Below are positions 1 to 64,000 of a stretch of DNA of 64,000 nt, in pieces. Position numbers and translations under genes: made by a program. This stretch comes from Patescibacteria group bacterium. GTDB taxonomy: Bacteria; Patescibacteriota; Microgenomatia; UBA8517. Position 1 is the first letter of the stretch, and each line of letters opens with the position of its first letter. The notes beneath the pieces are model-generated. The model was not told where the DNA came from. It did no database searches and saw nothing but the letters and a program-made list of their open reading frames with translations. The stretch is taken from contig JAOAEL010000006.1 in the NCBI GenBank assembly GCA_026416845.1, positions 390 through 64,389 of the forward strand. Reading direction: 5' to 3'.

Positions 1-37
1 GCCGCTAGCGTTCGTCCTGGGCCAGGATCAAACCCTC
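1..37 (-). rRNA. rrs: 16S rRNA, 5' end only (gene continues beyond left window edge)
   Basis: Reverse complement of 1-37 is gagggtttgatcctggcccaggacgaacgctagcggc, matching the universal 16S 5' end (AGAGTTTGATCMTGGCTCAG GAYGAACGCTGGCGGC) with a few substitutions. Confidence 0.7.
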
Positions 38-466
38 ACATTAGCAAGAATTTATCTCAAAAATGAGAAAATTCTTTGGCTTCCAGTCACATTTTGGATG
101 GCAAGCTTTTAATTCAGCTTGCAAACAAAATGTGTTCTAAACCTTCTTAAGAATTTTTAAGGTGCAAGATCAAGACTGACTAAAGATTATCGAACTCTTA
201 AATTTACTTAAATTTTTTAGAGAGGTTTAAAAAAACAAAACATACCAAGCTAACAAAAACAACTTAGGTAAACAGCTTTTATTAGCTTGTATAGTAGGAA
301 TTGTACATCAAAAAACAAAACTTTACAACCACTAAAACTTACAAGACACAGTACAAAAGAAATACAATAAAGTAAACTATATTAAAGAAGAAATAATTTT
401 TTTTTAAAAGTACAAATTTTTAATTATTAATAAACAAAACAAAATACAAGACATAACAAAACTACT

Positions 467-1195
467 TTAACTGTTCCATTTTTTAAACCATTCTTCAAAA
501 CCGTCATCATTACCATGTTCTTCAATATACTTTTCTCTTGCTCTCTTTCTTACTTCTTCTTTCAAATGATCTATATTTTTTTGTTGAGCTTCTGTAATTC
601 TACCTTCCTCCGCAGCCATTTGTTCTTCGTCTCGAGGGACAGTTATACCTGATTCACCACTATCGCCACCATCGGTTTCATAACTTCCACCTCCAGCCCA
701 ATCCACAACACCTCCTGCTTTTTCGGCTTCAAGAAGTTTTTTATAAACACCTTCTCCAGCAACAATTAACGTGCTAGCTTCTACTATATTCAAGCCTGCA
801 TATCCAACAGTTAAAACTTTTTCAACTGCTGGCAAAGACTTTTCCGGTATTATAACTCCCATTTTTCGCCAAAACTCTATTTGTTTTTCAGCTCGCTTTC
901 TTGCTCCTTCCCAAACTGCTTCTCCTAAACTTTTTTCTGACTGACCGGCAGCTGCTTCCATAACAGGATTAGAAGTATCTGGCAATCCTCCTCCTTCCCT
1001 AATTTTTTCTTGGTAGATTCTGCCAAAAGCAACAGTTATATAACCTGGCAGATTTTTTAATGCTAAAAGTGGATCTTTTCTTTCTTTTTCGCTCAAAGGC
1101 ATATGAGATATGCCTTTTGTGGGATCTTCTCTTTGGGAATCTTGTGAAAATTGTTGTATCAAACCTTGCCCACTTTTTTCTAAAGAGTCTTCCAT
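467..1195 (-). CDS. hypothetical protein (acidic, G/E-rich C-terminus); start chosen at internal Met MEDSLEKSG
   Basis: Long minus-strand ORF (467..1252 in track); coherent non-low-complexity translation; no family recognised. Confidence 0.45.
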   Translation of the reverse strand: MEDSLEKSGQGLIQQFSQDSQREDPTKGISHMPLSEKERKDPLLALKNLPGYITVAFGRIYQEKIREGGGLPDTSNPVMEAAAGQSEKSLGEAVWEGARKRAEKQIEFWRKMGVIIPEKSLPAVEKVLTVGYAGLNIVEASTLIVAGEGVYKKLLEAEKAGGVVDWAGGGSYETDGGDSGESGITVPRDEEQMAAEEGRITEAQQKNIDHLKEEVRKRAREKYIEEHGNDDGFEEWFKKWNS

Positions 1196-1398
1196 AAACA
1201 AGCCTATTTTCGTAAAAAATTTCAAAAAAGTCAATAATTGAAATATACACAATTATCTTAATTGCAAAATTGCAAAGTAGTATATCTTCAAACAAATCAA
1301 ACTTACAAAACAAAACGCATATAACAACAAAGATTATTAAAAAATTTTGTTTGGATACGCATCTAGACCAGGGGGATCAACAAAATTTGGCAATTTTT

Positions 1399-2244
1399 CT
1401 ACTTCCAATTCACCTGCGAAGTAGTCACGATTTCTTTCCATGGACCATCAGGAACATCTTCCTCGTCTACAAATTGCCAATCAACTTTGTTTTCGGCGTT
1501 ATTGATCCCATTAAATTTAAGACAATCGCGCAATGCGGGAGAAACATCCATGCCGGCATTGTTTGCCAATTTATTTTTGGGAGGTTTTCCTCCAAACACA
1601 TATTCGTGATCATCATATTCGTAAGGACCAGCGTCTTGTATCTGTCCATAGCAAGTGATGCCATCTTTGGAAATTTTTACCCATCTGTTTTTCATCATAG
1701 ACTCGCGCTCTCCCCAAACTTTTTCTTTTGCCCACGGGACAACTTTGTAAGCATTGTCTTTTCTTTTGCCATTCCAATCAAAATCATTATAAGGAAGATC
1801 CAAATAGAAAGGATTCTGCAAAGGTTTAAAACCTGCGGGATAGTATCCATTTCTATTTATCGGATCGTCATAACCACCATAATTTTTAAGCCATTCATCA
1901 TCCCATGCGGATATTGAATTATCCTCGCTTGATCCATTTCCAACTGGTTCTCCCACCCAAAACACTGTAGCGGTTATTCCTTTGTGAACTGGATATTTCG
2001 ATTTCGGCAAAAACTGGTCAGTATTGGTAGGAGATATAGTTGAGCTATAATTATTTTCTTTCTCTATCATTTCGTTGTCAAAATTGGTTTTTTCATAACT
2101 TTCAATCAATTGTCTGTCAAGCTGTAAATTATTTTGGGCAACTAAACTTTTTGAAAACACGTACAACAAAAAAGCAAAAATAAAAACTAAAACAAGCAAA
2201 ACAAAAAGCAATGCAATAAGTGTAAATCCATTTTTGTTAATCAC
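1399..2244 (-). CDS. secreted/membrane protein with prepilin-type (type IV pilin-like) N-terminus
   Basis: N-terminus MINKNG|FTLIALLFVLLVLVFIFAFLL resembles the class III signal peptide (G|FTLIE then ~20 hydrophobic residues), but with Ala instead of Glu at +5; C-terminal domain rich in W/Y/G/D/N, family unknown. Confidence 0.6.
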   Translation of the reverse strand: MINKNGFTLIALLFVLLVLVFIFAFLLYVFSKSLVAQNNLQLDRQLIESYEKTNFDNEMIEKENNYSSTISPTNTDQFLPKSKYPVHKGITATVFWVGEPVGNGSSEDNSISAWDDEWLKNYGGYDDPINRNGYYPAGFKPLQNPFYLDLPYNDFDWNGKRKDNAYKVVPWAKEKVWGERESMMKNRWVKISKDGITCYGQIQDAGPYEYDDHEYVFGGKPPKNKLANNAGMDVSPALRDCLKFNGINNAENKVDWQFVDEEDVPDGPWKEIVTTSQVNWK

Positions 2245-2260
2245 AATCTAACAATAGCGC

Positions 2261-3217
2261 TTAAGTAAAAGATTGTAAAATCAAAAGCATTTCTTTGGAA
2301 TCTTTGGCGTTCATTAACTTCTCGCGGAGGCTGGATGCTCCGTCAAATCCCTTGATGTACATTTTGCAAAATTTTTTTAGAGTTGAGAAATTTTTTGTCT
2401 TACCCCAAGTTTTATCAAATATATCAATATGCTTTTTTAATAAATCAAAATATTCCTTTTTATCCCTTTGGATTTTTTCAATTTGCTTTTCAAAAACCCA
2501 AGGATCATGAAATATCCCCCTGCCAATCATCACTCCGTCCACATGATGCTTATCATACATTGTCAAAACTTGCGAGTAGCTTAAAATATCGCCATTGCCA
2601 ACAATTATTGTGCTTGGCGATACTTTGTTTTTAATCTCAACAGCTTTGCCAATCTCGTCCCAATTCGCAGATCCCTCACTCATCTGGATAGCAGTGCGAC
2701 CATGAATGGTAAGAGCATCAAGCCCTTGTTTTAACAAAAAACTTATCCACTCATTTGTTTGTATTTTGTTGAAACCAAGCCTTGTTTTTACGCTTACGGG
2801 TATTTTTTTTGCTCCGCTTCGCACTGCCGCGATTATTCTTGCAGTTTTTTCAAAATCAAGTATGCAACCAGCGCCAGCGCCTTTTTTTACAACTTTTCTG
2901 TCAGGGCAACCCATATTTATATCCACACCATCAAATCCCAAGTCAAAAACTATTTTTGCCGCTTTTTTTAGATTATCAGGATTAATACCCCAAATCTGAG
3001 CCACTATTGGACGATGAGAATCGCTGTACAAAAATTTTTTCAAAACACTTTTTCTGCCGGCACTTACCAACCCTTCAGCGTTTGTAAATTCTGTAAAAAA
3101 CACATCAGGACGTGGCAAATAATTTGTCACAAGTTCCCTAAAGGCGTAATCGGTAACATCATCCATCGGAGCCAAAACAGTGAATGGCTTGGTAAGTCTG
3201 GTCCAGAAATTTGACAT
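2261..3217 (-). CDS. dus: tRNA-dihydrouridine synthase
   Basis: Dus family signatures: LAPMDDVTDYAFR near N-terminus, DINMGCP active-site region, IHGRT, TIM-barrel-length 318 aa. Confidence 0.9.
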   Translation of the reverse strand: MSNFWTRLTKPFTVLAPMDDVTDYAFRELVTNYLPRPDVFFTEFTNAEGLVSAGRKSVLKKFLYSDSHRPIVAQIWGINPDNLKKAAKIVFDLGFDGVDINMGCPDRKVVKKGAGAGCILDFEKTARIIAAVRSGAKKIPVSVKTRLGFNKIQTNEWISFLLKQGLDALTIHGRTAIQMSEGSANWDEIGKAVEIKNKVSPSTIIVGNGDILSYSQVLTMYDKHHVDGVMIGRGIFHDPWVFEKQIEKIQRDKKEYFDLLKKHIDIFDKTWGKTKNFSTLKKFCKMYIKGFDGASSLREKLMNAKDSKEMLLILQSFT

Positions 3218-3871
3218 TGGGTAATTATACTAATTCAAATCACTTTTGTTTTAAAATACGGCAAAAGAATAAAGCTCAACAAGACCAAATCAAAAAACTA
3301 AATCATAAAAGAAATAAACTACACTGCTAAAACAGCATAAAGAAATTTTCATCCAAACAAAAATTACCAAAAATAATACAACAAACTAAAATAAAAATAC
3401 CAACAATTTTGAAATTAGATTTCATCAATATCCCTTACCGGTACATGGCCATTTTGTTCTGGCCCTACAGGAATAACAACACCATCTCTTTCTGCATCTT
3501 CTGGAGTTTTATAACATTCCTGATCATCTTCATTGTCATTGTCATTTTCATTGTCATAAGTTTTTTCATTTTTTTCAACAAATCAAAAAAAATCAACTAA
3601 GCCAAACATCTACCAATACCTAAACGACAGATGTAAAAAAAATTCAGGTGTAAACAAGTTTGTGCAGGAACCAGGTATTTGCACAGCTGCCCAACCACTT
3701 ACTTATTCCAAATAATTCATTCAATCATTTCAAAACATGCAACAATCTAAGATATTTGGCAAGCACAATTTCAATGTACAACATCATCAACAAAAGTATC
3801 TCTTTACTTTACTTTACTTTATATTTAGAACTTGCATATAGCAAGCTTGATCCTATATAAAAAAGCTTCTT

Positions 3872-4534
3872 CTAACAATTTGAAGAAATCAAAGCTTCTT
3901 TTACAAACATCTTTGCTTGATCTAATGTGTAACTAAATTGGTCATCTATATTTTCAATAACAATAAACGATTGTGAATCACTTTTTTTGGCTATGTTCAA
4001 AAATTCTTCTTGGACTTGATTAATAAAAGCAAGACTTTCAGGAGATACTTTGTCCCCTCTGCCACGCAACCTTTGTTCAATTTGACTTATTGGTGAACTA
4101 AGACAAATCGTTAAATCAGGAAAACCAATTGGTGAAAATATATCTGCAATCCACTTGTTCCAATCTATCAAGTTTCCATAACTACTTCTCAATCGCATAC
4201 CTTGATATACAAAGAAAGAATAAATACCTCTATCAGAAATCAAAAAATTTTTCTGATTAGAAAAAGTTATCCTGCTTAATATTTCCTGTTGCAACATAAA
4301 ATCAGATCCCAAAATTAATGTTTCAGCTATAGGTATATGAAAATTATCACCTAACATAAAGAAAGTTTTGTCTTTTATTACATCTTTAATCAATTTGCCT
4401 ACAAGGGAAGAAGAAAACTCATCGTTCATCACAAACTCTATTCCCGAGTACTCAGTCCTTAGCCATGAAGACAGTTCACAAGCTAATCGTGTTTTTCCTA
4501 CAGCATCAGTTCCTTCAATTGCCAACCACTGCAT
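3872..4534 (-). CDS. tmk: thymidylate kinase (dTMP kinase)
   Basis: P-loop IEGTDAVGKT (dTMP kinase IEGxDGAGKTT pattern) and ~210 aa length; start moved to Met preceding the P-loop (track ORF extends to 4603). Confidence 0.75.
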   Translation of the reverse strand: MQWLAIEGTDAVGKTRLACELSSWLRTEYSGIEFVMNDEFSSSLVGKLIKDVIKDKTFFMLGDNFHIPIAETLILGSDFMLQQEILSRITFSNQKNFLISDRGIYSFFVYQGMRLRSSYGNLIDWNKWIADIFSPIGFPDLTICLSSPISQIEQRLRGRGDKVSPESLAFINQVQEEFLNIAKKSDSQSFIVIENIDDQFSYTLDQAKMFVKEALISSNC

Positions 4535-4905
4535 TTTTCTTATGCCTCTTTGTAGTTGACATTTCTTTTTCATATTAAAAATTGGTTTACAAAATTTTAA
4601 CAATTTTAGGTTCGTTTTTTTACTATTAATCTAAAACTTAACACTTAACCGGGTTTTAACAAAAATTTATCCGAAATATCAGGCCTGTTAAATTTATAAT
4701 CAAGAATAATTTACTTTCTTTATATCTTTAAATTAATTATTTCATACGCTAAAACAAAATTTTTAAATTGATAAGCATTTCTTGTGGTAAAACTCTATGT
4801 GTTTGACTCAATGCTTTTCTATCAGGAAATAAATCTTCAATTTTCTTTAATGTGGTTTTCTCTCTTAATTTTTTATATAATTCTAAAGTAAAATTTTGAA
4901 GTTTT

Positions 4906-5343
4906 ATGACAAATAAACCTATTATTCAAAAAATTGTCTTAGCCGGCATTGTTTTTAACAAACAAGGAAAAGTCCTTGTCCTCCAAAGAAACGAAAACGA
5001 AAACACCCATCCTGGAATGTGGGAACTTCCCAGTGGCAAAAGGGAATTTCTTGAATCTTCACACAACGCACTAACTAGAGAAATTAAAGAAGAAACAGGT
5101 TTAGACATTGAAGTCGTACAACCTTGTTCCGTTTTTGAATACAAAATTGAAAAGCCTAACGAAATCAGAGACTCAACTCAAATTAACTTTATTGTAACAT
5201 CAGAGGTCTCAGAAGTAAGATTAAGCGAGGAACATCAAAATTATGCTTGGATCTCCAAAAATGAAATAAATAGATACAAAATGTCTGTTGAAACAAAAGA
5301 AGCAATACAATTGGCTTTTGACCTATACTCAAAAATTTTATAA
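4906..5343 (+). CDS. NUDIX hydrolase
   Basis: Nudix box GKREFLESSHNALTREIKEETGL (Gx5Ex7REUxEExGU). Confidence 0.85.
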   Translation: MTNKPIIQKIVLAGIVFNKQGKVLVLQRNENENTHPGMWELPSGKREFLESSHNALTREIKEETGLDIEVVQPCSVFEYKIEKPNEIRDSTQINFIVTSEVSEVRLSEEHQNYAWISKNEINRYKMSVETKEAIQLAFDLYSKIL

Positions 5344-5345
5344 AA

Positions 5346-5906
5346 ATGAAAATTCTTCTTGAATTTTCCCGAAGTGGACTTCCCATTTATAGAAAATACA
5401 TAGAGCTCATCCGCAATTATATTCTCCAAAACGGACATAAATTGGTAACAGACTTATTAAAAGAAACTAACAATCAGGGCCAAAATGATTTGCCTAAAGA
5501 AGTGTTTTCTAAAATATCACGATCAATATCACAAGCTCAATGTGTAATTATCGAAGCTTCTGAAGTAAGTCTCAGTCTTGGTTATATCCTGACAAAAGCT
5601 ATATCACTTGGCAAGCCTGTGTTATTACTTAGACATAAAGAATCCAACCTGAAAAAAAGCAGATTTGCAGAATCAATAAAATCTAAATTACTAAAAGTTA
5701 GCATGTATGCCAATAATGAAGAACTTTTAGAAAGTCTGATTTACTTTTTAAATCAAAACAAAAATATTAAAACTCGATTCAATTTGGTAATGACAAATGA
5801 AATCGACAGTTTTGTAACTCAAGAAAGTAAAGAAAAAAACATATCAAAAACCAAGTATATAATTGACTTGATCAAAAAAAGCATGAAAGAAAAAAAGAAA
5901 AATTAA
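5346..5906 (+). CDS. hypothetical protein, nucleoside 2-deoxyribosyltransferase-like fold (tentative)
   Basis: AQCVIIEASEVSLSLGYILTKAISLGKPVLLL resembles the NDT family core (…D.vvA.ld…sG…E.GyA.algKPv…); assignment tentative. Confidence 0.45.
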   Translation: MKILLEFSRSGLPIYRKYIELIRNYILQNGHKLVTDLLKETNNQGQNDLPKEVFSKISRSISQAQCVIIEASEVSLSLGYILTKAISLGKPVLLLRHKESNLKKSRFAESIKSKLLKVSMYANNEELLESLIYFLNQNKNIKTRFNLVMTNEIDSFVTQESKEKNISKTKYIIDLIKKSMKEKKKN

Positions 5907-5917
5907 GGTATTTGTTT

Positions 5918-6367
5918 TTAATTTATAAAATTTATAACCTGAGAAAATAATATTTGAAACTCATGCAAACCACACTGAGGACATGAACCATGAACAAGAT
6001 CAGGAATAAAATCACATCCTAAATTTTTCTGTATTCTTGATATAAAATCAGACATTTGTAACCTAATTTCCTTTTTCAATTTTTCGGCAAGATTCGCATC
6101 TCTTAGCACTATGGCAATACATGGCGCAGACGACATATGATTATAGTAACTCTCTGCCCAAGGAAAATGCCCAATAGCCTCTTGCCACAATTTTCGAGCG
6201 GTCTCTCTATCTAAAATAAGCTGAAAAACAAATAAAGTTTTACCATACGATTCAACCAGATTTTTAAGCCGATCCTTATCCGCTTCTGGTAAAAAATTAA
6301 ATTCAGGTTTGAATAACAAAATAGAAACCTCAAAGTCATTTGGTCTTTCATATCTTCTTTCCAACAT
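5918..6367 (-). CDS. nucleoside-diphosphate kinase-like protein (divergent, tentative)
   Basis: 149 aa; ERPNDFEVSILLFKPEF..., SSAPCIAIVLRDANLAEKL and DLVHGSCP align by eye with NDK blocks (ERTFSIIKPDAV / SGPVVAMVFEG / NxxHGSD). Confidence 0.45.
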   Translation of the reverse strand: MLERRYERPNDFEVSILLFKPEFNFLPEADKDRLKNLVESYGKTLFVFQLILDRETARKLWQEAIGHFPWAESYYNHMSSAPCIAIVLRDANLAEKLKKEIRLQMSDFISRIQKNLGCDFIPDLVHGSCPQCGLHEFQILFSQVINFIN

Positions 6368-6368
6368 A

Positions 6369-7583
6369 TTAATTTGCTATTAAGTGTCTCTTAACAACTT
6401 TTTCTATAATGGCAGCGTACTCATCTAAAACCGCTTTGTATCTTTTATTCTCATAAATGTCTATTGGTAATTTAATTGTTTGATCAAAAAACTGTTCAGC
6501 ACACGGAAAATCACCAATTTTATAACTGACTAAGCTCGTATATTCAGGATAAAGCAAACTCGGATCCTGAAATAATTTCAACATATTAAGTGGACAAGTA
6601 GAACTGGGCTTATCGGCATCCAATAAACCTTCCTTTACCAGCTCTTTGCAAATATCATCAGTTGATATATCAAAACAGCCACTGTTAAATTGAATTGTAT
6701 AAGCATACCAACTTGGATAAAAACCATCACATATGACAGGTATTTTTATGCCTGGTACATCTTTCAACAAAGAAGATAAATATTTAGCATTATTGTTTTT
6801 GGCTTTCAGCCATCGATCTAAATGATCAAATTGTTCATCAGCTATAGCGATGGCTAAAGGGTGTGCTCTTAACTTTAATCCAAAACCAGTAACTGCATAA
6901 GCATAATACGGCGAAGACTGGTTAATTTCCTGCTTGCATCTTTTATTGTAATGCCCAAAAAGAACAGCCCGATCATAGAGTTCTTTATTATTTGTAATAA
7001 TAATACCACCTTCACCTCCAGTAATAATTTTTTGTCCTTGCAAACTAAATGCTGCAATATCGCCAAAAGTACCAACATTTTTGTTTCCTATTTTTGCCCC
7101 GTGAGCATGCGAACAATCTTCAATTAACATTAGCTTATGTTTTTGACAGATACTCAATATTTCCTCCATGTCACAAGGAATACCCCACATATGAGTAACA
7201 ATTAAAGCTTTAGTTCTAGGAGTAATTAAAGGCTCAATTTTCTTAGGATCAATATTGCCATTTTCCTTTGAGTCACATAAAATGGGAATCGCTCCTGTCT
7301 GAAAAATCGGGGTAACAGTAGCATAAAAAGTATATGCTGGGCATATAACTTCATCTCCTTTTCTAAATCCACAAGCTACCATAGCGCTATGTAAAGCTGC
7401 AGTTCCGGAACTTGTAAGCAAAGCGTATTTACTCTTATGATAACAAGCAAACTTGTTTTCAAATTTCTCAAAAATTCCGGAACGATCATAGATTGAAATT
7501 TCTCCCTTTTCAAGCTCTTTAAGAACAGCTTTAATCGTTCTTTTGGTAATTTTAGGCCAAATATGTTTGTAACTTTTTTTCAT
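6369..7583 (-). CDS. DegT/DnrJ/EryC1/StrS family PLP-dependent sugar aminotransferase
   Basis: 404 aa; SSGTAALH, DEVICPAYTF, FSLQGQKIITGGEGG (PLP-Lys region) typical of the DegT family. Confidence 0.9.
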   Translation of the reverse strand: MKKSYKHIWPKITKRTIKAVLKELEKGEISIYDRSGIFEKFENKFACYHKSKYALLTSSGTAALHSAMVACGFRKGDEVICPAYTFYATVTPIFQTGAIPILCDSKENGNIDPKKIEPLITPRTKALIVTHMWGIPCDMEEILSICQKHKLMLIEDCSHAHGAKIGNKNVGTFGDIAAFSLQGQKIITGGEGGIIITNNKELYDRAVLFGHYNKRCKQEINQSSPYYAYAVTGFGLKLRAHPLAIAIADEQFDHLDRWLKAKNNNAKYLSSLLKDVPGIKIPVICDGFYPSWYAYTIQFNSGCFDISTDDICKELVKEGLLDADKPSSTCPLNMLKLFQDPSLLYPEYTSLVSYKIGDFPCAEQFFDQTIKLPIDIYENKRYKAVLDEYAAIIEKVVKRHLIAN

Positions 7584-7587
7584 AATT

Positions 7588-8574
7588 TCAGCTTGATGCT
7601 ACCTTATAACAACGATCAATAAACTCCATATTCTTTTTATGTTGAGACAAAATATCAGAAAAGCATCTCTTCCCTCTAATGCGTTTTATAAAAAAATCCA
7701 ACTGGTTGTCTATCATCTCTGAACTTTCATCAATACTTAAGTTAAGTAAAACATTGCCTTTTTTATCTCGAAGAACCAAAGACTTTTTATCACCATTGAT
7801 TTGCGCCTTTGATCCAACAAGTTCATATTCTTCTTTTTTCTCTGCTGTTGACCTAGATAATATTATTGATCCATGCAATCCGTTGCTATACTTAAAGGAA
7901 ATCAGGGAAGTGTCTTCGGCATATTCTTTAACTTTTGGAACTGCAAGATTAGATTTAGAAACAAAAATCTTTTCAGGTTCTCCAAACCACCATAACAACT
8001 GATCTATAATGTGATATCCCATATCAATTAAACATCCCCCACCAGCCTTTAAACTATTACCTCTCCAACCTTTATGCGGATCTTGAATTTTGAGTTTGTA
8101 GCATGCACTAAACAAATAAGGTTTACCTACCTGTCTAATAACTTTTCTGGCTTCTACGTATAAAGAACTATATCTTCTTTGACTACAAACAAAACAACAT
8201 TTCTCGATACCAGGCAAAGATAATATTTTCTTCATTTCTTCTATATTTCTGGCAAAAGGCTTTTCTTTGACAAAAGGAATTCCATTGGCAACAAGTATTT
8301 TGATAATCTCAAAATATTCATCGTGTGGAAGCGAAACAATAACAAAATCAATATCTGACAGTGGAATTTTTTCAAAATTTGTATATTTTTTTACATTTCT
8401 TGATAGTTCAGAATATTTATCACAAAAAAAATCTAAAGCCTGCTTCTTTACATCACACACCACAGAAATAATAACATCATTTCTTCTTAATAAAGAAGGT
8501 ATATGATCGTTAAAAGTTTGATTACCTAAACCAATAATAGCTGCCTTTAATAACTTGTCTTGTTTATTAATCAT
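7588..8574 (-). CDS. Gfo/Idh/MocA family NAD(P)-dependent oxidoreductase
   Basis: N-terminal Rossmann KAAIIGLGN…; EKP motif (FVKEKPFA); adjacent to and co-oriented with the sugar aminotransferase. Confidence 0.85.
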   Translation of the reverse strand: MINKQDKLLKAAIIGLGNQTFNDHIPSLLRRNDVIISVVCDVKKQALDFFCDKYSELSRNVKKYTNFEKIPLSDIDFVIVSLPHDEYFEIIKILVANGIPFVKEKPFARNIEEMKKILSLPGIEKCCFVCSQRRYSSLYVEARKVIRQVGKPYLFSACYKLKIQDPHKGWRGNSLKAGGGCLIDMGYHIIDQLLWWFGEPEKIFVSKSNLAVPKVKEYAEDTSLISFKYSNGLHGSIILSRSTAEKKEEYELVGSKAQINGDKKSLVLRDKKGNVLLNLSIDESSEMIDNQLDFFIKRIRGKRCFSDILSQHKKNMEFIDRCYKVASS

Positions 8575-9578
8575 GATGCGCAAAAGATGCGCATATATTA
8601 ACATTTAATAAAAGATAAATCAAACTTTACCAAATAAAGTAAAACTGCAATCCTTATTCCCTAACTTTCCCAAATTTTTTGAAAAAAACGCAAATAAATA
8701 TTTAAAATTTTCAAAACTCGGCCACAATCAACTAAGTAAGAAAACGAAAAAACAATAGAGAGTTAAAAAATATGAAGCCACTAAAAAAAAGTAATAACAA
8801 ATTGTAAAAAAATGCAATTACACAATAAACTAAATTTTGAATTTTTGATTTTCAAAATCCAACTAAAATGACTTATAAAAATTGCTAAATAGCAAAATAA
8901 TTAAAAGATAAAAAATATAAGCAAAAACAGCACGGTTGTATTTTTTAATAGATAATTTTTTTCTACAAGCATTTAGTTGTCCAACAACATGACAACAATT
9001 TTAGTCTTGAGTCAAAATTATCACAAAATCAAGTTGTTTAAAAATCGGTTTATAAAATTGCTCATAAAACACTTCTGGCTAAATAAAAAAAATTTATAGG
9101 TTGATAACCTTCTAATTTATCAACCTTTATACACCGAATAATTTTGTGTAAACGCTAATAAGGTATTTATTAAAGCATGAGTTAAACATCAAAATTTTTT
9201 GAGTTTATGTTCTTTTGAACCATTAAATACAATCGAAATTTTTAGTTCTAGATTTTTTTTGATTACAAAGAATTCAATCCTGCAAAATTCATTGACGGTT
9301 TTTATTTAAATTGTCATAACATACTACAATATTGATAGTTTTTTGGCCATTTTTATATTATCAAGTTTTAAACTTTTGTTAAAAAATCTGCAAAACCAAG
9401 TAAAATTGCAATTACAAAAATATTTGTCATCATTTAGCAACTATGGCAAAACTGTCAGATCGAAATTCTTTTTGAGTAATCGGCAAATTTCCGAAGTTTT
9501 CAAAAAAGCTAATTTGAGGTTCTTATAGCGAAGTCAGTTGCTATAGTCACTAACCATTCATAAATCTTTTCTTTTTAC

Positions 9579-9652
9579 TGGCTGCCCGGCAGGGACTCGA
9601 ACCCCAATTAAAGGCTCCAAAGGCCTCTGTCCTACCGTTAGACGACCGGGCA
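9579..9652 (-). tRNA. tRNA-Gln (anticodon UUG)
   Basis: Reverse complement TGCCCGGTCGTCTAACGGTAGGACAGAGGCCTTTGGAGCCTT…GGGGTTCGAGTCCC…CCGGGCAGCCA: U1-A72, D-arm typical of tRNA-Gln, anticodon loop CUUUGGA, T-loop TTCGAGT, CCA encoded. Confidence 0.7.
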
Positions 9653-9869
9653 ATGATATCGCCACTTACAACAAACAAACTTATTAGACTAAATTTTCGT
9701 GATCCTTCCTTAGAATTACAATTTAATTATTTAATTTACGAGAACTTACTCAAACAAAATATAAACTACTGAAGTATTTTAGCAGAATTGTATTTAATAA
9801 AAAATTGGTGACGTTTGTATTAAGTAGCTTAATTTCTGTCTACTTGTTAACACAGACAATCAAAATTTT

Positions 9870-9944
9870 GGTGAGCCCGGCAGGGATCGAACCTGCGACA
9901 GTCTCCTTAAAAGGGAGCCGCTCTACCGCTGAGCTACGGGCCCA
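9870..9944 (-). tRNA. tRNA-Lys (anticodon UUU)
   Basis: Reverse complement GGGCCCGTAGCTCAGCGGTAGAGCGGCTCCCTTTTAAGGAGACTGTCGCAGGTTCGATCCCTGCCGGGCTCACCA: anticodon loop CUUUUAA, T-loop TTCGATC, CCA encoded. Confidence 0.8.
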
Positions 9945-10149
9945 TTAATATAAAACTTAACACAAACAACAAAATCCTAAATTTATGCAAGTTCAAAAAC
10001 AAAATTTTTCCTAAAGTTTCCCGATATGACAAAAGAAAAACACTGACAAAGTATTTTATCACGCAAAACAAGCTTAAATCCACTATATTATTGCACTTTC
10101 ATTCATCAAAAAAGATATAATTATCTTAAGTGATCAAAAAAATTTTTTA

Positions 10150-11072
10150 TTGGCTTTATTATTATGTATAATTTTTTTAATTTTGCCAAAAGAAATTTTG
10201 GCAAAAGATTACTCCATAAAAAATACTAATATTGAAATCAAACTTTTACCCGACGGATCCGCAAGATTTTCTGAAACTCGCACTTATCACTTTAATGGCT
10301 CTTTTTCACGGGCAGAACAATGGATACCACTCACTCCAAGATGCCAAAACTGTGTCATTTACAAAATAAAAGATATATCCTTCAGAAACGAATCGCAAAT
10401 TTATAGTTTAGACAGATCCAACAACCCAAACACTTTTTACGATAAAATAGGAGAAAATTTTCATATCAAGTGGCGCTATTCAGCTCACAACACAGCAAAA
10501 ACTTTCACACCTAATTACACGATAGAAAATGCCATAACCAATCACCTGGATATTTCAGAATTTTATTGGCAGGCAATTGGCAATAAATGGGGAGAAGAGG
10601 CATAAAAAGCAATTGAGTTATAAGTTTTTAATACTAAGTTTGAGATGCAAGTGTTTATTTACCTGAAGCAGTGTTACAACAAACAAATGTATGCTTACCA
10701 ACATAACCTGCTGAACGGCAAAGTTGCAATTGCAAATAATCGCAAAGTAAATTTGTGGCAAATAACTTGCAATCCGATAAATTCTTTGAAGTTAGAGTGC
10801 TGTCTCCAAAATTGCAAAGCACCTTGCATGCACAAAAAAGAAATTATCAACTAGGACAAAACACGAGTAATAAATTTTTGGAACAACTTCAAAACATTTA
10901 CTTATTCAATTTGCCTGGCGCAAACAATATCAATTTCATCATGACAAACCTTACAAACGGATTTAGCTTATTCTCTACCATCAATTATGGAACCTCCGGC
11001 TTTGGGAGTTCTGGCAGATTTTCTGAAAGTGCATGCGGCAGTGACAGAGATGAAAGAGGAAGAGCATGGTAA
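10150..11072 (+). pseudogene. DUF2207-like secreted protein, apparently disrupted (151-aa N-terminal ORF 10150..10605 with signal peptide; out-of-frame C-terminal fragment 10755..11072 ending in a G/S-rich tail)
   Basis: N-terminal signal peptide and domain look like DUF2207 family starts; the separate-frame fragment ends GTSGFGSSGRFSE…, like the Gly/Ser-rich C-termini of that family; the pieces total far less than typical family length and lie in different frames. Confidence 0.35.
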
Positions 11073-11166
11073 GAATACACCACTATAAAATTTGAACAAT
11101 AAAAAAATATATAATTCCAATTAATAAACTCCCAAACTTTTCTTAACAAAATACACCATTAAACAA

Positions 11167-12129
11167 TTAGAAAGTTTTACTTCGCCTCTGCGCAAGTTTC
11201 AACTCTTCTAAAACCGAGTAAGGCACCTTCCTTGAATAATTGCGAAAGCCAAGATCAATAAATTTACCCATAAGAGATTCGTCATCGTGATGGAAATCCG
11301 ATCCCCCACTAATAACTAGACCTTTTTCTCTTGCAAACTTAGTAAATTCATCTATATGCTGAACTTCTACATCTCCATTGCTTCTATCATACTGTACATT
11401 AATTGCTTCAAATCCATCTATCCCCCAATTTATAAACTTATTACACAATGAGTTGAAATCTTCTCCAGCCATTATGTTAAAACTTGGATGTGCCAAAATT
11501 GCTAAACCTTTAGCATTCTTTATAGTCTCTATGGCTTGCTTAGGATGTAAATGCCGTTGTCCACTAACATATGCTGGCTTGCCTTTTATAAGCCATGCTT
11601 CACAAAAACTGCCTTCTGTCGGAACTTTGCCAAATTCTTTTATTAATCTTGTTCTATTCTTTTCACAACCTAAAACAGCTCTTGAAATATGCGCTTTAGT
11701 TATAGTGCCAGGCTCATTGAACAACATCTCCCGATCTATCTCCCAACCATAACTATTTAATAAATCACAAACTAAACTTGCCTCTTTAATACGATCCTCG
11801 TTCAACAAATTCGTAAGATTATTGAGATCAGCACTGTTTAAATCGATAAGCAAACCAAGAATGTGATATTTATTGGAATCTTCATCCCTGGTCGAAAACT
11901 CTACACCAGGAACTAGTTCTATCTCTAATTTATCCGCCAAATTAAACAATTGTGGAGAATATGCTTTTACAGTATCATGGTCAGTAATAGATATAGCCAC
12001 GAGACCATAAGCTTTAGCCTTATTAAGCAATTGTTCAGGTGTAAACGTCCCATCCGAATAAATCGTATGCGTGTGCAAATCTATAAACCTTTTCAACATT
12101 TTAAAACAGTAAGTCAAATAAATTACCAA
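11167..12129 (-). CDS. PHP-domain metal-dependent phosphoesterase (TrpH/YciV-like)
   Basis: DLHTHTIYSDGTFTPEQLL…ISITDHDT N-terminal PHP motifs and C-terminal LAHP…GGSDFH; start may be the internal Met at 12099. Confidence 0.85.
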   Translation of the reverse strand: MVIYLTYCFKMLKRFIDLHTHTIYSDGTFTPEQLLNKAKAYGLVAISITDHDTVKAYSPQLFNLADKLEIELVPGVEFSTRDEDSNKYHILGLLIDLNSADLNNLTNLLNEDRIKEASLVCDLLNSYGWEIDREMLFNEPGTITKAHISRAVLGCEKNRTRLIKEFGKVPTEGSFCEAWLIKGKPAYVSGQRHLHPKQAIETIKNAKGLAILAHPSFNIMAGEDFNSLCNKFINWGIDGFEAINVQYDRSNGDVEVQHIDEFTKFAREKGLVISGGSDFHHDDESLMGKFIDLGFRNYSRKVPYSVLEELKLAQRRSKTF

Positions 12130-13235
12130 CTTTCAATTCTGTCTTTTAACACATCACGCACCTTTTGGTAAGATAAAAGCCGTGTAAAACGTGGCGAAGA
12201 ACCAGCAACAAAATCAATTATCTGATCAAGAGTATACCTTCCCTTGAGAAATCTTCTAGTTGAAGCAATTTTTTCGGCTAACTCTTCATCTCTAAGCTCT
12301 ATAGAGGTGAAAGAGAAAACAAAATCTACCCAAAAATTGATATCATGGTCTTCCCAAACAGAATGTAAAGCTCTACTACGTATGAATACCTTAGGTTCTC
12401 CGCCAGAGACTAAATCTAATAATTTTAAAACTTCATCTCTGCGCCATATATGAACATCAACAGGCACTTTCATATCTGGGATAGAACCTTCATTCAAAGC
12501 AAGCAACGCCTTTCTGGTTCTTTCTACCGAGTCTCTAATGTTTATGTCTGACTGAATATATCCTAAACTTTTGAGAACCTCTTGTATTTTTAACTCAGTA
12601 TCAACAGTAGGATTATCAACAATTGTCACTACATCTAAATCCGGAACTGCCCTAAAAATATCACGAGGTTTAAGATTTACTAATTTGCAAGGCTTACAGA
12701 ACGTTTTTAAATCAGGCAATTGATTTTCCATTTGGCAACGCGGACATATCCAGCCATCCGGATTTGCAAGCATATCTTGATCCAAATAACTTTTTATTAA
12801 ATCCAAAAAATTATAAATTTCTGGAACACTTATTGGAGATTTATCCTTTTCAGTAATAACATAAAAAGGATAACCTAAACCAGCTACTCCTACCACACCC
12901 GGAACTTCTAACAAATTTTTTGCTACTTCATGACTTTCTTGAAGCAAATACTCTACTACCTCTTTTGAACCTCCGTAAAAACGCCTAGTTAATTCTAGGA
13001 CTTCGGACAAAACAGCGTGAGACATTGGCGGAATACTATCAGGCTTAATTTTATTGGCTTCTTGAATGAGGATACCAATTGCGGTGTCAACTTGCTTTTC
13101 TAAAGAATCTACTCTAGAAACTAAACTAAGATTCTCAACAACAGAAAACCTAGGAGCATCAACTAATTTGTCACCCAGACTTTTATCCAGATTTTCTGGC
13201 AAAGCTGAATTATCAACTAACAGAGAGTCTTGCAT
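12123..13235 (-). CDS. hypothetical protein with central CxxC…CxxC zinc ribbon
   Basis: 370 aa; CPRCQ…(15 aa)…CKPCK; overlaps downstream PHP gene by a few nt (operon); no family recognised. Confidence 0.65.
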   Translation of the reverse strand: MQDSLLVDNSALPENLDKSLGDKLVDAPRFSVVENLSLVSRVDSLEKQVDTAIGILIQEANKIKPDSIPPMSHAVLSEVLELTRRFYGGSKEVVEYLLQESHEVAKNLLEVPGVVGVAGLGYPFYVITEKDKSPISVPEIYNFLDLIKSYLDQDMLANPDGWICPRCQMENQLPDLKTFCKPCKLVNLKPRDIFRAVPDLDVVTIVDNPTVDTELKIQEVLKSLGYIQSDINIRDSVERTRKALLALNEGSIPDMKVPVDVHIWRRDEVLKLLDLVSGGEPKVFIRSRALHSVWEDHDINFWVDFVFSFTSIELRDEELAEKIASTRRFLKGRYTLDQIIDFVAGSSPRFTRLLSYQKVRDVLKDRIESW

Positions 13236-13244
13236 ATAAATAAC

Positions 13245-13481
13245 CTAAACCTTCTCGTCATCTTTTGATAAATTATCAATAATTTGCCGAATAATAAATA
13301 AACGACTTAAAGACATCACAATTGCTCTATAACGATCTTCATTACTTTGAAAATTTCCAGAACCTGGCACAACACTAACTGTCTTATTATATTTTTCATA
13401 TAACATTAACTCTTCTAGAACATTCAACATATTTGACAAATCTTCTAAACTTAGATCGTTTGGTTGTTTTTCTAAAGACAT
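13245..13481 (-). CDS. small hypothetical protein (78 aa), first gene of operon with Zn-ribbon and PHP proteins
   Basis: ORF 9 nt upstream of the 370-aa gene, same strand. Confidence 0.45.
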   Translation of the reverse strand: MSLEKQPNDLSLEDLSNMLNVLEELMLYEKYNKTVSVVPGSGNFQSNEDRYRAIVMSLSRLFIIRQIIDNLSKDDEKV

Positions 13482-13771
13482 AACTGATCAGTAACCTTAT
13501 CCAAAACCAAAAATTAGATTAATATTAGCACAATTCTCAACCTGTTTGTCAAATCAAAATAGCTACTTCGTTTATTTTTAAAAATTCGGAAACAAGATAT
13601 CACACTAGAATTACAGTACCGCATGAAATTGAAAAGATTGTTTGAATAATTAGATTACCAATAACCAAAACTAAAATTTGATAAATTATTTTTTACTAAC
13701 ATAAATAAAACAACTTTATTGTCTAAGAAATAATTTTAATAATTAAATTGTACCACAAATCGAAATCTTAA

Positions 13772-14413
13772 TTATCTCGTTTTTCTATATCTTTTCACAT
13801 AGGACCATACAATCACTGCCAAAACCGCCACAAATAAGAGTATTTTCCCAATGTCTTCATAACTTTCAAATCCCTGTGTAAGCTGTTTGTAATTTCCCAC
13901 TCCCGCAAATCCAAGATAAAGATACATTAAATCTTTGACATAAGTTCCCGCAAAAGTGGATGTAATATACGTTTTCTGGTTTAGTTTGATGATGCCACAC
14001 GCGATAGAAACAGGAGCACTGGGAATAATAGGAAGAGCTCTTGCGATAAACAAAAAAACATTGTCTTTCCAACTCCCATCAAGCTTTGCCCCAATGCTCT
14101 CAATTTCCTTGTGAGTAATACCCACAAATTTGCCAAATTTTGAGACTAAAACATCTTCCATTTTGTCAGCTATAAAATACAAAACATAGGCTCCCAAAGT
14201 TTTACCAGTAGCTCCCAAAAGAGCAAGCCAGAAAATGATAACAAGAGGCTTGTCTTGCGAATTGGCAATAGTGCCGGCAAGAGTCATCACCAAAGGGGAT
14301 GGAATGGGCGCCAAAATTTCTTCAAAAAAAGATCCCAAAAACACATAAATTTCAAGAGGAACTTGATGCGCAATCTGTTCCAGATACTCAATAATTTTGC
14401 TAAAAATATCCAT
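13772..14413 (-). CDS. DedA/VTT-domain family membrane protein
   Basis: 213 aa multi-TM protein; FLGSFFEEILAPIPSP…G…YFIADK pattern typical of the DedA (SNARE-associated) family. Confidence 0.6.
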   Translation of the reverse strand: MDIFSKIIEYLEQIAHQVPLEIYVFLGSFFEEILAPIPSPLVMTLAGTIANSQDKPLVIIFWLALLGATGKTLGAYVLYFIADKMEDVLVSKFGKFVGITHKEIESIGAKLDGSWKDNVFLFIARALPIIPSAPVSIACGIIKLNQKTYITSTFAGTYVKDLMYLYLGFAGVGNYKQLTQGFESYEDIGKILLFVAVLAVIVWSYVKRYRKTR

Positions 14414-15192
14414 CAGAACTTAATGTTATGTCAATGTGGTTTATAGTTGCAAGTATAAAGAAGTTGGCAATGAAATCGAAAAAGTTTAAAAACAATTTTT
14501 GATACATGCATTTCACACCTTGATGAGGGGAAAGACAATCAAAATCAAAAGTGTTATATTTTTATATATTAAAGTATGGGCAAATCAGACCTAAAATCAA
14601 TTGGTAGCAAATCAGAAATAGATTCGCCTGAAAAATCCTCAAGCAACACCTAAACTTTTAGAAACAAGAGCGACTGACAGCAAACCTGTAGCAGAAATTG
14701 CAAATCAACTTATCAAAAATTGATCAAGTCAAAGTTCGTATGCAACCATGAACTTCAGAGTTAGACAAAGAATATCAAGAAGCATTCAGATATTTATATG
14801 AAGCCAAAAAAACACAAATGTACGACGGGGCAGAAGAGACTGAAAAAGACTCCCAATTCAAAGAATAGTTCAACAGGTTGGCGAAACAAATTTAATTTCT
14901 AATATTTGGCAATTTTTATACGTACAAACTTAGCCCGGCATCTGAGTATCTAACCAAATACACAAATTAAAAATTTATAAAAACAACCAAACTCGGAGCT
15001 TATAAAAAGCTTTATGCCTAAAAGAGAAAGCACAAACTAAAATCCAATAAAAAAAAGATATGGTAAATTTATCAATGAATCAAAAAGTGGAAGTTAGAAT
15101 TGATAATTCGATCAAAAAAGTTAACAAATTTGGTCAAACTTTTTGCAATCAAATTCGGTTTGTGTTGCAAGATATAAACATTAATCCTTTTG

Positions 15193-15264
15193 TGACCCCA
15201 CGGGGAATCGAACCCCGGTTACAGGGATGAAAGCCCTGTGTCCTAACCGCTAGACGATGGGGCC
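15193..15264 (-). tRNA. tRNA-Glu (anticodon UUC)
   Basis: Reverse complement GGCCCCATCGTCTAGCGGTTAGGACACAGGGCTTTCATCCCTGTAACCGGGGTTCGATTCCCCGTGGGGTCA: D-loop typical of tRNA-Glu, anticodon loop CUUUCAU; CCA not encoded. Confidence 0.8.
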
Positions 15265-15401
15265 AATTGTTTTTTCACTCAAGCTAAAATTTAATTGCCA
15301 AAATAACTAAAAAACAAAACCATCAGTAAAAAGTATTCTAGCATTTTAATTGTTTTAATGCTATTTATTTAGCAAAAATTTAGACAAAATTTTCATAAAA
15401 A

Positions 15402-15947
15402 ATGTACAATTTAAAAATGAAATTAAACGCTAAACAACTCAGAAAACTTGATAAAAGTAAAATGCCAATGTCAGAAATCAAAAGAAGCCCAATTTTATTG
15501 ATCCTTGATAATGTTTTGGATACCTACAACATAGGCTCGCTTTTTAGACTAGCAGACGCGATAGCGGCAGAAAAATTGTATATTTGCGGAAACTCTGAAT
15601 ACCCCCCGTCTTCAAAAATCCACAAAGCCGCGGTAGGAACAGAATCTTATGTAGCTTGGGAAAAACACGACAGCGCACTAGAAGTAATTAAAACTTTAAA
15701 AAACAAAGGCACACAAATAATATCTGTGGAACAAAATCCAAAATCAATAGACTACAAAATGCTAACTAAAAATTTAGTAAAATTTCCATGCGCCATTGTA
15801 GTTGGTCATGAAAGCAGTGGCGTATCAGAAGAAGTGCTTAAAGAAAGCGATATTATAGTTGAGCTACCAATGCTTGGAGTTAACAAATCTTTTAATGTAT
15901 GGGGATCAGCGGCTGTTGTCTGCTATAAGATATTAGAATTCATGTAA
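15402..15947 (+). CDS. SpoU/TrmH family RNA 2'-O-methyltransferase
   Basis: SPOUT motifs: YNIGSLFRLADA (motif 1), VVGHESSG (motif 2), ELPMLG…SFNV (motif 3). Confidence 0.8.
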   Translation: MYNLKMKLNAKQLRKLDKSKMPMSEIKRSPILLILDNVLDTYNIGSLFRLADAIAAEKLYICGNSEYPPSSKIHKAAVGTESYVAWEKHDSALEVIKTLKNKGTQIISVEQNPKSIDYKMLTKNLVKFPCAIVVGHESSGVSEEVLKESDIIVELPMLGVNKSFNVWGSAAVVCYKILEFM

Positions 15948-15961
15948 ATAGTTTATACTGC

Positions 15962-16876
15962 TTACTCCCCAAGAGCAGATTTAACCGCTGGTTCCATTTG
16001 GGTATAACTGTAAGCACCGGCAAATTTTGTGGTGTTTACAAAAAACGCAGGTGTGCCTGAAACTCCCAAAGAACGGGCAATTGCCATTTCAGAAGAAGGC
16101 CTGTTGTCATACTTGCCACTTTCAAGACAAGACTTCATGTCTGAAAGGTTGACAGCACTTGCCAAAAAATCTGCAAGTTCTTTTGCTTTTGATTTGTCAT
16201 TTTTAACCACATTGTTAAGCAATTCATAGCCTTTGTTGGAATACAAAAGATCATGCGCTTGCCAAAACTTTCCTTTTTCATTAGCACACAAAAGCGCTTT
16301 GTGCCCCATTTCTCCATTGCCATGTCCATCAGAAAAGATATAAACAAGAGAAGCTTTTTTAGAATCAACCAACTTTTTTATTTCAGTCATTGGAGGGACA
16401 TACGTTCCTCCCTCAGAAACCGATTTGAATTGTGAATACCTAGAATCAGATTCAATCAATTTATTAACAAGCTCAGGATTTTTGCCGCCAGCTATATGAC
16501 AAAAAGGGCAACTTGGATCTTCAACGACAACAAACGTAAGCTTTGAATTTTTATCTCCAAAAGTAAGCAACTTTTGATCAAACAATTTTTTAATTTGATC
16601 TTTGGTTACATTAACTTGCTCTTGTTGTTGATTAGCTTGCTGTTGCACGTTAGAATTTGCGGCTGTTTTTCCTTTCTCAAGCGATGAAACTTTCTCCCAC
16701 AAAATACCAGCAATAAATGACAAAACAATAGCAAAAAGAGTTAAAACAGGAACTAACCTTTCCAACAAAGAAAATTTTTTAGGTTGCTCTAATAAAGAAC
16801 TACCACTAAGATCGTCATACTTAGAGGATAAATCTAAGCTTGTTGCTTTTGTAGATGTTTTTTTCTTTACCGCCAT
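15962..16876 (-). CDS. DsbA-like thioredoxin-fold thiol:disulfide oxidoreductase, membrane-anchored
   Basis: N-terminal TM helix, Q-rich linker, CPFC active site, C-terminal thioredoxin-fold (GTPAFFVN cis-Pro region). Confidence 0.75.
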   Translation of the reverse strand: MAVKKKTSTKATSLDLSSKYDDLSGSSLLEQPKKFSLLERLVPVLTLFAIVLSFIAGILWEKVSSLEKGKTAANSNVQQQANQQQEQVNVTKDQIKKLFDQKLLTFGDKNSKLTFVVVEDPSCPFCHIAGGKNPELVNKLIESDSRYSQFKSVSEGGTYVPPMTEIKKLVDSKKASLVYIFSDGHGNGEMGHKALLCANEKGKFWQAHDLLYSNKGYELLNNVVKNDKSKAKELADFLASAVNLSDMKSCLESGKYDNRPSSEMAIARSLGVSGTPAFFVNTTKFAGAYSYTQMEPAVKSALGE

Positions 16877-16938
16877 TTCACTTATTTAAAAATACTTGCA
16901 CTTTTGATATTTTGCTTTGATAAAGCAACTTTGTCAAC

Positions 16939-17904
16939 CTACCAAGTTGGAATATTTTTATCCAGATACAAAAGAGCGTCCATTGCAGCCATACACCCAA
17001 AACCTGCTGAAGTTATAGCTTGTCTATAGTAAGCATCTTGTATTTCTCCAGCAGCAAAAACACCTTCGACGCTTGTTTTCGTATTGTCATGAACAATAAT
17101 ATAACCACGCTCATCAATATCAACCTGGCCAACAAAAAGTTCGCTTGCCGGCGTATGCCCAATAGCTATAAAAATGCCATTTACCAAAAGCTCGCCTTCT
17201 TCGTAAGTTTTATTGTTTTTTATCTTAAGTTTTTCAACCACACTAGACCCCATAATTTCGATCACTTCAGTATTCCATAAAAATTCTATCCTTGCGTTTT
17301 TTCTTGCCTTCTCTTGCATAGCAAATGATGCTCTGAATTGATCTCTTCTATGAATCACATAAACTTTGCTTGCGTATTTTGTTAAAACCAAAGCTTCTGT
17401 TAATGCGGAATCGCCACCGCCAACAACCGCCACAATTTTGTCTTTGTAAAAAGGAGCGTCGCATGGAGCGCAAGTGGCAACACCTCTGCCTAAAAATTCT
17501 TGCTCACCGGAAATGCCAAGCCATTTATTTCTTGCCCCTGTTGCAATTATCACAGAATTTGATCTAATAGCTTCATCTGTATAAATCTCAAAAGGCTTTT
17601 TTTTGAAATCTACCCTTACAACGTTTTTCTCAACAAACTCAGCGCCAAATCTTTCAGCTTGGAACCGCATCCTATCCATTAACTCTGGGCCTTGAATTCC
17701 TTCATGAAATCCGGGGAAATTGTCAACCACAGTGGTTAACTTTAGTTGCCCTCCCCAATTCTCGCCACCTAAAATAATGGTAGACGCCGCTCCACGAGTA
17801 GTGTAAATCGCAGCCGTCAAAGCAGAAGGTCCCGAACCTATTATTGCAACATCCCATGTTTCTCCTTTTTTAGGTTTTTGGGCAAACTCCAATTTCTCAA
17901 ACAT
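16939..17904 (-). CDS. trxB: thioredoxin-disulfide reductase
   Basis: FAD motif DVAIIGSGPSALTAA, redox-active CAPC (GVATCAPCDAPFY), NADPH motif VVGGGDSA, 321 aa. Confidence 0.9.
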   Translation of the reverse strand: MFEKLEFAQKPKKGETWDVAIIGSGPSALTAAIYTTRGAASTIILGGENWGGQLKLTTVVDNFPGFHEGIQGPELMDRMRFQAERFGAEFVEKNVVRVDFKKKPFEIYTDEAIRSNSVIIATGARNKWLGISGEQEFLGRGVATCAPCDAPFYKDKIVAVVGGGDSALTEALVLTKYASKVYVIHRRDQFRASFAMQEKARKNARIEFLWNTEVIEIMGSSVVEKLKIKNNKTYEEGELLVNGIFIAIGHTPASELFVGQVDIDERGYIIVHDNTKTSVEGVFAAGEIQDAYYRQAITSAGFGCMAAMDALLYLDKNIPTW

Positions 17905-18043
17905 AATTTTAATCTTAAAAAGATACTCAAGTTAGATTAAAGAAAATCAAAACCTTTATCAACTGCTGACTTGCCAAAAAATCAAAACGGCAAAATGGAG
18001 CAATTTTTAAACATCACCTGTGAACCAAAAATTACAAATCGAG

Positions 18044-18319
18044 TTAACTTTGATCCGAAGAATTTGTCTTGCTAAAACCTGAGCTTTCAACCACAGAAAT
18101 TTGCTGATTATCATATGATTGAGGCTGATCAACAACTTCCGCAGTCTCTTTTGGTTGAGAAATCAAGCCTTCATTAGAAAAAATATTGTTAGCAGAGAAA
18201 CTACCATCTTGGCTAACATCCACTGTAGGATCAGGAGCAACAGCAGGCTCATCAATCAAAGTAAAAGAAGACAATTGGGAAATTAAATTTGTGTTTTGCT
18301 GATTTTTATTGGGATCCAT
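18044..18319 (-). CDS. hypothetical low-complexity protein (Q/S/N-rich, 91 aa)
   Basis: ORF between trxA and trxB on same strand; compositionally biased. Confidence 0.35.
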   Translation of the reverse strand: MDPNKNQQNTNLISQLSSFTLIDEPAVAPDPTVDVSQDGSFSANNIFSNEGLISQPKETAEVVDQPQSYDNQQISVVESSGFSKTNSSDQS

Positions 18320-18398
18320 TAAATTTGGTTTGTTATTACTAGAATAAGATCGGGAGAGGAAACTTGTTGAAAAAAAATTGAACCGAAATGCGTAAAAA

Positions 18399-18725
18399 TT
18401 ATAAAGCCTTTTTTATCAAATTTTCAAATGCTTGTTTCCCGGCAAAACCAACTTGCCTACCTATTTCTTTCCCATTCTGAAAAAGGATTGCAGTTGGAAT
18501 AGACATAACACCAAACTGACTAGCATATTTTTGCTGTTCGTCAACATTTAGTTTAACTATCAAAACTTTGTCTTTGTACTCTTCTGAAAGTTGTTCTAGA
18601 ACTGGTCCTGCCATTTGGCATGGCCCACACCACGGAGCCCAGAAATCAACCAAAACAGGAACTTGAGACTGCAAAACTTTTTCTTCAAAAGTATCGTCTG
18701 TTATATCAACCGCCGCCATAAACAT
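18399..18725 (-). CDS. trxA: thioredoxin
   Basis: VLVDFWAPWCGPCQMAGP active site; 108 aa. Confidence 0.9.
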   Translation of the reverse strand: MFMAAVDITDDTFEEKVLQSQVPVLVDFWAPWCGPCQMAGPVLEQLSEEYKDKVLIVKLNVDEQQKYASQFGVMSIPTAILFQNGKEIGRQVGFAGKQAFENLIKKAL

Positions 18726-18826
18726 TTCTCACTATATATACCAAGCTATAGTTCGTCAATAACTTCTTGGCAAACGGTAAACAAGGATCCAAACGGCAAT
18801 CTTGCTTGGGTATCAAAGAGTGTCAA

Positions 18827-20449
18827 TTATATGGATAACCTTATATTATTTTTGATCAAATACCAATCAGCCCTTACCAGATATTCAAACACCAAAGCCA
18901 CAAATGGATCCTGGTAAAGAGGACTTCTGTCTTCTTCCATCATTTTCATAATTTCTCCCACATCTATCAATCCATAAAAGGCAAGAACAGAATTTTGCAT
19001 TACCCAAGAGATCAACCTTTTTTGATGTCTTGGAAAACCCAAAGCAAAATCTGTGCCTCCTTTTTTGGGAATAAACATCTCAGGAATAAATATATGGTCA
19101 AGACACCTAAAATAAGCCTGCTTACTATCCCAAGACGTTTCTTCTTTTAATCTCATTCCCAAAGACAACACTCTTAAGTCTAAATACGGAGAAATCAGAC
19201 GCCTACCAAAATTCCTGTAAATTTGATCTGTCAAAATTGATTCTCCTAAATGAATATCTGAATAAAAACAAGGGTAATCGCCACGACTGTTAAATCTGTC
19301 TCTGCTCAACAAAAGCTCAACCCCTTTTTTGCTCCACAATAATTTGTGCTTGTCTTTCTTCAACCACCTGACATTGTCAAAATAACTCATCTGACGACAA
19401 TACTTGCCTGCCCAGAAAAACCCTTTGATAGAGTAAAGTTCATCACCGTGTTGACCGGTAAAAAGCAAATTGGGCGCATATTTTTCTAAAAACCTGATAT
19501 ATCCTCCAAAATAATCAGCATGAAGTTGCAAAAGACTGTCATCTTCCCAAAGTTCAAAATAATCCTTGGCATAACCAGCATCCGGAACCAACTCAACCGT
19601 TCTTAATTTTAAGGAATGCTTGCTTACAAATTTTTGGATAATTTCCAAACTTTCCGTGCCATAACCCTGTGGAAAATGAAAGGAATAACAATAAAAATTA
19701 TCAGGGCCAATAAGCTTGGATAAAATGTAAGCAACTATCGTACAATCAAAACCGCTTGAAACTTCACAACCAATTTCAACACCTCTTGGTATCTTCTCCA
19801 ACCGACGAGCTACAGAATCTGTTAGCACATCTTCAAGAGCTTTTGCAAATTCTTTATCACTTGCCAATTCTTCTTTGGAAACACTGTCAAAAAATTTGTC
19901 TATATCGATACAAGAACTTATTTTGCAAGAAACAGAACCCTCAAAATTAAATTCCGCAACACAACCGGGTGAAACCAATTTTACAGACTCCAAAAGAGTT
20001 TTATCGGTAACATGAAAAGCATTTGTAGCATAAGTAAGTAGTCCATCCAAATCTGCCACTAAGGGTCCGAATTTAGAAACAACATCTTTAATCAGGCCAA
20101 AGTCAGAAGTGAAAAAAACCTTGCCGCGGAATATGCTAAAATAACAAGGTAAGCTTGCCGTATTGTCCACCCCAACTCTTAGAATCTTTTTTCTTTTATC
20201 CCAAACAAATAAGAGGTATTCACAATCACTATTGGCTATTCGACTAAATCCATATTCTTGCAATTCACTAGTTAAATTGTTTTCATAAATTCTAAGATAG
20301 GAATCATAACTCGAAAAATAGCCCCACACAGTCAGTTCTTTGTTGTTAACAAAAACACGCGTTGGCAAAACAGCACTTTTAAGCTCTTTATAACAATCTT
20401 CAAAAGAGCTATTTTCAGGAGAAAAAGTAAAATTAAAATTGGTGTTCAT
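18827..20449 (-). CDS. asparagine synthetase (AsnB)-like ATP-pyrophosphatase lacking N-terminal glutaminase Cys; lasso-peptide-cyclase-like
   Basis: PP-loop-like EIGCEVSSGFDCTIVAYIL (cf. AsnB SGGLDSS); ~540 aa; no Cys2; start set at MNTNFNF so that its ATG lies 1 nt after the stop of the upstream PqqD-like gene. Confidence 0.65.
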   Translation of the reverse strand: MNTNFNFTFSPENSSFEDCYKELKSAVLPTRVFVNNKELTVWGYFSSYDSYLRIYENNLTSELQEYGFSRIANSDCEYLLFVWDKRKKILRVGVDNTASLPCYFSIFRGKVFFTSDFGLIKDVVSKFGPLVADLDGLLTYATNAFHVTDKTLLESVKLVSPGCVAEFNFEGSVSCKISSCIDIDKFFDSVSKEELASDKEFAKALEDVLTDSVARRLEKIPRGVEIGCEVSSGFDCTIVAYILSKLIGPDNFYCYSFHFPQGYGTESLEIIQKFVSKHSLKLRTVELVPDAGYAKDYFELWEDDSLLQLHADYFGGYIRFLEKYAPNLLFTGQHGDELYSIKGFFWAGKYCRQMSYFDNVRWLKKDKHKLLWSKKGVELLLSRDRFNSRGDYPCFYSDIHLGESILTDQIYRNFGRRLISPYLDLRVLSLGMRLKEETSWDSKQAYFRCLDHIFIPEMFIPKKGGTDFALGFPRHQKRLISWVMQNSVLAFYGLIDVGEIMKMMEEDRSPLYQDPFVALVFEYLVRADWYLIKNNIRLSI

Positions 20450-20450
20450 A

Positions 20451-20720
20451 TCATGCCTTTTTAATAACCACTCTCCTCTCAACCAAATCATCCATGGCTT
20501 TTTCAAGATAAGAACAATCCTCAGGGAAAAAACTGATCCATTCTTCTAAATCTTCTTTTGTGGCAAATCCGCGAAGATCTAGTGCGCGCAGGATATAGTA
20601 AAGCGGAGGTAACACCTCAAAAATCTTGTCATTTTTCCAGTCAAAAGCTATTGTTTTGTAACCTTTATCTTTATCAGAATCCAAAAAAATTATTGAATCG
20701 CGGTTTAATTTATAAATCAT
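20451..20720 (-). CDS. PqqD-like RiPP recognition element (RRE) protein
   Basis: 89 aa; N-terminal beta-strand region (KLNRDSIIFLDSD…YKTIAFDWKNDKIFEV) followed by helices ILRALDLRGFATKEDLEEWIS and EKAMDDLVERRVVIK, matching the PqqD fold pattern. Confidence 0.5.
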   Translation of the reverse strand: MIYKLNRDSIIFLDSDKDKGYKTIAFDWKNDKIFEVLPPLYYILRALDLRGFATKEDLEEWISFFPEDCSYLEKAMDDLVERRVVIKKA

Positions 20721-21138
20721 ACTTTCGATTTTTTAAACTTCGAGCAAGTAAAAAAGACACCCCCAAAAAGCACGGGCAGACAAAAAAATAGCAAGGCAAG
20801 CACAAATCAGCAATAAAAAAGCAACTGATGGACTGTTCCCTTATTTACTCTCTTCCCCATTTATGCACTCCAGGCTTTCTTTCTCCGCACTTTTTTACGT
20901 ATACAATTACATTTGAGCACAATTCCTTAAAACCTACCTTCTCAAGACTTAATTCTTCTTGAGAAATTGGCCTTCGCTCGTTAAGGATTGATCTCAAAGT
21001 CTCTAATCTACTAAAAGCTATCCTTAATCACCCCCCTTTATTCGGCATGTCTAACAAGAGTTTATTGTAATACATACTTAAATTGAAAGAGTAAAATTAG
21101 CTTTTCAGGTAAACCAATAATAAAATTCTTTGAATTAA

Positions 21139-22674
21139 CTAGCCTAAATACAAGTTCGTATACTTTTCCTGCAAATAATCTAGAAGGTAGTTAGGATTAA
21201 GATCTTCACCAGTAATTCTCTTGCACAACTCACTTGGCCAATACAAGCTACCGTGCTGGTGAATATTTGAGCGCAACCACGAAAGTATTGCTCCAAATTC
21301 CCCTTTTGAGACTTTTTCAGCAAAATTAATTTCTTTTCTCATCGCATTTGCAAACTGAGCCGCGTAAAGGTTGCCTAGAGTATAAGTTGGAAAGTAACCA
21401 ATACTTCCATAGCTCCAGTGAACATCCTGCAAAACCCCCTCTCGATCAGTTTCTGGAACAACTCCCAGATAATCTCGCATTTTCTCGCGCCAAATTCCTG
21501 GCAAATCCTCTGGTTTGATCTTTTTGTTAATTAACGCTTCTTCTATCTCAAACCTGAGAGCAATATGCAAATTATATGTAACTTCATCTGCTTCCACACG
21601 AATTAGACTTGGCTTTACAATATTAAACAACAAGTGCAATTCTTCTTTGTCCGCTTTGCCAACTTGGTCATTAAACAAAGTATGAAGTATCGGCTCAATA
21701 AAAGAGATAAATTCATAGCTTCTCCCAATTTGGTTTTCCCAAAATCTTGACTGACTTTCATGAATGCCAAGCGACACCCCGCCATCAATGGGAGTGTATT
21801 CATAGTCTCGTAATACTCCTTGTTCATACAAAGCATGTCCCACCTCGTGAATAGCGCTTGCCAAAGAATCGCGAAAGTCATTTACTTTGTATCTTGTTGT
21901 AATCCTGACATCGTCTCTGCCTAGCGTTTCTGTGAAAGGATGTGCTGAAACATCAAGTCTGCCCGCGGTAAAATCGTAACCTAATTTGCGCGCCACAAAA
22001 AGCGCGATTTGTCTTTGGTGCTCTACTGGATAATTTGCATTTTCCGAAAAATACTTTTGAGACAAGGCAACAATTTCATTGTACTTTTTTGAACCTTGAA
22101 CACTTTTAAGCAAATCTTTAAGTTTTGATCGCAACTCATCAAATATTGCTTTTACCTGAGAAAAAGTCAAACCCGGCTCGTAAAGGTCCAAAAGCGCATC
22201 GTATGGATTGCCTTTGTAGCCCAAATGATCAGCAATTAACTGGCAAATATTGACAACTTTTTTAAGATGCGGCAAAAAATCGGCAAAAGAATCTTCTCGC
22301 TTTGCTTTTTGCCAAGCCATAAAGGCTTGAGAAGTAGTTTTGCTAAACTCAACAACCAAACTTTGCGGAACTTTGAAATAATATTTCCCCTGCCAGTTAA
22401 GATTCCTTATTATTGCTTTCTCGGTTTCAGTTAAATCAGATTCGTTTTCAACTTCCTCCAGCAAATTCCTGAGTTTTTTTGATAACCATTTTTCTGATAT
22501 CAACTGAGTAACATAAGCGCTTTGCGCCGCACGACCATCCGCCGCCGCTTCTGGCAAACTGACATTCATGTCATATCCCAAAACAGCCGAAATCTTGCCA
22601 AGCAAATAAATCTCTTTGTACAATGACAAAAGCTCCTGAATCTTTTTATTTTTAGAAACCATAAATTTTAACAA
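21139..22674 (-). CDS. carboxypeptidase Taq (M32 family metallocarboxypeptidase)
   Basis: HEVGHALYEQG (M32 HExxH), 511 aa, DxRxTxR and GxxQDxHW-like (LQDVHWS) motifs. Confidence 0.9.
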   Translation of the reverse strand: MLKFMVSKNKKIQELLSLYKEIYLLGKISAVLGYDMNVSLPEAAADGRAAQSAYVTQLISEKWLSKKLRNLLEEVENESDLTETEKAIIRNLNWQGKYYFKVPQSLVVEFSKTTSQAFMAWQKAKREDSFADFLPHLKKVVNICQLIADHLGYKGNPYDALLDLYEPGLTFSQVKAIFDELRSKLKDLLKSVQGSKKYNEIVALSQKYFSENANYPVEHQRQIALFVARKLGYDFTAGRLDVSAHPFTETLGRDDVRITTRYKVNDFRDSLASAIHEVGHALYEQGVLRDYEYTPIDGGVSLGIHESQSRFWENQIGRSYEFISFIEPILHTLFNDQVGKADKEELHLLFNIVKPSLIRVEADEVTYNLHIALRFEIEEALINKKIKPEDLPGIWREKMRDYLGVVPETDREGVLQDVHWSYGSIGYFPTYTLGNLYAAQFANAMRKEINFAEKVSKGEFGAILSWLRSNIHQHGSLYWPSELCKRITGEDLNPNYLLDYLQEKYTNLYLG

Positions 22675-22732
22675 ATTTTAAACATTAAATTCCGAAATAA
22701 TCAACATTTTTCAAACACAACCATATAATAGC

Positions 22733-23227
22733 ATGAAAATTTATATTTTCAGACACGGACAGACAATAGAATCAAAATATAATTTGGCATATTCCAGAGA
22801 ACGTAAATTAACAGCCGAAATCCTGCCTGAAACCATTCCAGTAATAGAAAAACTGGGTAAGTTTCTCTCCCAAGTGAAAACCGATGCCAATTTTACATCC
22901 CCTGTAAAAAGATGTTTGCAAACTGTTGAAATTATAAAAAAGGTAAGCGGCAAAGAATTTGAAGTAGATGAAAATATAAAAGAATGGATGGATCCAGAAG
23001 AAAGCTTTGAAAGTCTCGTTCAAAGAGTAAGTCGCTTCTATGAAAAAATCTCAAGTTCAAATTATAATTCAGTGGCATTATGCTCGCATGGCGCCATTTT
23101 GGCAGGAATAAAATCTTTTTTTGAAAATCAAAATTTTCCAATACAAAATCTTCATGACTACCCAAGCCCGGGAGTATTAATTGTTTTGGATAGTAAAACT
23201 AAAAATATAGAACAAATTAATTTTTAA
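22733..23227 (+). CDS. histidine phosphatase family protein (phosphoglycerate mutase-like)
   Basis: IYIFRHGQT (RHG catalytic motif), C-terminal CSHGA. Confidence 0.8.
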   Translation: MKIYIFRHGQTIESKYNLAYSRERKLTAEILPETIPVIEKLGKFLSQVKTDANFTSPVKRCLQTVEIIKKVSGKEFEVDENIKEWMDPEESFESLVQRVSRFYEKISSSNYNSVALCSHGAILAGIKSFFENQNFPIQNLHDYPSPGVLIVLDSKTKNIEQINF

Positions 23228-23280
23228 ACAAAAAACCATATTTTTAAATTTCTATCTATCTGTATCTTCAATTTCAAAAA

Positions 23281-23742
23281 TCACTTTCTTGCAAATTGAG
23301 ATTGCCGAGATGCTTGCCGTAACACATCTCGTCTAGTTTGAGGATAAAGCCAATAAGGAACATCAACTCCTCCGGCATCTTCTATAAGCAAACCATCAAT
23401 TATCTCTTTTGCAACTTTAGCCTTGCCTTTGGGAAGCATTTTTATTTCTAGAGTATGAGCAGGATTTTTGCCAATAATTGTAATAGAATCAAAAAATGGA
23501 GAATGTGTTAACACAATTCTGCCTACATCTTTTACAGGAATCGTCTCTACATAAGAAAACAAAAATTCCCTCCTAATAACAGATATCGTCTTTTCTTGGA
23601 TAACCAACTCATCAGGGAAAAAATCAAACGGCCAAAAAGCTTTGACCCTAAATAGTTCTCTGTTAAAATTTTTAGTAGTGGGCAATGTATTAGATTCGTA
23701 AATACCTGATTGTATTTTTGAAGGGTAAGGTTTTGTTCTCAT
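23281..23742 (-). CDS. hypothetical protein
   Basis: 153-aa ORF, coherent translation, no family recognised. Confidence 0.45.
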   Translation of the reverse strand: MRTKPYPSKIQSGIYESNTLPTTKNFNRELFRVKAFWPFDFFPDELVIQEKTISVIRREFLFSYVETIPVKDVGRIVLTHSPFFDSITIIGKNPAHTLEIKMLPKGKAKVAKEIIDGLLIEDAGGVDVPYWLYPQTRRDVLRQASRQSQFARK

Positions 23743-23746
23743 TAAG

Positions 23747-24349
23747 TTACAAAAAAAGAGCTAATAAAAAAACCAACACCAAATTCGCCCCTACATACAA
23801 AACTTGTTGCGCTTTTGATAAATCAAACGGCATAGCACAAAACCAGTCATTTATGTTTCTTTTCTCATATAATTCCAAAAGTTGCTGGATAACCAAACTA
23901 AACAAAAAAAAGACAACAATACCTTTACCAACAATTGATCCACCAGAAGAAACTACCCAAAAAGCAACCATAACAAGTATTAACTGAAAATGAGCAGTAT
24001 GCAGAATAAATTTGTTTCTTTCGTTGTGTGTCAAAAAAAGCAATTTAATTCCTGAAAGGAAATTGCCTTTTGAAAAATAAGCCTTCACCCTTTGAGATGT
24101 TAACTCATTCGGACAAATACCATAAACATATATCAAATGATCCAAATAAGGAAGTAAATAACCGACTATGGCTCCATAAATAAAAGGCAAAACAAAACTA
24201 TATAAAGTAGATAAATCAAAAGAAAAAAACCATCGTTTAAATAGACTAACTAAAAACAAGAGTACAAAGAATAGAATCGTGCGAGTAATTGCTTTTTCCT
24301 TCATAATAACTACTATCTTGCACCCAATCTTTAACAAACGCAATATCAA
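23747..24349 (-). CDS. hypothetical multi-pass membrane protein
   Basis: 200 aa with several hydrophobic helices; 4-nt overlap with downstream ORF. Confidence 0.5.
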   Translation of the reverse strand: MILRLLKIGCKIVVIMKEKAITRTILFFVLLFLVSLFKRWFFSFDLSTLYSFVLPFIYGAIVGYLLPYLDHLIYVYGICPNELTSQRVKAYFSKGNFLSGIKLLFLTHNERNKFILHTAHFQLILVMVAFWVVSSGGSIVGKGIVVFFLFSLVIQQLLELYEKRNINDWFCAMPFDLSKAQQVLYVGANLVLVFLLALFL

Positions 24350-24657
24350 CCTTTCTTATTCGCTTGTTCTTTTAGTTGCTTTAACTTCCACAAATACAAT
24401 CTGCCTTTTGATTTAACATTGACAGCATCTCTTACAAAAGCTCGCGCTGATTCCAAAAGTCCTCTGGGATTTTCTTTGGCAAGTTTGATATAAAGAGAAA
24501 CCTTTTTCGGCTCACCAAGCTCCATTGCCAAATCATAACCATATTGTTGAAACTCGCGAGAAACATATTTATCTAAAGCTATATTTTTTGGCTTAATATC
24601 CCTTAGTTTAGTGAACGTCATAAAATTTAAGATTCCAAAACCGGCAAATTTAAACAC
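24346..24657 (-). CDS. hypothetical protein (103 aa; start may be internal Met at 24621)
   Basis: ORF between pth and the membrane protein gene on the same strand. Confidence 0.4.
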   Translation of the reverse strand: MFKFAGFGILNFMTFTKLRDIKPKNIALDKYVSREFQQYGYDLAMELGEPKKVSLYIKLAKENPRGLLESARAFVRDAVNVKSKGRLYLWKLKQLKEQANKKG

Positions 24658-25175
24658 ACAGCCAAATCTTTGACAACTTTGTCTATCGTACGGTCAAGAA
24701 CTTCTAGTTCCGCGCTGGAAAATTTTTCCAAAACATATTGTTCACCGGGCATTCTATCTCCCAACTTACGATTGTCAATTCCAACCCTAATCCTGTTAAA
24801 ATCTTTAGTTCCTAACTCATGCTCAATGGACAAAATTCCTCCATGCACCTTTGGACCAATACCAAATTGTATTTTGTATTCTCCCAATCTAATATCCAAA
24901 TCATCATGTACAACATATAAATCACCTGCCGAAATTCTGTAATAATTTACTAATGCCGCAACCGCTTCACCTACATTGTTCATAAAAGTGTTTGGCCATG
25001 CAAGTATTGTGTTGTTAATAATTTTAACTGCACTTTTAAGTCTGGCACTATTTTTTCTCTTCGAAGAACTTGAATCTAGAAAATTTACCAATTTATCAAG
25101 AACCATAAACCCAACATTATGCCTGGTCTCACGATACTTATTCCCAGGATTACCAAGCCCCACTACCAAATTCAT
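24627..25175 (-). CDS. pth: peptidyl-tRNA hydrolase
   Basis: MNLVVGLGNPGNKYRETRHNVGF canonical Pth N-terminus; 182 aa. Confidence 0.9.
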   Translation of the reverse strand: MNLVVGLGNPGNKYRETRHNVGFMVLDKLVNFLDSSSSKRKNSARLKSAVKIINNTILAWPNTFMNNVGEAVAALVNYYRISAGDLYVVHDDLDIRLGEYKIQFGIGPKVHGGILSIEHELGTKDFNRIRVGIDNRKLGDRMPGEQYVLEKFSSAELEVLDRTIDKVVKDLAVCLNLPVLES

Positions 25176-25214
25176 AACTTACATTTTAACAAAACAAACA
25201 CTTTTAAATGAAGT

Positions 25215-25535
25215 TTACTTTGAAGCTATTTTTTTTGCTAATCTTCCCAGAACAGGAAATACAAACTCATCACCCTGCCAAGCTTTGTATATTAAAATAA
25301 GCCAAACCAAAAATGTAAAAACAGACAAAAGAGGTATGATTGAAGCAAATATATAAGCAAAACCAAAAACAAGATTTAGAATAAGCAAGAATCCAACAAC
25401 AAATATTGACTGCACACAATGAAATCGGATAAAACGATCTTTCTCCAACAACAAAAGCACTATAGCACTAACAGGTCCCAAGACATAAGAAAAAGCGGCA
25501 ACATTCTCTTTACCTAAGATTTTACTTAGTCTCAT
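25215..25535 (-). CDS. DUF4870-like small membrane protein
   Basis: RFHCVQSIF motif (cf. RFHAxQS) and three hydrophobic helices. Confidence 0.55.
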   Translation of the reverse strand: MRLSKILGKENVAAFSYVLGPVSAIVLLLLEKDRFIRFHCVQSIFVVGFLLILNLVFGFAYIFASIIPLLSVFTFLVWLILIYKAWQGDEFVFPVLGRLAKKIASK

Positions 25536-25859
25536 TCTGAGCTTTAGTATTTAGCATGTCTTGTCAAAAATCAAGAAAGAAAAAATTTTTGAATGAATGA
25601 AAAAAGATCCAATGATAATATTTACTACCTAATTTTTAAATTGGGTACTAAATGCTTGCCACAACCACACCACAAAGAAAGATATCCACTATTCTCTTTG
25701 ATAGAAAGACTCCTAATAAACCTTTTTCTTTGAAGCTTTCTCCTATAAAAGCCCAGCCATTTCATGTTTTTTACCTCTAATTTTTTAAGTACAATAAAAC
25801 AAAAATATAAAAATTGCTTCTGGCAAATTTTTCTATGTATCAAAGCAACTCAGACACTT

Positions 25860-25900
25860 AGAGGAAGACCTGCCTCTCCCGTATAACAGGTCTTCCTCTA
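25860..25900. repeat. perfect 13-bp inverted repeat (agaggaagacctg / caggtcttcctct) with 15-nt loop, in a divergent intergenic region
   Basis: Read directly; the arms are exact reverse complements. Confidence 0.7.
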
Positions 25901-26095
25901 AATACCCAAATTGGGAGTTATGACAATCAAGCTAATGCTACAACTAAATAAAATCTATAACTTGACAACAATCTGACTAGATCCTAGTGAAAATCAAAAT
26001 TTTTTCTTAAGTCTAAGAAATTGTGCCAAGCGCAATATCTGCGTATAATATCTAAATATTGAGCAAAAACCTCTCAAATCGAAAATAAAAATATT

Positions 26096-27769
26096 ATGAA
26101 AATCCAAACTAGCAAAGCTAAATCAAAAAAAACAGATCGAATAAAACAAGAAATATCTAAACTATGTCAGAAAATAATCGCTGAACGCAAAAAAAATAAA
26201 TCAGCAATAAATCAGTTAAATAATATAGTTAATACATCTTTGATAGGAATTGAAGTTCCAAAATCAGATGAAAGAAAAAATAAGGCACTAAATTTCAGTG
26301 TGCTATCAGAAATGCTTGCGCTAATTCAAAAATTGTGTAATCAAAATTATTTACAAAAGTTTGAAAATTTCATCAATAAAGATATAGACAAAAAATCAAA
26401 AGAAGAAGTTATCCTTGCCCTTATCAATTTCTTGCTCTTTTTAGACAAAAACTCATACAAACAAATTGCCAGCGTAAGATCATCAAATGTGTCGCTTTTA
26501 CCAATACAATTAATACTTAACTTAAGAAAAAAGCTGCCAAAGGATAAAAGGTTTGGTTTGGGATATGACTTACTGCCAATTAGATTTTCTAACTACGAAA
26601 AGTTGAACAGTATAATCAAAGTGCAACAATTTGATAATCTCTATCCTCAAAACGCAGTGAATGTGGCAAAAGCATTTCTTAAACACAAGAATAACACAAT
26701 TCCAAGATACAATTTTGTGTTTGGTTTTTTAAGGTACTTAACTATCTATGACGCGAGAAACGTAGAAAAAGGTATAAAAAAACTTATCAAAGAGCTAAAA
26801 CTTGGAAAAAATCAATTAACTTATCTAAAAAAAATTATCAATCATTGCAAGGCATATAGGATAATCACAGCAGAGAGTTCAGAAAAGTTATATATTTGCA
26901 ATAAAGCATTTGAGGCTGTTTGTAAAAATCCTTTTATCGATGCCGCAGATATTGGTAAAACAATAGACGATAAGATTAGAAATGTTAACATAATGCTTTT
27001 CACTGGAGCTTTTGCCGGGTTTACAGTGGCTCACTACGACACAATAAATCTGATACAAAACTTTAACAAAAGAAACAAAAAACCATCAACACAATCACTA
27101 GTAGTAATAGCTCCAATCACTAAACCATGGGAAATACCAGCAAAAACACTTGGCAAGTCACCCGCTCTCATAGGTCACATAACTCCAAGGATCCAAACAA
27201 TCATGCTTGGCATTGCTTTTACTAAAAGAGGTGAAGTATCTATCACAACCAATTCTGTCCCTGACCCAAAAAAGACAATCAGCCCACAAGAAAGAATTAT
27301 AAAAATACAAGAAAATTTGAAAAAATCAATTCAAGAAAAAAAGCCTGACATAAAAATGAAAATAACACGATGCATTGGGATTGATAATATTGATACAATA
27401 CTTGACGGAACAAAAAAAGGTAAATATCCTTACGAAATTTTATTAATAGGAAGACGAGGTAAACTCATAGAAACATTGCAAAATGTATCTCAACTACAAA
27501 AAATAAAAAATGTCACAACAATAATCACTCCAGGAATAGAAAAAACTAGTTCTTCAAAAGCTATTGATAGCTATATCAATCAAAACAACGATGAATATTG
27601 GCCCTTGGCGACAATACCTGTTGCAAAACAATACTGGTCTTATCAGGCAATCACATCAAGACAATCAAAGCATTTGCTAGAAAACGATTATGTTCCAACA
27701 ATAGAGCAAATTTATAAAAATTTATTGAAAAAATATCCTAAACTTTTGCAACAGAACTGCCAAAATTAA
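26096..27769 (+). CDS. large hypothetical protein (557 aa), helical N-terminal half, alpha/beta C-terminal half
   Basis: Long ORF with coherent composition; no family recognised with confidence. Confidence 0.6.
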   Translation: MKIQTSKAKSKKTDRIKQEISKLCQKIIAERKKNKSAINQLNNIVNTSLIGIEVPKSDERKNKALNFSVLSEMLALIQKLCNQNYLQKFENFINKDIDKKSKEEVILALINFLLFLDKNSYKQIASVRSSNVSLLPIQLILNLRKKLPKDKRFGLGYDLLPIRFSNYEKLNSIIKVQQFDNLYPQNAVNVAKAFLKHKNNTIPRYNFVFGFLRYLTIYDARNVEKGIKKLIKELKLGKNQLTYLKKIINHCKAYRIITAESSEKLYICNKAFEAVCKNPFIDAADIGKTIDDKIRNVNIMLFTGAFAGFTVAHYDTINLIQNFNKRNKKPSTQSLVVIAPITKPWEIPAKTLGKSPALIGHITPRIQTIMLGIAFTKRGEVSITTNSVPDPKKTISPQERIIKIQENLKKSIQEKKPDIKMKITRCIGIDNIDTILDGTKKGKYPYEILLIGRRGKLIETLQNVSQLQKIKNVTTIITPGIEKTSSSKAIDSYINQNNDEYWPLATIPVAKQYWSYQAITSRQSKHLLENDYVPTIEQIYKNLLKKYPKLLQQNCQN

Positions 27770-29114
27770 ATTTGTATCCCCTTCCCCTTAGAGTAACAAT
27801 TTCCGTGGCAACACCAATTCTTTTTAATTTCTTACGAAGCTTGCTGATTACTTGATCTATCGCCCAGTCTGAATACTTTTCGTAACTTAAGTCTCCCCAC
27901 AATTCCAAACCAACAGCTTCTCTTGTTAATAATTTCCCCGGATTTTTCAAAAACAAAGCAAGTATTGCATATTCCTGCCTTGTAAAACTCTCTTCCACAG
28001 TAGCGCCATTTAGCAAAATCGCCCCGCTTACCGGATCCAAAGATAAACTTGGTGTAAATTTTGCTCTATCCTCGCTTCCTATGGCTTTTAAAACTACATT
28101 TGTAAACAATTCAGAAAATAGCTCATAACCATTACCTTTTATTTCACGAACTAAACCAAGTTGAATCAGGTACTTCATATAAACATTGTCTTTTTGTGTT
28201 ATCTGATTTCCAACAACAATCGACTTAAGCAATTGCTTCTCTTGCAAGCTTTGTCTATCAAAAATTCCAGTGGCAATTGATCTTAACTCATAATGATCCA
28301 AAAGAAGGCTTCTTATTACCTTTTCTTCTTTATTAAAACTATCTCTTATAATTCTTACTCCAACGCGCAAGGAATAAGGATGCCCGCCACAAACTTGTTT
28401 TAATACATTCTTTAAGTCATCAGTAATAACACATTTAAATTCATCAGCAAAACTATCTATCAAATAATCCAAATCGGCTCCAATGCGCAATGGAATATAA
28501 ATTACATTTTGAAGAATCAACTCAGAAAGTTCATCCCAAACATAAATGCTTTCCTGATTTTCAGAAACAGTAATCATCAAAAAGACATATTGCAAATTTG
28601 GATAAGCTTTCAACCAAAGATTTTTCAAATTATTAAAAAAGACTTTGTTAGCAAACTTCAATTCATCAAACTCACCAAAGAAAAAAACTATTCTAAAATT
28701 TTTAGATGCAAGTTCTAGAATAAAACTCCTTAAAGCTTCCAACAAAACCTGATAAGAAACATTTTTACTATCCAATAAATCAAACAACTGAAAGTTAATC
28801 TCTATTTTTTTGTGATTTTTTTTAACAATCTCAAATAAACTCTTTGCCATTAACTGCAAATAACCAATCAAGGATTCTTCAGTCAACTCCAAAGGTTCAA
28901 CATAAACCAAAAAATACCTCTGATAATCAGGTAGTTCTTTTTCAAATAAACTAATGTTTTCTATAATAAACTTATTCCATATTCTTCTACCTGCCATAGG
29001 CACCCATACAGTAGTTACACATTCATTACGTTTAATACACTGAAACAAAGAATCCGCGTATGAATGAATTGTTTCGGGTATGGCAGGATAGAAATATGGA
29101 TTTGAACTATCCAT
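27738..29114 (-). CDS. transcriptional regulator with C-terminal OmpR/PhoB-type winged-helix DNA-binding domain and large uncharacterised N-terminal domain
   Basis: C-terminus FTRQEYAILALFLKNPGKLLTREAV…WG…SDWAIDQVISKLRKKL…IVTLRGRGYKF matches the trans_reg_C pattern; no receiver domain or Walker A seen upstream. Confidence 0.65.
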   Translation of the reverse strand: MDSSNPYFYPAIPETIHSYADSLFQCIKRNECVTTVWVPMAGRRIWNKFIIENISLFEKELPDYQRYFLVYVEPLELTEESLIGYLQLMAKSLFEIVKKNHKKIEINFQLFDLLDSKNVSYQVLLEALRSFILELASKNFRIVFFFGEFDELKFANKVFFNNLKNLWLKAYPNLQYVFLMITVSENQESIYVWDELSELILQNVIYIPLRIGADLDYLIDSFADEFKCVITDDLKNVLKQVCGGHPYSLRVGVRIIRDSFNKEEKVIRSLLLDHYELRSIATGIFDRQSLQEKQLLKSIVVGNQITQKDNVYMKYLIQLGLVREIKGNGYELFSELFTNVVLKAIGSEDRAKFTPSLSLDPVSGAILLNGATVEESFTRQEYAILALFLKNPGKLLTREAVGLELWGDLSYEKYSDWAIDQVISKLRKKLKRIGVATEIVTLRGRGYKFNFGSSVAKV

Positions 29115-29210
29115 TAATTAAACATTTAAAAAGCACTTAAATTCTAAACTTAAAGCCTTAAAACGTCAATGAAAACTGCAAAAATATTTATTTTTTTGTA
29201 ATATTAATTA

Positions 29211-30170
29211 GTGGATATATTATCTAAAGCAATTATTCTTCTTGCCGCGCTTTTTATTTTGGGAAAAAGCGCAGACATTGTTATCAAGAATTTAATCAGA
29301 ATTTCTTCAGCTCTGTCATGGAACAAATTTGTTGTCGCTTTCGTAATACTCGGGATTGCAACTTCCACCCCAGAACTTTTTGTCGGCATAAATTCAGCTT
29401 TGGATGGCAATACACAACTTTCTTTGGGAAACATAATGGGTGCAACAATTGTTCTAATAGGATTGATAATTGGCAGCACAGCGTTTTTTGTTGGCAAGGT
29501 TTCTCTAAGCAATTTGCTTACACCAAAAGAAATTTTTCTTATGGTAGGAACCATAATTTTGCCAATTTTCATGCTTTTGGATCTGGAACTTTCCAGAATT
29601 GATGCAGTTGTCTGTATTTTTGCATACACAATATACATGTACTACATGTATCTAACACACACAAAATACCAAAGAAAACACATAAAATCCACTATAGAAA
29701 ATACAAACCAATTAACTTTTCAAAAAAGTATATTGATGTTTCTTTTAGGTTTCATAGGGGTATCTGTATCTTCTAGGCTTGCCGTCAGCAATGCTCTTTC
29801 AATTGCGCAAGCGCTAAACATCCCTACATTGATAATAGGAGTTTTAATTTTTGCAATAGGCACAAACCTGCCTGAGCTTGTTTTAGCTCTTAAGGCAATA
29901 AAAACAAAAAACAAAAATATTGTTTTAGGAAACGTTTTAGGAAGCGCTACCACCAATACCTTAGTAATCTCGCTTGCCAGCATAATTAATCCAACACAAG
30001 TTAACGATTCCGAAGTGTTTGTATCTTCCGCAATATTTTTGCTTGCAATAGTTGCAGCATTTTCATATTTTATCAAAACTAAAAACGAAATTTCCAAAGA
30101 AGAAGGAGCAATATTGCTTGGTTTGTATGTTGTTTTTGTGCTAGTTGAAATTGCAACGAAAATGCTCTAA
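29211..30170 (+). CDS. Ca2+/Na+ antiporter (CaCA family, YrbG-like)
   Basis: Two alpha-repeats with GIATSTPELFV and GTNLPELV signatures, ~10 TM helices, GTG start. Confidence 0.85.
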   Translation: MDILSKAIILLAALFILGKSADIVIKNLIRISSALSWNKFVVAFVILGIATSTPELFVGINSALDGNTQLSLGNIMGATIVLIGLIIGSTAFFVGKVSLSNLLTPKEIFLMVGTIILPIFMLLDLELSRIDAVVCIFAYTIYMYYMYLTHTKYQRKHIKSTIENTNQLTFQKSILMFLLGFIGVSVSSRLAVSNALSIAQALNIPTLIIGVLIFAIGTNLPELVLALKAIKTKNKNIVLGNVLGSATTNTLVISLASIINPTQVNDSEVFVSSAIFLLAIVAAFSYFIKTKNEISKEEGAILLGLYVVFVLVEIATKML

Positions 30171-32599
30171 GCAAATTTTCTATAAAAGAATTTGAGAATC
30201 TCAATCACAAATATTATGCCTAAAGTGAAAGCAAAAATAGTAAACCAATAATTAAAAGGGACAAAGACAATACCAAAAAAACTTCTCAAATCATCTGTGG
30301 CAAGCGGCAGAAATAAAATTAACCAACCTGCCAATACCGCAAACAATAACCATTTATTCTCCAAAAAATTCTGATCCCAAACAGGCCTTGCCAAAGATCT
30401 AACAGCAAAAACATAAATCAAGGAATTTGCTCCAAGAGAAAGATATGCTATTGATTGAGCAAGTCTAAGATCTCCTGTTTGAATGTATTCCCAATAAAAA
30501 AGCGCTAAAGAAAAAATCCCTGAAGTCACACTAACTATACCAATAATAACTTTCATCCAACCGGCAACAAGTGGCTCTTTTGCAGATCTTGGGGGATCGT
30601 GCATAATTCCTTTGTGTTTAGCGTCAATTGTAAGAGCAAGACCGGGAAAACCATTTGTTACTAAATTTATCCACAAGATTTGCCCGGCTGTAACCGGTAT
30701 AGGAAGCCCAACAATCAACGCTCCCAAAACAGCAGTGATAGCGTTAAAAGCGCTACTCATCAAATAAATTATCACTTTTCGCAGATTGTCATAAACAACA
30801 CGTCCTTCCTCTATCGCGGCAATTACCGTCTCAAACCTAGAATCAAGCAAAACCAAATCTGCCGATTCTTTGGCCACATCAGTGGCTTCTCCAACCACAA
30901 TTCCTATATCGGCGCGGTTTAAGGCAGGAGCGTCATTTACACCATCGCCCATCATGGCTACAACTTCTCCTGCCGCTTTAAGAGCTTCAACTATCTTAAG
31001 TTTTTGATCCGGAGTTGTGCGCGCAAAAAGTTTAACTTTTCTAATTTTTCTGGCAAGCTCCTCCTCTGACAAATCGTCAAGTTCTTCCCCTGTGATCACT
31101 TCATCCTCATAAACTTCAACGCCTATTTGTTTCATGACAAATTTTGCAGTTTGGGCATAATCTCCAGTGATAACAATTATCCTAATGCCGGCATTTATTG
31201 CCTTGGCAATTGATCTTGAGACATCCAACCTTACAGGATCAGTAAAAGCTATCAATCCCACCCACTCTAAATTAGAAATCACAAATTCATGTTTAATCTT
31301 TGAAACTTTTTTATCCACCTTCTTGCGCGCCATGCCTATTACTCTTATCCCTTTTGAAGTAAGTTCGTTTATCCGCAAATGCCAATTCTCGATATCTTTT
31401 TTACTTAAATCAGCCCATTTTATTAAATAATCAGGAGCACCATTCACAAAAATCATGTTGTGTTTCTCATCCCAACTTACAAGGCTGGCTGAATATCTTA
31501 TCTCCGAAGAAAAAGGAACAGTGTCTAGCCTTTGATACTTTGCGATCAAATCCGAATGATTGCCAATGTGACTTTTAGACCACTCATAAAGAGATATGAC
31601 AATAGGATCGTCCAAATCATTTGCTACAACCGCCTGCAGGGCAATTTCTTTTTTGTCTCCAAAAACATCCACCACTTGCAAAACCCCCTTCGTAATAGTC
31701 CCAGTTTTATCAAGACAAATTGTCGTGACACCTCCCAAAGTCTCAGCAGACAAAAGCCGTTTTACTAAACCTTTTTTCTTAAGTATCCTCTGCATAGAAA
31801 TAGCCAAAATAACGGTAAGCCCAACCAAAAGGCCTTCAGGTATAGCAGATACAGCAAGGGCAACAGAAGTCATAAGCATGGTTTTAATGTCATTTCCCTT
31901 TAAAATGCCAATTACAAAGACAAAAGCCGTAAGCGTCAAAATCAAAAAGACCAATTGTGTGGCAAATTTTGTCAGTTGCTTCTTAAGTGGAGTTTCTTCA
32001 TGGGGTTCCTGAATCTCAAGAGCTATCGCCCCCATTTTGGTATTTTTACCAGTTTTTAAAACTTTGATAATTCCCCTACCAGCGGTTAATATAGTTCCCA
32101 TAAAACACTCAGAGCCAGTCTCTTTTGAAATTGGGACACTCTCTCCTGTAAGCATTGATTCGTTGACAAACACTCTGTTTGCTTCCAAAAAAATTCCATC
32201 TGCTGGAATACGCTCGCCCTGATTGACCACAACAACATCGCCAGGCACTATTTCTGAAGATTTGATTTTTATTTCCTTTCCATCACGCACAACAATGCTT
32301 TGAGGATTTATCAATTTCTTAAGCGCATTAAGAGAGTTTGCGGCTCTTTTTTCCTGAAAAAAAGATAAGATAGTGTTTATCAAAATGGCAAGCAAAATAA
32401 TCAAAGTGTCGTTATATTTTTGAAGAAAGAAGGTCAAAATTGATGCAAAAATCAAAACATATATAAGAGGATTGGCAAGCTGGGAAACAAATATTGAAAA
32501 ATTTGAAGGCGGGGGCGATTCTGGCAGGATGTTTGGCCCAAATTTGGCAAGCAAGTTTCTGGCTTGTTTATAGGTAAGGCCGGTGTGTTTTAAGTGCAT
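30167..32599 (-). CDS. P-type cation-transporting ATPase (type IIA Ca2+-ATPase-like)
   Basis: ICLDKTGTIT phosphorylation motif, TGDYAQTA, GDGVNDAPAL, PEGL in M4; 810 aa. Confidence 0.9.
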   Translation of the reverse strand: MHLKHTGLTYKQARNLLAKFGPNILPESPPPSNFSIFVSQLANPLIYVLIFASILTFFLQKYNDTLIILLAILINTILSFFQEKRAANSLNALKKLINPQSIVVRDGKEIKIKSSEIVPGDVVVVNQGERIPADGIFLEANRVFVNESMLTGESVPISKETGSECFMGTILTAGRGIIKVLKTGKNTKMGAIALEIQEPHEETPLKKQLTKFATQLVFLILTLTAFVFVIGILKGNDIKTMLMTSVALAVSAIPEGLLVGLTVILAISMQRILKKKGLVKRLLSAETLGGVTTICLDKTGTITKGVLQVVDVFGDKKEIALQAVVANDLDDPIVISLYEWSKSHIGNHSDLIAKYQRLDTVPFSSEIRYSASLVSWDEKHNMIFVNGAPDYLIKWADLSKKDIENWHLRINELTSKGIRVIGMARKKVDKKVSKIKHEFVISNLEWVGLIAFTDPVRLDVSRSIAKAINAGIRIIVITGDYAQTAKFVMKQIGVEVYEDEVITGEELDDLSEEELARKIRKVKLFARTTPDQKLKIVEALKAAGEVVAMMGDGVNDAPALNRADIGIVVGEATDVAKESADLVLLDSRFETVIAAIEEGRVVYDNLRKVIIYLMSSAFNAITAVLGALIVGLPIPVTAGQILWINLVTNGFPGLALTIDAKHKGIMHDPPRSAKEPLVAGWMKVIIGIVSVTSGIFSLALFYWEYIQTGDLRLAQSIAYLSLGANSLIYVFAVRSLARPVWDQNFLENKWLLFAVLAGWLILFLPLATDDLRSFFGIVFVPFNYWFTIFAFTLGIIFVIEILKFFYRKFA

Positions 32600-32769
32600 A
32601 CATCACATGCTAACATAGGTTAAAGATTAAATGTAAAAACAAAAATTTGGCAATTAATTTTTAGCTAAATTCATTAAATTTGTGTTCTTTGCAATCAGTT
32701 TAGTTCTCAATTTGCAACTCTCATTTTTCTAAGGTACAACTTAGTCAGTTAGTTTCAAAAATTGACAAC

Positions 32770-33420
32770 ATGAAAGATGACATAGATTATCCTTTTGGGC
32801 GTTTGCCACCAGATAATGTATCTGAAACCGAATACCGTCAATCGATTGAAAATCTTAGGGAATTTGCCAAAATGGACTTGTCAGAAATTCAAACATTGGA
32901 AGACTTATCCGCTCATGCTTCTTTAGTAGGAAGTGATATAAAAAAAGTTATCTTAACAGCAGGCAAAATACAAACAACAGACTTCACTTATAAAAAACCG
33001 GACATTGTTTTAGAAGAAGATGTTCAAGTAAAAGCAAGAGACCAAGTATGGGTTATCAGAGAAAAATTATCTGACGGTACGTACATATTCGCGACATCCT
33101 CTAGAGAATTAACTTACATTACTAGGTATACATTCAATGAAAATAACCAACAGATATCCTTATATACAGTAAATTTGCCTGCAGATAGGGATATTTGTTC
33201 TTCGAGGAATGAAATAATAAATATGTCTACAAATGCAGTAGATTGGAGGTGGGGACAACCCAAATCTTTTTATCCTGTTAATAACCCGAATGATCCCATG
33301 CATCAACAAGAATTTGCAAGAGTTTTGCAGGACGCTATAAAAGATTTGTTATCTGTCATACCAGATGATCAATCGTCAGACTCTGATGTACCTGAACCTT
33401 TTAGAAAGATAAGATTTTAG
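32770..33420 (+). CDS. hypothetical protein
   Basis: 216-aa ORF with coherent translation. Confidence 0.5.
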   Translation: MKDDIDYPFGRLPPDNVSETEYRQSIENLREFAKMDLSEIQTLEDLSAHASLVGSDIKKVILTAGKIQTTDFTYKKPDIVLEEDVQVKARDQVWVIREKLSDGTYIFATSSRELTYITRYTFNENNQQISLYTVNLPADRDICSSRNEIINMSTNAVDWRWGQPKSFYPVNNPNDPMHQQEFARVLQDAIKDLLSVIPDDQSSDSDVPEPFRKIRF

Positions 33421-33445
33421 TTTTGGCATAACAGCCTTATAATTA

Positions 33446-35161
33446 TCAATTCTTTTGCAACTTAAACAACTTCTTGATCTCATTAACTGTAGTTACCTGA
33501 CTTGCAGATTTGTCATCCCTAAATCTAACAAGCCTTGGAAACCTTAAAGCATACCCTGCTGTATGTTTAGGTGAAATTGTAAGATCATCTCCGGCAAGCT
33601 CCACAATTATCTGAGGATCAACCCAATAATCAGGCGTCAGATCCTTGTGAACTTCATACACCTCCGGTTTGTCTTTTACTACCAATGGTTTAAGTCGCAT
33701 GGCTAATTGCTTAAACTGCTCATCGGTAAGTCCAGTGCCTACTTTGGTAATTGTTTTGTATCTGCCTTTATCCAAAACTCCAGCTAAAAATTGGCCAATG
33801 CCAAACTCTACCCTTTTCCCAAAACCTACGGTAAAACCCATAATCACAGCGTCAATCGTATCTGGCAGTTTGCCAATCGCGCTTTCGTCCTCTTTCATCT
33901 TTACCCAATTCCATCCAGTCCTGCCCGGAATGTACTTGCTATTTAATTTCTTGACTATGATTCCCTCAAGTCCTTCTTCTATGTACTTTTTGTGAAGCTT
34001 TAAGATAACAGCAGGATCTTTGGTTATAACATTTTCATCAATTCTCAAAATTTTGCCATTTTTTATGATTTTTTTTAAAACTTCACGGCGAACACTATAA
34101 GGCTCTTGCATCAGATTCCTACCATCAGCATATAAAACGTCAAAAACCTGAAAGCTAATTGGTGTTTTGCTTTTGACATTTGCTATATCATGCTTTCTGC
34201 GTCTTTGCATGGTTGTCTGAAAGTCAGCTATCTTAAGCATATCTTCATCCATGCCAACAGCTTCGGTATCCAGTATCACCTCATCAACGCTTAAATATTT
34301 GTCAATCTCAAAAAGTTCAGGAAACATAAAAGATATATCTTTTAAATTTCGCGTAAAAACCGCCAATACTTTTTTAGGTTTTGAATAATGAATAATTGAT
34401 CTTAATCCATCAAACTTTGGTTCCACTGAAACCTCTCCCATCTTTTCAATCATCTCATCTGGACTTTTTAGTCTTTGACAAAGCATGGGCATTACTGGAA
34501 TCCCAACAATTGGAGAAAGATTGCCAGTAGCTTTTTTGATACCAAATCTTTTAATTTTTTCCGCTAAAGCGCCAACATCCGGAACCACCTCATAAGCTTT
34601 TGTTATCAATTTTGACTTTTCCTTACTACCTTCTACCATCCATGAAAGAGCATCAATAATTGTTTTTTCAGAAAAACCAAGCCTTAACTTGCCAACAGGG
34701 ATTCGAGCCAGGTACTTAACAGAGAGAGGATCCATATTAGATAAAACCATTGACAGTTTGTCTATCTTCCGTTCAATGCTTCCCTGTCCGGAATCGTTTG
34801 CGATATCAAAAAACCGCAAATAAACATCGGTTACACTTAATCCTGTGTCTTTCGAATTTGCCTTTACGGCATAAGTATATGCAGTTTCTCCAATATCGCC
34901 AGTTTTTTTATATTCATTAAACACATCATTGATTTGTTTCTGGTAAGCCTTGGCAATTGCGGCAATCATAGTTTTATCCGCAACATTAAAAACCACACCT
35001 TTGTAAGAAGCGGCAAGCTCGCCCAAAATTAAATAAGTTGCTTGGCCTATCTCATCAGCTTCCAGTTTGGAAAACAAATCAGCTAGTATAATGGTAATTT
35101 TGTTGCGAGATTTTGTGCTTTCTAACTTTTGAAGGAACAAAGACAAATCCGCAAATTTCAT
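33446..35161 (-). CDS. ATP-dependent DNA ligase
   Basis: Motif I EPKFDGLRS (KxDGxR), motif-V-like EGIIVKK, OB-fold C-terminus; 571 aa. Confidence 0.9.
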   Translation of the reverse strand: MKFADLSLFLQKLESTKSRNKITIILADLFSKLEADEIGQATYLILGELAASYKGVVFNVADKTMIAAIAKAYQKQINDVFNEYKKTGDIGETAYTYAVKANSKDTGLSVTDVYLRFFDIANDSGQGSIERKIDKLSMVLSNMDPLSVKYLARIPVGKLRLGFSEKTIIDALSWMVEGSKEKSKLITKAYEVVPDVGALAEKIKRFGIKKATGNLSPIVGIPVMPMLCQRLKSPDEMIEKMGEVSVEPKFDGLRSIIHYSKPKKVLAVFTRNLKDISFMFPELFEIDKYLSVDEVILDTEAVGMDEDMLKIADFQTTMQRRRKHDIANVKSKTPISFQVFDVLYADGRNLMQEPYSVRREVLKKIIKNGKILRIDENVITKDPAVILKLHKKYIEEGLEGIIVKKLNSKYIPGRTGWNWVKMKEDESAIGKLPDTIDAVIMGFTVGFGKRVEFGIGQFLAGVLDKGRYKTITKVGTGLTDEQFKQLAMRLKPLVVKDKPEVYEVHKDLTPDYWVDPQIIVELAGDDLTISPKHTAGYALRFPRLVRFRDDKSASQVTTVNEIKKLFKLQKN

Positions 35162-35164
35162 AAA

Positions 35165-35368
35165 TTAAGTTTGCGAAGTGAGGTAATTTGAGAAAAAAAG
35201 GTATGCAAAAACAACAGCGCCGATAAACAAAATGCCAAATACTACACTTATTACTCCACCAGCCTCTTGATGGGCAATTTTATTTAATCCGTCTCCTACA
35301 AGAGTTAATCCAAACATGCTTGGCAAAACAAGTATCATATACAAAAACTGAGGGTCAGTAGGTACCAT
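35165..35368 (-). CDS. small hydrophobic protein (67 aa)
   Basis: Two predicted TM helices; 4-nt spacing to ligase gene. Confidence 0.35.
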   Translation of the reverse strand: MVPTDPQFLYMILVLPSMFGLTLVGDGLNKIAHQEAGGVISVVFGILFIGAVVFAYLFFSNYLTSQT

Positions 35369-35415
35369 ACCAGTAAGCTATTATAATACAAAAAATGCTA
35401 TTTCAAAATTCAATA

Positions 35416-36480
35416 TCACTTGCTATTTAGCACATATCTGCTTGCTTTTGTGCTTCCCTGTTTTTTGATTATTCCTTTTTGCAAAAGCTGCCTTAAATCG
35501 CGCAAAATTGTGTCTTCTGAAACCATTGGCAATACTTTTTTAAGTTCTATCATGCCAGCACTACCTTGTCCCGATAGGTATTCTACTAATTTCATCTGCC
35601 TTTCAGTAAGAGCAACTTGTTCTCCAATTTTGCCTTTCAGGTGGGAATCAACAGAAATCTTGCGCACTTTTTCTTTTATTTTTGTAAGCTCAATCGCTAC
35701 AACAGAAGTAAAGTACTCCAACCAATAAGTAAGATCTCTATCCTGTATATTTGGGGATTGCTCATCCACTTTTGCAAACGCTTCATAGTAAGCACCTAAA
35801 TCATTGTCAAAATGCTCTTCCAGCGCAAAAAAACGTTTGATATTGTAACCTTCTTTTAGAAGAACTAAATTAGCAAATGCACGCGTAGTGCGGCCATTGC
35901 CTTCCACAAAAGGATGAATTGAAACCAAAATGTAATGAGCAATTCCGGCACGCAAAACAGGATGTATCTCTTTTGCAGAAGGACTATTAAACCATTCAAA
36001 AAAATCATCAATGAGATACGGAACTTCAGCATAAGGAGGGGGGGCTAAAATGATTTTCCCGGTGTTTTCTTCTTTGATAACAACATGACTTTTTCTCAAA
36101 ACACCTGCCTTTTCTGGATCAACTATTTTTTCCACTGTTTTTTTGTGAATATCCAAAAGCATTTGCAAATCGTAATCCCTCTTCTGTTCAAGCAGTTCGT
36201 CTAAAAACTTGGCAACATTTCTGTAATTTATGACTTCCTGTATATCCCGCTCATGAGCGGTTACCTCAAACCCTTCCATAACTTTTCTAGTTTGTTCAAG
36301 CGAAAGCTCATTGCCCTCTATGTGTGTGCCGTGATAGATAGTTCTTGTAATAGCGTCGGTTTGAAATTGCTTCTCATAAAGAGGAACAAGTGGCGCATTC
36401 TCCACAACTTCACGCGCCGCCTCTATGGTGCCTATGTTTTTTAAAATCTTGTTTGTTATAGTGTACTTTGGTATCAACAT
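35416..36480 (-). CDS. Fic/DOC family protein (AMPylator-type) with C-terminal winged-helix domain
   Basis: HPFVEGNGRTTRAF = Fic motif HPFx(D/E)GNGRxxR. Confidence 0.85.
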   Translation of the reverse strand: MLIPKYTITNKILKNIGTIEAAREVVENAPLVPLYEKQFQTDAITRTIYHGTHIEGNELSLEQTRKVMEGFEVTAHERDIQEVINYRNVAKFLDELLEQKRDYDLQMLLDIHKKTVEKIVDPEKAGVLRKSHVVIKEENTGKIILAPPPYAEVPYLIDDFFEWFNSPSAKEIHPVLRAGIAHYILVSIHPFVEGNGRTTRAFANLVLLKEGYNIKRFFALEEHFDNDLGAYYEAFAKVDEQSPNIQDRDLTYWLEYFTSVVAIELTKIKEKVRKISVDSHLKGKIGEQVALTERQMKLVEYLSGQGSAGMIELKKVLPMVSEDTILRDLRQLLQKGIIKKQGSTKASRYVLNSK

Positions 36481-36558
36481 GCAATTTAATTAAATTCTTA
36501 TAAACTTTATTTTAATTTTATGTTTATAATATAACGCAATTTTTACGGTAATAAAATA

Positions 36559-36816
36559 GTGATGGAAAGACCAATAAATATAAACGATCTGGAATTGATC
36601 CGACAATATCTTGCAAGACTATTTGTTTTAACAATTTCTGAATCCTTTCGCTATTCTCCCAAACTTATCTCAGCCCAAATTCAAGCAATAAATGCTTTAA
36701 TAGATTTGATTGAAAGCAGACCAGACTTCATAAATCCTGAGTTGTTAAAAGAACTACAAATAAGAGCAATTCAATTTAAGGATAATCAAGATTCAGATAA
36801 ATCAACTGAATTGTAA
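36559..36816 (+). CDS. small hypothetical protein (85 aa)
   Basis: ORF divergent from fic; no family. Confidence 0.3.
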   Translation: MMERPININDLELIRQYLARLFVLTISESFRYSPKLISAQIQAINALIDLIESRPDFINPELLKELQIRAIQFKDNQDSDKSTEL

Positions 36817-36846
36817 AAATTGTTAGTGGTAATTGCCAAAAAATAA

Positions 36847-37968
36847 TCAATTCAAATTAATCATATTAACAATTTCTATCCCTTTAAAATCTTCAACATA
36901 ATGATAATCTGCAGTAGTCATTATTGTTTGCTGGTTTCTCATTGTTGACATAACAATATCACGATGTCCATGATCTAATTCCGATAAAATGTCATCAAGT
37001 AAAAGCACCGGTCTTTCTTTAGCAACTTTTTCTATAAATGCCAACTCCGCTAACTTTAACCACAAAACTCCCATTCTTTGCTCCCCTCGACTCCCATAAA
37101 AAGCCAGATCAAAGGCATCATCTGAAATTTTGGAATTCAAAATCAAAAATCGAAAATCATCCCTATGTGGTCCTACTAAAGTTGTGGCTGAAGCAACCTC
37201 TTCCTTTTTGTATTGCTCAAGTCTAGATTCAGAAATAACGCTTTTGTCATAATACAATTGGTATATACAATCAGTTAACTGATTTGCCGAATTTACAAAT
37301 TCTATAAACTCTGCTCTTTTTCTAGTAATATACTCTCCATTGCGAATCAAAAGCTGATTCCAAAAAATAAGCTGGTTTCTTGATATTCCTTCTTCTCTAA
37401 TTCTAAAAAGCAATTTATTTCTTTGACGCAAAGCTTTCTCATAAGCAATAACGCACCTTCTGTACTCGCGATCAGTTTGAGAAATCACCAAATCCAAAAA
37501 ACTTCTTCTTGCGCCTGGCGGATCTGTAACCAAGTTCATATCCCAAGGACCAAATAAAACAACTTTCAACCTTCCAGTAAAATCAATCAGTCTTTTAGTA
37601 GTGCCATCAATCAAAAGCCTTTTTTTTGGTGTTTTGCGCGGCACAGATGTACCTAACTCCAAAAAACCGCGAGTTAAAATAACCTCTAAATTTTCAACAT
37701 CGTCTAAATCATTGTTCGATAAATTGTTGCTATAAGCCCTAAAGCTTACTGTTCCCTTTATTTTAGATAATTCTTCTCCAATCATTATCATCTCTTCTTC
37801 ACGATTTGCTTTCAAGCTTTTGCCGGTCGAAAGCAAAAAAATACTTTCCAGTAAATTTGTTTTTCCTGACGCGTTATCACCAATTATGAAATTAATTTTG
37901 TCTGAAAAATTAAAGGTATTTTTTTTATGATTTCTAAAATTAAGCAAAGACAATGTCCTAAGAATCAT
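36847..37968 (-). CDS. recF: DNA replication and repair protein RecF
   Basis: LSLLNFRNHKK…INFIIGDNASGKTNLLESI (RecF Walker A region), SMC-like signature region near C-terminus. Confidence 0.85.
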   Translation of the reverse strand: MILRTLSLLNFRNHKKNTFNFSDKINFIIGDNASGKTNLLESIFLLSTGKSLKANREEEMIMIGEELSKIKGTVSFRAYSNNLSNNDLDDVENLEVILTRGFLELGTSVPRKTPKKRLLIDGTTKRLIDFTGRLKVVLFGPWDMNLVTDPPGARRSFLDLVISQTDREYRRCVIAYEKALRQRNKLLFRIREEGISRNQLIFWNQLLIRNGEYITRKRAEFIEFVNSANQLTDCIYQLYYDKSVISESRLEQYKKEEVASATTLVGPHRDDFRFLILNSKISDDAFDLAFYGSRGEQRMGVLWLKLAELAFIEKVAKERPVLLLDDILSELDHGHRDIVMSTMRNQQTIMTTADYHYVEDFKGIEIVNMINLN

Positions 37969-37987
37969 CGTTACTAGTAAATCTAAA

Positions 37988-38884
37988 TCAAATTTTTATT
38001 AAAGATTGATTGTGTTTTATAAACTTAAGAAGGATTTCAACCTTACCTTTGAATGTTTTCTGGTTAGAAATTTCTTTAAACAATCTTTTGAAATCCTCGG
38101 TTTCTAATTTTTTATCTTTTTTATCTTGATTAAATAAATGCCCTCCCATTTTATATTCTAAAGATTTTCTTTTACTGCCATTTATTTCATCTTGAAAATT
38201 TATATCCAAATAATTTTTAATCGTTTTTAAGTGCCCAATTTTTTTATATCTTCGCATGGAAAAAATATACCTTGGCTCTTTGAATATGAGAAATTCAAGA
38301 CCTTTTTTGATCGCAGCCCTTACAAACATTTTGTCCTCTGAAGGTATAAATTCCGTGTCAAAACCTCCAATTTTATAAAAACCTTCATTTGTCACACCAA
38401 TCATGGCTCCTTGAGCGGATGGTTTTTCTAAAAATTGAGCAATTTCTAAAACGGCATTTATTGATTGCGTCACTAATTTATCGCCCGCATTATTTGTGTC
38501 CGGTTCGCAATATGTGGTAAAAATATCGCATTTTGTTTTTGCAATTTGATACCTGATTCCATCTAAAAAATAATCTGGCAGTCTATTGTCCGCATCCATA
38601 AAAATTATCCATTTGCCAATCGCAGATTTCGCTCCCAAATTTCTCTGATATGAAACATTGCGTCTGTCGCTTTGCAAAATAGTAAATTTTTTAAATTTAG
38701 ACTTAAACTTACTGCTTTCCTCAACTGTTTTGTCTTCTGAATTGCCATCAACAACAATCACTTGAAAATCAGAGTAAGTCTGCGAAGAAAGGTCAACCAA
38801 AAGATTAGGAAGATATTTTTCTTCGTTCAAAGCAGGAATTACCACTGAGAAAAAAACATTTACCTTTTTTGGCATATCTTGCAT
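37988..38884 (-). CDS. family 2 glycosyltransferase
   Basis: FSVVIPALNEEKYLPNLLVDLSSQTY…VIVVDGNSEDKT and later DAD/DxD region. Confidence 0.8.
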   Translation of the reverse strand: MQDMPKKVNVFFSVVIPALNEEKYLPNLLVDLSSQTYSDFQVIVVDGNSEDKTVEESSKFKSKFKKFTILQSDRRNVSYQRNLGAKSAIGKWIIFMDADNRLPDYFLDGIRYQIAKTKCDIFTTYCEPDTNNAGDKLVTQSINAVLEIAQFLEKPSAQGAMIGVTNEGFYKIGGFDTEFIPSEDKMFVRAAIKKGLEFLIFKEPRYIFSMRRYKKIGHLKTIKNYLDINFQDEINGSKRKSLEYKMGGHLFNQDKKDKKLETEDFKRLFKEISNQKTFKGKVEILLKFIKHNQSLIKI

Positions 38885-39732
38885 ATATAAGTTCCTCTAC
38901 CGGCTAGAAAATATTTCTCAAATTCTGATTTTTTACATCTTGGACATTTTTTACCATTTCTGCCATACGCCAAAGTATGATTCTGATAACTTCCCTCTTG
39001 ACCATCAGGAGTAACAAAAGCAAGTTCAGACGCCCCACCGGCTTCAATTCCTTTTTTCAAAACAGCAATAATCGCATCGTAAAGCGTTTTTACCTCATTA
39101 TCGCTTAATTTTCCAGCTTGTCTTTCAGGATGAATACCGGCAAGCCATAAAGCGTCATTTGCGTAAATGTTGCCAATCCCGCCTATTTTTGACTGATCCA
39201 TCAAAAGAGTTTTAATTACCCTTTTGCTTTTTGCAAGAATACCCTTAAACTTTTCATATGTCAAAAGTGCAGGTTTACCATCTTGTCTACCAAACGGTTC
39301 GGGTCCTAATTTACCCACAAAGCCAATGTTTTCAACCTCTTTTGTGTTTACAACTTTAATCCACCCAAAAAGACGAACATCGTTATAGTACAAAAAACTA
39401 TTTTCATCCAGAACAAATACAACATGCGTGTGTTTCCCTGGAACCCCTCCAACCACTTTCCTAGAAAGAGAAGGTGGATTAGGCAAATTTCTGCCTCTAT
39501 ATATCAGCTGACCTGTAAGCTTAATATGGACCACTAAGGACTTGCTATTGGATAAATCAAGAGAGAGAACCTTGGCAAACCGTCGAACACTAACAAAACT
39601 TGTATCAACAATATCCTCTCTTTTGCCTTCAAAAACACTAGGTGTGTGAATTATTAGGTCAACTATTCTGTGCCCTAATAAGTACTTCTCTAACTGTACC
39701 TTTATTGACTCAACTTCAGGTAGCTCAGGCAT
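38860..39732 (-). CDS. mutM: formamidopyrimidine-DNA glycosylase (Fpg/MutM)
   Basis: Canonical N-terminus MPELPEVE (catalytic Pro2), C-terminal zinc finger CPRCKK…CKICQ; start moved to 39732 (track ORF extends to 39759). Confidence 0.9.
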   Translation of the reverse strand: MPELPEVESIKVQLEKYLLGHRIVDLIIHTPSVFEGKREDIVDTSFVSVRRFAKVLSLDLSNSKSLVVHIKLTGQLIYRGRNLPNPPSLSRKVVGGVPGKHTHVVFVLDENSFLYYNDVRLFGWIKVVNTKEVENIGFVGKLGPEPFGRQDGKPALLTYEKFKGILAKSKRVIKTLLMDQSKIGGIGNIYANDALWLAGIHPERQAGKLSDNEVKTLYDAIIAVLKKGIEAGGASELAFVTPDGQEGSYQNHTLAYGRNGKKCPRCKKSEFEKYFLAGRGTYICKICQKR

Positions 39733-40002
39733 CAACAAATTATACAACAACAAAGCCAAAGTTTACCTTTTTAACTTCGTTTAGCTTTTTCCTTGGACTC
39801 TAACACAAAAAGCACCTGCCTGCCATAAATTCCGTAAAACTCAATATTAGACCATTCGTAAACAAAGACAGGGTACCAACCCTTGTCTGCAAAAATTTTA
39901 ATTCATTCACTAGTAATCTTTAAAGATGCTCGTAAAACTCAAAATTGCCAACCATATCTCGTAAAGAAACCAAAAATTTTTCTAATTTGTTTATGTAATG
40001 AA

Positions 40003-40409
40003 TTTAAGTATTTTCTATAATTATAATTCGTTTAGAAATACGCATAGCTTCGTCTAAAACTCTAATCGAATCTTTAGAATGATACAAAATACAAACAATC
40101 AAAGCATAATCAAATTCTTTATCGCCAAGGCATGTTAAACCCGTCATATAAAATTGGTACAACATCTGGATATAAAGAGGTTATATCCACGTCGATATCA
40201 ACAACCTCAAAATTAGCTTATTTATTTATCTTGAATAAGGAACCCACACCTACACCAACATCAAGTATTCTCTTCCCACTTAAATACCTTGCAAATTTTT
40301 TAAATCTATCTCTTGCATTTTTCTCCATCAAAAACCTGCTTGTGGCAAGCAATATTTTGCCTAACAAACTCCTCCTTTTGCAAAGTTTAACAATTGCCCT
40401 AGCTGGCAT
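40003..40409 (-). pseudogene. class I SAM-dependent methyltransferase, disrupted by an in-frame stop and a frameshift
   Basis: 63-aa ORF ends …RILDVGVGVGSLFKINK* (motif I). The same frame continues after TAA as ANFEVVDIDVDITSL (motif II-like), then a shifted frame encodes …KEFDYALIVCILYHSKDSIRVLDEAMRISKRIIIIENT*. Confidence 0.5.
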
Positions 40410-40879
40410 AAGATTGTGTAAGTGCTACAAAGCAATCTGAAAACAGAAAACACCTTCCTGAACAACAACAATCAAAAACTTGCCCAAAGGCACTTTGATA
40501 CAAAAACCCTCGCCAACTTACAAAAGTAAATAAAGTAAAACAAACATCAATTTATTATCTTCAAAAAAACAAACTAAACATCCAAATCAATATACGGCAA
40601 TGTCTCAGTAAGTAAGTAAAACACAATAAGATTTTGTTTGTTCCAATAACTTCGTGCACAAACTTAAACCCTCTCACCAAATTTGCGTTAGCCAACTCTG
40701 CTAAAACTAAACCGGTCAAAACCCTTGCTAGTAAAATTTCTTTACTCTTAAGGCAATTTGCTGTTGCCTATTCTGAATTAAACCTTGTTTCAAAAACATC
40801 ATTGAGAATTCTCCAGCACCCCTTGCGATTTACAAAAACCAAAAAGCTTGCTAGATACCCTCTTATCAGAGTTCTCTTG

Positions 40880-40960
40880 TGTCCCAACAAATATTTTTCC
40901 AGTTGTATCTTTATTGATTCTACTTCCGGCAATTCAGGTATCAAACAATTATACAACCAA
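40880..40960 (-). repeat. duplicated fragment of the mutM 5' end (~80% identical by eye to 39690-39760; encodes IPELPEVESIKIQLEKYLLGH)
   Basis: Both nucleotide similarity and the 62-aa ORF 40768..40956, whose first ~23 codons match the MutM N-terminus before diverging. Confidence 0.55.
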
Positions 40961-41130
40961 AATTACCAAATGGCTTTTTATTTTATAAAAGCTCTAATAA
41001 AAGATTGAAATAAAACTTTCTTAATTGTTTTAGGATTAACAAATCTCTCCACTCAAGATCCTTAGGGATAGGAAGCACGCCGTGTGGTAATAAATCTATA
41101 CCTTAATGGTAACATTTAAATTAAGAAAAC

Positions 41131-41772
41131 TTATATTTTGGCATCTGACAAACACTTAGCAAGCCGTTTTACCATTTTTGCTTTTTCAAGTGGACTTGTT
41201 ACACAATACTCGTTTTTCCCTGTATCTTTTATCCACACATCAGGTTCATAATTATTACCCTCAAGTGATAAAATTGTTTGGTAGCGGACACACCCTTCTG
41301 GAGTTCCTCTTACTTCAGATAAAAAAACATCCGTAGAATCATTAATGATCTTGCGTAGTGATACAGTAAACGCGTCAGAATCTGAAACTTGCACATTCCA
41401 AACAACATACAATTGTAATACATTTCCTAGCTCATAAGCACCTACTCTTTTATCAAACACTTCTTCTCTAAGATGTCCTATTCGAGCATTACCTGCCCAT
41501 AAGTTGGCTATACAAAAAGCCGCTAAAAACTTAGCAAACTCTTTTTCAATCTCCGTCAAAAACTTATCAGCTCCCTCATCTGAATCAAAATTTGCATAAG
41601 ATATTTGTCTAACAAAATCTAAATAATGTCGTTTATTGTCAAAAAGAATTGTCACTACGTCAGTAATAACACTATACCCCACCTCTTCTAGAATTGACTT
41701 CGCTAACGAACACAATTGGATCTGCAACTTCACCCATTCAGAAAATCTTATTCTGCCACTTTCTTGAGTCAT
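41131..41772 (-). CDS. hypothetical protein (213 aa)
   Basis: Coherent ORF; no family recognised. Confidence 0.5.
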   Translation of the reverse strand: MTQESGRIRFSEWVKLQIQLCSLAKSILEEVGYSVITDVVTILFDNKRHYLDFVRQISYANFDSDEGADKFLTEIEKEFAKFLAAFCIANLWAGNARIGHLREEVFDKRVGAYELGNVLQLYVVWNVQVSDSDAFTVSLRKIINDSTDVFLSEVRGTPEGCVRYQTILSLEGNNYEPDVWIKDTGKNEYCVTSPLEKAKMVKRLAKCLSDAKI

Positions 41773-42055
41773 GGCAACAGAAATTTAACAAACAAATAAA
41801 TTTTTGTCAAACTGGCATCAATACTACTATTGATTAAAACTTTCCTCTATCAGTTAACTAAATTCATTTGATCATCTGATAAACCAAAATAAAACCTACC
41901 CACATCCGTTTCATGTTTTTGCCCACTAGACAAAAAAATCAAAACCACTACAATCCTTAATATATTCAAATACAATAAGCAAGGAAGACTCCGTTAAGAT
42001 AAATATAATTTATACTCAAGCCATAAAAGGAATAAGAGTAGAAAGTCAAGGCGCT

Positions 42056-42286
42056 TTGAGCGCCGGTAGGTTTTTTGAAAAATGTGCAAGAGAGGATTTA
42101 AGAAGTCTTGGTGTAACACAAGAAAACGTTGTACGTAGAGTTCTAAAGCTCGCAAATTGCATACAAAAACTAGCAAACTCAATCTACTATGCCAGAGTTA
42201 CTCCTTCTAAAGAAATTTGCTCTGATTGTCCTTTTTTTGAAGGTTGTGTAATCAGAAACGAGAATAACAAAAATTCTGGTAAATAA
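42056..42286 (+). CDS. small Cys-containing hypothetical protein (76 aa)
   Basis: ORF with CSDCPFFEGC; weak support. Confidence 0.25.
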   Translation: MSAGRFFEKCAREDLRSLGVTQENVVRRVLKLANCIQKLANSIYYARVTPSKEICSDCPFFEGCVIRNENNKNSGK

Positions 42287-43406
42287 TTTGAAAGATCTTA
42301 CTTTTAAATCTCTCTTTTGAAAACCTATTAGCATGTTTTACACAATCTTTTCTCTTAATCTTTTTACAAAAATATTGGTCAAATTTCCTAAGAGCAGAAA
42401 CTAAAGACTCTTCAGTTGGCTCATCAAAAAACAAACCTGTCTTTCCTTCTATAACCGTCTCTTTGACACCTCCGCTTTTTAAGGCAATAACAGGACAGCC
42501 AACACCCATCGCTTCAACAGGCGTGATGCCAAAATCTTCAAATTCAGATGGAAATATATAAGCTTTAGCATTTGCCATTAACAAAAATTTTTCCTCATCT
42601 GTAACCTCTCCCAGAAACTCAATGTTAAATTTGGAATCTAAAGACAAAGAAGAAGAAACAAGTTGTTTTAATTCCTCTCCATAACCTGCAAAACTTTTGC
42701 CAAAAATTTTAAGATTAACCTTAAGCGACAAGCAAGCCTTGATTGCCAAATCAATTCTCTTTGCACGGGCCAGTCTCCCTCCGCACAGATAGTAAGGAGA
42801 ATTGTTTTTCCTGCTTTTAGAATTTGGTTTTTTATATTTAGCCACATCCACTGGCGGATAAATCACGATTGATTTTTTACGGTAAAACTTTTCTATCCTT
42901 TTTTGAACTTCTTTTGAATTTGCGATAAAACAATCAACTTGTTGCGCCGCTTTGAAATCAATCATACGAAGTATGTGATTTAGTATGTGTATAAAAGGCA
43001 GAAGCCATTTGGAAGGTTTTCTGGCTGTAGGATATCCATATAAATATCTGGGCGGAGTGTGGCAATAGCAAACAAGCTTTGCATTGCCTTTTTTGACTAA
43101 ATTAGGGAAATAAGCTCCAGTTTGCGAAACAACAATTACATCATAGCTGGACAAATCCATTGAGCTAAAGACATAGGGCGAAATAATCCTGAAAAGACTA
43201 ATCAATTTCTCCGAAAAAGGAAAATATTGCAAAAAAGAAGCTCTGATGTCCCAATTTTTGAATCTTAATTCATGAGGTCCTAGGTACTTTGGCGAATAAA
43301 GCAAGGTATAAACAGGCGCGTCTGGAAAAATCTCATGCAAGGTTTCTAGAACTCTCTCTGCTCCACCATATTCTTTTATGTAATCATGGACCAAAGCAAT
43401 CTTCAT
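42252..43406 (-). CDS. family 4 glycosyltransferase
   Basis: N-terminal MKIALVHDY…GGAERV and C-terminal EFEDFGITPVEAMGVGCPVIA (EX7E motif); start moved to Met 1 nt after the exonuclease stop. Confidence 0.85.
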   Translation of the reverse strand: MKIALVHDYIKEYGGAERVLETLHEIFPDAPVYTLLYSPKYLGPHELRFKNWDIRASFLQYFPFSEKLISLFRIISPYVFSSMDLSSYDVIVVSQTGAYFPNLVKKGNAKLVCYCHTPPRYLYGYPTARKPSKWLLPFIHILNHILRMIDFKAAQQVDCFIANSKEVQKRIEKFYRKKSIVIYPPVDVAKYKKPNSKSRKNNSPYYLCGGRLARAKRIDLAIKACLSLKVNLKIFGKSFAGYGEELKQLVSSSLSLDSKFNIEFLGEVTDEEKFLLMANAKAYIFPSEFEDFGITPVEAMGVGCPVIALKSGGVKETVIEGKTGLFFDEPTEESLVSALRKFDQYFCKKIKRKDCVKHANRFSKERFKSKIFQIIYQNFCYSRF

Positions 43407-43407
43407 A

Positions 43408-44328
43408 TCAAAACAAACTTGTTTGCTGTTTTTTCGAGATTTCTTTTGCCGTCTTTTTGATCCTTTCAACTAAACTTTTAAAACCAATTTCTTCATATTT
43501 TGCTAACGCTTCCCTGCTAACTAAATCCCATTTAGAAGCTTTGTCAAAATCAATCACAATATCAACATCTGTGACAATTTGAGCTAATTTGTATGACAAT
43601 TCGCCGCTTTCACGACCTTCAATCAGTTTGTTTCTAATTTTTTCCGGTATTTTCTCAAGATTTTTGTAAATCTCGCTAAAACTGCCAAATTGAGCAAGAA
43701 GGCTGCAAGCTGTTTTGGGACCAATTCCGGGAACGCCTTTGTAATTATCCGACATATCTCCAACAAGTCCTTTTAGATCCGCAATTTGCGAAGGCAAAAC
43801 ACCCATGCGCTGTCGCGCTTTTTCTTCATCATACATAACAGCTTGCGTCATGCCATTTTGGGGCATAAAAAGCGATATGTGATTTCTGTCATCAACTAGT
43901 TGCAATAAATCTCTGTCTCCAGTTACAACAACAATTTGACCAAAAACCAAAGGCGTATCTTCAACCGCTTTTTTTGCAATTGTGCCAATTAAATCATCCG
44001 CTTCAAAACCGTTATGAGAATAAACCGGTATGCCAATTGCGTTAATCAGATCAGGAGCTTTTTTGATTTGCGAAATTAAATCATCATCAGGGTGGGATCT
44101 GTTTTCCTGATAAGTCTTTAGGATTTTATGCCTGAAATTTTCTCCTTCCTCATCAAAGCAAAAAATAATATGAGTAGGACGCAAGTCGGAAATTGTCTTG
44201 ACAAGTATAGAAACTACACCATAAAGCGCTCCAATATGCTCGGCTTTGTAGTTAGTAAGCTTTGGCATGGCATGATATGCCCTATGCAAAATCGCATTGC
44301 CATCAAAAATTATTAATCTGTTTTCCAT
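43408..44328 (-). CDS. 5'-3' exonuclease (FEN/Pol I N-terminal-domain family)
   Basis: LIIFDGNAILHRAYHA, GFEADDLIGT, H3TH region GDMSDNYKGVPGIGPKTA. Confidence 0.9.
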   Translation of the reverse strand: MENRLIIFDGNAILHRAYHAMPKLTNYKAEHIGALYGVVSILVKTISDLRPTHIIFCFDEEGENFRHKILKTYQENRSHPDDDLISQIKKAPDLINAIGIPVYSHNGFEADDLIGTIAKKAVEDTPLVFGQIVVVTGDRDLLQLVDDRNHISLFMPQNGMTQAVMYDEEKARQRMGVLPSQIADLKGLVGDMSDNYKGVPGIGPKTACSLLAQFGSFSEIYKNLEKIPEKIRNKLIEGRESGELSYKLAQIVTDVDIVIDFDKASKWDLVSREALAKYEEIGFKSLVERIKKTAKEISKKQQTSLF

Positions 44329-44398
44329 TAAAAATAAGTTTATATCAGGTATGACAATTTTTTGAAATTGGGAAATAAAAAGGGGAAAAAGAAATAAT

Positions 44399-44824
44399 TT
44401 ACTTCAAATATTCAGCCATAATTTTTTGGCGATCTCTTTCAAGTTCATCAAGTTGTTTTTCAATACCTGCGCTTATTTCCTTGAGGTCATCACGCACACT
44501 CCAGTTACTAGTTCTATTTATATATGCCCAATGCTGTAAAAGTTGTTTCCTGCGATTATCCATAGCTTCGTTCAGATATTCAAATTGCATATGCTTAGGA
44601 AGTTCATGCCACTCGGGAAAAGTCGACAAATAAGTCACATCATACTCGCCATATTCAATTGCTTGTCTAAGAGTAATTCTCTTTTTGGAACTAGATGATT
44701 TAGCTTTTGGAATTTCCGGAGTTAAATCTTTTTCAAAAGAATCCGAATCTTTGTCTTGATTATAGTCGTCAGACATAAAACAAAAACTATTTTTGCTGGC
44801 GCTAATTAACTTTAGTATAAACAA
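44399..44824 (-). CDS. hypothetical protein
   Basis: 141-aa ORF; start may be internal (MSDDYNQ). Confidence 0.4.
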   Translation of the reverse strand: MFILKLISASKNSFCFMSDDYNQDKDSDSFEKDLTPEIPKAKSSSSKKRITLRQAIEYGEYDVTYLSTFPEWHELPKHMQFEYLNEAMDNRRKQLLQHWAYINRTSNWSVRDDLKEISAGIEKQLDELERDRQKIMAEYLK

Positions 44825-44856
44825 AATTTAAGCACTATCAATAATTATTGATTATA

Positions 44857-45288
44857 TTACCCATTCACTTTATTTTTTAAACAACATTTTTCCGAGGTAA
44901 TACATTCACCTTTAACACTCAATAAGCCTTCGTTTTCACTAAACTCTGGTTGACAACATGAAACAACAAGACAACGCAAACAACTCAAACAAGCAAGCGT
45001 CAATCGATCTTTTACCTTGGGAATTTTTGCTCCGCTTGCCGGAACCTGTTCTTGCAAAGATAAAGATTCAAAATCATAAAAAAACAAATAAACAGGACCT
45101 CGAGCGCTTCCTTCAACCAATAAACAGCGATCTTCAATACCGGCAAGATTCCCATGTATAATATCAGCATGATAATTTTGTTCACTATTCGGACTGCAAT
45201 CAAAATGCGCTAAACAATTTTGACACACTATTCTCAACACTACTTCACCTGACAAACCAACTGGCAAAACAAATTTCCTTTCTTTCAT
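44857..45288 (-). CDS. Cys-rich hypothetical protein (possibly YceD/DUF177-like)
   Basis: 143 aa with paired Cys clusters (CQNCLAHFDC…, CLSCLRCLVVSCC); 4-nt overlap with ftsH. Confidence 0.45.
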   Translation of the reverse strand: MKERKFVLPVGLSGEVVLRIVCQNCLAHFDCSPNSEQNYHADIIHGNLAGIEDRCLLVEGSARGPVYLFFYDFESLSLQEQVPASGAKIPKVKDRLTLACLSCLRCLVVSCCQPEFSENEGLLSVKGECITSEKCCLKNKVNG

Positions 45289-47153
45289 AATTTGCTATTC
45301 TTTTCAAAATTTACTATCTTTTCAAATTCATCTCTTTCAAGCGTTTCTTTGGCAAGAAGAGCGTTAGCTACATCGTCAAGCTGTTTTCTATGCTTTTTTA
45401 GAATAATCAAAGCCTGTTCGTATCCGGAATCAATAATTTTTTTCACTTCAGCATCTATTTTCTCCTGCATCGCAGGCGAAACTTGGAAACCATCAGCCAA
45501 AAAACCAAAATCAGGATCAGGTTGGGGAGACAAATTAATAGGGCCTAAAGAACTCATGCCAAAATCCGTCACCATTGCTCTTGCCAGAGCCGTAGCGCGC
45601 TCTATATCGTTTGATGCTCCAGATGTCATTTCGTTAAATATCAACTCCTCAGCAGCTCTACCACCAAGCATTGCGGCAATTTGATCAAGCATGCGAGATT
45701 TGGTTTCATGTGTGCGATCCGCGGCCGGCGGAATAAGAGTATGCCCCAAGCTCATTCCACGAGCGACTATTGAAATTCTATGTACCGGATCCATCTTAGG
45801 CAAAAAGTGTGTAACAATTGCATGACCAGATTCATGGTAGGCGGTAATTTTGCGATCCTCTTCCGATTGCAGGCGTTTTTTGGCAGGACCTAGTTTTACT
45901 TTGGTTGCGGCTTCTTCTATGTCTACCATCTCAATTTCTTTTTTGTTTTCACGAGCCGCCTGTATTGCCGCCTCATTAAGCATATTTTCAAGATCTGCCC
46001 CAGAAAAACCAACAGTCCTGTCGGCAACTCGTTCCCAGTTGATGTTTTTCGCAAATTTCTTACCTTTTGCGTGAATTTTCAAAATTTCTCTCCTGCCATC
46101 CCTGTCGGGCATGTCAAGCGTCACTCTTCTGTCAAATCTCCCCGGTCTTAAAAGCGCAGGGTCAAGCAAATCGCCTCTGTTGGTGGCGGCAATTACAATG
46201 ACATTGTCATTCGGAGTAAATCCATCCATTTCTACAAGAATTTGATTAAGCGTCTGCTCGCGTTCATCATGTCCTCCCATCACTCCACGCCCTCTTTGTC
46301 TGCCAATAGCGTCAATTTCGTCTATGAAAATTATTGAAGGAGCGGCAGCTTTTGCCTGAGCAAAAAGATCTCTCACACGAGAAGCTCCCACTCCAACAAG
46401 CATTTCCATAAATTCGCTTCCCGCCATTGAAAAAAATGGCACTCCAGCCTCGCCAGCAACAGCTTTGGCAAGAAGTGTTTTGCCAACACCCGCGGGACCA
46501 AAAAGCAAAACACCTTTAGGGGTACGAGCTCCAATATTTTTGTACTTTGTTGGATTTTTCAAAAAATCAACTACTTCCTCAAGTTCTTTTTTAGCGTCGT
46601 CAACTCCTGCAACATCCTTGAAAGTTACATTTTGTTTGCCTTTGGCAAAAAGTCTGGCTTTGCTTCTGCCAAAAGAAAAGATATCCTGCGCACCTTTAGT
46701 TTGGGCTTTAAGTATAAAAAAGAAAAAAGCCGCCATCAAAACAAGAGGCAAAATTAAACCCAAAAAGTCGCTTGCAGCTCGCGACAAAGACTGATCTACA
46801 ACTTTATAAGGAACAGTTGAAGGATCTACTCCCGATTTTTCAAGCAAGTTGGCAAGGCTGTCAGAGGCTTCTTTAGTGCTAGTTTTTACCGATCCGTCCT
46901 CATAAGTTAGTATAAGCTTGCTATCTTGAACTAAAACTTCTTTCACTTTGCCATCCTTTATATCCCTTATAGCCTGTGAAATATCCACACGACTATTGGT
47001 TCGTTGAAGGTCAATAATAGATACTATCACTGGCAAAAAGAAAATTATCAGAAAAATGGCAATCAATATTTTCCAAACATTTAACTTAAGCTTTAATTCA
47101 AACAAAGCCTTTTTTTTGCCGTTTTTTTGTTTATTTTGATTTAAAATTTTCAT
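45285..47153 (-). CDS. ftsH: ATP-dependent zinc metalloprotease FtsH
   Basis: N-terminal TM helices, Walker [27 protein letters not shown] region, zinc site HESGHAI. Confidence 0.95.
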
Positions 47154-47214
47154 TTCCTTTAAATTATTCTCAGTAAGAGTGGATTATATCAAACGAAAAC
47201 TATTTAAAGAAGCT

Positions 47215-47595
47215 TCAAATAACTTTCGTGCCATTTGGAACTTTTTCAGATAAACTAAAAAGGACCGGCTTATTTTTTTCAGGATCCTTATCATCAGAAA
47301 CAAAATTTGCGGCCAAGAGCATACCCTCAGAATAATTTTGGATTCCATTTTCGTCTTTGGGACCAATTTTTTTAGGCACAAGATTTACGACAAACGGAAA
47401 TTGCCTGCCTATTATTTCTTCGGGGACATAAAACTTCATAATACCTGCAAATACAGTTTTGACACCAATCTCAGGACCAAAATCCACGGTAAGTTTCATC
47501 ACCCAATGGCTCCAGCTTGGGATAGTAGCATCTAAAACCGTGCCAATTCTGATATCTATTTTCTGAAAATCACAAAGGAAAATTTCGCTTGACAT
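47215..47595 (-). CDS. tRNA-binding domain protein (CsaA/EMAP-II-like OB fold)
   Basis: DIRIGTVL…VDFGPEIGVKTVFAGI…EGMLLAA matches the Myf/CsaA tRNA-binding domain pattern. Confidence 0.7.
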   Translation of the reverse strand: MSSEIFLCDFQKIDIRIGTVLDATIPSWSHWVMKLTVDFGPEIGVKTVFAGIMKFYVPEEIIGRQFPFVVNLVPKKIGPKDENGIQNYSEGMLLAANFVSDDKDPEKNKPVLFSLSEKVPNGTKVI

Positions 47596-47706
47596 AAGAT
47601 TTACTATTATATTAAAGCATTAAAAAGCAACCAATAGCTTAAATTTTGTAAAATTTCTTTAAAAAAAATAAAAACTTAATATATTTTTATATATTTCTAA
47701 TAATTT

Positions 47707-48537
47707 ATGACAGATTACGATCCTTACATTTGGTCAATTAGTAAAGAAAATACTAACAAAGAATATGTGCCAAATATCAAAAGAGCGGGCTTACTGAATA
47801 AAAACCGGGAATTTGCCGATTTCTCTGAGCTGTGGAACCCTATCCAAGAAAAAATTCCAGAAACATTCTTAAGAACAATAGCTGTTATAAATTTCGCAAG
47901 AGCAGAGGATCCCGGAGGACAAATTTTCGCCAGAAAACTTTATGGTGCACCTATAATTGGCAAGCACGAAGAAACTTCCTTTGTCGATGAAAAAACCCAA
48001 ATGAGACAAAGCTTAATATACATGAATGTTGACAAAAGTGTAAAAATTACAAAAGAAGAGTTTAGAGCCGTTCTTGTCCACGAAATAGGGCACGCCGTTT
48101 TCAGAAATTTAAAAGAAGACGAGCTAGAAAGGTGGTCTGCTATCGACACAGTTGAAAAAACTAGTGTCTCCGAATACGTTTCTGATAGAAGGAAATCCGG
48201 CAAACAACAAGATACAGTCAAAGACGATTTTTGCGAAAGTTTCGCCCTTTTTGTAGAAATTCCTGGATTATTAAAAATAATTGCGCCACAAAGATATGCA
48301 TACATGGAAAAATTATTTAGCAATCATGACGAACCTTTATTGATAGCAAAAAAAAGAGAAAACAGAGAAAGAGAAGTGGAAAAATACCAAACTGAAATGA
48401 GAAATCTGGGTTGGGATGAAGAAAAAATTCGTGCCGGTTATCAAGATGGTAAAAGATATCCATTAAACTGGATACCTCAATACATCCAAAAATACACTAA
48501 CACTACAAATACACCTGAAAGAGAACAAACAGAGTAA
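47707..48537 (+). CDS. putative zinc metallopeptidase-like protein (HExxH)
   Basis: AVLVHEIGHAVF motif; otherwise uncharacterised. Confidence 0.5.
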   Translation: MTDYDPYIWSISKENTNKEYVPNIKRAGLLNKNREFADFSELWNPIQEKIPETFLRTIAVINFARAEDPGGQIFARKLYGAPIIGKHEETSFVDEKTQMRQSLIYMNVDKSVKITKEEFRAVLVHEIGHAVFRNLKEDELERWSAIDTVEKTSVSEYVSDRRKSGKQQDTVKDDFCESFALFVEIPGLLKIIAPQRYAYMEKLFSNHDEPLLIAKKRENREREVEKYQTEMRNLGWDEEKIRAGYQDGKRYPLNWIPQYIQKYTNTTNTPEREQTE

Positions 48538-48622
48538 CAAATTAGCTTTGATCAAGAACACATTACTAAAATACATTACTTAAGCAAGCAAATTGGTTTT
48601 GAATTAAGTGAAAATTAAAAAA

Positions 48623-49624
<1,002 letters not shown>

Positions 49625-49692
49625 CTACAAACTCAAAGTACTCTATTATCTCAAAAAAGGTAAGGAAAAACACTTGAAAAAAGAGCAGATAA

Positions 49693-50682
49693 CTATTGCC
49701 TTGTCGGAGATCTAGTAGTAATAGTAGGAACTTGCTCATCAGAATTTCGTCTTAAACTAGAACTAGGCAACAACACAACAGCATTAAAGCTCTTACAATA
49801 TTTATCACCAGTTTCATCTGTAACTTGGAGAGAAAATGGAGAGTTAACTATTTCATCAAGAACGGTATACTTAGAAGCATGTTCAGATCGAGCATAAGCT
49901 TCGTAAAGGGTATTACCCACAGGGGAAGTATCATACTTGCTTACTAAATCAGCTGTCCAAATTAGATCTGGTTTTTGAGTAAAACCAGTAAAAAAAGAAT
50001 CTTCTTTGGTATGGTAGGAACGCATAGAGTAAACTATGCCTCTTGATCCTAGATTACTATCCAAAAAACTTCTTAAACTTTGAGCTGCAGTTGTATCAGA
50101 ATTTGGCAAACTTTGCTCACCTAAACAAACCACTTGAATTCCCAAATTTTTTGCCACTAATAAAATTGAAGCATATCCAATACCATATTCTTGTCTAAAG
50201 TCATGCAAAATTCCATCATCATCACCTTTGATGTAACGATTCATCCTCTCTTCCCAACTTTTACTAATATCTAAAGCAATAAAAGAAATCAATTTTCTAT
50301 CTTTATTTCCACTTATCAGAAGTGAAGAAACAAACTCAGACTCAGCAAGTACTTTATCTGGATTACCCATCTCTCCAGCTTTAAAACACAAAATTCGAGC
50401 ATGGCCACTTGCAATTCTGTTTAGTATAGAATCTATCGCGTTTTTACCATGCTTATCTATATAATCAACTTGCTCAGAAGTAACCTCCTCAGAAGGAACA
50501 ATCGGTAAAGATTCACAATACTTTTGGGCTTGGTCGAGTTTTTGTTGGTGGTACTTTTCATCAAAATATCCTTTTAAAACCGATCCCGTTACGACTAAGG
50601 AACCAATTCGTCCCAAAAGTCCCAAAACATTACGTCTGCTAACACGATATTCTCTTCGAGATTCTTCGGGTATCTCGGACAT
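49693..50682 (-). CDS. hypothetical exported protein with Tat-like signal
   Basis: N-terminus SRRNVLGLLGRIGSLVVTGSV (twin-arginine-like); 329 aa. Confidence 0.5.
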   Translation of the reverse strand: MSEIPEESRREYRVSRRNVLGLLGRIGSLVVTGSVLKGYFDEKYHQQKLDQAQKYCESLPIVPSEEVTSEQVDYIDKHGKNAIDSILNRIASGHARILCFKAGEMGNPDKVLAESEFVSSLLISGNKDRKLISFIALDISKSWEERMNRYIKGDDDGILHDFRQEYGIGYASILLVAKNLGIQVVCLGEQSLPNSDTTAAQSLRSFLDSNLGSRGIVYSMRSYHTKEDSFFTGFTQKPDLIWTADLVSKYDTSPVGNTLYEAYARSEHASKYTVLDEIVNSPFSLQVTDETGDKYCKSFNAVVLLPSSSLRRNSDEQVPTITTRSPTRQ

Positions 50683-50776
50683 AAGATTGTAAGTATTTAA
50701 AATAAACTAGCCAATAAACTAAGCTAGTACTAGTTTAGGGGCAACTTTAAAATAAAGTCAATACTCAAATTTATTG

Positions 50777-50850
50777 TGCCAGGGGCGAGATTCGAACTCG
50801 CGACCTTCGGTTTATGAATCCGATGCTCTAACCAACTGAGCTACCCAGGC
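50777..50850 (-). tRNA. tRNA with CAU anticodon (elongator Met or Ile2-lysidine type)
   Basis: Reverse complement GCCTGGGTAGCTCAGTTGGTTAGAGCATCGGATTCATAAACCGAAGGTCGCGAGTTCGAATCTCGCCCCTGGCA: anticodon loop UUCAUAA, G1-C72 pair, no GGG/CCC in anticodon stem (so not the initiator). Confidence 0.75.
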
Positions 50851-50960
50851 CTTGGCAAATTTTATCGTATTTGAATTGGCTTCTCAATCAATATATAATT
50901 GCAAATAAGATTAAAATCTTATTTTATCTTGATTTTAAAATAATCACCTAAAAAAATTCA

Positions 50961-51030
50961 TGCGGGGTAGTGTACGGCTGCACGGGAGGCTCATAATCTC
51001 CCAGGCTGGGTTCAACTCCCAGCCCCGCAA
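50961..51030 (+). tRNA. second CAU-anticodon tRNA, unusual (U1-A72, short D-loop)
   Basis: TGCGGGGTAGTGTACGGCTGCACGGGAGGCTCATAATCTCCCAGGCTGGGTTCAACTCCCAGCCCCGCAA: acceptor TGCGGGG/CCCCGCA, anticodon loop CUCAUAA, T-loop TTCAACT; 70 nt. Confidence 0.55.
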
Positions 51031-51352
51031 CATATATCACACTTAATAACTTAAAAGAAGACAAAAAAGTAAAAATTACTTTCAGGCCAATCATAGCGAT
51101 AGAAATAATTGTTCAAAAAAAATTTCTTAATATAGTTATTCTCTAAACTTTAAAAAATGTTTTTTAAGCCTAATTATAATTTAATTCTTGTGCCAAGAAG
51201 AAAAAATTTAAGTCAAATTTGTCACAAAAGGTTAAATCACAAATGAAAATTTAGAATATTGGCACGGACTACGTTCAAACACATGCCAAGCAAACCATGA
51301 CTGAAAACTAAAAAAACATACAACATTTATTAAAAAACTGAATAAACAAAAA

Positions 51353-51760
51353 TCAGTTATAAAAAATTTTTAACCACATTTCCCAATTAGAAACCTTTTC
51401 TTCTTTTACATCATCATAAAGCCTGGGAACAATTTTTCTTAATTCATCTTCAGAAGGCAAAACAACCACTATCTCTCCTTGCCTTGCCATACCAAGTTTG
51501 TCCCGTAGCATTTTTTCCGCAAAATAAAAATCATCTGTTTCTTTTAACTTTTCTTTAATCTCTGACTGTTTATCCAACTCTACCTGAACTTTTTGTTCGT
51601 ACTTGGAAACAATATTGATAGCACTAAAATACTGAAATAAGGTTTTAAAAAACGAACTTAAAAAAAGCAAAAGAAATACAATACCTGTATAAAAAACAAT
51701 TTTGGAAAATTTACTTTCTTTTTGGGAAAAAACATTTCTTTTTGAAACTATTTTATTCAT
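51353..51760 (-). CDS. FtsB/DivIC-like septum formation initiator (tentative)
   Basis: Single N-terminal TM helix, coiled-coil, C-terminal AEKMLRDKLGMARQGEIVVVLP resembles the FtsB/DivIC family C-terminus. Confidence 0.45.
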   Translation of the reverse strand: MNKIVSKRNVFSQKESKFSKIVFYTGIVFLLLFLSSFFKTLFQYFSAINIVSKYEQKVQVELDKQSEIKEKLKETDDFYFAEKMLRDKLGMARQGEIVVVLPSEDELRKIVPRLYDDVKEEKVSNWEMWLKIFYN

Positions 51761-51904
51761 ACAATTTACAATAAAAACATTGACCTGTTTTTAAAAACTA
51801 TGATACCATTGTTCAAATAATATAATAACTTACCATTTATTTTAGTTTAAATATAATACAAATTTCACAAATCTAAAATTTTATCAACAAAAAATCAAAA
51901 ATTT

Positions 51905-52768
51905 ATGATAAAAAACAAGTTATATGAACTCCTTCCTTTATTTGCAGAACATCTTAAAAACAAAGGTCGATCTCTTGCAACAATTTTCGCTTACAAAGCA
52001 GATATTGAACAATTAATAGAGTATCTTAACAAAAATGCAAAAACTACTCCCACACAAGTTACAAAAGAAGACATTGATAATTTCCGCGACACTTTGTTAA
52101 GAAGAAAATATGTTCCAAAATCAGTTTCCAGAAAACTCAATGCAATAAAAACTTTTTTCAAATGGCTACTTGATAACAAGTATATAACTAAAAACGTTTC
52201 TGAATACGTAGAACACCCAAAAGTTAATGTTGAAAAACCCAAGTTCATGAGTCCACTTGAGTACCGCGCTCTTCGGGATGCATCCCGCGATGACGAAAGA
52301 ACTGGAGGAATAATCGAGCTCATACTACAAACAGGACTTAGAATATCCGAAATCAGCAACCTAAAATGCTCAAACATTTCAGATAAAGAAATTTTAATTG
52401 AGGCATACGCAACCCAACCATCAAGAAAAGTACCACTAAATAAAAGGGCTAAAGAAGCAATTGAAAGATATAAAAAAGTCCGCCCCGAAACGAAATATCC
52501 TCATTTTTTCGTAAGCAAAAGTGGCAAACCTTTGGCAGTAAGAAACATCAGAGCATCAATTGATAGATACATGCAAAAAGCTGAAATTCAAAACTTTTCT
52601 GTAAACGATCTAAGAACAACATTTATCGTAGAAAATTTAAAAGCAGGAGTTGATGTGATATTAATATCTCAAGTTTCAGGGCATAAAAGAATTTCAACAA
52701 CTGAAAAATATTTGGAAATTATAGGTATAAAAGATCGTGGCAAAAAACAGGAACTTATTGAGTTATAA
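51905..52768 (+). CDS. tyrosine recombinase (XerC/XerD-like integrase family)
   Basis: N-terminal SAM-like domain (SLATIFAYKADIEQLIEYL), catalytic-domain boxes LRISEISNL, NDLRTTF, SGHKRISTTEKYLEI (Tyr); both box II His residues are replaced (N, T). Confidence 0.75.
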   Translation: MIKNKLYELLPLFAEHLKNKGRSLATIFAYKADIEQLIEYLNKNAKTTPTQVTKEDIDNFRDTLLRRKYVPKSVSRKLNAIKTFFKWLLDNKYITKNVSEYVEHPKVNVEKPKFMSPLEYRALRDASRDDERTGGIIELILQTGLRISEISNLKCSNISDKEILIEAYATQPSRKVPLNKRAKEAIERYKKVRPETKYPHFFVSKSGKPLAVRNIRASIDRYMQKAEIQNFSVNDLRTTFIVENLKAGVDVILISQVSGHKRISTTEKYLEIIGIKDRGKKQELIEL

Positions 52769-53390
52769 TTTAAGACAGAAAAGTAAGAAGAATGTTTTTA
52801 GCTTCCAACCAAAATTAGCTTTTTAAATAAACCTTAACTCTCTAAGAGACAAAACCCAAACAACACATTCACCTGTTACCAAAGATAAAGCTAATACTTT
52901 ACAAGAAATCAAGATACGATAACACTACACCCTCTTTTTTTCAAAAACAACACCCAAAGACTCAGTGTAAAGCTTATATTAAACTACCACACGACTCTTT
53001 ATTAATCCTTAGGTAACAGAGGATACCTATTGGTCTCATGTCCCCTAAATTTCTCACTAAAAGTTACATAAGAAACTACCAATTCACCCTCTTTTTTAGG
53101 TTCAACTTGGGCACAATTTTCCACTGAAAATCTATCTTTTACCAACATCTCCAAACTCCTAGACATTCTAGCTCACCTCCTTTTTTACATCCTGTAGACC
53201 TGAGAAAAAGATCTTTATTGTTGAGTTGTTAGCTGTAGTGTAGCAAACGAACGCGTTTTCCGTTAATAATCACCATGACAAATAACTATCGTCCGTGAAG
53301 AGCAATTATATCAGCCTTTGCTTGTTTCCTATTAATCTCAACCCGCTAAAGCGCCAAAATCACTCAACAAAGATATGTAACTGACGACAC

Positions 53391-54760
53391 CTAACAACAC
53401 CGTATGTACTGCAAATTAGACAACCCTCTTTTTGTATTCTCATTTGTCAAATACAAATTGTAAAATAACGTGTAACTCAAACCTTCTCGATCTTCGCCTG
53501 GCACAAAACATACACATACAATTCCAAAACTAAACACACAAGATAACTTTCCTCTCAAGAGGAGAGTTCCAAAGGTGACTTCAAGTCTTTTCCTACTAGT
53601 CAAAACTAATCTTTCTGCCAAATCACAATACTTTTTATCAACATCATAGGAAACATATTTTCTGCTCGTTTTTATAGCCGCTATGCAAGTAGTCCCACTG
53701 CCAGCAAATGGATCTAGAACAATTTCATCTTCAAAAGTATAAAGTTGTATCAATAGTGCCTTTTTTTCTTGTGAGGATTTAATCTGGTAAATGTGCTTTT
53801 ACAAAACACAAGAATGTATTCATGGACATCGCGTAAAACTGGATTGTTAGCCTTTAAGTATGTCCCCCAAGCTGTTGAAAAACTAGCTCTACTGCCTTTG
53901 TTCCAAATAATTTATCCCTTCATTAAAAAACCAATGTTGTGCATATCTTCAATTATGTAGCTATGTAATGGTAAGTAAGGCTTCCTGCCAAGATTGGTTA
54001 TATTTACGCAATCTCTACTACCGAGGGATGAATAAATGTTTTTTTAAAAACGCTTTTTAATAGTTCTCTGTATTCATCAAGAGACAGATTTTCATCATAC
54101 TCTTTGCCTACATTATAGAGCGGCGAAGTAACCATTAGTGCACATTGTTATCTGGAAGCTCTGACATGGGTTGGCTACTTTTGCAAAAAATTTTATTTAT
54201 ATTTTGAGGATCAATTTGATTTTCTACATATTCAACATCTTTGACAATGCTTAAACCTTGATAAAGTTTGCTGTTATAAAACCTATAAAAATCATGACTT
54301 ATGTAACCCGGCGTACCAAAAGCGATTGTCTGTATTCCATTTTTCCTAAGATTGCTCAAATTTCGTTTTGCCATGCTTTCTGTTATCTAGATTCACGTAA
54401 TAACTGTAAAAATTTCTGTGCCTTTTCCTCGTAAGTAACTTCCTTATTTGCTAATTCAATAATTTCCCCCAGCTCTTTTTTGTTTTGGATACTAGAAAAA
54501 AACTCCCTCTCTTCTCTCAAAAGATTTACAGCGCTTTCTTGCAACTTTCCATACAAGTCAAATTTACAAAAACCTCCAAATGGGGTTTCCTTTATGCTTC
54601 CGCCATTATTATCCAAAGATCGTGGATTAATAGACCAAAATCCCTGAATAATTCCGCTTCTCTTTAAATGGTCTACTTTACCATAATAGCTTTTAGTAAT
54701 TGGAGTGTTACCAACAACAATAAAAGGAGTTTTTGCTTTGCAATGCTGTTTTATCACCAA
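53391..54760 (-). pseudogene. N6/N4 DNA methyltransferase (beta class) decayed into several out-of-frame fragments
   Basis: 53391..53753 encodes the C-terminal motif I LDPFAGSGTTCIAAIKTSRKYVSYD. A different frame just upstream encodes IIWNKGSRASFSTAWGTYLKANNPVLRDVHEYILVFCKS, and a third GRKPYLPLHSYIIEDMHNIGF. ORFs 54135..54374 and 54383..54760 may be N-terminal remnants. Confidence 0.55.
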
Positions 54761-55282
54761 AATAATTCTTAGACCAGTAGGCTAAGCATCTTTTTTTCCT
54801 TGGTAATATAAAAAGCTGTTCAGGAGCTAAAAAATCTAAAGATTTGATAAAAAATTTTTTTGTAATCTTGATTCCAAAGCTTTGCCATAAAATCATTCTA
54901 ATAATTTTTAATTATTTAAAAATTAACAACAACTAAAAAATTTATTTAAGTAAACAATCCTAAATTAGGAATTAGTTAAAAACTAATCCTATTTTTGGAA
55001 ATAATCATTAGATACATCAAAGCATGCTTGAGAAATTTACAACATTAATTCTTCTAGTTTGTTTTATATTAGCAAGTTCAACAAAGTTTAATGCTTTAAT
55101 TTGATCAATACAGTTTTATTCTGTATTTAAAAAATTTGCAAAAATAAAGCAATAATTCCTCTTTAGATTATTAAACATAAAATTAATCAAAACAAAATAT
55201 TGCTAAAGTTTTATCTTACTTCGTAAAATTTACCAGCCACCAACTTTATTTTTGCTTTTATTAATGTTATAGTCTCTCTGCA

Positions 55283-56356
55283 ATGAGAATTGATAACGAT
55301 GTAAAGCTTGATTATTGTGATGTTTTGCTCCGCCCCAAAAGAAGCACATTAACAAGTCGAAAAGATGTTGTACTAGAAAGAACATTCAAATTTTACCATT
55401 CTAAAAAAACATGGACAGGTGTTCCAATAATGACTGCCAATATGGCAACCTGTGGAACTTTTGAAATGGCCAAAATTCTATCTGAACACAAAATAATTAC
55501 AACTTTTCATAAATATTACGAAATCGAGGAATATAAAAAATTCTTTTTAGAATTTGACAATCCGGATTATATTGTCTACACCACAGGGATTCGCGATGAA
55601 GACTTTGCAAAAATTGCTAAGATGAAAAAGGCTAAACTAATGAATAAGTTTAGTTTCATTTGTGTTGACGTCCCTAACGGATACCTTGAAAGATTTGTCG
55701 AAAGCATAATAAGAATACGTAATGAATTTCCTGATCATATAATTATTGCTGGAAACGTGGTCACAAATGAAATGACTGAAGAAATAATTTTATCAGGTGC
55801 GGATATCGTAAAGGTTGGAATTGGCTCAGGAGCCGCTTGTACTACAAGGAAAATGACCGGAGTTGGATATCCGCAATTATCTGCGGTAATTGAATGCGCA
55901 GACGCGGCTCATGGAATATCAAACACGCAAGGTTACGGTTTAATAATTGCCGACGGTGGGCAACAGTATCCCTCCTGTGTCGCCAAAGCTTTCTGCGCAG
56001 GAGCTGATTTCAACATGATGGGATCAATGTTTTCTGGTTTTGAAGAAAGCGGTGGAGAAACCGTCATTAAAAATGGCAAAAAATATAAGGAATATTTCGG
56101 ATCATCTTCAAACCACGCGCTAAAAAAATTCTATGGCAAAAAAGATTTTCATCGCGCTTCAGAAGGCCGTTACACTTTAATTCCTCACAAAGGTTCAATA
56201 AATGATTTTTTGCAAGACTTGTTTGGTTCTTTAAGAAGTACTGGCACATACATAGGGGCACGATCTTTAAAAGAGTTCTCAAAGAGAGCTACTTTTGTAC
56301 GCGTTAATCGACAATTGGCCACACATCTTGAAAAATATGACATCGAAAATCAGTAA
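55283..56356 (+). CDS. guaC: GMP reductase
   Basis: N-terminus MRIDNDVKLDYCDVLLRPKRSTL, catalytic-Cys loop GIGSGAACTTR, 357 aa without a CBS insert (GuaC rather than IMPDH). Confidence 0.8.
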   Translation: MRIDNDVKLDYCDVLLRPKRSTLTSRKDVVLERTFKFYHSKKTWTGVPIMTANMATCGTFEMAKILSEHKIITTFHKYYEIEEYKKFFLEFDNPDYIVYTTGIRDEDFAKIAKMKKAKLMNKFSFICVDVPNGYLERFVESIIRIRNEFPDHIIIAGNVVTNEMTEEIILSGADIVKVGIGSGAACTTRKMTGVGYPQLSAVIECADAAHGISNTQGYGLIIADGGQQYPSCVAKAFCAGADFNMMGSMFSGFEESGGETVIKNGKKYKEYFGSSSNHALKKFYGKKDFHRASEGRYTLIPHKGSINDFLQDLFGSLRSTGTYIGARSLKEFSKRATFVRVNRQLATHLEKYDIENQ

Positions 56357-56359
56357 ATT

Positions 56360-57046
56360 TTAATGCGCGATCGCAACTCCCCACACTGATTTTGCTCCAT
56401 TTATCTTAAGAACTTTACCAATTTCCCTTAGTGTGGCTCCTGTTGTAACAACATCATCGACTAAAATTATGTTCCTTCCATAAATTCCCTTTTGATCTAA
56501 AACTTTATAAATGTTTTTTGCATTTTTTAACCTTTCAGTACGGCTAAGCCGTGCTTGTACCTTGTGATCTTTTATTTTTACTATCAAACCAATTTTGTGT
56601 TCATACTCAATAAATTTCGCTAACTCTTTGGCCAAAATTTCACTTTGATTAAATCCTCTCCAATTCTCGCGTTTCTTGTAAAGAGGAACAGGAATAATTA
56701 AAGAGTTATCTGGAAACAAAAATGATATTTCAAGTAAACGAATCACAACCATTTTTGCAAGTTCAAAAGCAATATCATAAGCAAACTTATATTTCAAAGA
56801 AGTTAAGGCTTTCTTTATGGCGCCTTCGTAAACATAAGCGATTGTAAACCCATCTAAAGAAAATTTTTTCTGACATCTAAAATGTGTTTTGCCATCAACC
56901 GAAGGTCTAAAACATTCAATACATATTTGCTTTTGAACAAGTAAACTTTGCGCGCAAATTTTACAAAAATAATTCCCTAAAGCGCCACAACCAAAACATT
57001 TTTTCGGAAAAAGAAAGTCAATTATATTCATTTCTAAAGTGTACAA
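56360..57046 (-). CDS. comF: ComF family protein (phosphoribosyltransferase domain with N-terminal zinc finger)
   Basis: CFGCG…CKIC…CIEC Zn-finger and PRTase motif IILVDDVVTTGAT. Confidence 0.8.
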   Translation of the reverse strand: MYTLEMNIIDFLFPKKCFGCGALGNYFCKICAQSLLVQKQICIECFRPSVDGKTHFRCQKKFSLDGFTIAYVYEGAIKKALTSLKYKFAYDIAFELAKMVVIRLLEISFLFPDNSLIIPVPLYKKRENWRGFNQSEILAKELAKFIEYEHKIGLIVKIKDHKVQARLSRTERLKNAKNIYKVLDQKGIYGRNIILVDDVVTTGATLREIGKVLKINGAKSVWGVAIAH

Positions 57047-57057
57047 TACAACTTAAT

Positions 57058-57492
57058 ATGGAAATAATAAATAAAAAAGCGGGATTGAACTTTTTCCTTA
57101 AAGAACGCATAGAGGCAGGGATTGTTCTGTCCGGAGCTGAAGCTCAAGCTGTAAGAAATGGCAGAATAGATCTGAGCAATTCCTATGTCAAAATAATCAA
57201 AGGAGAAGCTTATCTTATAAACGCAAACATTCCAATTACAAATGCGATAAATTACACATCGACAAGATCCAGAAAACTTTTACTGCACAAATCCCAAATT
57301 GTCTCTTTGCATACTAAAACAACAACTCAACATCTAGCATTAATACCAACAAAAGTGTATAATAAGGGACATCTGATCAAACTTCAAATTGCTTTGGCAA
57401 AGGGCAAGAAAAAGTTTGAGAAGAAAAAAGCACTAAAGCTTCGCGATCAAAATCGCGAGGCTCAGGAAGATTTAAAAATAAAGCTTAAATAA
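57058..57492 (+). CDS. smpB: SsrA-binding protein
   Basis: FFLKERIEAGIVLSGAEAQAVRNGRIDLSNSYVKI…TRSRKLLLHK matches SmpB throughout; 144 aa. Confidence 0.9.
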   Translation: MEIINKKAGLNFFLKERIEAGIVLSGAEAQAVRNGRIDLSNSYVKIIKGEAYLINANIPITNAINYTSTRSRKLLLHKSQIVSLHTKTTTQHLALIPTKVYNKGHLIKLQIALAKGKKKFEKKKALKLRDQNREAQEDLKIKLK

Positions 57493-57527
57493 TTACTTGC
57501 TAATTTTAATTTTTATTTCAAAAACAA

Positions 57528-57942
57528 GGGGACGATTTACGGCACTCGACAAATTAGCACATTAAAAACCGCAAGCCGATTTTGATTTGTTATCGTAAAA
57601 AACAAATTAAAAAATCAAACGACAGTGAAACAACTGATCGTTCAGATTATGATGCTCTTGCGTGGGCAACACTCTGTGGAAACAGAGCAAATTCTTGCGC
57701 TTACGCTTTTGCATAATCTGATATCCTTTCGCTTTGTCTTCAAGAAAGTGAAACGGGTATAAACCAACTTGAAGTGCTTTACTAGTACATTGCTATAAAC
57801 TAGTAAATAAGAAATTAGCATTACTTTTATTGATATCTGTCTATCGATACGCAATAAAAGGAAACCAAAAACGATAGACTAAGCTTGTAGTAAGTTTTTA
57901 ATATGACTTTTTTGGAAGAGGGTTCGACTCCCTCCGTCTCCA
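57528..57942 (+). ncRNA. ssrA: tmRNA (ssrA)
   Basis: Begins 35 nt after smpB. The 5' end GGGGACGATTTACGGCACTCGAC and 3' end GGAAGAGGGTTCGACTCCCTCCGTCTCCA form a tRNA-like acceptor (GGGGACG/CGTCTCC) and T-arm; internal ORF ends …GCA AAT TCT TGC GCT TAC GCT TTT GCA TAA (candidate tag …ANSCAYAFA). Confidence 0.7.
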
Positions 57943-58366
57943 CACAAAAAATAGTTTTTTAATTTTTGTTGTATTTATTTTGCATCTAAAAAGACTTTTC
58001 TATAATTAACTTAATTAACCAAAAATCAAAAAATTATATTTAAGCTTAGTTTATGTAACACCCATGATTCAAAAGAGAAAAATAATCATAAAAGTTGAAA
58101 ATTTGTTATAATTTGGCAATATCAAAAAGAAAATTTTCTAACAAAATTGTTTAGTAATTTTTTCAAAAACACATATTAAATCACAAAAACAATAAATTCT
58201 AAAGTTTTTTCTACATATTTAATAATTAGAGAACTTGAGGTAAATTTAACAAAAAGTAAATTGATCAAGTAGCCTATTTTTGAGGTAAAACATACTAAAA
58301 CATACTAATAAAAGCACATCAAACATGCAAAAATTCAACAGTAAAATACAAAAATTACAAAATAAG

Positions 58367-60238
58367 CTATTCCACCAAGTGTTCTAAATCAAAAAATAAC
58401 AATTTTTCGCCTAATAACAAAAAAGCTTTTCTTTCTTTTTCAAAAACTGCAAAATCAATGGCATCTTTGATTTGTTCTGAAACATATTGCGCTATAAATT
58501 TTCCATCCTTTGAAACAAAAATCACCCTACCAACTAACTTGTCTAAAATGCAAAAAGACTGAGAATCATAACTTGTATAAATACGACTTATTTCTTCTAT
58601 ATTTGGTGAAACACCAACTAATTTAAATGGTTGTACTAAACCATTATACATTTTAGTAATATTAGATTTCTCTGAAAGAATCCATATAAACCCATCTACA
58701 ATCATTTGTTTAGCTTCCCGAAAATTAACATCAGCATTTTGTCTTAACCAAGATTGATTGCTAACATACTTGCCACTATAATCAGCAGAAATACGCAAGA
58801 TTTGATTTTTTCTTTTCGCCAAATAAAAATTTGCGGCATAAGAATAAAAAAGATCATCTTCTTCAAAATTACCTTCATACAAAAAACTAACATCTCCTAA
58901 TTGTTTAATTCCATTTTTGTAAAAAAAATAAACTTTGTTTGTATACACATTAACATCTAAAGCCTCCGAAAGAATTGCAGGCCCAACTAAAATCTCAGAT
59001 CTTTTTGAAGAAACAACAACTTTGGCAAGTTTTGCATTGTTTTTGTCCCAAATATATAAGGATCCATCAGACAATATTAGCTTGTTTCCATAAAAATTTG
59101 AAGACAAAAGAGTAAGATCTATAAATTGAGATGGATTAACTTGATATTCCTTCAATAACTCTTTCCTGTTTTCTTCTATCATCTCCAATAACAACAAAAC
59201 TTTTTCGTTTTGTCTATTTTCATTTGCCAAACCAAGAACTTTATCTTTGGCTCTAACAAAAATTTCTCTAGCACCTTCAGGAGCAAAATTAGCCAATTCA
59301 ATAGCTTGTATAATTTCTTTTTCAACTTCTTTGGTCTTTGATTCCAAAACTGCTTTTTTTTGATTTTCTTGATTTCTCCAAAAACCTAAAACAGCGCTAA
59401 AAATCAAAACAAACAAACAAAAAACACCAACTAAAAGAGAAAATGATTGATTTTTTTCTATTTGCTTAGAAACATTGTGTGATTTAACAACAATACTTTT
59501 AAATCTATTATAATTGTTATCAACAAAAACTGATTCAACAACTTTTTTTCTTGATACAAAATTTTTAAGATTCAAGAAAAAAAAATTATAATTAGCGAGC
59601 AATCTAGGGAAAATGAATCTAGCTCTATTGAAATTCATATTTGAAAACAAACCAAACCCTAAACCAGCTAAATTTTTATTAAAACTATTTGAAAAACCAA
59701 TACATTCATACACAACTCCACTTCCACAAAAATTTGAAAAATCACCCTCACAATAATTAAAAACTTTTCGTTTGAGTATAAATTTAACTTGATCACTCAA
59801 CAAAAAAACCTCTGAAGTGCCAAATAACAAAATATCTCCTTGCATTATTTTCCCTTTAATTGCTTGAATTCTAGAACTTTGACTGCTCAATAACACTCCA
59901 TAGCTATCTCCACGCAAAATTGAAAATCCAATATTAGGACTAACAAAACACGTTATGTCATTTCCACAAACTACCATAACCGAAAACAAAAACCCCTTAT
60001 TTTGTCGCAAAAAATTCAACAAAATCATATAAATCAGTTCCTCTAATTCTTCTTTATTTGAACTTTGCAAAATCTCAAACAAAAACTTTTGAGCTTTTAA
60101 TTTCGGTTGAAGCAAACTATCCTTAAAGTAAAAAAATATTTGAATATTTTTTAAATTAATTTTACCAATATAAACATCATCTATTGTTTTTTTTATATTA
60201 AGATGGAGCTGGGCAGTTGATATTATAGCGGTCTTCAT
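58367..60238 (-). CDS. large hypothetical membrane protein (cytoplasmic N-domain, one central TM helix, extracytoplasmic C-domain)
   Basis: 623 aa; central hydrophobic segment FSLLVGVFCLFVLIFSAVLGFW; last gene of a 4-gene overlapping operon. Confidence 0.55.
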   Translation of the reverse strand: MKTAIISTAQLHLNIKKTIDDVYIGKINLKNIQIFFYFKDSLLQPKLKAQKFLFEILQSSNKEELEELIYMILLNFLRQNKGFLFSVMVVCGNDITCFVSPNIGFSILRGDSYGVLLSSQSSRIQAIKGKIMQGDILLFGTSEVFLLSDQVKFILKRKVFNYCEGDFSNFCGSGVVYECIGFSNSFNKNLAGLGFGLFSNMNFNRARFIFPRLLANYNFFFLNLKNFVSRKKVVESVFVDNNYNRFKSIVVKSHNVSKQIEKNQSFSLLVGVFCLFVLIFSAVLGFWRNQENQKKAVLESKTKEVEKEIIQAIELANFAPEGAREIFVRAKDKVLGLANENRQNEKVLLLLEMIEENRKELLKEYQVNPSQFIDLTLLSSNFYGNKLILSDGSLYIWDKNNAKLAKVVVSSKRSEILVGPAILSEALDVNVYTNKVYFFYKNGIKQLGDVSFLYEGNFEEDDLFYSYAANFYLAKRKNQILRISADYSGKYVSNQSWLRQNADVNFREAKQMIVDGFIWILSEKSNITKMYNGLVQPFKLVGVSPNIEEISRIYTSYDSQSFCILDKLVGRVIFVSKDGKFIAQYVSEQIKDAIDFAVFEKERKAFLLLGEKLLFFDLEHLVE

Positions 60239-60259
60239 TAAACTCTCATTCTGTTATTC

Positions 60260-60487
60260 TTACAAAAGCAAAAAAGAAAAAACAAAAACAAAAACCGCAA
60301 AGCAAAAATGCCCAATCGCTATAATATTCATGATAAAACTAATTCCTACATCCAATGTTTCATTCATATTTATAATTTGCTTTATAACAACACCAGAAAA
60401 TACTATATATATAATCAAAAAAAGCAAAACGATAATTTTTGCCAAAAACCAAATATTTAAACCGGCAAATTCAAATCCTTGAATCAT
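60260..60487 (-). CDS. small membrane protein (75 aa)
   Basis: Two hydrophobic helices; 4-nt overlap with upstream gene. Confidence 0.35.
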   Translation of the reverse strand: MIQGFEFAGLNIWFLAKIIVLLFLIIYIVFSGVVIKQIINMNETLDVGISFIMNIIAIGHFCFAVFVFVFSFLLL

Positions 60488-61272
60488 CTTATTCTTCCTT
60501 CTAGTTTTTCTTGTTCTTCTTCCAATCGCAATTCACGCAATATCTTGGCAACATCGTCAGGTCTTGGAACAGCTTCAAATCTTATTCTTGGAACTTCCCC
60601 AGCTGTTTGAATTACTACATCACCAAAATTAAAAAAAGTTCTCCAAACACCGCTCATCTCCACAGTAACATCTTGAATTTGATCAATATTTGCATCCGTA
60701 ATCTCTCTATAAACTAAATTAACAAAATCAACTTCAAGAATTCTTTCATCAGTAATAATATTCACATTATAAAACCAACTCAAAAACTCTTCCAACACAA
60801 ACGCTAAAGTTATCATATACCAAACCACAAACAAAACAAATTTAAATTCCCAAGGAACAATTTCAATAAAGCCGAAAAATGAGACAAAAATCGGCGCTAA
60901 AAACATAAGCAAAGCAGTAAAAATCCAAGGAATATTTGTAAAAGGATGTTTTCTTAAAAGCAAAATCACTTTTTCCTGACTGTCTTTGTGATAAAAATTA
61001 ACATTTTTTGGATTAATACAATAAGAAGAAAACACTCGACTGTTAGAATCTGCATTGCTTTCAAATTTGAAAGGTTGAAAAGCTTTTTTCGATTGTCTGT
61101 TTTGTTGAGCCTCTGAATCCAGTGTATCAATTAAATCATTTTCAGAAGATTCTTTAGTATCATTTTCGGAATGAATATTTGAAATAAGTTTAGAATCATT
61201 CTTTTCTGCATTATATATTTCAGGCATCTTAAGCAAATTGTAACATAAGACTTGCTTATGGTAAAAAATCAC
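60484..61272 (-). CDS. membrane protein with bacterial PH (bPH_2/DUF304, YdbS/YdbT-like) domain
   Basis: Two TM helices followed by ITDERILEVDF…DVVIQTAGE…IRFEAVPRPDDV pattern typical of the membrane-flanked DUF304. Confidence 0.55.
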   Translation of the reverse strand: MIFYHKQVLCYNLLKMPEIYNAEKNDSKLISNIHSENDTKESSENDLIDTLDSEAQQNRQSKKAFQPFKFESNADSNSRVFSSYCINPKNVNFYHKDSQEKVILLLRKHPFTNIPWIFTALLMFLAPIFVSFFGFIEIVPWEFKFVLFVVWYMITLAFVLEEFLSWFYNVNIITDERILEVDFVNLVYREITDANIDQIQDVTVEMSGVWRTFFNFGDVVIQTAGEVPRIRFEAVPRPDDVAKILRELRLEEEQEKLEGRIR

Positions 61273-62975
61273 AGCTTTTCTATATTATAAAGAGAACTTT
61301 TTATACCAATATATCCAGGAGCTCTAAGATTAAAAGCCCTTTTAAACTCATCTGCTGGAATATTAACAAAACCTTTATTAGTTGTAAAAGAAACAGACAA
61401 AGTACTACCATCTGATCCATATATAACTGAAACTGCTGAAACAGCACTATATCCACCTAAATCAAACAACTCGCTTACGGAGTACGGATTCCCTGTCCAA
61501 CAAGATTTATCTATGGGCGAAATTCGAGAAATATCACCATTTCCTTTATAAATCACGTGCCATGCGTTTAATATATCAGCCATTTGTTCAGAAGTAAGCC
61601 ACGGATGTGACCTGCCACAAGATTTACCACTGCGATCTTTATACCAAGCTTTGTAAAACCATGGAGAGCCAGCAATTTTTTCATATGCGGTCGATGGCCA
61701 ATCAGAAGAAGCATCTTTAATTCCAATCCACCCCCATTGAGAAATAGTATAACCACCAGCACTCGCTGAATAATAAGTTTTCGCGGGAACACCACCTTTA
61801 GTAAGCACCCACCCACGAGTATGACGAACAGCTTCAGCCCACTTGCCTGTTTTTAATTGAGGCTTATAAACTTGGCACTTTTCTGTTGTACAAATACTTC
61901 CTGTACCATTATTAGTCACAGCAAGAGCGTAAGTTCTAGCCGCCACAGCCTGAGCTTTTAAAGCTTCAAAACCTCCGTTATCACCCCAACTTTCAGGAAC
62001 TTCATGTATTCCAAGTAAATAATTCTCCTCAAACGGAATCCTCCCCACTCCTATCACACCTATAGTAGAGGGCACTGGATAATTTTTATTTAACTCTGTT
62101 CCTTGATAATAAGCGGCTAAAATCGTCTCAGCAGATTGTCCAGATAAGCTTCTGCCATAAGCGCCATACTGACTCATACCCACTCTATGGGGAGCTCCGA
62201 ATGAAAAAGCTGCAAAAGCGGGACGAAAACCGGGATCACAAAAAGTACTAGTACCCAAAGATCCAGAACAAGGCTCCGCAGTTGGAGGCACATCTCCAAT
62301 AGAAGTAGAAAAACCACCTGCCTTTAAAGCCAAAAGTTCTTGCTGTTTTTGAGACAAGACTGATAAATATTTTTCAGTTTTTTCAACTTCATTAGCAAGG
62401 AAGCTTGCTCTTTCATCAATTTGTTTTTTAACTTGGGCAAGATTTTTTTTATTTTGCTCCAATTTTTCTTTGTCATTCCTTAATTTAATCAATTTTTGTG
62501 CATGCTGCTGAATACTTTCGACATCAAAACTTGCAACTTTTTGTTGAATTGATATCTCTTGAAAAAACAAGTTTGCGTCATCGGAATAAATAAAAGGCAA
62601 AACTGGGTTATATAATCTAATAAACTTATAATGATTTTTTGTTTTTTCTTCAAAAACAATCTTCGTGTAATTTAAATCCTCTTGTCTTTTAAATATTTCA
62701 TTTTCTTTTATTTCTAACTCCAAAGTTAAATCTTTAATCTTTTTACTTAAACTAACGATTTGATTTTTTAAAGTAGATAATTCCTTTTTATTATTCTCAT
62801 TCGCGCTAGACAAAGCATCTATTTCCTTTTGTATCTCGGCAATTCTACAATCGTAATCTAAATTTGAACAGCCAGATGCTGAAACAAGATAAATAAAAAC
62901 AAAAAACAAAAAGCAAAAAACAATTAAAAATGCCAAATTTTTAAAAACTAAAATTGACAAATTTTTAAAAAACAT
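61269..62975 (-). CDS. SpoIID/LytB-domain protein with N-terminal coiled coil
   Basis: EALKAQAVAARTYAL…CTTEKCQVYK…YSASAGGYT match SpoIID/LytB conserved blocks; N-terminal TM plus long coiled-coil. Confidence 0.7.
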   Translation of the reverse strand: MFFKNLSILVFKNLAFLIVFCFLFFVFIYLVSASGCSNLDYDCRIAEIQKEIDALSSANENNKKELSTLKNQIVSLSKKIKDLTLELEIKENEIFKRQEDLNYTKIVFEEKTKNHYKFIRLYNPVLPFIYSDDANLFFQEISIQQKVASFDVESIQQHAQKLIKLRNDKEKLEQNKKNLAQVKKQIDERASFLANEVEKTEKYLSVLSQKQQELLALKAGGFSTSIGDVPPTAEPCSGSLGTSTFCDPGFRPAFAAFSFGAPHRVGMSQYGAYGRSLSGQSAETILAAYYQGTELNKNYPVPSTIGVIGVGRIPFEENYLLGIHEVPESWGDNGGFEALKAQAVAARTYALAVTNNGTGSICTTEKCQVYKPQLKTGKWAEAVRHTRGWVLTKGGVPAKTYYSASAGGYTISQWGWIGIKDASSDWPSTAYEKIAGSPWFYKAWYKDRSGKSCGRSHPWLTSEQMADILNAWHVIYKGNGDISRISPIDKSCWTGNPYSVSELFDLGGYSAVSAVSVIYGSDGSTLSVSFTTNKGFVNIPADEFKRAFNLRAPGYIGIKSSLYNIEKL

Positions 62976-63103
62976 TGGAATAAAACCAAAATAATCAACA
63001 AATTGTCATAAAAAAATTTAAAAACCAAAATTTAAAAATCATACACAATTATTATAACAAAATGTTTTTATCCTAGGACTTTTAGTGATACAATTATTTC
63101 ACA

Positions 63104-63403
63104 ATGGGATGCAATAGCAGCAATGGTATCGAAACGGCAATTGGTTGCATTTCTTTAATTGGTAGCAACCCATTAACAGACATGATATATATTTTTTTAA
63201 GGCTTGGAGGAAACATAGTAGGAGGAATGGGTTTAATACTTATAGTATATTCTGGATATATGTTAATGACATCGGCTGGAAATCCTCAAAAAGTTCAAGC
63301 CGCCAAAGAGTTACTTACAGCTTCAATTTCAGGTATTTTAATGTTACTTTTTGCTGTATTTTTGTTAAGAATAATTGGATCCGATTTGTTGATACTATTT
63401 TAA
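63104..63403 (+). CDS. TrbC/VirB2-like (T4SS-pilin-like) small membrane protein, paralog 1
   Basis: 99 aa; two TM helices flanking the conserved loop YMLMTSAGNPQKVQAAKELL. Confidence 0.6.
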   Translation: MGCNSSNGIETAIGCISLIGSNPLTDMIYIFLRLGGNIVGGMGLILIVYSGYMLMTSAGNPQKVQAAKELLTASISGILMLLFAVFLLRIIGSDLLILF

Positions 63404-63441
63404 ATTTAAACATTTTCAATCATGAATAAATTTTAGTTTTT

Positions 63442-63771
63442 ATGAAATCTAATTACTTGTCTTTGCGAAGAGAAGATCTTGTTCAAATGGAAAATGCCTT
63501 AACACCAAACTTTGCAGGAAAAAGTTTGGGAGATGTAATATCAGCAGCCATACCATATGTATTCAGTTTTGCGGGATTTGCTCTTTTAATTTACATTATC
63601 TTTTCTGGATATAAATTTTTGACATCGCAAGGCGATTCAAAAAAGGTAGAAATCGCAAAAGAAAACCTAACAACAGCTATAATTGGGTTCATAATAATAT
63701 TTACATCATACTTTATAGTCCAAATAATTGGAAGAATACTTGGTATAAATCAAATACAAGAAATGTTTTGA
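63442..63771 (+). CDS. T4SS-pilin-like small membrane protein, paralog 2
   Basis: 109 aa; same architecture, loop YKFLTSQGDSKKVEIAKENL. Confidence 0.6.
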   Translation: MKSNYLSLRREDLVQMENALTPNFAGKSLGDVISAAIPYVFSFAGFALLIYIIFSGYKFLTSQGDSKKVEIAKENLTTAIIGFIIIFTSYFIVQIIGRILGINQIQEMF

Positions 63772-63803
63772 ACAACAGCATCCAAACATTCAAACATAAA
63801 TAT

Positions 63804-64000
63804 ATGAACAATCTTGCAATTGACCTAGGCAGAACTTTCTTTGGGGGAAACACACCCCATCCAACTGAACAAGTAACAGGGCTTGGTTCTATGGTGTCTG
63901 TTTTTGTTTCAAACTCAATTATCTTGGCTGGTTTAATATTTATGTTTATGACAATTTATGCTGGTTTTCAAATAATAATGGCAGCGGGAGACTCAAATGA
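63804..64000 (+). CDS. T4SS-pilin-like small membrane protein, paralog 3 (partial, runs off window)
   Basis: ATG at 63804; hydrophobic helix then …FQIIMAAGDSN at the window edge, same loop signature. Confidence 0.5.
   Translation, partial: MNNLAIDLGRTFFGGNTPHPTEQVTGLGSMVSVFVSNSIILAGLIFMFMTIYAGFQIIMAAGDSN

Follow-up and report, generated by a model that had tools for sequence, protein, structure and literature searches.

We tentatively propose, as a reading with somewhat less than an even chance, that a 64,000-nucleotide stretch of Patescibacteria DNA (the window) carries a self-contained, lasso-like macrolactam RiPP cassette that consists of a precursor peptide, a stand-alone RiPP recognition element (RRE) and a cyclase of the asparagine synthetase (AsnB) fold, and that has no leader peptidase. 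In a more specific form, held more tentatively still, the stand-alone RRE would guide the AsnB-type enzyme to form a Lys-ε/Asp/Glu isopeptide on the intact, leader-bearing precursor; this would be a new RiPP class with a lasso-sized ring and possibly a threaded tail. Genomes in the Patescibacteria (CPR) are very small, and these bacteria are regarded as poor producers of natural products. A canonical lasso cluster comprises A, the RRE B1, the transglutaminase-like peptidase B2 and the AsnB-like cyclase C. No description of the present family was found in the literature on lasso or AsnB RiPPs in CPR/Patescibacteria and on systems combining an RRE with an asparagine synthetase. The features of the locus are listed in Table 1.

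Table 1 Features of the cassette, in window coordinates.
Feature	Position	Strand	Basis
540-aa AsnB-fold enzyme gene	18827..20449	(-)	Asn_synthase profile match, motifs, predicted fold
PP-loop variant SSGFD, residues 231-235	19745..19759	(-)	Invariant in 22 aligned members, including those of 24% identity
G-D-E, residues 335-337, of the G(Q/E)xGDExY motif	19439..19447	(-)	Invariant in family alignment
89-aa stand-alone RRE gene, B1-like	20451..20720	(-)	Predicted fold
Precursor peptide gene	20845..21021	(-)	Homologous ORFs at other loci, codon analysis
Shine-Dalgarno-like AAGGGGGGTGA	21028..21038	(-)	6 nt upstream of precursor ATA codon, read from sequence
Leader recognition-motif region LEKVGFKEL	20926..20952	(-)	Window version of conserved family motif
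Predicted core peptide VKKCGERKPGVHKWGRE	20848..20898	(-)	Precursor alignment

Source annotations name the enzyme asparagine synthase. Its start was placed at the ATG rather than at an upstream TTG (20506) because 22 homologues all keep Met1, giving 540 residues. The Pfam Asn_synthase model matched residues 205-376 with 24.8 bits (cut-off 21), and TIGR01536 gave 52 bits against a cut-off of 267, its alignment starting at profile position 110. The N-terminus is MNTNF and thus has no Cys2, so that the enzyme shows neither the N-terminal Cys nor the full-length, above-cut-off TIGR01536 match of a glutamine-dependent AsnB. Both parts of the original prediction on this point, that a PP-loop-like SSGFD is kept and the glutaminase Cys is missing, were confirmed in the 540-aa protein. 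SSGFD aligns with SGGLDS of human ASNS, and we take the G-D-E motif to be the counterpart of AsnB GEGSDE. The view that the enzyme is AsnB-like and not a housekeeping protein also held, as it belongs to a discrete family of ~530-545 aa, whose profile true AsnB proteins match only at ~1e-17 and only over residues 50-340. The NCBIfam lasso-cyclase model NF033535 reached 14.5 bits (cut-off 525), whereas NF033561 did not match at all. The predicted model was a full two-domain protein with an Ntn-like N-terminal domain without the catalytic Cys. Its nearest solved structures include TsnB9 hydroxyamidotransferase, β-lactam synthetase (BLS) and carbapenam synthetase (CarA), and no lasso cyclase was found among its solved-structure matches; PDB sequence searches with the enzyme or its profile returned only marginal matches to the ASNS PP-loop. 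We regard the enzyme as an ATP-dependent, carboxylate-adenylating protein and a putative macrolactam synthetase/cyclase.

The 89-aa protein had been described as a PqqD-like RRE. Structure prediction upheld the RRE fold, with the lasso B1 proteins TbiB1 and TfuB1 among the best structural matches, but the match to PqqD sequence models failed: no Pfam or NCBIfam model, PqqD (PF05402) included, matched the protein, and PF05402 gave nothing for the window protein (E<=1) or for six homologues (E<=10). PDB sequence searches (phmmer/hmmsearch) yielded nothing or noise, and some homologues showed weak wHTH-type Pfam matches in their C-terminal half. The predicted fold identifies the protein as an RRE. 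As previously stated, its TGA (20453-20451) lies one base (20450) ahead of the enzyme ATG (20449-20447); judging from this layout, the RRE gene is translationally coupled to the enzyme gene.

The pair also recurs elsewhere. It was found in 27 of 36 independent loci, a repetition by which the pairing is not due to chance, and wherever both genes were called they either adjoin directly or share 4-11 nt. Except at L019 and L035, a precursor homologue adjoins the enzyme wherever the upstream sequence is readable; this gave 30 distinct precursors, and the RRE gene sits between precursor and enzyme at most loci. Besides these three families, no conserved gene family was detected within about 5-8 kb at the 36 loci. 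In particular, neither a B2/transglutaminase-like protease nor an ATP-grasp gene was conserved near the enzyme at these loci, and Transglut_core3 matched none of the 20 window ORFs scanned, in agreement with the earlier remark that no B2 protease is adjacent. Whole cassettes occur in tandem duplicate at L014, L034 and L021, again with no protease there. Peptidase genes of the M16 (L008, L035), S41 (L044) and M32 (window) families lie near some cassettes, and two related loci (L007, L047) have the precursor and the enzyme and no RRE. Both the scattered peptidases and the RRE-less loci count against our preferred explanation.

The gap upstream of the RRE gene (20721-21138, 418 bp), suspected to hold precursor ORFs, indeed contains a conserved small ORF that recurs beside the enzyme at other loci. 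Read from an ATA codon (21021-21019) to the TAA stop (20847-20845), it has 58 codons and encodes (I/M)AFSRLETLRSILNERRPISQEELSLEKVGFKELCSNVIVYVKKCGERKPGVHKWGRE; its first canonical start is a TTG at 20997. A canonical start follows an SD-like AGGAGGTGA in 28 of the 29 loci analysed, and the ATA of the window occupies the homologous position with the same SD-to-start spacing. Precursors of the family consist of a leader motif, a variable linker and a core. The leader motif, E-hydrophobic-hydrophobic-G-[K/L/N], was derived from the 30 distinct precursors and is kept across enzyme subfamilies with only 24-37% identity to the window enzyme. The core pattern is x-K-x-G-G-x-[D/E] followed by 6-9 residues, and the consensus from the precursor alignment is x-K-(R/K)-G-G-R-E-P-G-V-H-x-W-G-R. 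The Lys stands exactly five residues ahead of the acidic residue in 27 of the 30 precursors and six ahead in two more, a rule that holds down to ~24% enzyme identity; the tail after the acidic residue has 6-9 residues in 29 of the 30. The residue ahead of the Lys is highly variable (A, T, V, G, L, Q, M, R, D, V), and the C-termini differ (R, G, S, Q, H, N, A, K, I) while the internal acid is invariant.

The window precursor is an outlier in this family: its K-to-E spacing is 3-4 instead of 5, its tail has 11 residues instead of 6-9, and its Glu is shifted, with an additional Glu at the C-terminal end. This departure from the K-x4-E rule and the missing canonical start at the SD-defined site count against the preferred explanation.

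In the codon analysis of group A, the leader-motif residues G, L, E and S showed 0 non-synonymous against 8-29 synonymous pair differences, and the core residues K, G, G, R, E, G, H, W and G showed 0 non-synonymous against up to 28 synonymous ones, where W, as a single-codon residue, contributes neither kind. The linker ahead of the group A core is hypervariable. This codon pattern indicates that the precursor gene is under strong purifying selection.

Here, we propose a model of leader-attached cyclisation. From the predicted fold and the motif conservation, the RRE would bind the conserved leader motif of the ~50-aa precursor and would pass the peptide, its leader still in place, to the product of the coupled gene. 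By analogy with the chemistry of the family, this enzyme would use its SSGFD PP-loop and GDE site to activate the one invariant Asp/Glu, which stands 6-9 residues before the C-terminus, by adenylation of its side-chain carboxylate; the acyl-adenylate may then be taken by the ε-amine of the invariant Lys five residues upstream. The resulting side-chain-to-side-chain isopeptide ring would have 23-24 atoms, a size between 7- and 8-residue lasso rings. More speculatively, the short tail, with a bulky K/R/W/Y/H at +4 to +6, could be threaded through the ring or packed against it. Ring closure without proteolysis would explain why B2 is missing yet the RRE is kept: since the recognition element is retained, the cyclase probably works on a leader-bearing peptide, and coupling of the RRE to the cyclase makes sense only if the substrate of the cyclase bears a leader. 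To our knowledge, however, the AsnB-type RiPP cyclases described so far (lasso C proteins) employ the α-amine of residue 1 and not Lys, which counts against closure through Lys. Moreover, the genuine lasso peptide lariocidin (SKKSKPGDGKFGRGVKRG) also has an x1-K2 start and a cationic core (PMC12427821), so that Lys conservation could reflect target binding rather than ring closure.

The main rival explanation, which we consider somewhat unlikely, is a true threaded lasso whose leader is cut by an unlinked or general protease and in which the α-amine of x1 is linked to Asp/Glu7. The ring would then have 7 residues, and the loop and tail 7-8. This rival agrees with the resemblance of the RRE to TbiB1 and TfuB1, with an AsnB-like enzyme whose N-terminal domain is inactive as in lasso cyclases, and with the M16 or S41 peptidase genes beside some cassettes. 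The core (D/E at position 7, 14-16 aa, bulky residues near the end) fits the size of small class II lasso peptides, and its cationic x1-K2 start resembles the lariocidin/triculamin family (PMC12427821, PMC12070363). The residue at -2 is often hydrophobic (M/V/I/L/F), and a leader with a penultimate Ile is known (PMC10368454); a pathway without B proteins exists in triculamin (PMC12070363; bioRxiv 10.64898/2026.07.03.736388). On the other hand, no B2 is conserved in cis at the 36 loci or was recognised in the window, and such a lasso would have a leader with neither YxxP nor Thr(-2), an unusually variable residue 1 and a cyclase that reaches only 14.5 of the 525 bits set for the NCBIfam model. 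Furthermore, if an unrelated protease removed the leader first, a cyclase-coupled RRE would have no obvious role.

It is improbable, in our estimation, that the cassette is a RiPP system with another carboxylate-activating chemistry, such as amide formation with free ammonia or some other amine, activation of the carboxylate at the C-terminus, or lactam formation with a different amine. The diverse nucleophiles used by the nearest solved structures (TsnB9, BLS and CarA) and the displaced and extra C-terminal Glu of the window precursor speak for it, but amidation of Asp to Asn or Glu to Gln would be pointless in a genetically encoded peptide, the constant Lys-acid spacing and tail length point to an intramolecular ring, and it is the internal acid that is invariant, not the C-terminus. 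Finally, an ordinary locus, in which a divergent asparagine synthetase/amidotransferase accompanies a small winged-helix regulator and the small ORF is non-coding or a regulatory leader, would suit the source annotation and the weak wHTH-type matches, but is very improbable and largely refuted by the TIGR01536 score far below its cut-off (52 against 267 bits), the lack of Cys2, the partial ~1e-17 match of true AsnB proteins (residues 50-340) and a small ORF with strong purifying selection and its own SD.

The proposed leader-attached cyclisation was compared with known systems. Like canonical lasso clusters, the cassette has a small precursor, a stand-alone RRE that is predicted to be closest to RRE domains including B1 of lasso systems (TbiB1, TfuB1), and an AsnB-fold enzyme without the glutaminase Cys, and in its core the acidic residue stands at position 7, ahead of a short tail that includes bulky residues. 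Unlike them, it has no B2 peptidase conserved in cis, no YxxP or Thr(-2) signature in the leader and no transporter gene; its core starts with a variable residue and an invariant Lys2, where a lasso core begins with G/A/S/C and has its D/E at position 7-9; its enzyme is far under the lasso-cyclase HMM cut-off, and its hosts are Patescibacteria. A triculamin-type cluster has a precursor with a C-terminal follower, an N-truncated cyclase and no B1/B2 (PMC12070363). The cassette shares with it a cationic, Lys-rich core and lasso-type chemistry (here predicted) without a dedicated leader peptidase, but its recognition sequence is an N-terminal leader, it keeps the RRE and the N-terminal domain of the cyclase, and it has no GNAT or transporter gene.

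In class V lasso peptides (lariocidin B, gelatinamin A), whose cores likewise begin with x-K and are Gly- and basic-rich, the ε-amine of the ring Lys2 is in an isopeptide bond, as proposed here; however, that bond runs to the C-terminus and is made by a clostripain-like transpeptidase after the canonical B1/B2/C step, and the cassette has no such peptidase. Graspetides (microviridin-type ω-amides/esters) contain Lys-to-Asp/Glu side-chain macrolactams formed on a leader-bearing precursor without prior proteolysis, again as proposed for the cassette, but by ATP-grasp ligases via acyl-phosphates rather than by an adenylating AsnB/PP-loop fold with a separate RRE. BLS, CarA and TsnB9, the best solved structural neighbours of the enzyme, activate a carboxylate by adenylation for coupling to a nitrogen nucleophile, which in BLS and CarA belongs to the same molecule, but they act on small molecules and have no RRE or ribosomal precursor partner.

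A widespread, diversifying and sometimes tandem-duplicated cassette would rank among the few dedicated peptide-modification systems known in Patescibacteria, and is a candidate for mediating how they interact with hosts or competitors. If the proposal is true, Patescibacteria would have diversified and duplicated a minimal, three-gene "protease-free lasso", which would also be a very compact, protease-independent route to lasso-sized rings in genetically encoded peptides; closure through Lys would add a new reaction to the enzymology of the AsnB fold. The cassette uncouples the RRE and cyclase of lasso systems from the B2 peptidase, which bears directly on a question left open by the triculamin work, namely why canonical lasso pathways need an RRE-peptidase complex (bioRxiv 10.64898/2026.07.03.736388). 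Standard genome miners would overlook it where they rely on B2 or Thr(-2); antiSMASH is reported to miss leaders without Thr(-2) (PMC12070363).

The neighbouring genes were also inspected. Upstream lies an M32 carboxypeptidase (560 bits, Pfam), and the genes downstream encode a thioredoxin, a flavoprotein resembling thioredoxin reductase, and a DsbA-like protein (Pfam). The idea that the M32 or trxA/trxB/dsbA genes belong to the system was rejected, as they are absent at the other loci and trxA is preceded by its own promoter-like site. An attenuator or terminator between the precursor and RRE genes was likewise discarded: the coding strand has no terminator-like site, and the fold was no better than that of shuffles (z = +1.08). 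The intergenic regions gave no match in an Rfam scan. A phage origin was rejected after a search of viral contigs returned no relatives.

The 540-aa ORF of the window encoding the AsnB-fold enzyme starts one base after the TGA of the 89-aa ORF encoding the putative RRE, as the original prediction had stated, and all cassette genes lie on the minus strand (see table). A 559-aa TTG-initiated reading of the large ORF is unlikely, since Met1 of the 540-aa form was invariant in 22 aligned homologues. On the upstream side of the cassette, a Pfam scan identified an M32 carboxypeptidase (560 bits); on the downstream side, it indicated a thioredoxin (trxA), a thioredoxin-reductase-like flavoprotein, and a DsbA-like protein. 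A 91-aa ORF between the first two of these is rich in Q, N, and S and gave no Pfam match.

Coordinates of the features in the window and in related loci from other genomes or contigs (L numbers)
Locus	Feature	Position	Strand
Window	Enzyme, 540 aa	ATG at 20449, end 18827	minus
Window	RRE, 89 aa	20720 to 20451 (TGA 20453-20451)	minus
Window	Precursor	20845-21021	minus
Window	Shine-Dalgarno to ATA (ATA 21021-21019)	21019-21038	minus
Window	Q/N/S-rich ORF, 91 aa	18044-18319	minus
Window	ATLF-like ORF, 276 aa	47707-48537	plus
Window	Pilin-like ORF, 109 aa	63442-63771	plus
L014	Tandem cassettes	5521-8868	
L034	Tandem cassettes	4491-8898	
L021	Tandem cassettes	677-5161	
L035	Frameshift-split RRE gene	4668-4948	
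L035	M16 peptidase, immediately downstream	6594-8078	
L047	Precursor and enzyme, distant branch	1815-4356	
L008	YcaO and nitroreductase-type genes	1-2722	
L038	YcaO and nitroreductase-type genes	7112-9237	
L044	S41 peptidase, directly downstream	5309-6493	
L010	Conserved upstream DNA	5237-5429	
L013	Conserved upstream DNA	5354-5459	
L020	Conserved upstream DNA	5-182	
L024	Conserved upstream DNA	467-596	

The large protein narrowly passed the Pfam Asn_synthase cut-off (24.8 bits against 21; residues 205-376), scored 52 bits with TIGR01536 (cut-off 267) in an alignment beginning only at profile position 110, and reached 14.5 bits with the NCBIfam lasso-cyclase model (cut-off 525). Its AlphaFold2 model was confident (pLDDT 88.9, pTM 0.90), and the best solved neighbours, which it matched along its full length, had the AsnB fold: TsnB9 (1e-17), beta-lactam synthetase, E. 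coli AsnB, human ASNS, and carbapenam synthetase. The PP-loop variant SSGFD (residues 231-235) and G-D-E (residues 335-337) did not vary, even among relatives with 24% identity, and no member of the 22-homologue alignment had Cys at position 2, in agreement with the motif and the missing glutaminase Cys predicted from the window. When 1.84 billion representatives were searched with a profile, 72 cluster representatives were obtained at E ≤ 1e-30, of which the complete ones (523-558 aa) aligned end-to-end. Ordinary glutamine-dependent asparagine synthetases (600-650 aa) appeared only at approximately 1e-17 and only over residues 50-340. Therefore, we concluded that the large protein belongs to a discrete, divergent AsnB-fold family. 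A housekeeping AsnB, which the original prediction had named as the alternative, is made very unlikely by the low TIGR01536 score, the lack of Cys2, and this partial, distant similarity.

The assignment of the 89-aa protein as PqqD/RRE was borne out by its predicted fold but not by sequence, as Pfam, NCBIfam, and PDB sequence searches did not recognise it. The model (pLDDT 87.7) consists of an N-terminal beta-sheet, three helices, and a last strand. In Foldseek against the PDB, the top match was TbiB1, a lasso B1 protein complexed with its leader (probability 1.0, TM 0.61), followed by PbtF-RRE and TfuB1. The comparison list for this protein gave TigE 8.6, TglI 'RiPP recognition protein' 8.4, TbiB1 and NisB 8.3, TbtB and MibB 8.2, TfuB1 7.6, McbB 7.1, MccB 6.9, LynD 6.7, and PqqD 6.5.

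For 48 loci, precursors were sought among the stop-to-stop frames ahead of the enzyme genes. A short ORF was found ahead of the RRE-enzyme pair in related loci, giving 30 distinct precursors, and the window precursor lies in the 418-bp upstream gap where such ORFs had been suspected. The precursors form three groups, in line with how similar their enzymes are to that of the window: group A (55-67% identity), ...LxLEQ(V/I)GLKELCS-xxxxxx-(A/T/V)K(R/K)GGREPG(V/I)HxWG(R/G); group B (28-37%), ...VEVLGKxxxxxx-(G/A/L/Q)K(N/T/H)G(G/A)xD-x7-8; and group C (24-26%), for example ...AETIGNFAEIYERKNGAPADSAMPIRN and ...IELLGGISERFDKYGPLGEPSFRRPA. Nearly all copies carried a AGGAGGTGA-type Shine-Dalgarno sequence 5-9 nt ahead of ATG/GTG. 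In group A, nine genes were compared: no amino-acid-changing differences occurred at the core residues K, G, G, R, E, G, H, W, and G, which, except for W (single codon), showed 8-28 synonymous pair differences, and the five or six residues ahead of the core were hypervariable. Such a pattern marks a translated gene composed of leader motif, linker, and core.

When all ORFs with a length of 70 aa or more in 36 non-redundant loci were clustered, only two families proved to be common, the enzyme (36/36) and the RRE (27/36); loci lacking a clustered RRE were mostly truncated contigs. The M32 peptidase and trx/dsbA genes of the window were not common to other loci, which argues against their being part of the system. 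The reported absence of an adjacent transglutaminase-like B2 held: none was recognised among 20 small or medium window ORFs, and no conserved B2 gene occurred near the cassette in the 36 loci. Three loci (L014, L034, and L021) contain two complete cassettes of different subtypes in tandem, each with its own precursor type; thus, precursor, RRE, and enzyme are inherited as a unit. These tandems suggest duplication and diversification with enzyme-substrate co-evolution. Exceptions were L007/L040 and the more distant L047 (precursor and enzyme without RRE), L019 (enzyme alone), and L035, which looks like a decaying cassette, with a split RRE gene and no precursor ORF found upstream.

All 30 precursors share one invariant acidic residue, located 6-9 residues from the C-terminus in 29, with Lys exactly five residues ahead of it in 27 and six ahead in two. 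The residue preceding this Lys was A, T, V, G, L, Q, M, R, or D, and bulky or basic residues (K, R, W, Y, H) lay 4-6 residues past the acid. AsnB, beta-lactam synthetase, and lasso cyclases adenylate a carboxylate, which is then transferred to an amine. Going beyond gene content and fold, we infer that the enzyme would likewise adenylate a precursor carboxylate and hand the acyl group to an amine; since it has no glutaminase nucleophile, an intramolecular amine would be the natural partner. We tentatively favour the Lys epsilon-amine, which would be joined to Asp/Glu without proteolysis. By our own atom count this ring would have 23-24 atoms, between those of 7-residue (22-23) and 8-residue (25-26) lassos. 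The alpha-amine of residue x1, closing a 7-residue lasso ring after leader removal, is the main rival and a somewhat less likely nucleophile. It has in its favour the close analogy to lasso systems, with which the cassette shares an RRE, an AsnB-type cyclase, and an acidic acceptor at position 7, and the peptidase genes of differing families beside some cassettes (M16 in L008 and L035, S41 in L044). In addition, the lasso peptide triculamin is formed in the absence of B proteins (PMC12070363; bioRxiv 10.64898/2026.07.03.736388), and lariocidin (SKKSKPGDGKFGRGVKRG) also has a cationic x-K... core, in which Lys2 is not the primary ring nucleophile (PMC12427821, PMC11451635). However, the translational coupling of RRE and cyclase implies that the substrate still carries its leader, residue 1 is less conserved than Lys, neither of the lasso leader signatures (YxxP and Thr(-2)) is present, and no B2 was seen near any cassette; the Lys epsilon-amine is preferred for these reasons.

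With the lasso-cyclase HMM, the enzyme stays far below the cut-off. Triculamin-type clusters differ in lacking an RRE and in having a follower peptide and an N-truncated cyclase, and graspetides use an ATP-grasp enzyme instead of an AsnB fold. Literature searches turned up neither lasso-like or AsnB-type RiPPs from CPR/Patescibacteria nor a protease-free RRE-AsnB system, and a structure-based RRE survey did not mention Patescibacteria. If the Lys linkage is true, the cassette would represent a new class.

The window precursor is atypical. Its Shine-Dalgarno sequence (AAGGGGGGTGA) stands 6 nt ahead of an ATA, at a site that is occupied by ATG or GTG in homologous loci, with a spacing of 5-9 nt; of 29 loci analysed for start codons, the window alone had no canonical start at this position. 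The first canonical start, TTG, lies eight codons downstream without a Shine-Dalgarno sequence. The ATA may be a rare start codon, a sign of gene decay, or a sequencing error. In the core, VKKCGERKPGVHKWGRE, Cys replaces the first Gly, Glu is shifted two residues towards the N-terminus with respect to the conserved Pro, Lys stands where Glu is usually found, and an extra C-terminal Glu is present; the K-to-E spacing is 3-4 and the tail has 11 residues. The enzyme and RRE are apparently intact. The precursor may have co-evolved towards a different ring, be weakly expressed or decaying, or reflect an assembly error.

Approximately 200 nt upstream of the precursor were kept at the DNA level among close group-A loci (L010, L013, L020, and L024) and may be a promoter or regulatory region; Rfam gave no match to this stretch in L010. 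In L047 (P0118), a very basic 44-aa precursor (…MKAAGRDDQGYRHN) directly precedes the enzyme and a DsbA-like gene directly follows it, possibly coinciding by chance with trxA/trxB/dsbA after the window cassette. YcaO cyclodehydratase and nitroreductase-type dehydrogenase genes adjoin the cassettes of L008 and L038, and an M16 peptidase gene is near that of L008, as in L035; these genes could belong to another RiPP pathway, add further tailoring steps, or supply the cassettes with a leader peptidase. The S41 C-terminal-processing peptidase of L044, beside a group-C cassette, has a PDZ domain. The G+C content of all loci was 31-50%. Species-representative MAGs for L011, L013-L016, and L018 are labelled 'uncultured Pseudomonadales' or 'uncultured Gammaproteobacteria'; these labels look unreliable, given the G+C content of the loci (37-44%) and their CPR-like genes. 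Elsewhere in the window, a 276-aa ORF matched the metalloprotease domain of anthrax lethal factor (ATLF) below the threshold (24.3 bits, cut-off 27.4), and a 109-aa ORF matched a type IV secretion pilin (37 bits).

Follow-up and report, generated by a model that had tools for sequence, protein, structure and literature searches.

A conserved Xer-like recombinase gene and a dead restriction-modification operon are most probably neighbors by chance in a Patescibacteria genome

A tyrosine recombinase gene, the relic of a restriction-modification (RM) system, and tRNA genes all lie within 4 kb in the window, the stretch of 64,000 nucleotides of Patescibacteria DNA analyzed here. A sequence-only reading took the locus for the relic of an integrated element or a decayed RM system, with the tRNA pair as the integration target. 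Do these parts belong to one mobile element, or were they brought together independently? Here, we conclude with high confidence that a core recombinase gene and a dead, horizontally acquired RM operon adjoin by chance and do not constitute one mobile element.

The recombinase and the DNA upstream of it comprise the following features.

50776-51031, both strands: divergent tRNA-Met(CAU) pair, 50776-50850 (minus) and 50961-51031 (plus); tRNA genes that are conserved neighbors in relatives
51353-51760, minus strand: FtsB/DivIC-like gene, 135 aa, conserved divergent partner of the recombinase (Pfam DivIC and synteny)
51761-51904, no strand: AT-rich divergent intergenic region (promoter scan)
51905-52768, plus strand: Xer-like (putatively "Cand"-type) tyrosine recombinase, intact, 287 aa (Pfam, structure alignments, and homologues)
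52334-52351, plus strand: R146 in the motif GLRISE (this and the next four from motif coordinates)
52412-52429, plus strand: P172 at the hairpin Lys position, motif TQPSRK
52604-52621, plus strand: box II with N234, R237, and T238, motif NDLRTT
52676-52690, plus strand: H260 (SGH, third conserved His)
52700-52714, plus strand: Y269

The recombinase ORF is uninterrupted and encodes the only tyrosine recombinase of the 64-kb window. Its product has the architecture of the tyrosine recombinase superfamily, a PF00589 (Phage_integrase) catalytic domain (E = 1.5e-25) with an N-terminal SAM-like core-binding domain, and the Pfam profiles PF02899 (E = 4e-14) and PF13495 (E = 5e-12) matched as well. 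The scores are below the NCBIfam equivalog cut-offs for XerC (149.8 versus 335), XerD (148.3 versus 330), and XerA (149.2 versus 220), and exact-sequence database look-ups returned no record identical to the recombinase or the SmpB of the window. The promoter scan revealed a sigma-70-like TTGACC-N18-TACCAT at 51780-51809, which is probably the promoter of the recombinase gene; words of the TTGAC type are also found in this spacer in related loci.

As the sequence-only reading had noticed in this XerC/D-like protein, both histidines of box II are replaced (N234 and T238), the motif being NDLRTT instead of the HxLRH of Xer proteins. Alignment to the XerA and XerD structures places P172 at the position of the β-hairpin lysine (K172 in XerD). 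R146, R237, H260, and Y269 are retained. The pocket thus reads R-P-N-R-H-Y against the canonical R-K-H-R-H-Y, and from the full catalytic set of R-K-H-R-H/W plus Tyr, the Lys (P172) and the first His (N234) are missing. A search at E ≤ 1e-10 yielded 4,278 homologues, and the best 120 of these are nearly all 287 aa long and 59-83% identical to the recombinase. Their taxonomy is Patescibacteria/Woesebacteria. N234, T238, and TQP172 are kept in at least 95% of the 120 closest homologues, in which SVNDLRTTF and TQP are conserved, and the dN/dS of 0.05-0.07 shows strong purifying selection. This conservation indicates that the losses of the box II His and the hairpin Lys are traits inherited in the clade and not decay. 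The recombinase is assumed from its conservation to be functional, although it lacks two canonical catalytic residues.

The neighborhood was compared with about 85 related loci drawn from genomes and metagenomes. Their usual order is TrpRS, tRNA-Met, ftsB/divIC, and the recombinase, followed by tRNA-Ile(UAU) and a VirD4-like ATPase, and the recombinase is at the same position in the large majority. The divIC gene lies within 600 bp directly upstream of it in 74 related loci and is called DivIC in L006 and L007; in the window, the Pfam DivIC match of the product (E = 6e-06) is slightly under the family cut-off. From the number of homologues, the low dN/dS, and this fixed neighborhood, the recombinase is identified as a resident core chromosomal gene of a Woesebacteria-like Patescibacterium. 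Downstream, tRNA-Ile(UAU) and the membrane VirD4/TrwB-like ATPase (DUF8128) are found in nearly all related loci, and both are missing from the entire 64-kb window. The synteny breaks at the RM relic, and guaC stands in their place. In relatives, 117 to 3,406 bp separate the recombinase from the ATPase; UDP-glucose-dehydrogenase-like, TPR, PIN/Phd, WYL, and other genes occupy this interval, and RM genes do not occur in it. The gap from the recombinase gene to tRNA-Ile is only 1-13 bp in several relatives. The content of the slot that follows the 3' end of the recombinase gene thus varies among relatives. An MTase or R gene is present in none of the about 85 related loci.

The stretch between the recombinase and guaC contains the following.

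52769-53603, no strand: 835 bp of non-coding DNA, from the recombinase stop to the end of the MTase homology (ORF list and GC skew)
53604-54374, minus strand: β-class N6/N4 DNA methyltransferase pseudogene, PF01555 (tblastn in three frames and nucleotide alignment to L013)
53688-53717, minus strand: MTase fragment LDPFAGSGTT (this and the next two from a motif search)
53798-53845, minus strand: MTase fragment NPVLRDVHEYILVFCK
54112-54129, minus strand: MTase fragment TSPLYN, a mutated SPPY
about 54138, minus strand: MTase lesion, 1-nt deletion (alignment to L013)
about 54032, minus strand: MTase lesion, 4-nt deletion (alignment to L013)
53912-53914, minus strand: MTase lesion, TAA stop where homologues have Glu156 (alignment)
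53753-53759, minus strand: MTase lesion, deletion of about 109 nt, HPAPFP region lost (alignment to L013)
54112-54129, minus strand: MTase lesion, catalytic SPPY changed to SPLY (alignment)
54383-54888, minus strand: remnant of a putative restriction endonuclease, 293 aa when intact (tblastn and nucleotide alignment to L013)
54889-55282, no strand: very AT-rich spacer (GC 0.21) from the R remnant to guaC (composition)
55283-56356, plus strand: GMP reductase/IMPDH-family gene (guaC), the right flank (Pfam IMPDH, E = 3e-67)

About 2 kb following the recombinase had been described as free of intact genes, and indeed no other part of the window goes as long without an ORF of at least 130 aa as 52769-55282 (2,514 bp, versus 1,545 bp for the runner-up). 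The MTase fragments are spread over three minus-strand frames, as had been recognized from the motifs. The C-terminal piece matches Pfam PF01555 (E = 7.8e-16), and 97% of the spliced pseudo-protein aligns with intact MTases about 310 aa long (E = 3e-128, 68% identity), a similarity well above what chance would give; the C-terminus of the relic is diverged. Motif IV is located upstream of motif I (FxGxG) as expected, but the two are in different frames. An alternative genetic code or a programmed frameshift that would rescue the MTase was considered and rejected; other genes are open throughout under code 11, and large deletions are among the lesions. By its sequence, the MTase of the window is a pseudogene of the PF01555 family and not a functional member.

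The ORFs upstream of the MTase had also been assigned to the wreck, and those at 54383-54896 proved to be remnants of the gene that precedes the MTase in intact operons. With the 293-aa protein of the intact operon in L013 as the tblastn query, residues 163-292 were recovered at 65% identity (E = 1e-56) and residues 11-60 at 56%. Four 1-nt indels interrupt the N-terminal 60 codons (about 54726-54888), the PADVA...IIEVK (PD-ExK-like) core was lost in a deletion of about 371 nt at about 54714-54723, and the C-terminal 130 codons persist as a 125-aa ORF at 54383-54760. Over 54888-53604, the relic is 76% identical in nucleotides to the HTH-R-M operon of L013, and all indels along this alignment were listed. 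The R gene always precedes the PF01555 MTase, and the two are adjacent and co-oriented in four independent contexts. The R protein, which contains a PD...E-x-K-like motif, found no match in Pfam, NCBIfam, PDB sequence, and plasmid tblastn searches, and the AlphaFold2 model of its homologue P0392 is of low confidence (pLDDT 46.5). Based on the operon position and the PD-ExK-like motif, the upstream gene probably encodes a restriction endonuclease. With both genes traced against L013 and multiple inactivating lesions in each, the alignments identify the minus-strand remains as a probable two-gene type II RM operon in which both genes are dead, and the proposal of a decayed RM system is thereby upheld.

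The relic has no present function, and dead RM operons are common in bacterial genomes. The cassette is sporadic across phyla and frequently decayed, with independently decayed copies in other genomes. Its GC content remains about 0.34 in hosts whose own GC is 0.40-0.44; that of the relic is 0.33, the same as the window host. No close relatives of the MTase were found in viral contigs. Upstream of R, in 54889-55282, no remnant of the HTH controller gene was found. On the other side, the ORFs contained entirely in 52769-53603 do not exceed 54 aa, and a 120-aa MTase-fragment ORF (53391-53753) extends into it. This segment may be an older gene remnant that decayed past recognition, because its strongly negative GC skew (about -0.31) resembles that of minus-strand genes. 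It had no match in related loci (blastn and tblastx), in the slot genes of relatives and the neighbors of other RM copies, in phages (blastn), in Rfam (E ≤ 1), or in Pfam (six-frame translations).

We now consider how these two residents came to adjoin. If the locus were the relic of an integrated element, the recombinase would be the integrase of an element at the tRNA-Met(CAU) pair, the MTase would be its cargo, and the whole element would be decaying. The proximity of the three components favors this view, as does the different ancestry, relative to SKYG105, of the left flank and of the segment to the right of about 49.4 kb, which includes the recombinase. However, about 85 loci without RM genes have the recombinase and divIC at this position, the dN/dS of the recombinase is about 0.05, its His substitutions are clade-wide, and the core gene ftsB/divIC is situated between the tRNAs and the recombinase. 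The recombinase family is also absent from viral contigs, in which only distant tyrosine recombinases of 23-33% identity were detected. The tRNA pair does lie upstream, at about 0.9-1.1 kb, but its suggested role as the target found no support: a second copy of the tRNA-Met 3' end, searched for as 21-nt and 14-nt patterns with up to 3 mismatches, occurs nowhere in the window. Fragments of tRNA-Ile(UAU) from 59 relatives were likewise not found in the window. The general repeat search around the region gave only AT-rich pairs of 70-80% identity, at noise level; a 36-nt pair at 51883 and 54922 was no better than the others, and the att sites that had been expected were thus not recovered as any convincing direct repeat flanking the region. 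A role of tRNA-Ile as a general att site in relatives was tried and rejected, 3 of 21 loci showing a nearby partial 3'-end copy, which is no general pattern. In the syntenic comparison, the RM relic alone is unique to the window; the MTase and R are absent from relatives, in which the recombinase itself keeps its position. We regard the integrated element as scarcely credible. Alternatively, the neighboring recombinase could have inserted the cassette at a dif-like site, in the manner of Xer-exploiting (IMEX-like) modules such as XerS/difSL and XerH/difH, and the variable slot 3' of the recombinase gene would suit such a route. Yet the gaps of 1-13 bp to tRNA-Ile in several relatives, and down to 117 bp to the ATPase, leave no room for a conserved dif site. 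The k-mers shared in both flanks of about 75 loci are only promoter-like TTGAC and tRNA words, no palindromic word is shared in either recombinase flank across related loci, and the relic has no flanking repeats. The GC skew does not switch sign in the 64 kb, which places no replication terminus near. This route is highly improbable.

Two further explanations concern the integrity and the ancestry of the contig. The RM system could be intact and its frameshifts due to errors of sequencing or assembly, or a foreign fragment carrying it could have been misassembled into the contig; this contig is assembled from a metagenome, none of the related loci has the RM genes, and the synteny breaks exactly at the RM stretch. 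Against this, the lesions include the 371- and 109-nt deletions, the 4-nt deletion, the TAA codon, and the substitution in the catalytic motif, the surrounding genes of the window are intact, and the GC content of the relic is that of the host. The deletions and the nonsense codon are beyond what sequencing errors can produce, and the same operon decayed independently in other genomes. The sequence-only reading had named, as the outcome that would count against it, a conserved chromosomal XerC/D gene with an intact dif site nearby, together with MTase fragments missing from all relatives as an assembly artefact; the conserved Xer-like gene and the missing MTase were both found, but the artefact, which we consider very unlikely, was not borne out. 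An allelic replacement is possible, though we hold it only tentatively: homologous recombination with a more distantly related Woesebacteria-like lineage would have brought in a block that starts at about 49.4 kb and reaches at least 55.3 kb. Besides the gene of a secreted 329-aa protein, this block would contain the tRNA pair, divIC, and the recombinase, with the RM relic as a passenger. Nucleotide identity to SKYG105, the closest relative and the only close one on which this comparison rests, is 97-100% at 42.4-48.4 kb, 89-92% at 48.5-49.4 kb, and 77% or less beyond. FtsH is 99% identical, whereas divIC and the recombinase are 73% identical in nucleotides (52% and 83% in protein). A chimeric metagenomic contig or a replacement in the SKYG105 lineage would give the same pattern, and the right end of the tract is out of view. 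Such a replacement describes an arrival route only and is compatible with the chance adjacency of the core recombinase and the dead operon.

We propose the following history for this chance adjacency. A small AT-rich type II RM cassette, mobile between phyla and with R upstream and the β-class SPPY MTase downstream, would have inserted immediately 3' of the recombinase gene, in the variable slot. Deletion of the PD-ExK core would next have disabled the endonuclease. With no endonuclease left to neutralize, the MTase would then have drifted to a pseudogene through two frameshifts, the stop, the deletion of about 109 nt, and the SPPY to SPLY change. The order, R lost before M, is drawn from general RM biology. 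Through a rearrangement at the relic, the recombinase would have lost tRNA-Ile and the ATPase as neighbors and gained guaC-comF-smpB-ssrA; the adjacency of the relic and guaC is that of the assembly, and it could reflect a contig chimera or a recombination tract. The relic represents ordinary gene decay and records a past horizontal acquisition and local rearrangement. For annotators, integrated elements in Patescibacteria genomes should not be recognized by this recombinase family, and the "mutated" box II of the family is no sign of decay.

The more interesting by-product is a near-universal Xer-like protein of candidate phyla with a reduced catalytic set, clustered with a divisome gene and a VirD4-like ATPase. 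The apparent erosion of its catalytic site was followed in 51 clusters (50% identity) whose His position is occupied by Asn and in 57 neighboring canonical clusters. The hairpin Lys is kept in 5 of the 51 Asn-type clusters versus 42 of the 57 canonical ones. The first Arg is Arg in 33/51 and Lys in 13/51 of the former (Arg in 56/57 of the latter), and the second box II position is Asn in 31/51, compared with His in 53/57. Even the Tyr nucleophile, present in 57/57 canonical clusters, is replaced in the Asn-type clusters by Phe (5/51) or Ile (1/51), and one Tyr-to-Phe member of the clade, found on 9 contigs, retains the same synteny. A tentative reading is that the clade consists of Xer-derived proteins of candidate phyla whose catalytic site is being dismantled while the sequence stays strongly conserved and the neighborhood is locked, with a role as a non-canonical recombinase or even a non-catalytic one. 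In the latter case, the protein could bind DNA and act together with the ATPase, for instance in chromosome segregation, dimer handling, or DNA uptake. The recombinase of the window itself may still cleave DNA, because R, R, H, and Y are invariant in its own subfamily. If the clade does use another chemistry or no catalysis, this would bear on chromosome resolution and segregation in bacteria with tiny genomes.

Among known systems, the recombinase most closely resembles archaeal XerA (PDB 5HXY and 4A8E) and Escherichia coli XerD (PDB 1A0P), its best PDB matches (E = 1e-15 to 1e-19), with the same two-domain architecture and the same length. Like Xer, it is chromosomal, conserved, and under purifying selection. 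Its R146, R237, H260, and Y269 align with R148, R247, H270, and Y279 of XerD; unlike XerD, it has Pro for K172, Asn for His244, and Thr for His248. The "Cand" subgroup of Smyshlyaev et al. 2021 (PMC8138268) is described as Xer-related recombinases of unclassified candidate phyla that may substitute for Xer. Compared by this description, the taxonomy and the simple Xer-like two-domain architecture of our recombinase fit, and the parts of the account considered here make no mention of the Lys/His loss or of the divIC/tRNA-Ile/ATPase neighborhood. The relic MTase shares the motif order IV (SPPY), I (FxGxG) with β-class MTases of PF01555, such as TTHA0409 (2ZIE), the N4-cytosine enzymes 8S9M/8S9N, and M.PvuII (1BOO), but unlike these relatives it is a pseudogene. 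The SPPY motif suggests N4-cytosine specificity. The intact relatives of the operon (L013 and L097) are ordered HTH controller, R, and M, as in type II C-R-M operons. In contrast to known operons of this kind, the R protein of the cassette fits no endonuclease family described in Pfam, NCBIfam, or PDB, and the relic in the window differs from the intact operons in lacking a controller-gene remnant and comprising R and M only.

The DNA following the Xer-like tyrosine recombinase gene holds an ordinary pseudogenised restriction–modification (R-M) module, which adjoins a core gene. The window (GC 0.34) is densely coding and reads cleanly with code 11, and its proteins have their closest database matches in Patescibacteria and Woesebacteria MAGs. 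The sequence-only reading had noted a recombinase followed by methyltransferase (MTase) remnants without an intact gene. This was confirmed by ORFs, motifs, and alignments, and the motifs lie, as it had described, in three frames within the ORF-poor stretch, all on the minus strand.

50776-50850, minus strand: tRNA-Met(CAU)
50961-51031, plus strand: tRNA-Met(CAU)
51905-52768, plus strand: tyrosine recombinase, 287 aa, intact (Pfam PF00589, E 1.5e-25, and SAM-like N-terminal domains)
52769-55282: ORF-poor stretch, 2,514 bp, the window's longest without an ORF of at least 130 aa
53688-53717, minus strand: MTase motif LDPFAGSGTT
53798-53845, minus strand: MTase motif NPVLRDVHEYILVFCK
54112-54129, minus strand: MTase motif TSPLYN

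The spliced pseudo-protein matches intact PF01555 MTases of ~310 aa from Calditrichia, Nitrospirae, Spirochaetes, Atribacterota, Acidobacteria, and other phyla (best match: E 3e-128, 68% identity, 97% of the query). In tblastn, residues 1-79, 80-113, ~114-206, and 246-295 of an intact homologue (P0121) fall in three different frames. The R-M pair of a Calditrichia MAG (L013) aligns continuously to the window, from 54888 down to ~53604, at 76% nucleotide identity, and this alignment locates the lesions of both genes.

~54864, 54851, 54814, 54789: R gene, four 1-nt indels
~54714-54723: R gene, ~371-nt deletion; PADVA...IIEVK segment (PD-ExK-like motif) gone
~54138: MTase, 1-nt deletion
54112-54129: MTase, catalytic SPPY changed to SPLY
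~54032: MTase, 4-nt deletion
53912-53914: MTase, Glu156 changed to a TAA stop
~53753-53759: MTase, ~109-nt deletion; HPAPFP region gone
Below ~53604: MTase, C-terminus diverged

The MTase gene is a true pseudogene. The compact L013 operon starts with an 86-aa HTH controller, continues with a protein of 293 aa, and has the MTase as the last gene. Residues 163-292 of the 293-aa partner match the window at 65% identity (E 1e-56) and residues 11-60 at 56%. The alignment to the L013 pair therefore accounts for the "upstream ORFs" of the sequence-only reading: 54383-54760 is the C-terminal and 54708-54896 the N-terminal remnant of the partner gene. In all four independent contexts examined (L013, L094, L095/096, and L097), a PF01555 MTase gene immediately follows the partner gene, and in two of them an HTH gene precedes the pair. 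The partner had no match in Pfam, NCBIfam, or PDB, and its predicted structure was unusable (pLDDT 46.5); we infer that it is a putative restriction endonuclease. Between the recombinase and the relic, 835 bp (52769-53603) hold no ORF longer than 54 aa wholly within them and gave no match in any search made. Their GC skew (about −0.31) is typical for minus-strand coding DNA in this genome, and they may therefore be a much older gene remnant.

The cassette keeps a GC content of ~0.34 regardless of its host, including hosts at 0.40-0.44, and copies in several unrelated genomes carry their own, different inactivating deletions. In the broken copies (L094 3001-4018, L095 4799-6114, L097 2779-4623, and L009 3266-4933), R genes are split and MTases are truncated to 116 or 189 aa. 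Host-independent GC and independent deletions thus make the cassette look like a small mobile R-M module, often caught decaying. In a Patescibacteria MAG (GCA_043824915.1, L095 469-4642), genes for PrgI, a TraC-like protein, and a TraG-type P-loop ATPase directly precede the relic; these type IV secretion-like neighbors hint that the vehicle may be an island for conjugation or DNA uptake.

At E ≤ 1e-10 the recombinase has 4,278 homologues; the best 120 share 59-83% identity with it, carry Woesebacteria/Patescibacteria labels, and almost all have exactly its length of 287 aa. The same neighborhood recurs in ~85 loci from genomes and metagenomes: GT4, 5′-3′ exonuclease, FtsH, tRNA-binding protein, TrpRS, and one or two tRNA-Met on the left, then ftsB/divIC (minus) divergent from the recombinase (plus). 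In nearly all loci with enough sequence, tRNA-Ile(UAU) and a VirD4/TrwB-type membrane ATPase (~770 aa, DUF8128) follow on the opposite strand, 117-3,406 bp from the recombinase; this order was seen in L001, L005-L008, and L014-L093. By analogy with FtsK and Xer, ftsB/divIC, the Xer-like gene, and the DUF8128 ATPase may form a functional module. The slot before tRNA-Ile(UAU) varies from 0 to 3.3 kb, carrying a UDP-glucose-dehydrogenase-like gene in 24 loci, TPR proteins, and occasionally PIN/Phd, WYL, bAvd, NUDIX, or LigT genes. The MTase and its partner are absent from all ~85 related loci examined.

The neighboring tRNA pair had suggested an integrated element as the alternative to a decayed R-M system. 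The latter reading holds, given the L013 alignment and the lesions; the recombinase as integrase of a tRNA-targeting element was rejected on conserved synteny, dN/dS of 0.05-0.07 (against two orthologues, each 83% identical), and the lack of att repeats. No second copy of the tRNA-Met 3′ end, the proposed att site, occurs anywhere in the window, nor do fragments of tRNA-Ile(UAU), and the repeats that surround the region, direct or inverted, are only AT-rich matches at noise level. A core gene, ftsB/divIC, stands between the tRNAs and the recombinase, and IMG/VR viral contigs yielded only tyrosine recombinases of 23-33% identity. A dif-like site beside the gene is unlikely because the gap to tRNA-Ile is just 1-13 bp in some relatives, neither flank holds a palindromic word shared across related loci, and GC skew stays negative throughout the 64 kb. 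In three related loci, 20-nt copies of the tRNA-Ile(UAU) 3′ end with 0-3 mismatches lie upstream of the tRNA-Ile gene (L042 ~6647 and ~6819, the copy being ~170 bp from the gene; L037 ~6727; L023 ~7401) and could be small att-like duplications. The recombinase is a core gene rather than an element integrase, putatively functional and unrelated to the relic.

The window wholly lacks tRNA-Ile(UAU) and the DUF8128 ATPase, and guaC, comF, smpB, and the tmRNA gene follow the relic, which by gene order places it exactly at an apparent rearrangement breakpoint. Nucleotide identity to the closest relative, MAG SKYG105 (L001), is 97-100% at 42.4-48.4 kb, 89-92% at 48.5-49.4 kb (TrpRS), and 77% or less beyond 49.4 kb, a cliff located at 48400-49700 of the window when set against 7000-7500 of L001. 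Within the divergent part, divIC and the recombinase gene each show 73% nucleotide identity; in protein, divIC reaches 52% and the recombinase 83%, against 99% for FtsH. The block with the recombinase allele and the relic may have been exchanged by homologous recombination in either lineage, the divergent segment could be a region of long-standing polymorphism, or the contig, assembled from a metagenome, may be a chimera that switches strain inside TrpRS. A second low-identity pocket (44520-45470, 33-74%) spans ORFs of 141 and 143 aa beside ftsH, inside the 97-100% stretch. A 329-aa protein (49693-50682, minus) that matches no Pfam family carries a twin-arginine-like signal, RRNVLGLLGRIGSLVV, and is probably secreted. 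It appears to be fast-evolving, because it shares only 38% identity with its positional counterpart in SKYG105 amid neighbors at 92-99%. Directly after smpB lies a 416-nt tmRNA gene (both within 57058-57945; Rfam 122 bits), for which ARAGORN predicts an unusually long tag of 26 residues, DRSDYDALAWATLCGNRANSCAYAFA.

Here, we propose that horizontal transfer brought in a small type II R-M cassette, which came to lie in the variable slot on the 3′ side of the core Xer-like gene. The endonuclease would have been disabled first, by the core deletion; the MTase, no longer needed for self-protection, would then have gained its frameshifts, stop, and deletion. Both genes are inactivated, intact homologous operons occur in other genomes, and relatives lack the cassette.

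Residues of the recombinase were matched by aligning it with XerD, XerA, and its own family. XerD R148, R247, H270, and Y279 are kept as R146, R237, H260, and Y269, and K172, H244, and H248 are lost (P172, N234, and T238). Both box II His residues are indeed replaced, as first read, but as a clade trait: at least 95% of the best 120 of 4,278 homologues share SVNDLRTTF and TQP. The clade with Asn for the HxxR His comprises 51 representative clusters (with the window's gene, proteins P0241-P0390, and L098 602-1462). The hairpin Lys is kept in five and lost in 46, Lys replaces the first Arg in 13, and the Tyr nucleophile is Phe in five and Ile in one; canonical neighboring clusters have the Lys in 42/57, the Arg in 56/57, and the Tyr in 57/57. 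One Tyr-to-Phe member (9 contigs) shows the same synteny with the DUF8128 ATPase, and in the window's own subfamily R, R, H, and Y are invariant. There are hints of a noncanonical or partly noncatalytic role for this near-universal candidate-phyla protein. Its best PDB sequence match, 9i5v chain 14 (401 aa), is labeled "Ribosome-associated translation inhibitor RaiA" and its ~230 aligned residues are those of a canonical tyrosine recombinase, with HVLRH, GH, and Y; label and sequence seemingly disagree. A full-text literature search for work on Xer or dif in Patescibacteria turned up no paper. The recombinase scores ~149 bits, below the NCBIfam cut-offs for XerC (335), XerD (330), and XerA (220), and is Xer-like but no equivalog of these. 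The closest published category, judged by its description, is the "Cand" subgroup, Xer-related simple recombinases of candidate phyla (Smyshlyaev et al. 2021, PMC8138268).

Follow-up and report, generated by a model that had tools for sequence, protein, structure and literature searches.

Much of the uncultured bacterial diversity belongs to the Patescibacteria, whose cells live attached to those of a host. Tandem arrays of pilin genes have been described in this group (PMC12102498, PMC10633639, PMC12857230), and one study recorded 441 VirB2-like arrays of 2-11 genes each, with a mean identity of 25%, which were most abundant in Microgenomatia and Saccharimonadia, together with VirB4 in 2,417 of 3,035 assemblies (PMC12102498). 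An array was defined there as at least two pilin-family genes in tandem or with one non-pilin gene between them. The T4SS cluster of Southlakia codes for six sequence-divergent VirB2-like pilins (PMC12857230), and its pilin series is essential (PMC10633639). The patescibacterial T4SS is the only T4SS known to be essential for the growth of its owner, and the only Gram-positive-type system with VirB2-like pilins (PMC12857230). According to HMM surveys, VirB6 is scarce in Microgenomatia.

The window analysed here is a stretch of 64,000 nucleotides from a 64,688 bp contig of a member of the Microgenomatia, and at most 688 nt of the contig remain beyond it. It ends in three consecutive pilin-family genes, an array by the published definition and one that belongs to a class already published in 2025 (PMC12102498). 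The features of the locus are the following:

58367..60238, minus strand: membrane protein of unknown family, 623 aa, part of a conserved minus-strand block
60260..60487, minus strand: DUF5657 protein (Pfam)
60484..61272, minus strand: bPH_2-domain membrane protein (Pfam)
61269..62975, minus strand: SpoIID/LytB-domain protein, 568 aa, a membrane-anchored coiled-coil protein (PF08486, 56 bits; TIGR02669, 118 bits with a cut-off of 83.3)
62976..63103, no strand: AT-rich divergent intergenic region of 128 nt between the SpoIID-domain gene and ORF1
63104..63403, plus strand: ORF1, type-1 pilin-like protein, complete, 99 aa
63442..63771, plus strand: ORF2, type-2 pilin-like protein, complete, 109 aa
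63804..64000, plus strand: ORF3, type-3 pilin-like protein, ATG at 63804, truncated at the window end after 65 of 105 codons

Spacers of 38 nt (ORF1-ORF2) and 32 nt (ORF2-ORF3) separate the pilin genes. The full-length product of ORF3 (P0007) has 105 aa and is identical to the window translation over residues 1-65; from its length, the stop codon is expected about 121 nt past the window end. An earlier note on this DNA had placed the start of the array at 63104 and pointed out a loop motif in each protein, and the ORF list and translations agree with both: MTSAGNPQKVQAAKELL in ORF1, LTSQGDSKKVEIAKENL in ORF2 and MAAGDSN in ORF3. Hydropathy gives the three proteins a common architecture, namely a polar N-terminal tail of about 25-32 aa, a long hydrophobic helix, a turn and a second hydrophobic helix. 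The turn is short, contains G(D/N) and is positively charged owing to the K/R residues that come after it. In the AF2 model of ORF2, alpha1 is accompanied by a two-helix hairpin (helices 29-60 and 66-100, joined by a 5-residue turn) with a pLDDT of about 90 over the hairpin, and ORF1 carries a Cys3-x11-Cys15 loop ahead of its helical hairpin. A search for signal peptides and processing features, proposed in the earlier note, came out negative: the N-terminal tails are polar with no hydrophobic segment ahead of TM1, so that a Sec signal peptide is absent from all three proteins, and their translations show no recognisable processing site. An earlier start for ORF1 is ruled out by the in-frame TGA and TAG stops directly ahead of its ATG.

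Family membership was assessed with profiles. ORF1 and ORF2 match each other in BLASTP with an E value of 2e-13, and both pass the gathering cut-off of PF18895 (Pfam T4SS_pilin, 26.6 bits), ORF1 with 30.3 bits over profile positions 5-70 of 71 and ORF2 with 37.2 bits over positions 4-71 of 71; for these reasons the likeness of the three ORFs is not attributable to chance. The 65-aa fragment of ORF3 gave no significant PF18895 match by itself, while P0007 has a precomputed match and its ortholog in the closest syntenic relative (locus L001) scores 38.6 bits. A database protein identical to ORF2 (P0001) bears the NCBI name 'pilin'. PF18895, a family with 92,522 cluster representatives, was matched by 104 of 111 homologs; TrbC was the second most frequent family, with 12 of the 111, all of them weak matches (best E 0.0013). 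Most homologs (95/111) also matched NF045849, the pilin-like conjugal transfer protein of Mycoplasma ICEs. Here ORF2 (32.1 bits, E 6.9e-8), ORF1 (23.9) and the ORF3 fragment (14.3) all stay under the equivalog cut-off of 40 bits, and by these scores the three proteins are relatives of the NF045849 proteins, not equivalogs. Together with hydropathy, these matches uphold two statements of the earlier note, that the locus holds three tandem small-membrane paralogs of one architecture and that they belong to the CPR-enriched T4SS_pilin family.

Related loci were gathered with a six-sequence alignment as seed, since broader alignments were too diverse for this use, and the resulting set is biased to type-2 orthologs. 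Six pilin genes stand in a row in each of the two closest relatives (L001 and L004), and array positions 1-6 are collinear in L004, L007, L019, L020 and L039, which gives six pilin types in one order in Microgenomatia, with ORF1, ORF2 and ORF3 as types 1, 2 and 3. The claim that the array continues past the window edge can be checked in part, and is supported by the truncation of ORF3 and by the six genes in L001 and L004; the rest of the window contains no pilin-like ORF beyond these three. Exact-sequence look-ups with ORF1, ORF2 (from two start codons) and P0007 returned no recorded contig that would extend the array, and the source genome is absent from the GTDB representatives, where the best match was 72% identical. 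L001 and L004 contain one-to-one orthologs of the three genes at 61-74% identity (ORF1, 61% in L001 and 68% in L004; ORF2, about 71%; ORF3, 72-74% in L001), and orthologs extend across Microgenomatia. In the same comparison, the flanking proteins are 48-50% (623-aa protein), 63-65% (bPH) and 76-78% (SpoIID) identical, and the pilins have thus not diverged faster than their neighbours. Type-1 orthologs of other lineages are 228-453 aa long, with a signal peptide and a Cys-rich ectodomain ahead of the hairpin, and we propose that type 1 lost this large ectodomain in the window clade. In many lineages 0.8-9 kb separate types 2 and 3. T4SS genes were considered as the content of this insert and excluded, as it encodes, on the opposite strand, UppS, the mevalonate pathway and an ECF sigma factor.

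Upstream of the array, the intergenic region 62976..63103 is presumed from its sequence to be the promoter region. It contains a single weak sigma-70-like match at 63003-63031, and promoter-like matches in 62800-64000 were no commoner than in shuffles. There were no terminator-like sites between the pilin genes, and no terminators, DNA repeats or Rfam elements in 62.8-64.0 kb. The SpoIID/LytB domain is associated with peptidoglycan remodelling. In about 20 of 25 related loci, and also in L039, its gene lies next to the pilin array in divergent orientation, and the gene order of the minus-strand block 58367..61272 recurs across Microgenomatia loci. As a constant neighbour, the SpoIID-domain protein is a candidate wall-remodelling partner of the array. 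Since SmpB and ComF are equally syntenic, this adjacency may reflect inherited gene order only.

The proposal in the earlier note to look for VirB4 and VirB6 genes nearby gave a divided answer. Profile searches found no T4SS machinery (VirB3, VirB4, VirB6) in the 63 kb of window upstream of the array, and the 8.5 kb that follow the array in L001 likewise contain neither a VirB4 nor a VirB6 gene, whereas in sister loci a VirB4 ATPase is encoded 8-12 kb downstream of the array, beyond VirB6-like, PrgI-like and TraC-like genes. The order in L037, L039/L040, L041 and L042 is pilin array, large secreted protein, a polytopic protein of a family that we call fam0, PrgI, TraC-like protein and a VirB4-type ATPase with P-loop_TraG, DUF87 and AAA_10 matches; in L041 and L042 the PrgI position holds an unannotated gene, and in L039/L040 and L041 dnaN comes after the VirB4-type gene. 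The fam0 family is conserved, unannotated and devoid of a Pfam model. The top eight PDB fold matches of its predicted structure are all TrwI/VirB6 of the R388 T4SS (E 1.8e-3, probability 1.00), a match given by the fold search alone, as the fam0 profile found nothing among PDB sequences; one member has a sub-threshold TrbL/VirB6 match (E 5.5e-4). On this modelled fold, fam0 is a strong candidate for VirB6. In L001 and L004 the array is followed by a 502-aa polytopic membrane protein that matched nothing in Pfam, NCBIfam or PDB sequence searches; a 'DHKPPL' motif spotted by eye prompts the guess that it is a GT-C/ArnT-like glycosyltransferase.

We consider it probable that a conserved chromosomal operon begins with ORF1-3 and that these code for VirB2-like 'T4SS_pilin' subunits of a patescibacterial T4SS. 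Because homologs carry a signal peptide and an ectodomain ahead of the same hairpin, the hairpin would insert in the cytoplasmic membrane with its short basic turn on the inner side and both the N-terminal tail and the C-terminus on the outer side. The hairpins would then be taken up by a monoderm-type T4SS, composed of a VirB6-like platform, a VirB4 ATPase and PrgI/VirB3-like and TraC-like proteins, and be built into a surface filament or conduit serving the epibiotic lifestyle, steps that we infer from the literature and from the gene context in sister lineages. Orthology, fixed gene order and the natural type1-type2-type3 fusion protein P0126 suggest that the paralogs are anciently diverged, distinct subunit types that would work together, and not variable copies. 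In this genome and in L001/L004, VirB6 and VirB4 genes, if present, would lie elsewhere, and the array would stand apart from them. To our knowledge, no pilus built from these proteins has been observed in any Patescibacterium.

The earlier note took the tandem paralogs as a sign of antigenic or functional diversification, and a cassette of fast-evolving alternative major pilins, swapped or recombined to vary antigens or host range, has also been floated in PMC12102498. The low identity of the paralogs within the array (13-38%), the extra lineage-specific copies at the 3' end of arrays and the analogy with the VirB2 arrays of Bartonella and Anaplasma (PMC12102498) speak for such a cassette, which we nevertheless regard as highly improbable, since the paralogs are matched one-to-one by orthologs at the same array position throughout the class, with an identity near that of the flanking genes, no DNA repeats or recombination substrates lie between the window copies, and P0126 joins types 1, 2 and 3 in one polypeptide. 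These ordinary rates of evolution (orthologs at 61-72%, paralogs at 13-38%) favour specialised subunits over antigenic variants. The phrase 'DNA-uptake appendage' in the earlier note confuses the array with type IV pili and competence, while the T4SS is tied to epibiotic growth and not to DNA uptake (PMC12857230). That phrase would point to type IV pilus (T4P) or type II secretion pseudopilins instead of T4SS-type pilins, and Patescibacteria do possess T4P for host attachment (PMC10633639, PMC11623550). However, the translations lack a class III prepilin leader (G/F-T-L-I-E type; G|F-x-x-x-E motif) and an N_methyl Pfam match, the proteins have two hydrophobic helices and not a single N-terminal helix with a globular head, and no PilB/C/D/M genes lie nearby in the window, so that, judged from its sequence, the locus effectively refutes a T4P or pseudopilin identity. 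A holin identity was also dropped, given at least six copies, no phage context and hydrophobic C-termini.

Two further alternatives keep the proteins in the envelope and change their role. They may be T4SS components other than pilus subunits, which would stay in the membrane or close to it as part of the translocation channel or stalk of a monoderm T4SS, with no extended filament. Pili are generally absent from Gram-positive-type (MPF_FATA) systems, the group that includes the patescibacterial VirB4 (PMC12102498, PMC10633639), the kinship to a small ICE protein of the wall-less Mycoplasma is robust, and fused polypeptides with 6-17 hairpins (P0121, P0124, P0127) are hard to square with the polymerisation of one subunit. 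We hold this channel to be unlikely: the Cys-rich type-1 ectodomains, which stand behind a signal peptide in most lineages, suit surface display, at least six distinct types seem more than the lining of a channel needs, and a pilus is considered likely in reviews (PMC12857230). Quite improbable, in our judgement, is that the array acts without a T4SS in the window lineage, its products being small envelope proteins in cell-wall or envelope remodelling together with the SpoIID/bPH/DUF5657/623-aa block or with the 502-aa protein. The recurrent neighbourhood of the SpoIID block would fit this role, as would the presence of UppS, the mevalonate pathway and the ECF sigma factor between types 2 and 3 in many lineages, and the uncoupling of the window-clade array from VirB6 and VirB4, with the uncharacterised 502-aa membrane protein behind it. 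Against it, the synteny of SmpB and ComF with the array is equal to that of SpoIID, the divergent orientation rules out a common transcript for the two blocks, family and PDB searches left the 502-aa protein without a match, and in L039 a SpoIID-adjacent array runs directly into the VirB6-like, PrgI, TraC-like and VirB4 genes.

Taken alone, the window locus adds little to the picture of the T4SS, while the comparative results give three testable points. The fixed order of six ancient pilin types argues for a multi-subunit appendage and against antigenic variation; the fam0 family beside the arrays is a strong candidate for the VirB6 that was scarce in HMM surveys of Microgenomatia; and the SpoIID-domain protein may contribute wall remodelling. 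A wider reading, possible but doubtful to us, makes the array the 5' end of a class-wide Microgenomatia 'super-locus' that has not been described as a unit, with the tentative order SpoIID block, six pilin types, large secreted glycanase-like protein, fam0 as a highly diverged VirB6, PrgI, TraC-like protein and VirB4, and dnaN next in L039/L040 and L041. The six types would form one hetero-oligomeric appendage, comparable to major and minor pilins, with an adhesin-like ectodomain on type 1. The wall-breaching, VirB1-like function that is otherwise missing would come from the SpoIID block, and the window clade would be a separated variant, a pilin set parted from its ATPase/VirB6 core, with a type 1 without ectodomain.

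The proteins were finally compared with known systems. Like the subunits of the TrbC/VirB2 family (Agrobacterium VirB2, RP4 TrbC; MPF_T), they have about 100-120 aa and two long hydrophobic helices with a short, positively charged turn, and a weak profile alignment runs in the correct register across TM1, turn and TM2. However, ORF1-3 lack a long cleavable signal peptide, their turn exceeds that of the family by seven residues, nothing points to cyclisation, and the host is a monoderm; their neighbours are the divergent SpoIID-domain gene and more pilin genes instead of virB1, virB3 or virB4. The PF04956 (TrbC/VirB2) threshold of 27.9 bits was not reached (ORF2, 15.4 bits; ORF1 and ORF3, no match), and hhalign against eight annotated VirB2/TrbC proteins, all of which show a long leader and an AxAQ site, was not significant (P 0.045, probability 1.2%). 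Hence, of the 'TrbC/VirB2-type' label in the earlier note the resemblance in hairpin and basic turn stands and membership does not; as far as the sequences tell, the term is valid only as a resemblance. A profile search against PDB sequences returned spurious matches only and no pilin, and Foldseek of the ORF2 hairpin against the PDB, a kind of search that discriminates simple hairpins poorly, was not significant (E of 3 or more). The highest-probability fold match of the ORF2 model was the CedA1-type conjugation pilus of the archaeon Aeropyrum pernix (8dfu; TM 0.48/0.59, E 5.2, probability 0.35, not significant), whose subunit is likewise a helical hairpin, as is that of F-pilus TraA.

Besides PF18895, the closest curated family is that of Mbov_0395 / MMCAP2_0565 (NF045849), which ORF2 matches over the whole hairpin. 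The Mycoplasma ICE system is monoderm (MPF_FATA-type), in agreement with the patescibacterial VirB4 phylogeny (PMC12102498), although its genes sit on mobile elements and the window pilin genes are chromosomal. Among the closest systems are also the patescibacterial VirB2-like arrays (Quinonero-Coronel et al. 2025, PMC12102498), including SEML1_0006-0019 of Southlakia epibionticum (Wang et al. 2023, PMC10633639). The window array differs from these in lying neither inside nor beside a recognisable T4SS cluster, in its divergent SpoIID-domain gene and in the unrelated 502-aa membrane protein that follows in its closest relatives; furthermore, the TM7x array was described as 'Sec secreted', whereas ORF1-3 have no signal peptide. 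With the published arrays it shares PF18895, the tandem layout, the enrichment in Microgenomatia and a low identity among paralogs (about 25% in the published arrays), and its relatives share with the Southlakia array the core number of six pilins (PMC12857230).

The three pilin-like genes, ORF1 to ORF3, make up the final 900 bases of the window and are separated by 38 nt (ORF1-ORF2) and 32 nt (ORF2-ORF3):

ORF1, 63104..63403, same strand as ORF2 and ORF3, 99 aa
ORF2, 63442..63771, same strand as ORF1 and ORF3, 109 aa
ORF3, start 63804, same strand as ORF1 and ORF2, 65 codons up to the window end

Since the spacers are short and no terminator-like site between the genes, and no DNA-level repeat or Rfam element in the pilin gene region, was found, the arrangement fits a single operon of genes that diverged long ago. 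ORF1 cannot start further 5', since TGA and TAG stops lie in frame five and six codons before its ATG. ORF2 is 100% identical to a database protein named 'pilin' by NCBI, from a 64,688-bp contig of a 'Patescibacteria group bacterium' MAG, and the full ORF3 product is the database protein P0007 (105 aa, locus tag N2558_03710), whose residues 1-65 match the window translation. With both on a contig of this length, the source contig extends at most 688 nt past the window.

When compared with the Pfam family T4SS_pilin (PF18895; cut-off 26.6 bits), ORF1 and ORF2 scored 30.3 and 37.2 bits, respectively, and the two showed significant mutual similarity (E 2e-13). The 65-aa fragment of ORF3 by itself gave no significant family match; the full-length product has a precomputed PF18895 match, and its ortholog in L001, a close relative of the window, scored 38.6 bits. 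T4SS_pilin membership is thus established, in line with the pilin likeness proposed in the earlier note. The family comprises 92,522 cluster representatives at E <= 1e-3. PF18895 was matched by 104 of 111 scanned homologs and PF04956 (TrbC/VirB2), the second commonest family, by 12, all sub-threshold, while 95 matched NF045849 (NCBIfam). The same note's term 'TrbC/VirB2-type' held as a resemblance and failed as a membership: the PF04956 score was 15.4 bits versus a cut-off of 27.9, and hhalign against eight annotated MPF_T VirB2/TrbC proteins was weak (P 0.045), although TM1, turn and TM2 were placed in the correct register. The PDB sequence search found no pilin, and Foldseek gave no significant match, the most probable being 8dfu, an archaeal conjugation pilus. 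Therefore, the PF18895 scores and the weak tests against bona fide pilins indicate that ORF1-ORF3 are PF18895 members which resemble VirB2 and lie outside the TrbC/VirB2 family.

The hairpin architecture is established as well. In each protein, a polar N-terminal tail (25-32 aa) leads into a long hydrophobic helix, which a turn of five to six residues with G(D/N), then two to four K/R, connects to a second hydrophobic helix. In the AlphaFold2 model of ORF2 (111 homologs; mean pLDDT 78.8, about 90 in the hairpin), helices span residues 10-20, 29-60 and 66-100. A Sec-type signal peptide, considered in the earlier note, is absent from all of ORF1, ORF2 and ORF3. ORF1 has an N-terminal Cys3-x11-Cys15 loop, kept in its orthologs, in which a DsbA-like thioredoxin-fold protein encoded at window positions 15962-16876 (minus strand) could form the disulfide. 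Of 101 short pilins (from loci L005-L024 and alignment A2), 19 had a mini-motif, M-x(0-8)-hydrophobic-hydrophobic-A-Q, at the extreme N-terminus, versus 0 of 257 other small ORFs; degenerate forms are present in ORF2 and ORF3 (LSL, LAI). It resembles a signal-peptide cleavage end (A-x-A|Q), of the kind that real VirB2 and the long type-1 proteins have, without the hydrophobic core; it may be a processing site.

Two contigs, L001 (Logan, 107.7 kb) and L004 (GTDB, JANWVB010000049), are the closest relatives, and their ORF2 counterparts are about 71% identical to ORF2. Both are syntenic with the window, and on the minus strand all three encode a 617-623-aa protein, DUF5657, a bPH protein and a SpoIID-domain protein (the SpoIID block). 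This block is preceded by ComF-like and SmpB genes in L001 and, in their place, by an additional pilin-like gene in the short contig L004. On the plus strand of both, six pilin-like genes (99-126 aa) are followed by a gene for a 502-aa polytopic protein. ORF1, ORF2 and ORF3 are one-to-one orthologs of L001 genes 1, 2 and 3 (61, 71 and 72-74% identity), whereas paralog identity is just 13-38%. The divergence of the pilins is not above that of the neighbour genes, whose orthologs share 48-50% (the 623-aa protein, U623), 60-64% (DUF5657), 63-65% (bPH) and 76-78% (SpoIID). U623 (58367-60238, minus strand) has a single TM helix, in its centre, and matched no family; it evolves faster than the other genes of the block and adjoins these three across Microgenomatia. 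The 502-aa protein (L001:11925-13433, L004:8070-9530; about 8 TM) lies after pilin gene 6 exclusively in the window clade and had no match in Pfam, NCBIfam or PDB sequence searches; its N-terminus ('...DHKPPLIYY') looks to be GT-C/ArnT-type glycosyltransferase-like.

The gene content of the window (G+C about 33%) is otherwise housekeeping, including FtsH, RecF, an ATP-dependent DNA ligase, a P-type ATPase, a class I aminoacyl-tRNA synthetase (Trp/Tyr type) and an SmpB gene adjoining tmRNA. Further features were:

47707-48537, plus strand, 276-aa protein with an anthrax lethal factor (ATLF) metalloprotease domain match below threshold
50776-50850 and 50961-51031, two opposed tRNA-Met genes
51905-52768, XerC/D-type tyrosine recombinase after the tRNA-Met pair, with about 2.5 kb without long ORFs downstream
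53391-53753, C-terminal piece of an N6/N4 DNA methylase, inside the ORF-poor stretch

The region 50776-55283 may be the remnant of an integrated element or of a restriction-modification system.

A genome scan yielded 25 related loci, almost all from Microgenomatia (Woese-, Gottesman-, Shapiro-, Beckwith- and Daviesbacteria). The SpoIID block directly neighbours the pilin genes, in divergent orientation, in about 20 of these loci. The product of pilin gene 1 usually has 150-510 aa and comprises a signal peptide and a Cys-rich ectodomain, with the pilin domain at the C-terminus; gene 2 is of the ORF2 type. In many lineages, a minus-strand insert of 0.8-9 kb separates gene 2 from a distal group of four to nine pilins; the shortest inserts consist of UppS alone, whereas the longest also contain a mevalonate pathway plus an ECF sigma factor. 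The insert (L006, L008-L010, L012, L017, L022 and L024; e.g. L010:10258-18839) also encodes a small membrane protein, its mevalonate pathway is complete (HMG-CoA synthase, HMG-CoA reductase, kinases, decarboxylase), and the whole of it is missing from the window clade. Array positions 1-6 in L004, L007, L019, L020 and L039 best match L001 genes 1-6 in unchanged order, and supernumerary copies occur solely at the array 3' end. The collinear pilin arrays are:

L039:4359-7567
L020:8553-11715
L019:8961-13503
L007:9218-13918
L004:5784-7856
L001:9691-11869

Therefore, the array is a set of six ancient types in an established, fixed order, of which the window holds types 1-3, and the tandem paralogs described in the earlier note are indeed conserved elsewhere. 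The protein P0126 is a putative natural fusion in which a type-1-like domain is followed by a type-2-like and then a type-3-like one. Its junctions read ...VAYAQ and ...VYAQ; together with P0121, P0124 and P0127 it belongs to putative fusions with 2-17 tandem hairpin domains per polypeptide, six of them after a single signal peptide in P0121 and P0124. The GTDB titles of L007, L008, L012, L015, L016, L018, L020, L021 and L023 ('Nevskiaceae', 'uncultured Gammaproteobacteria' or 'uncultured Pseudomonadales') are probably wrong, as these contigs carry a typical Microgenomatia locus.

No VirB4-like gene was found among the ORFs inspected or Walker-A-scanned in the first-scan loci. Directly after the distal arrays lies fam0, a conserved polytopic protein (450-670 aa, five to seven TM helices) for which Pfam has no model; in one member, a TrbL/VirB6 match below threshold was obtained (E 5.5e-4). 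Its more than 714 homologs are all annotated 'hypothetical'. Members were located at:

L007:15293-16675
L016:6504-8048
L026:10693-12402
L019:15425-16372
L005:18779-20245
L037, L039, L041 and L042, from 10001 onward

Through fam0 homologs, longer contigs were reached (L037 from Curtissbacteria, L039/L040, L041 and L042), in which the order is pilin array, large secreted protein, fam0, one minus-strand gene and, in the 3' part, PrgI position, TraC-like gene and VirB4-type ATPase:

Large secreted protein, 805-1687 aa, Cellulase domain in L041, SLT_3 lysozyme-like domain in L042
PrgI (VirB3-like), L037 and L039/L040; an unannotated gene in the same position in L041 and L042
VirB4-type ATPase, after the TraC-like gene, domains P-loop_TraG, DUF87 and AAA_10
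dnaN, end of the arrangement in L039/L040 and L041

L039 has the SpoIID block, eight pilins and the T4SS core in one uninterrupted stretch. Physical linkage of pilin arrays to VirB6-like, PrgI-like, TraC-like and VirB4 genes is thus established in sister lineages. Small 23S_rRNA_IVP genes (PF05635, four-helix-bundle proteins) are scattered within the pilin/T4SS loci of two lineages (L042:1461-1877, 9514-9885 and 14417-14794; L037:15958-16350). The top eight PDB fold matches of the fam0 AF2 model (pLDDT 77.9) were all TrwI/VirB6 of the R388 T4SS (best E 1.8e-3, probability 1.00), and from this model fam0 probably represents the VirB6 of Microgenomatia in a diverged form. In agreement with this, a published study describes the VirB6 homologs of this class as 'scarce' owing to divergence and places its virB4 close to dnaA/dnaN (PMC12102498). 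The VirB4/VirB6-like genes that the earlier note suggested looking for nearby are present in these longer contigs. The window has no fam0 or VirB4 homologs, and its clade no such T4SS genes within 8.5 kb after the array; a T4SS of the window genome is therefore putative.

Judged by homologs in which a signal peptide and an ectodomain precede the same domain, the topology would be N-out, turn-in, C-out. By analogy with R388, the subunits would be extracted and assembled on a VirB6 platform powered by VirB4, and the product would be a hetero-oligomeric surface appendage for host contact or exchange. The most serious rival is that the proteins form a membrane-proximal conduit and not an extended pilus.

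Six-type fixed collinearity, SpoIID adjacency and fam0 as VirB6-like were absent from the searched literature; they are modest extensions, which bear on the related loci more than on the window. Relatives of ORF1-ORF3 match NF045849, a Mycoplasma ICE pilin-like conjugal transfer protein. Tandem VirB2-like pilin arrays of Patescibacteria are already published, and the window locus is a further example: 441 arrays of 2-11 genes (mean identity 25%) were reported from 383 assemblies, especially in Microgenomatia and Saccharimonadia (PMC12102498). The Southlakia array consists of six pilins (PMC12857230) and is essential (PMC10633639), and by analogy the array described here would be essential, too.
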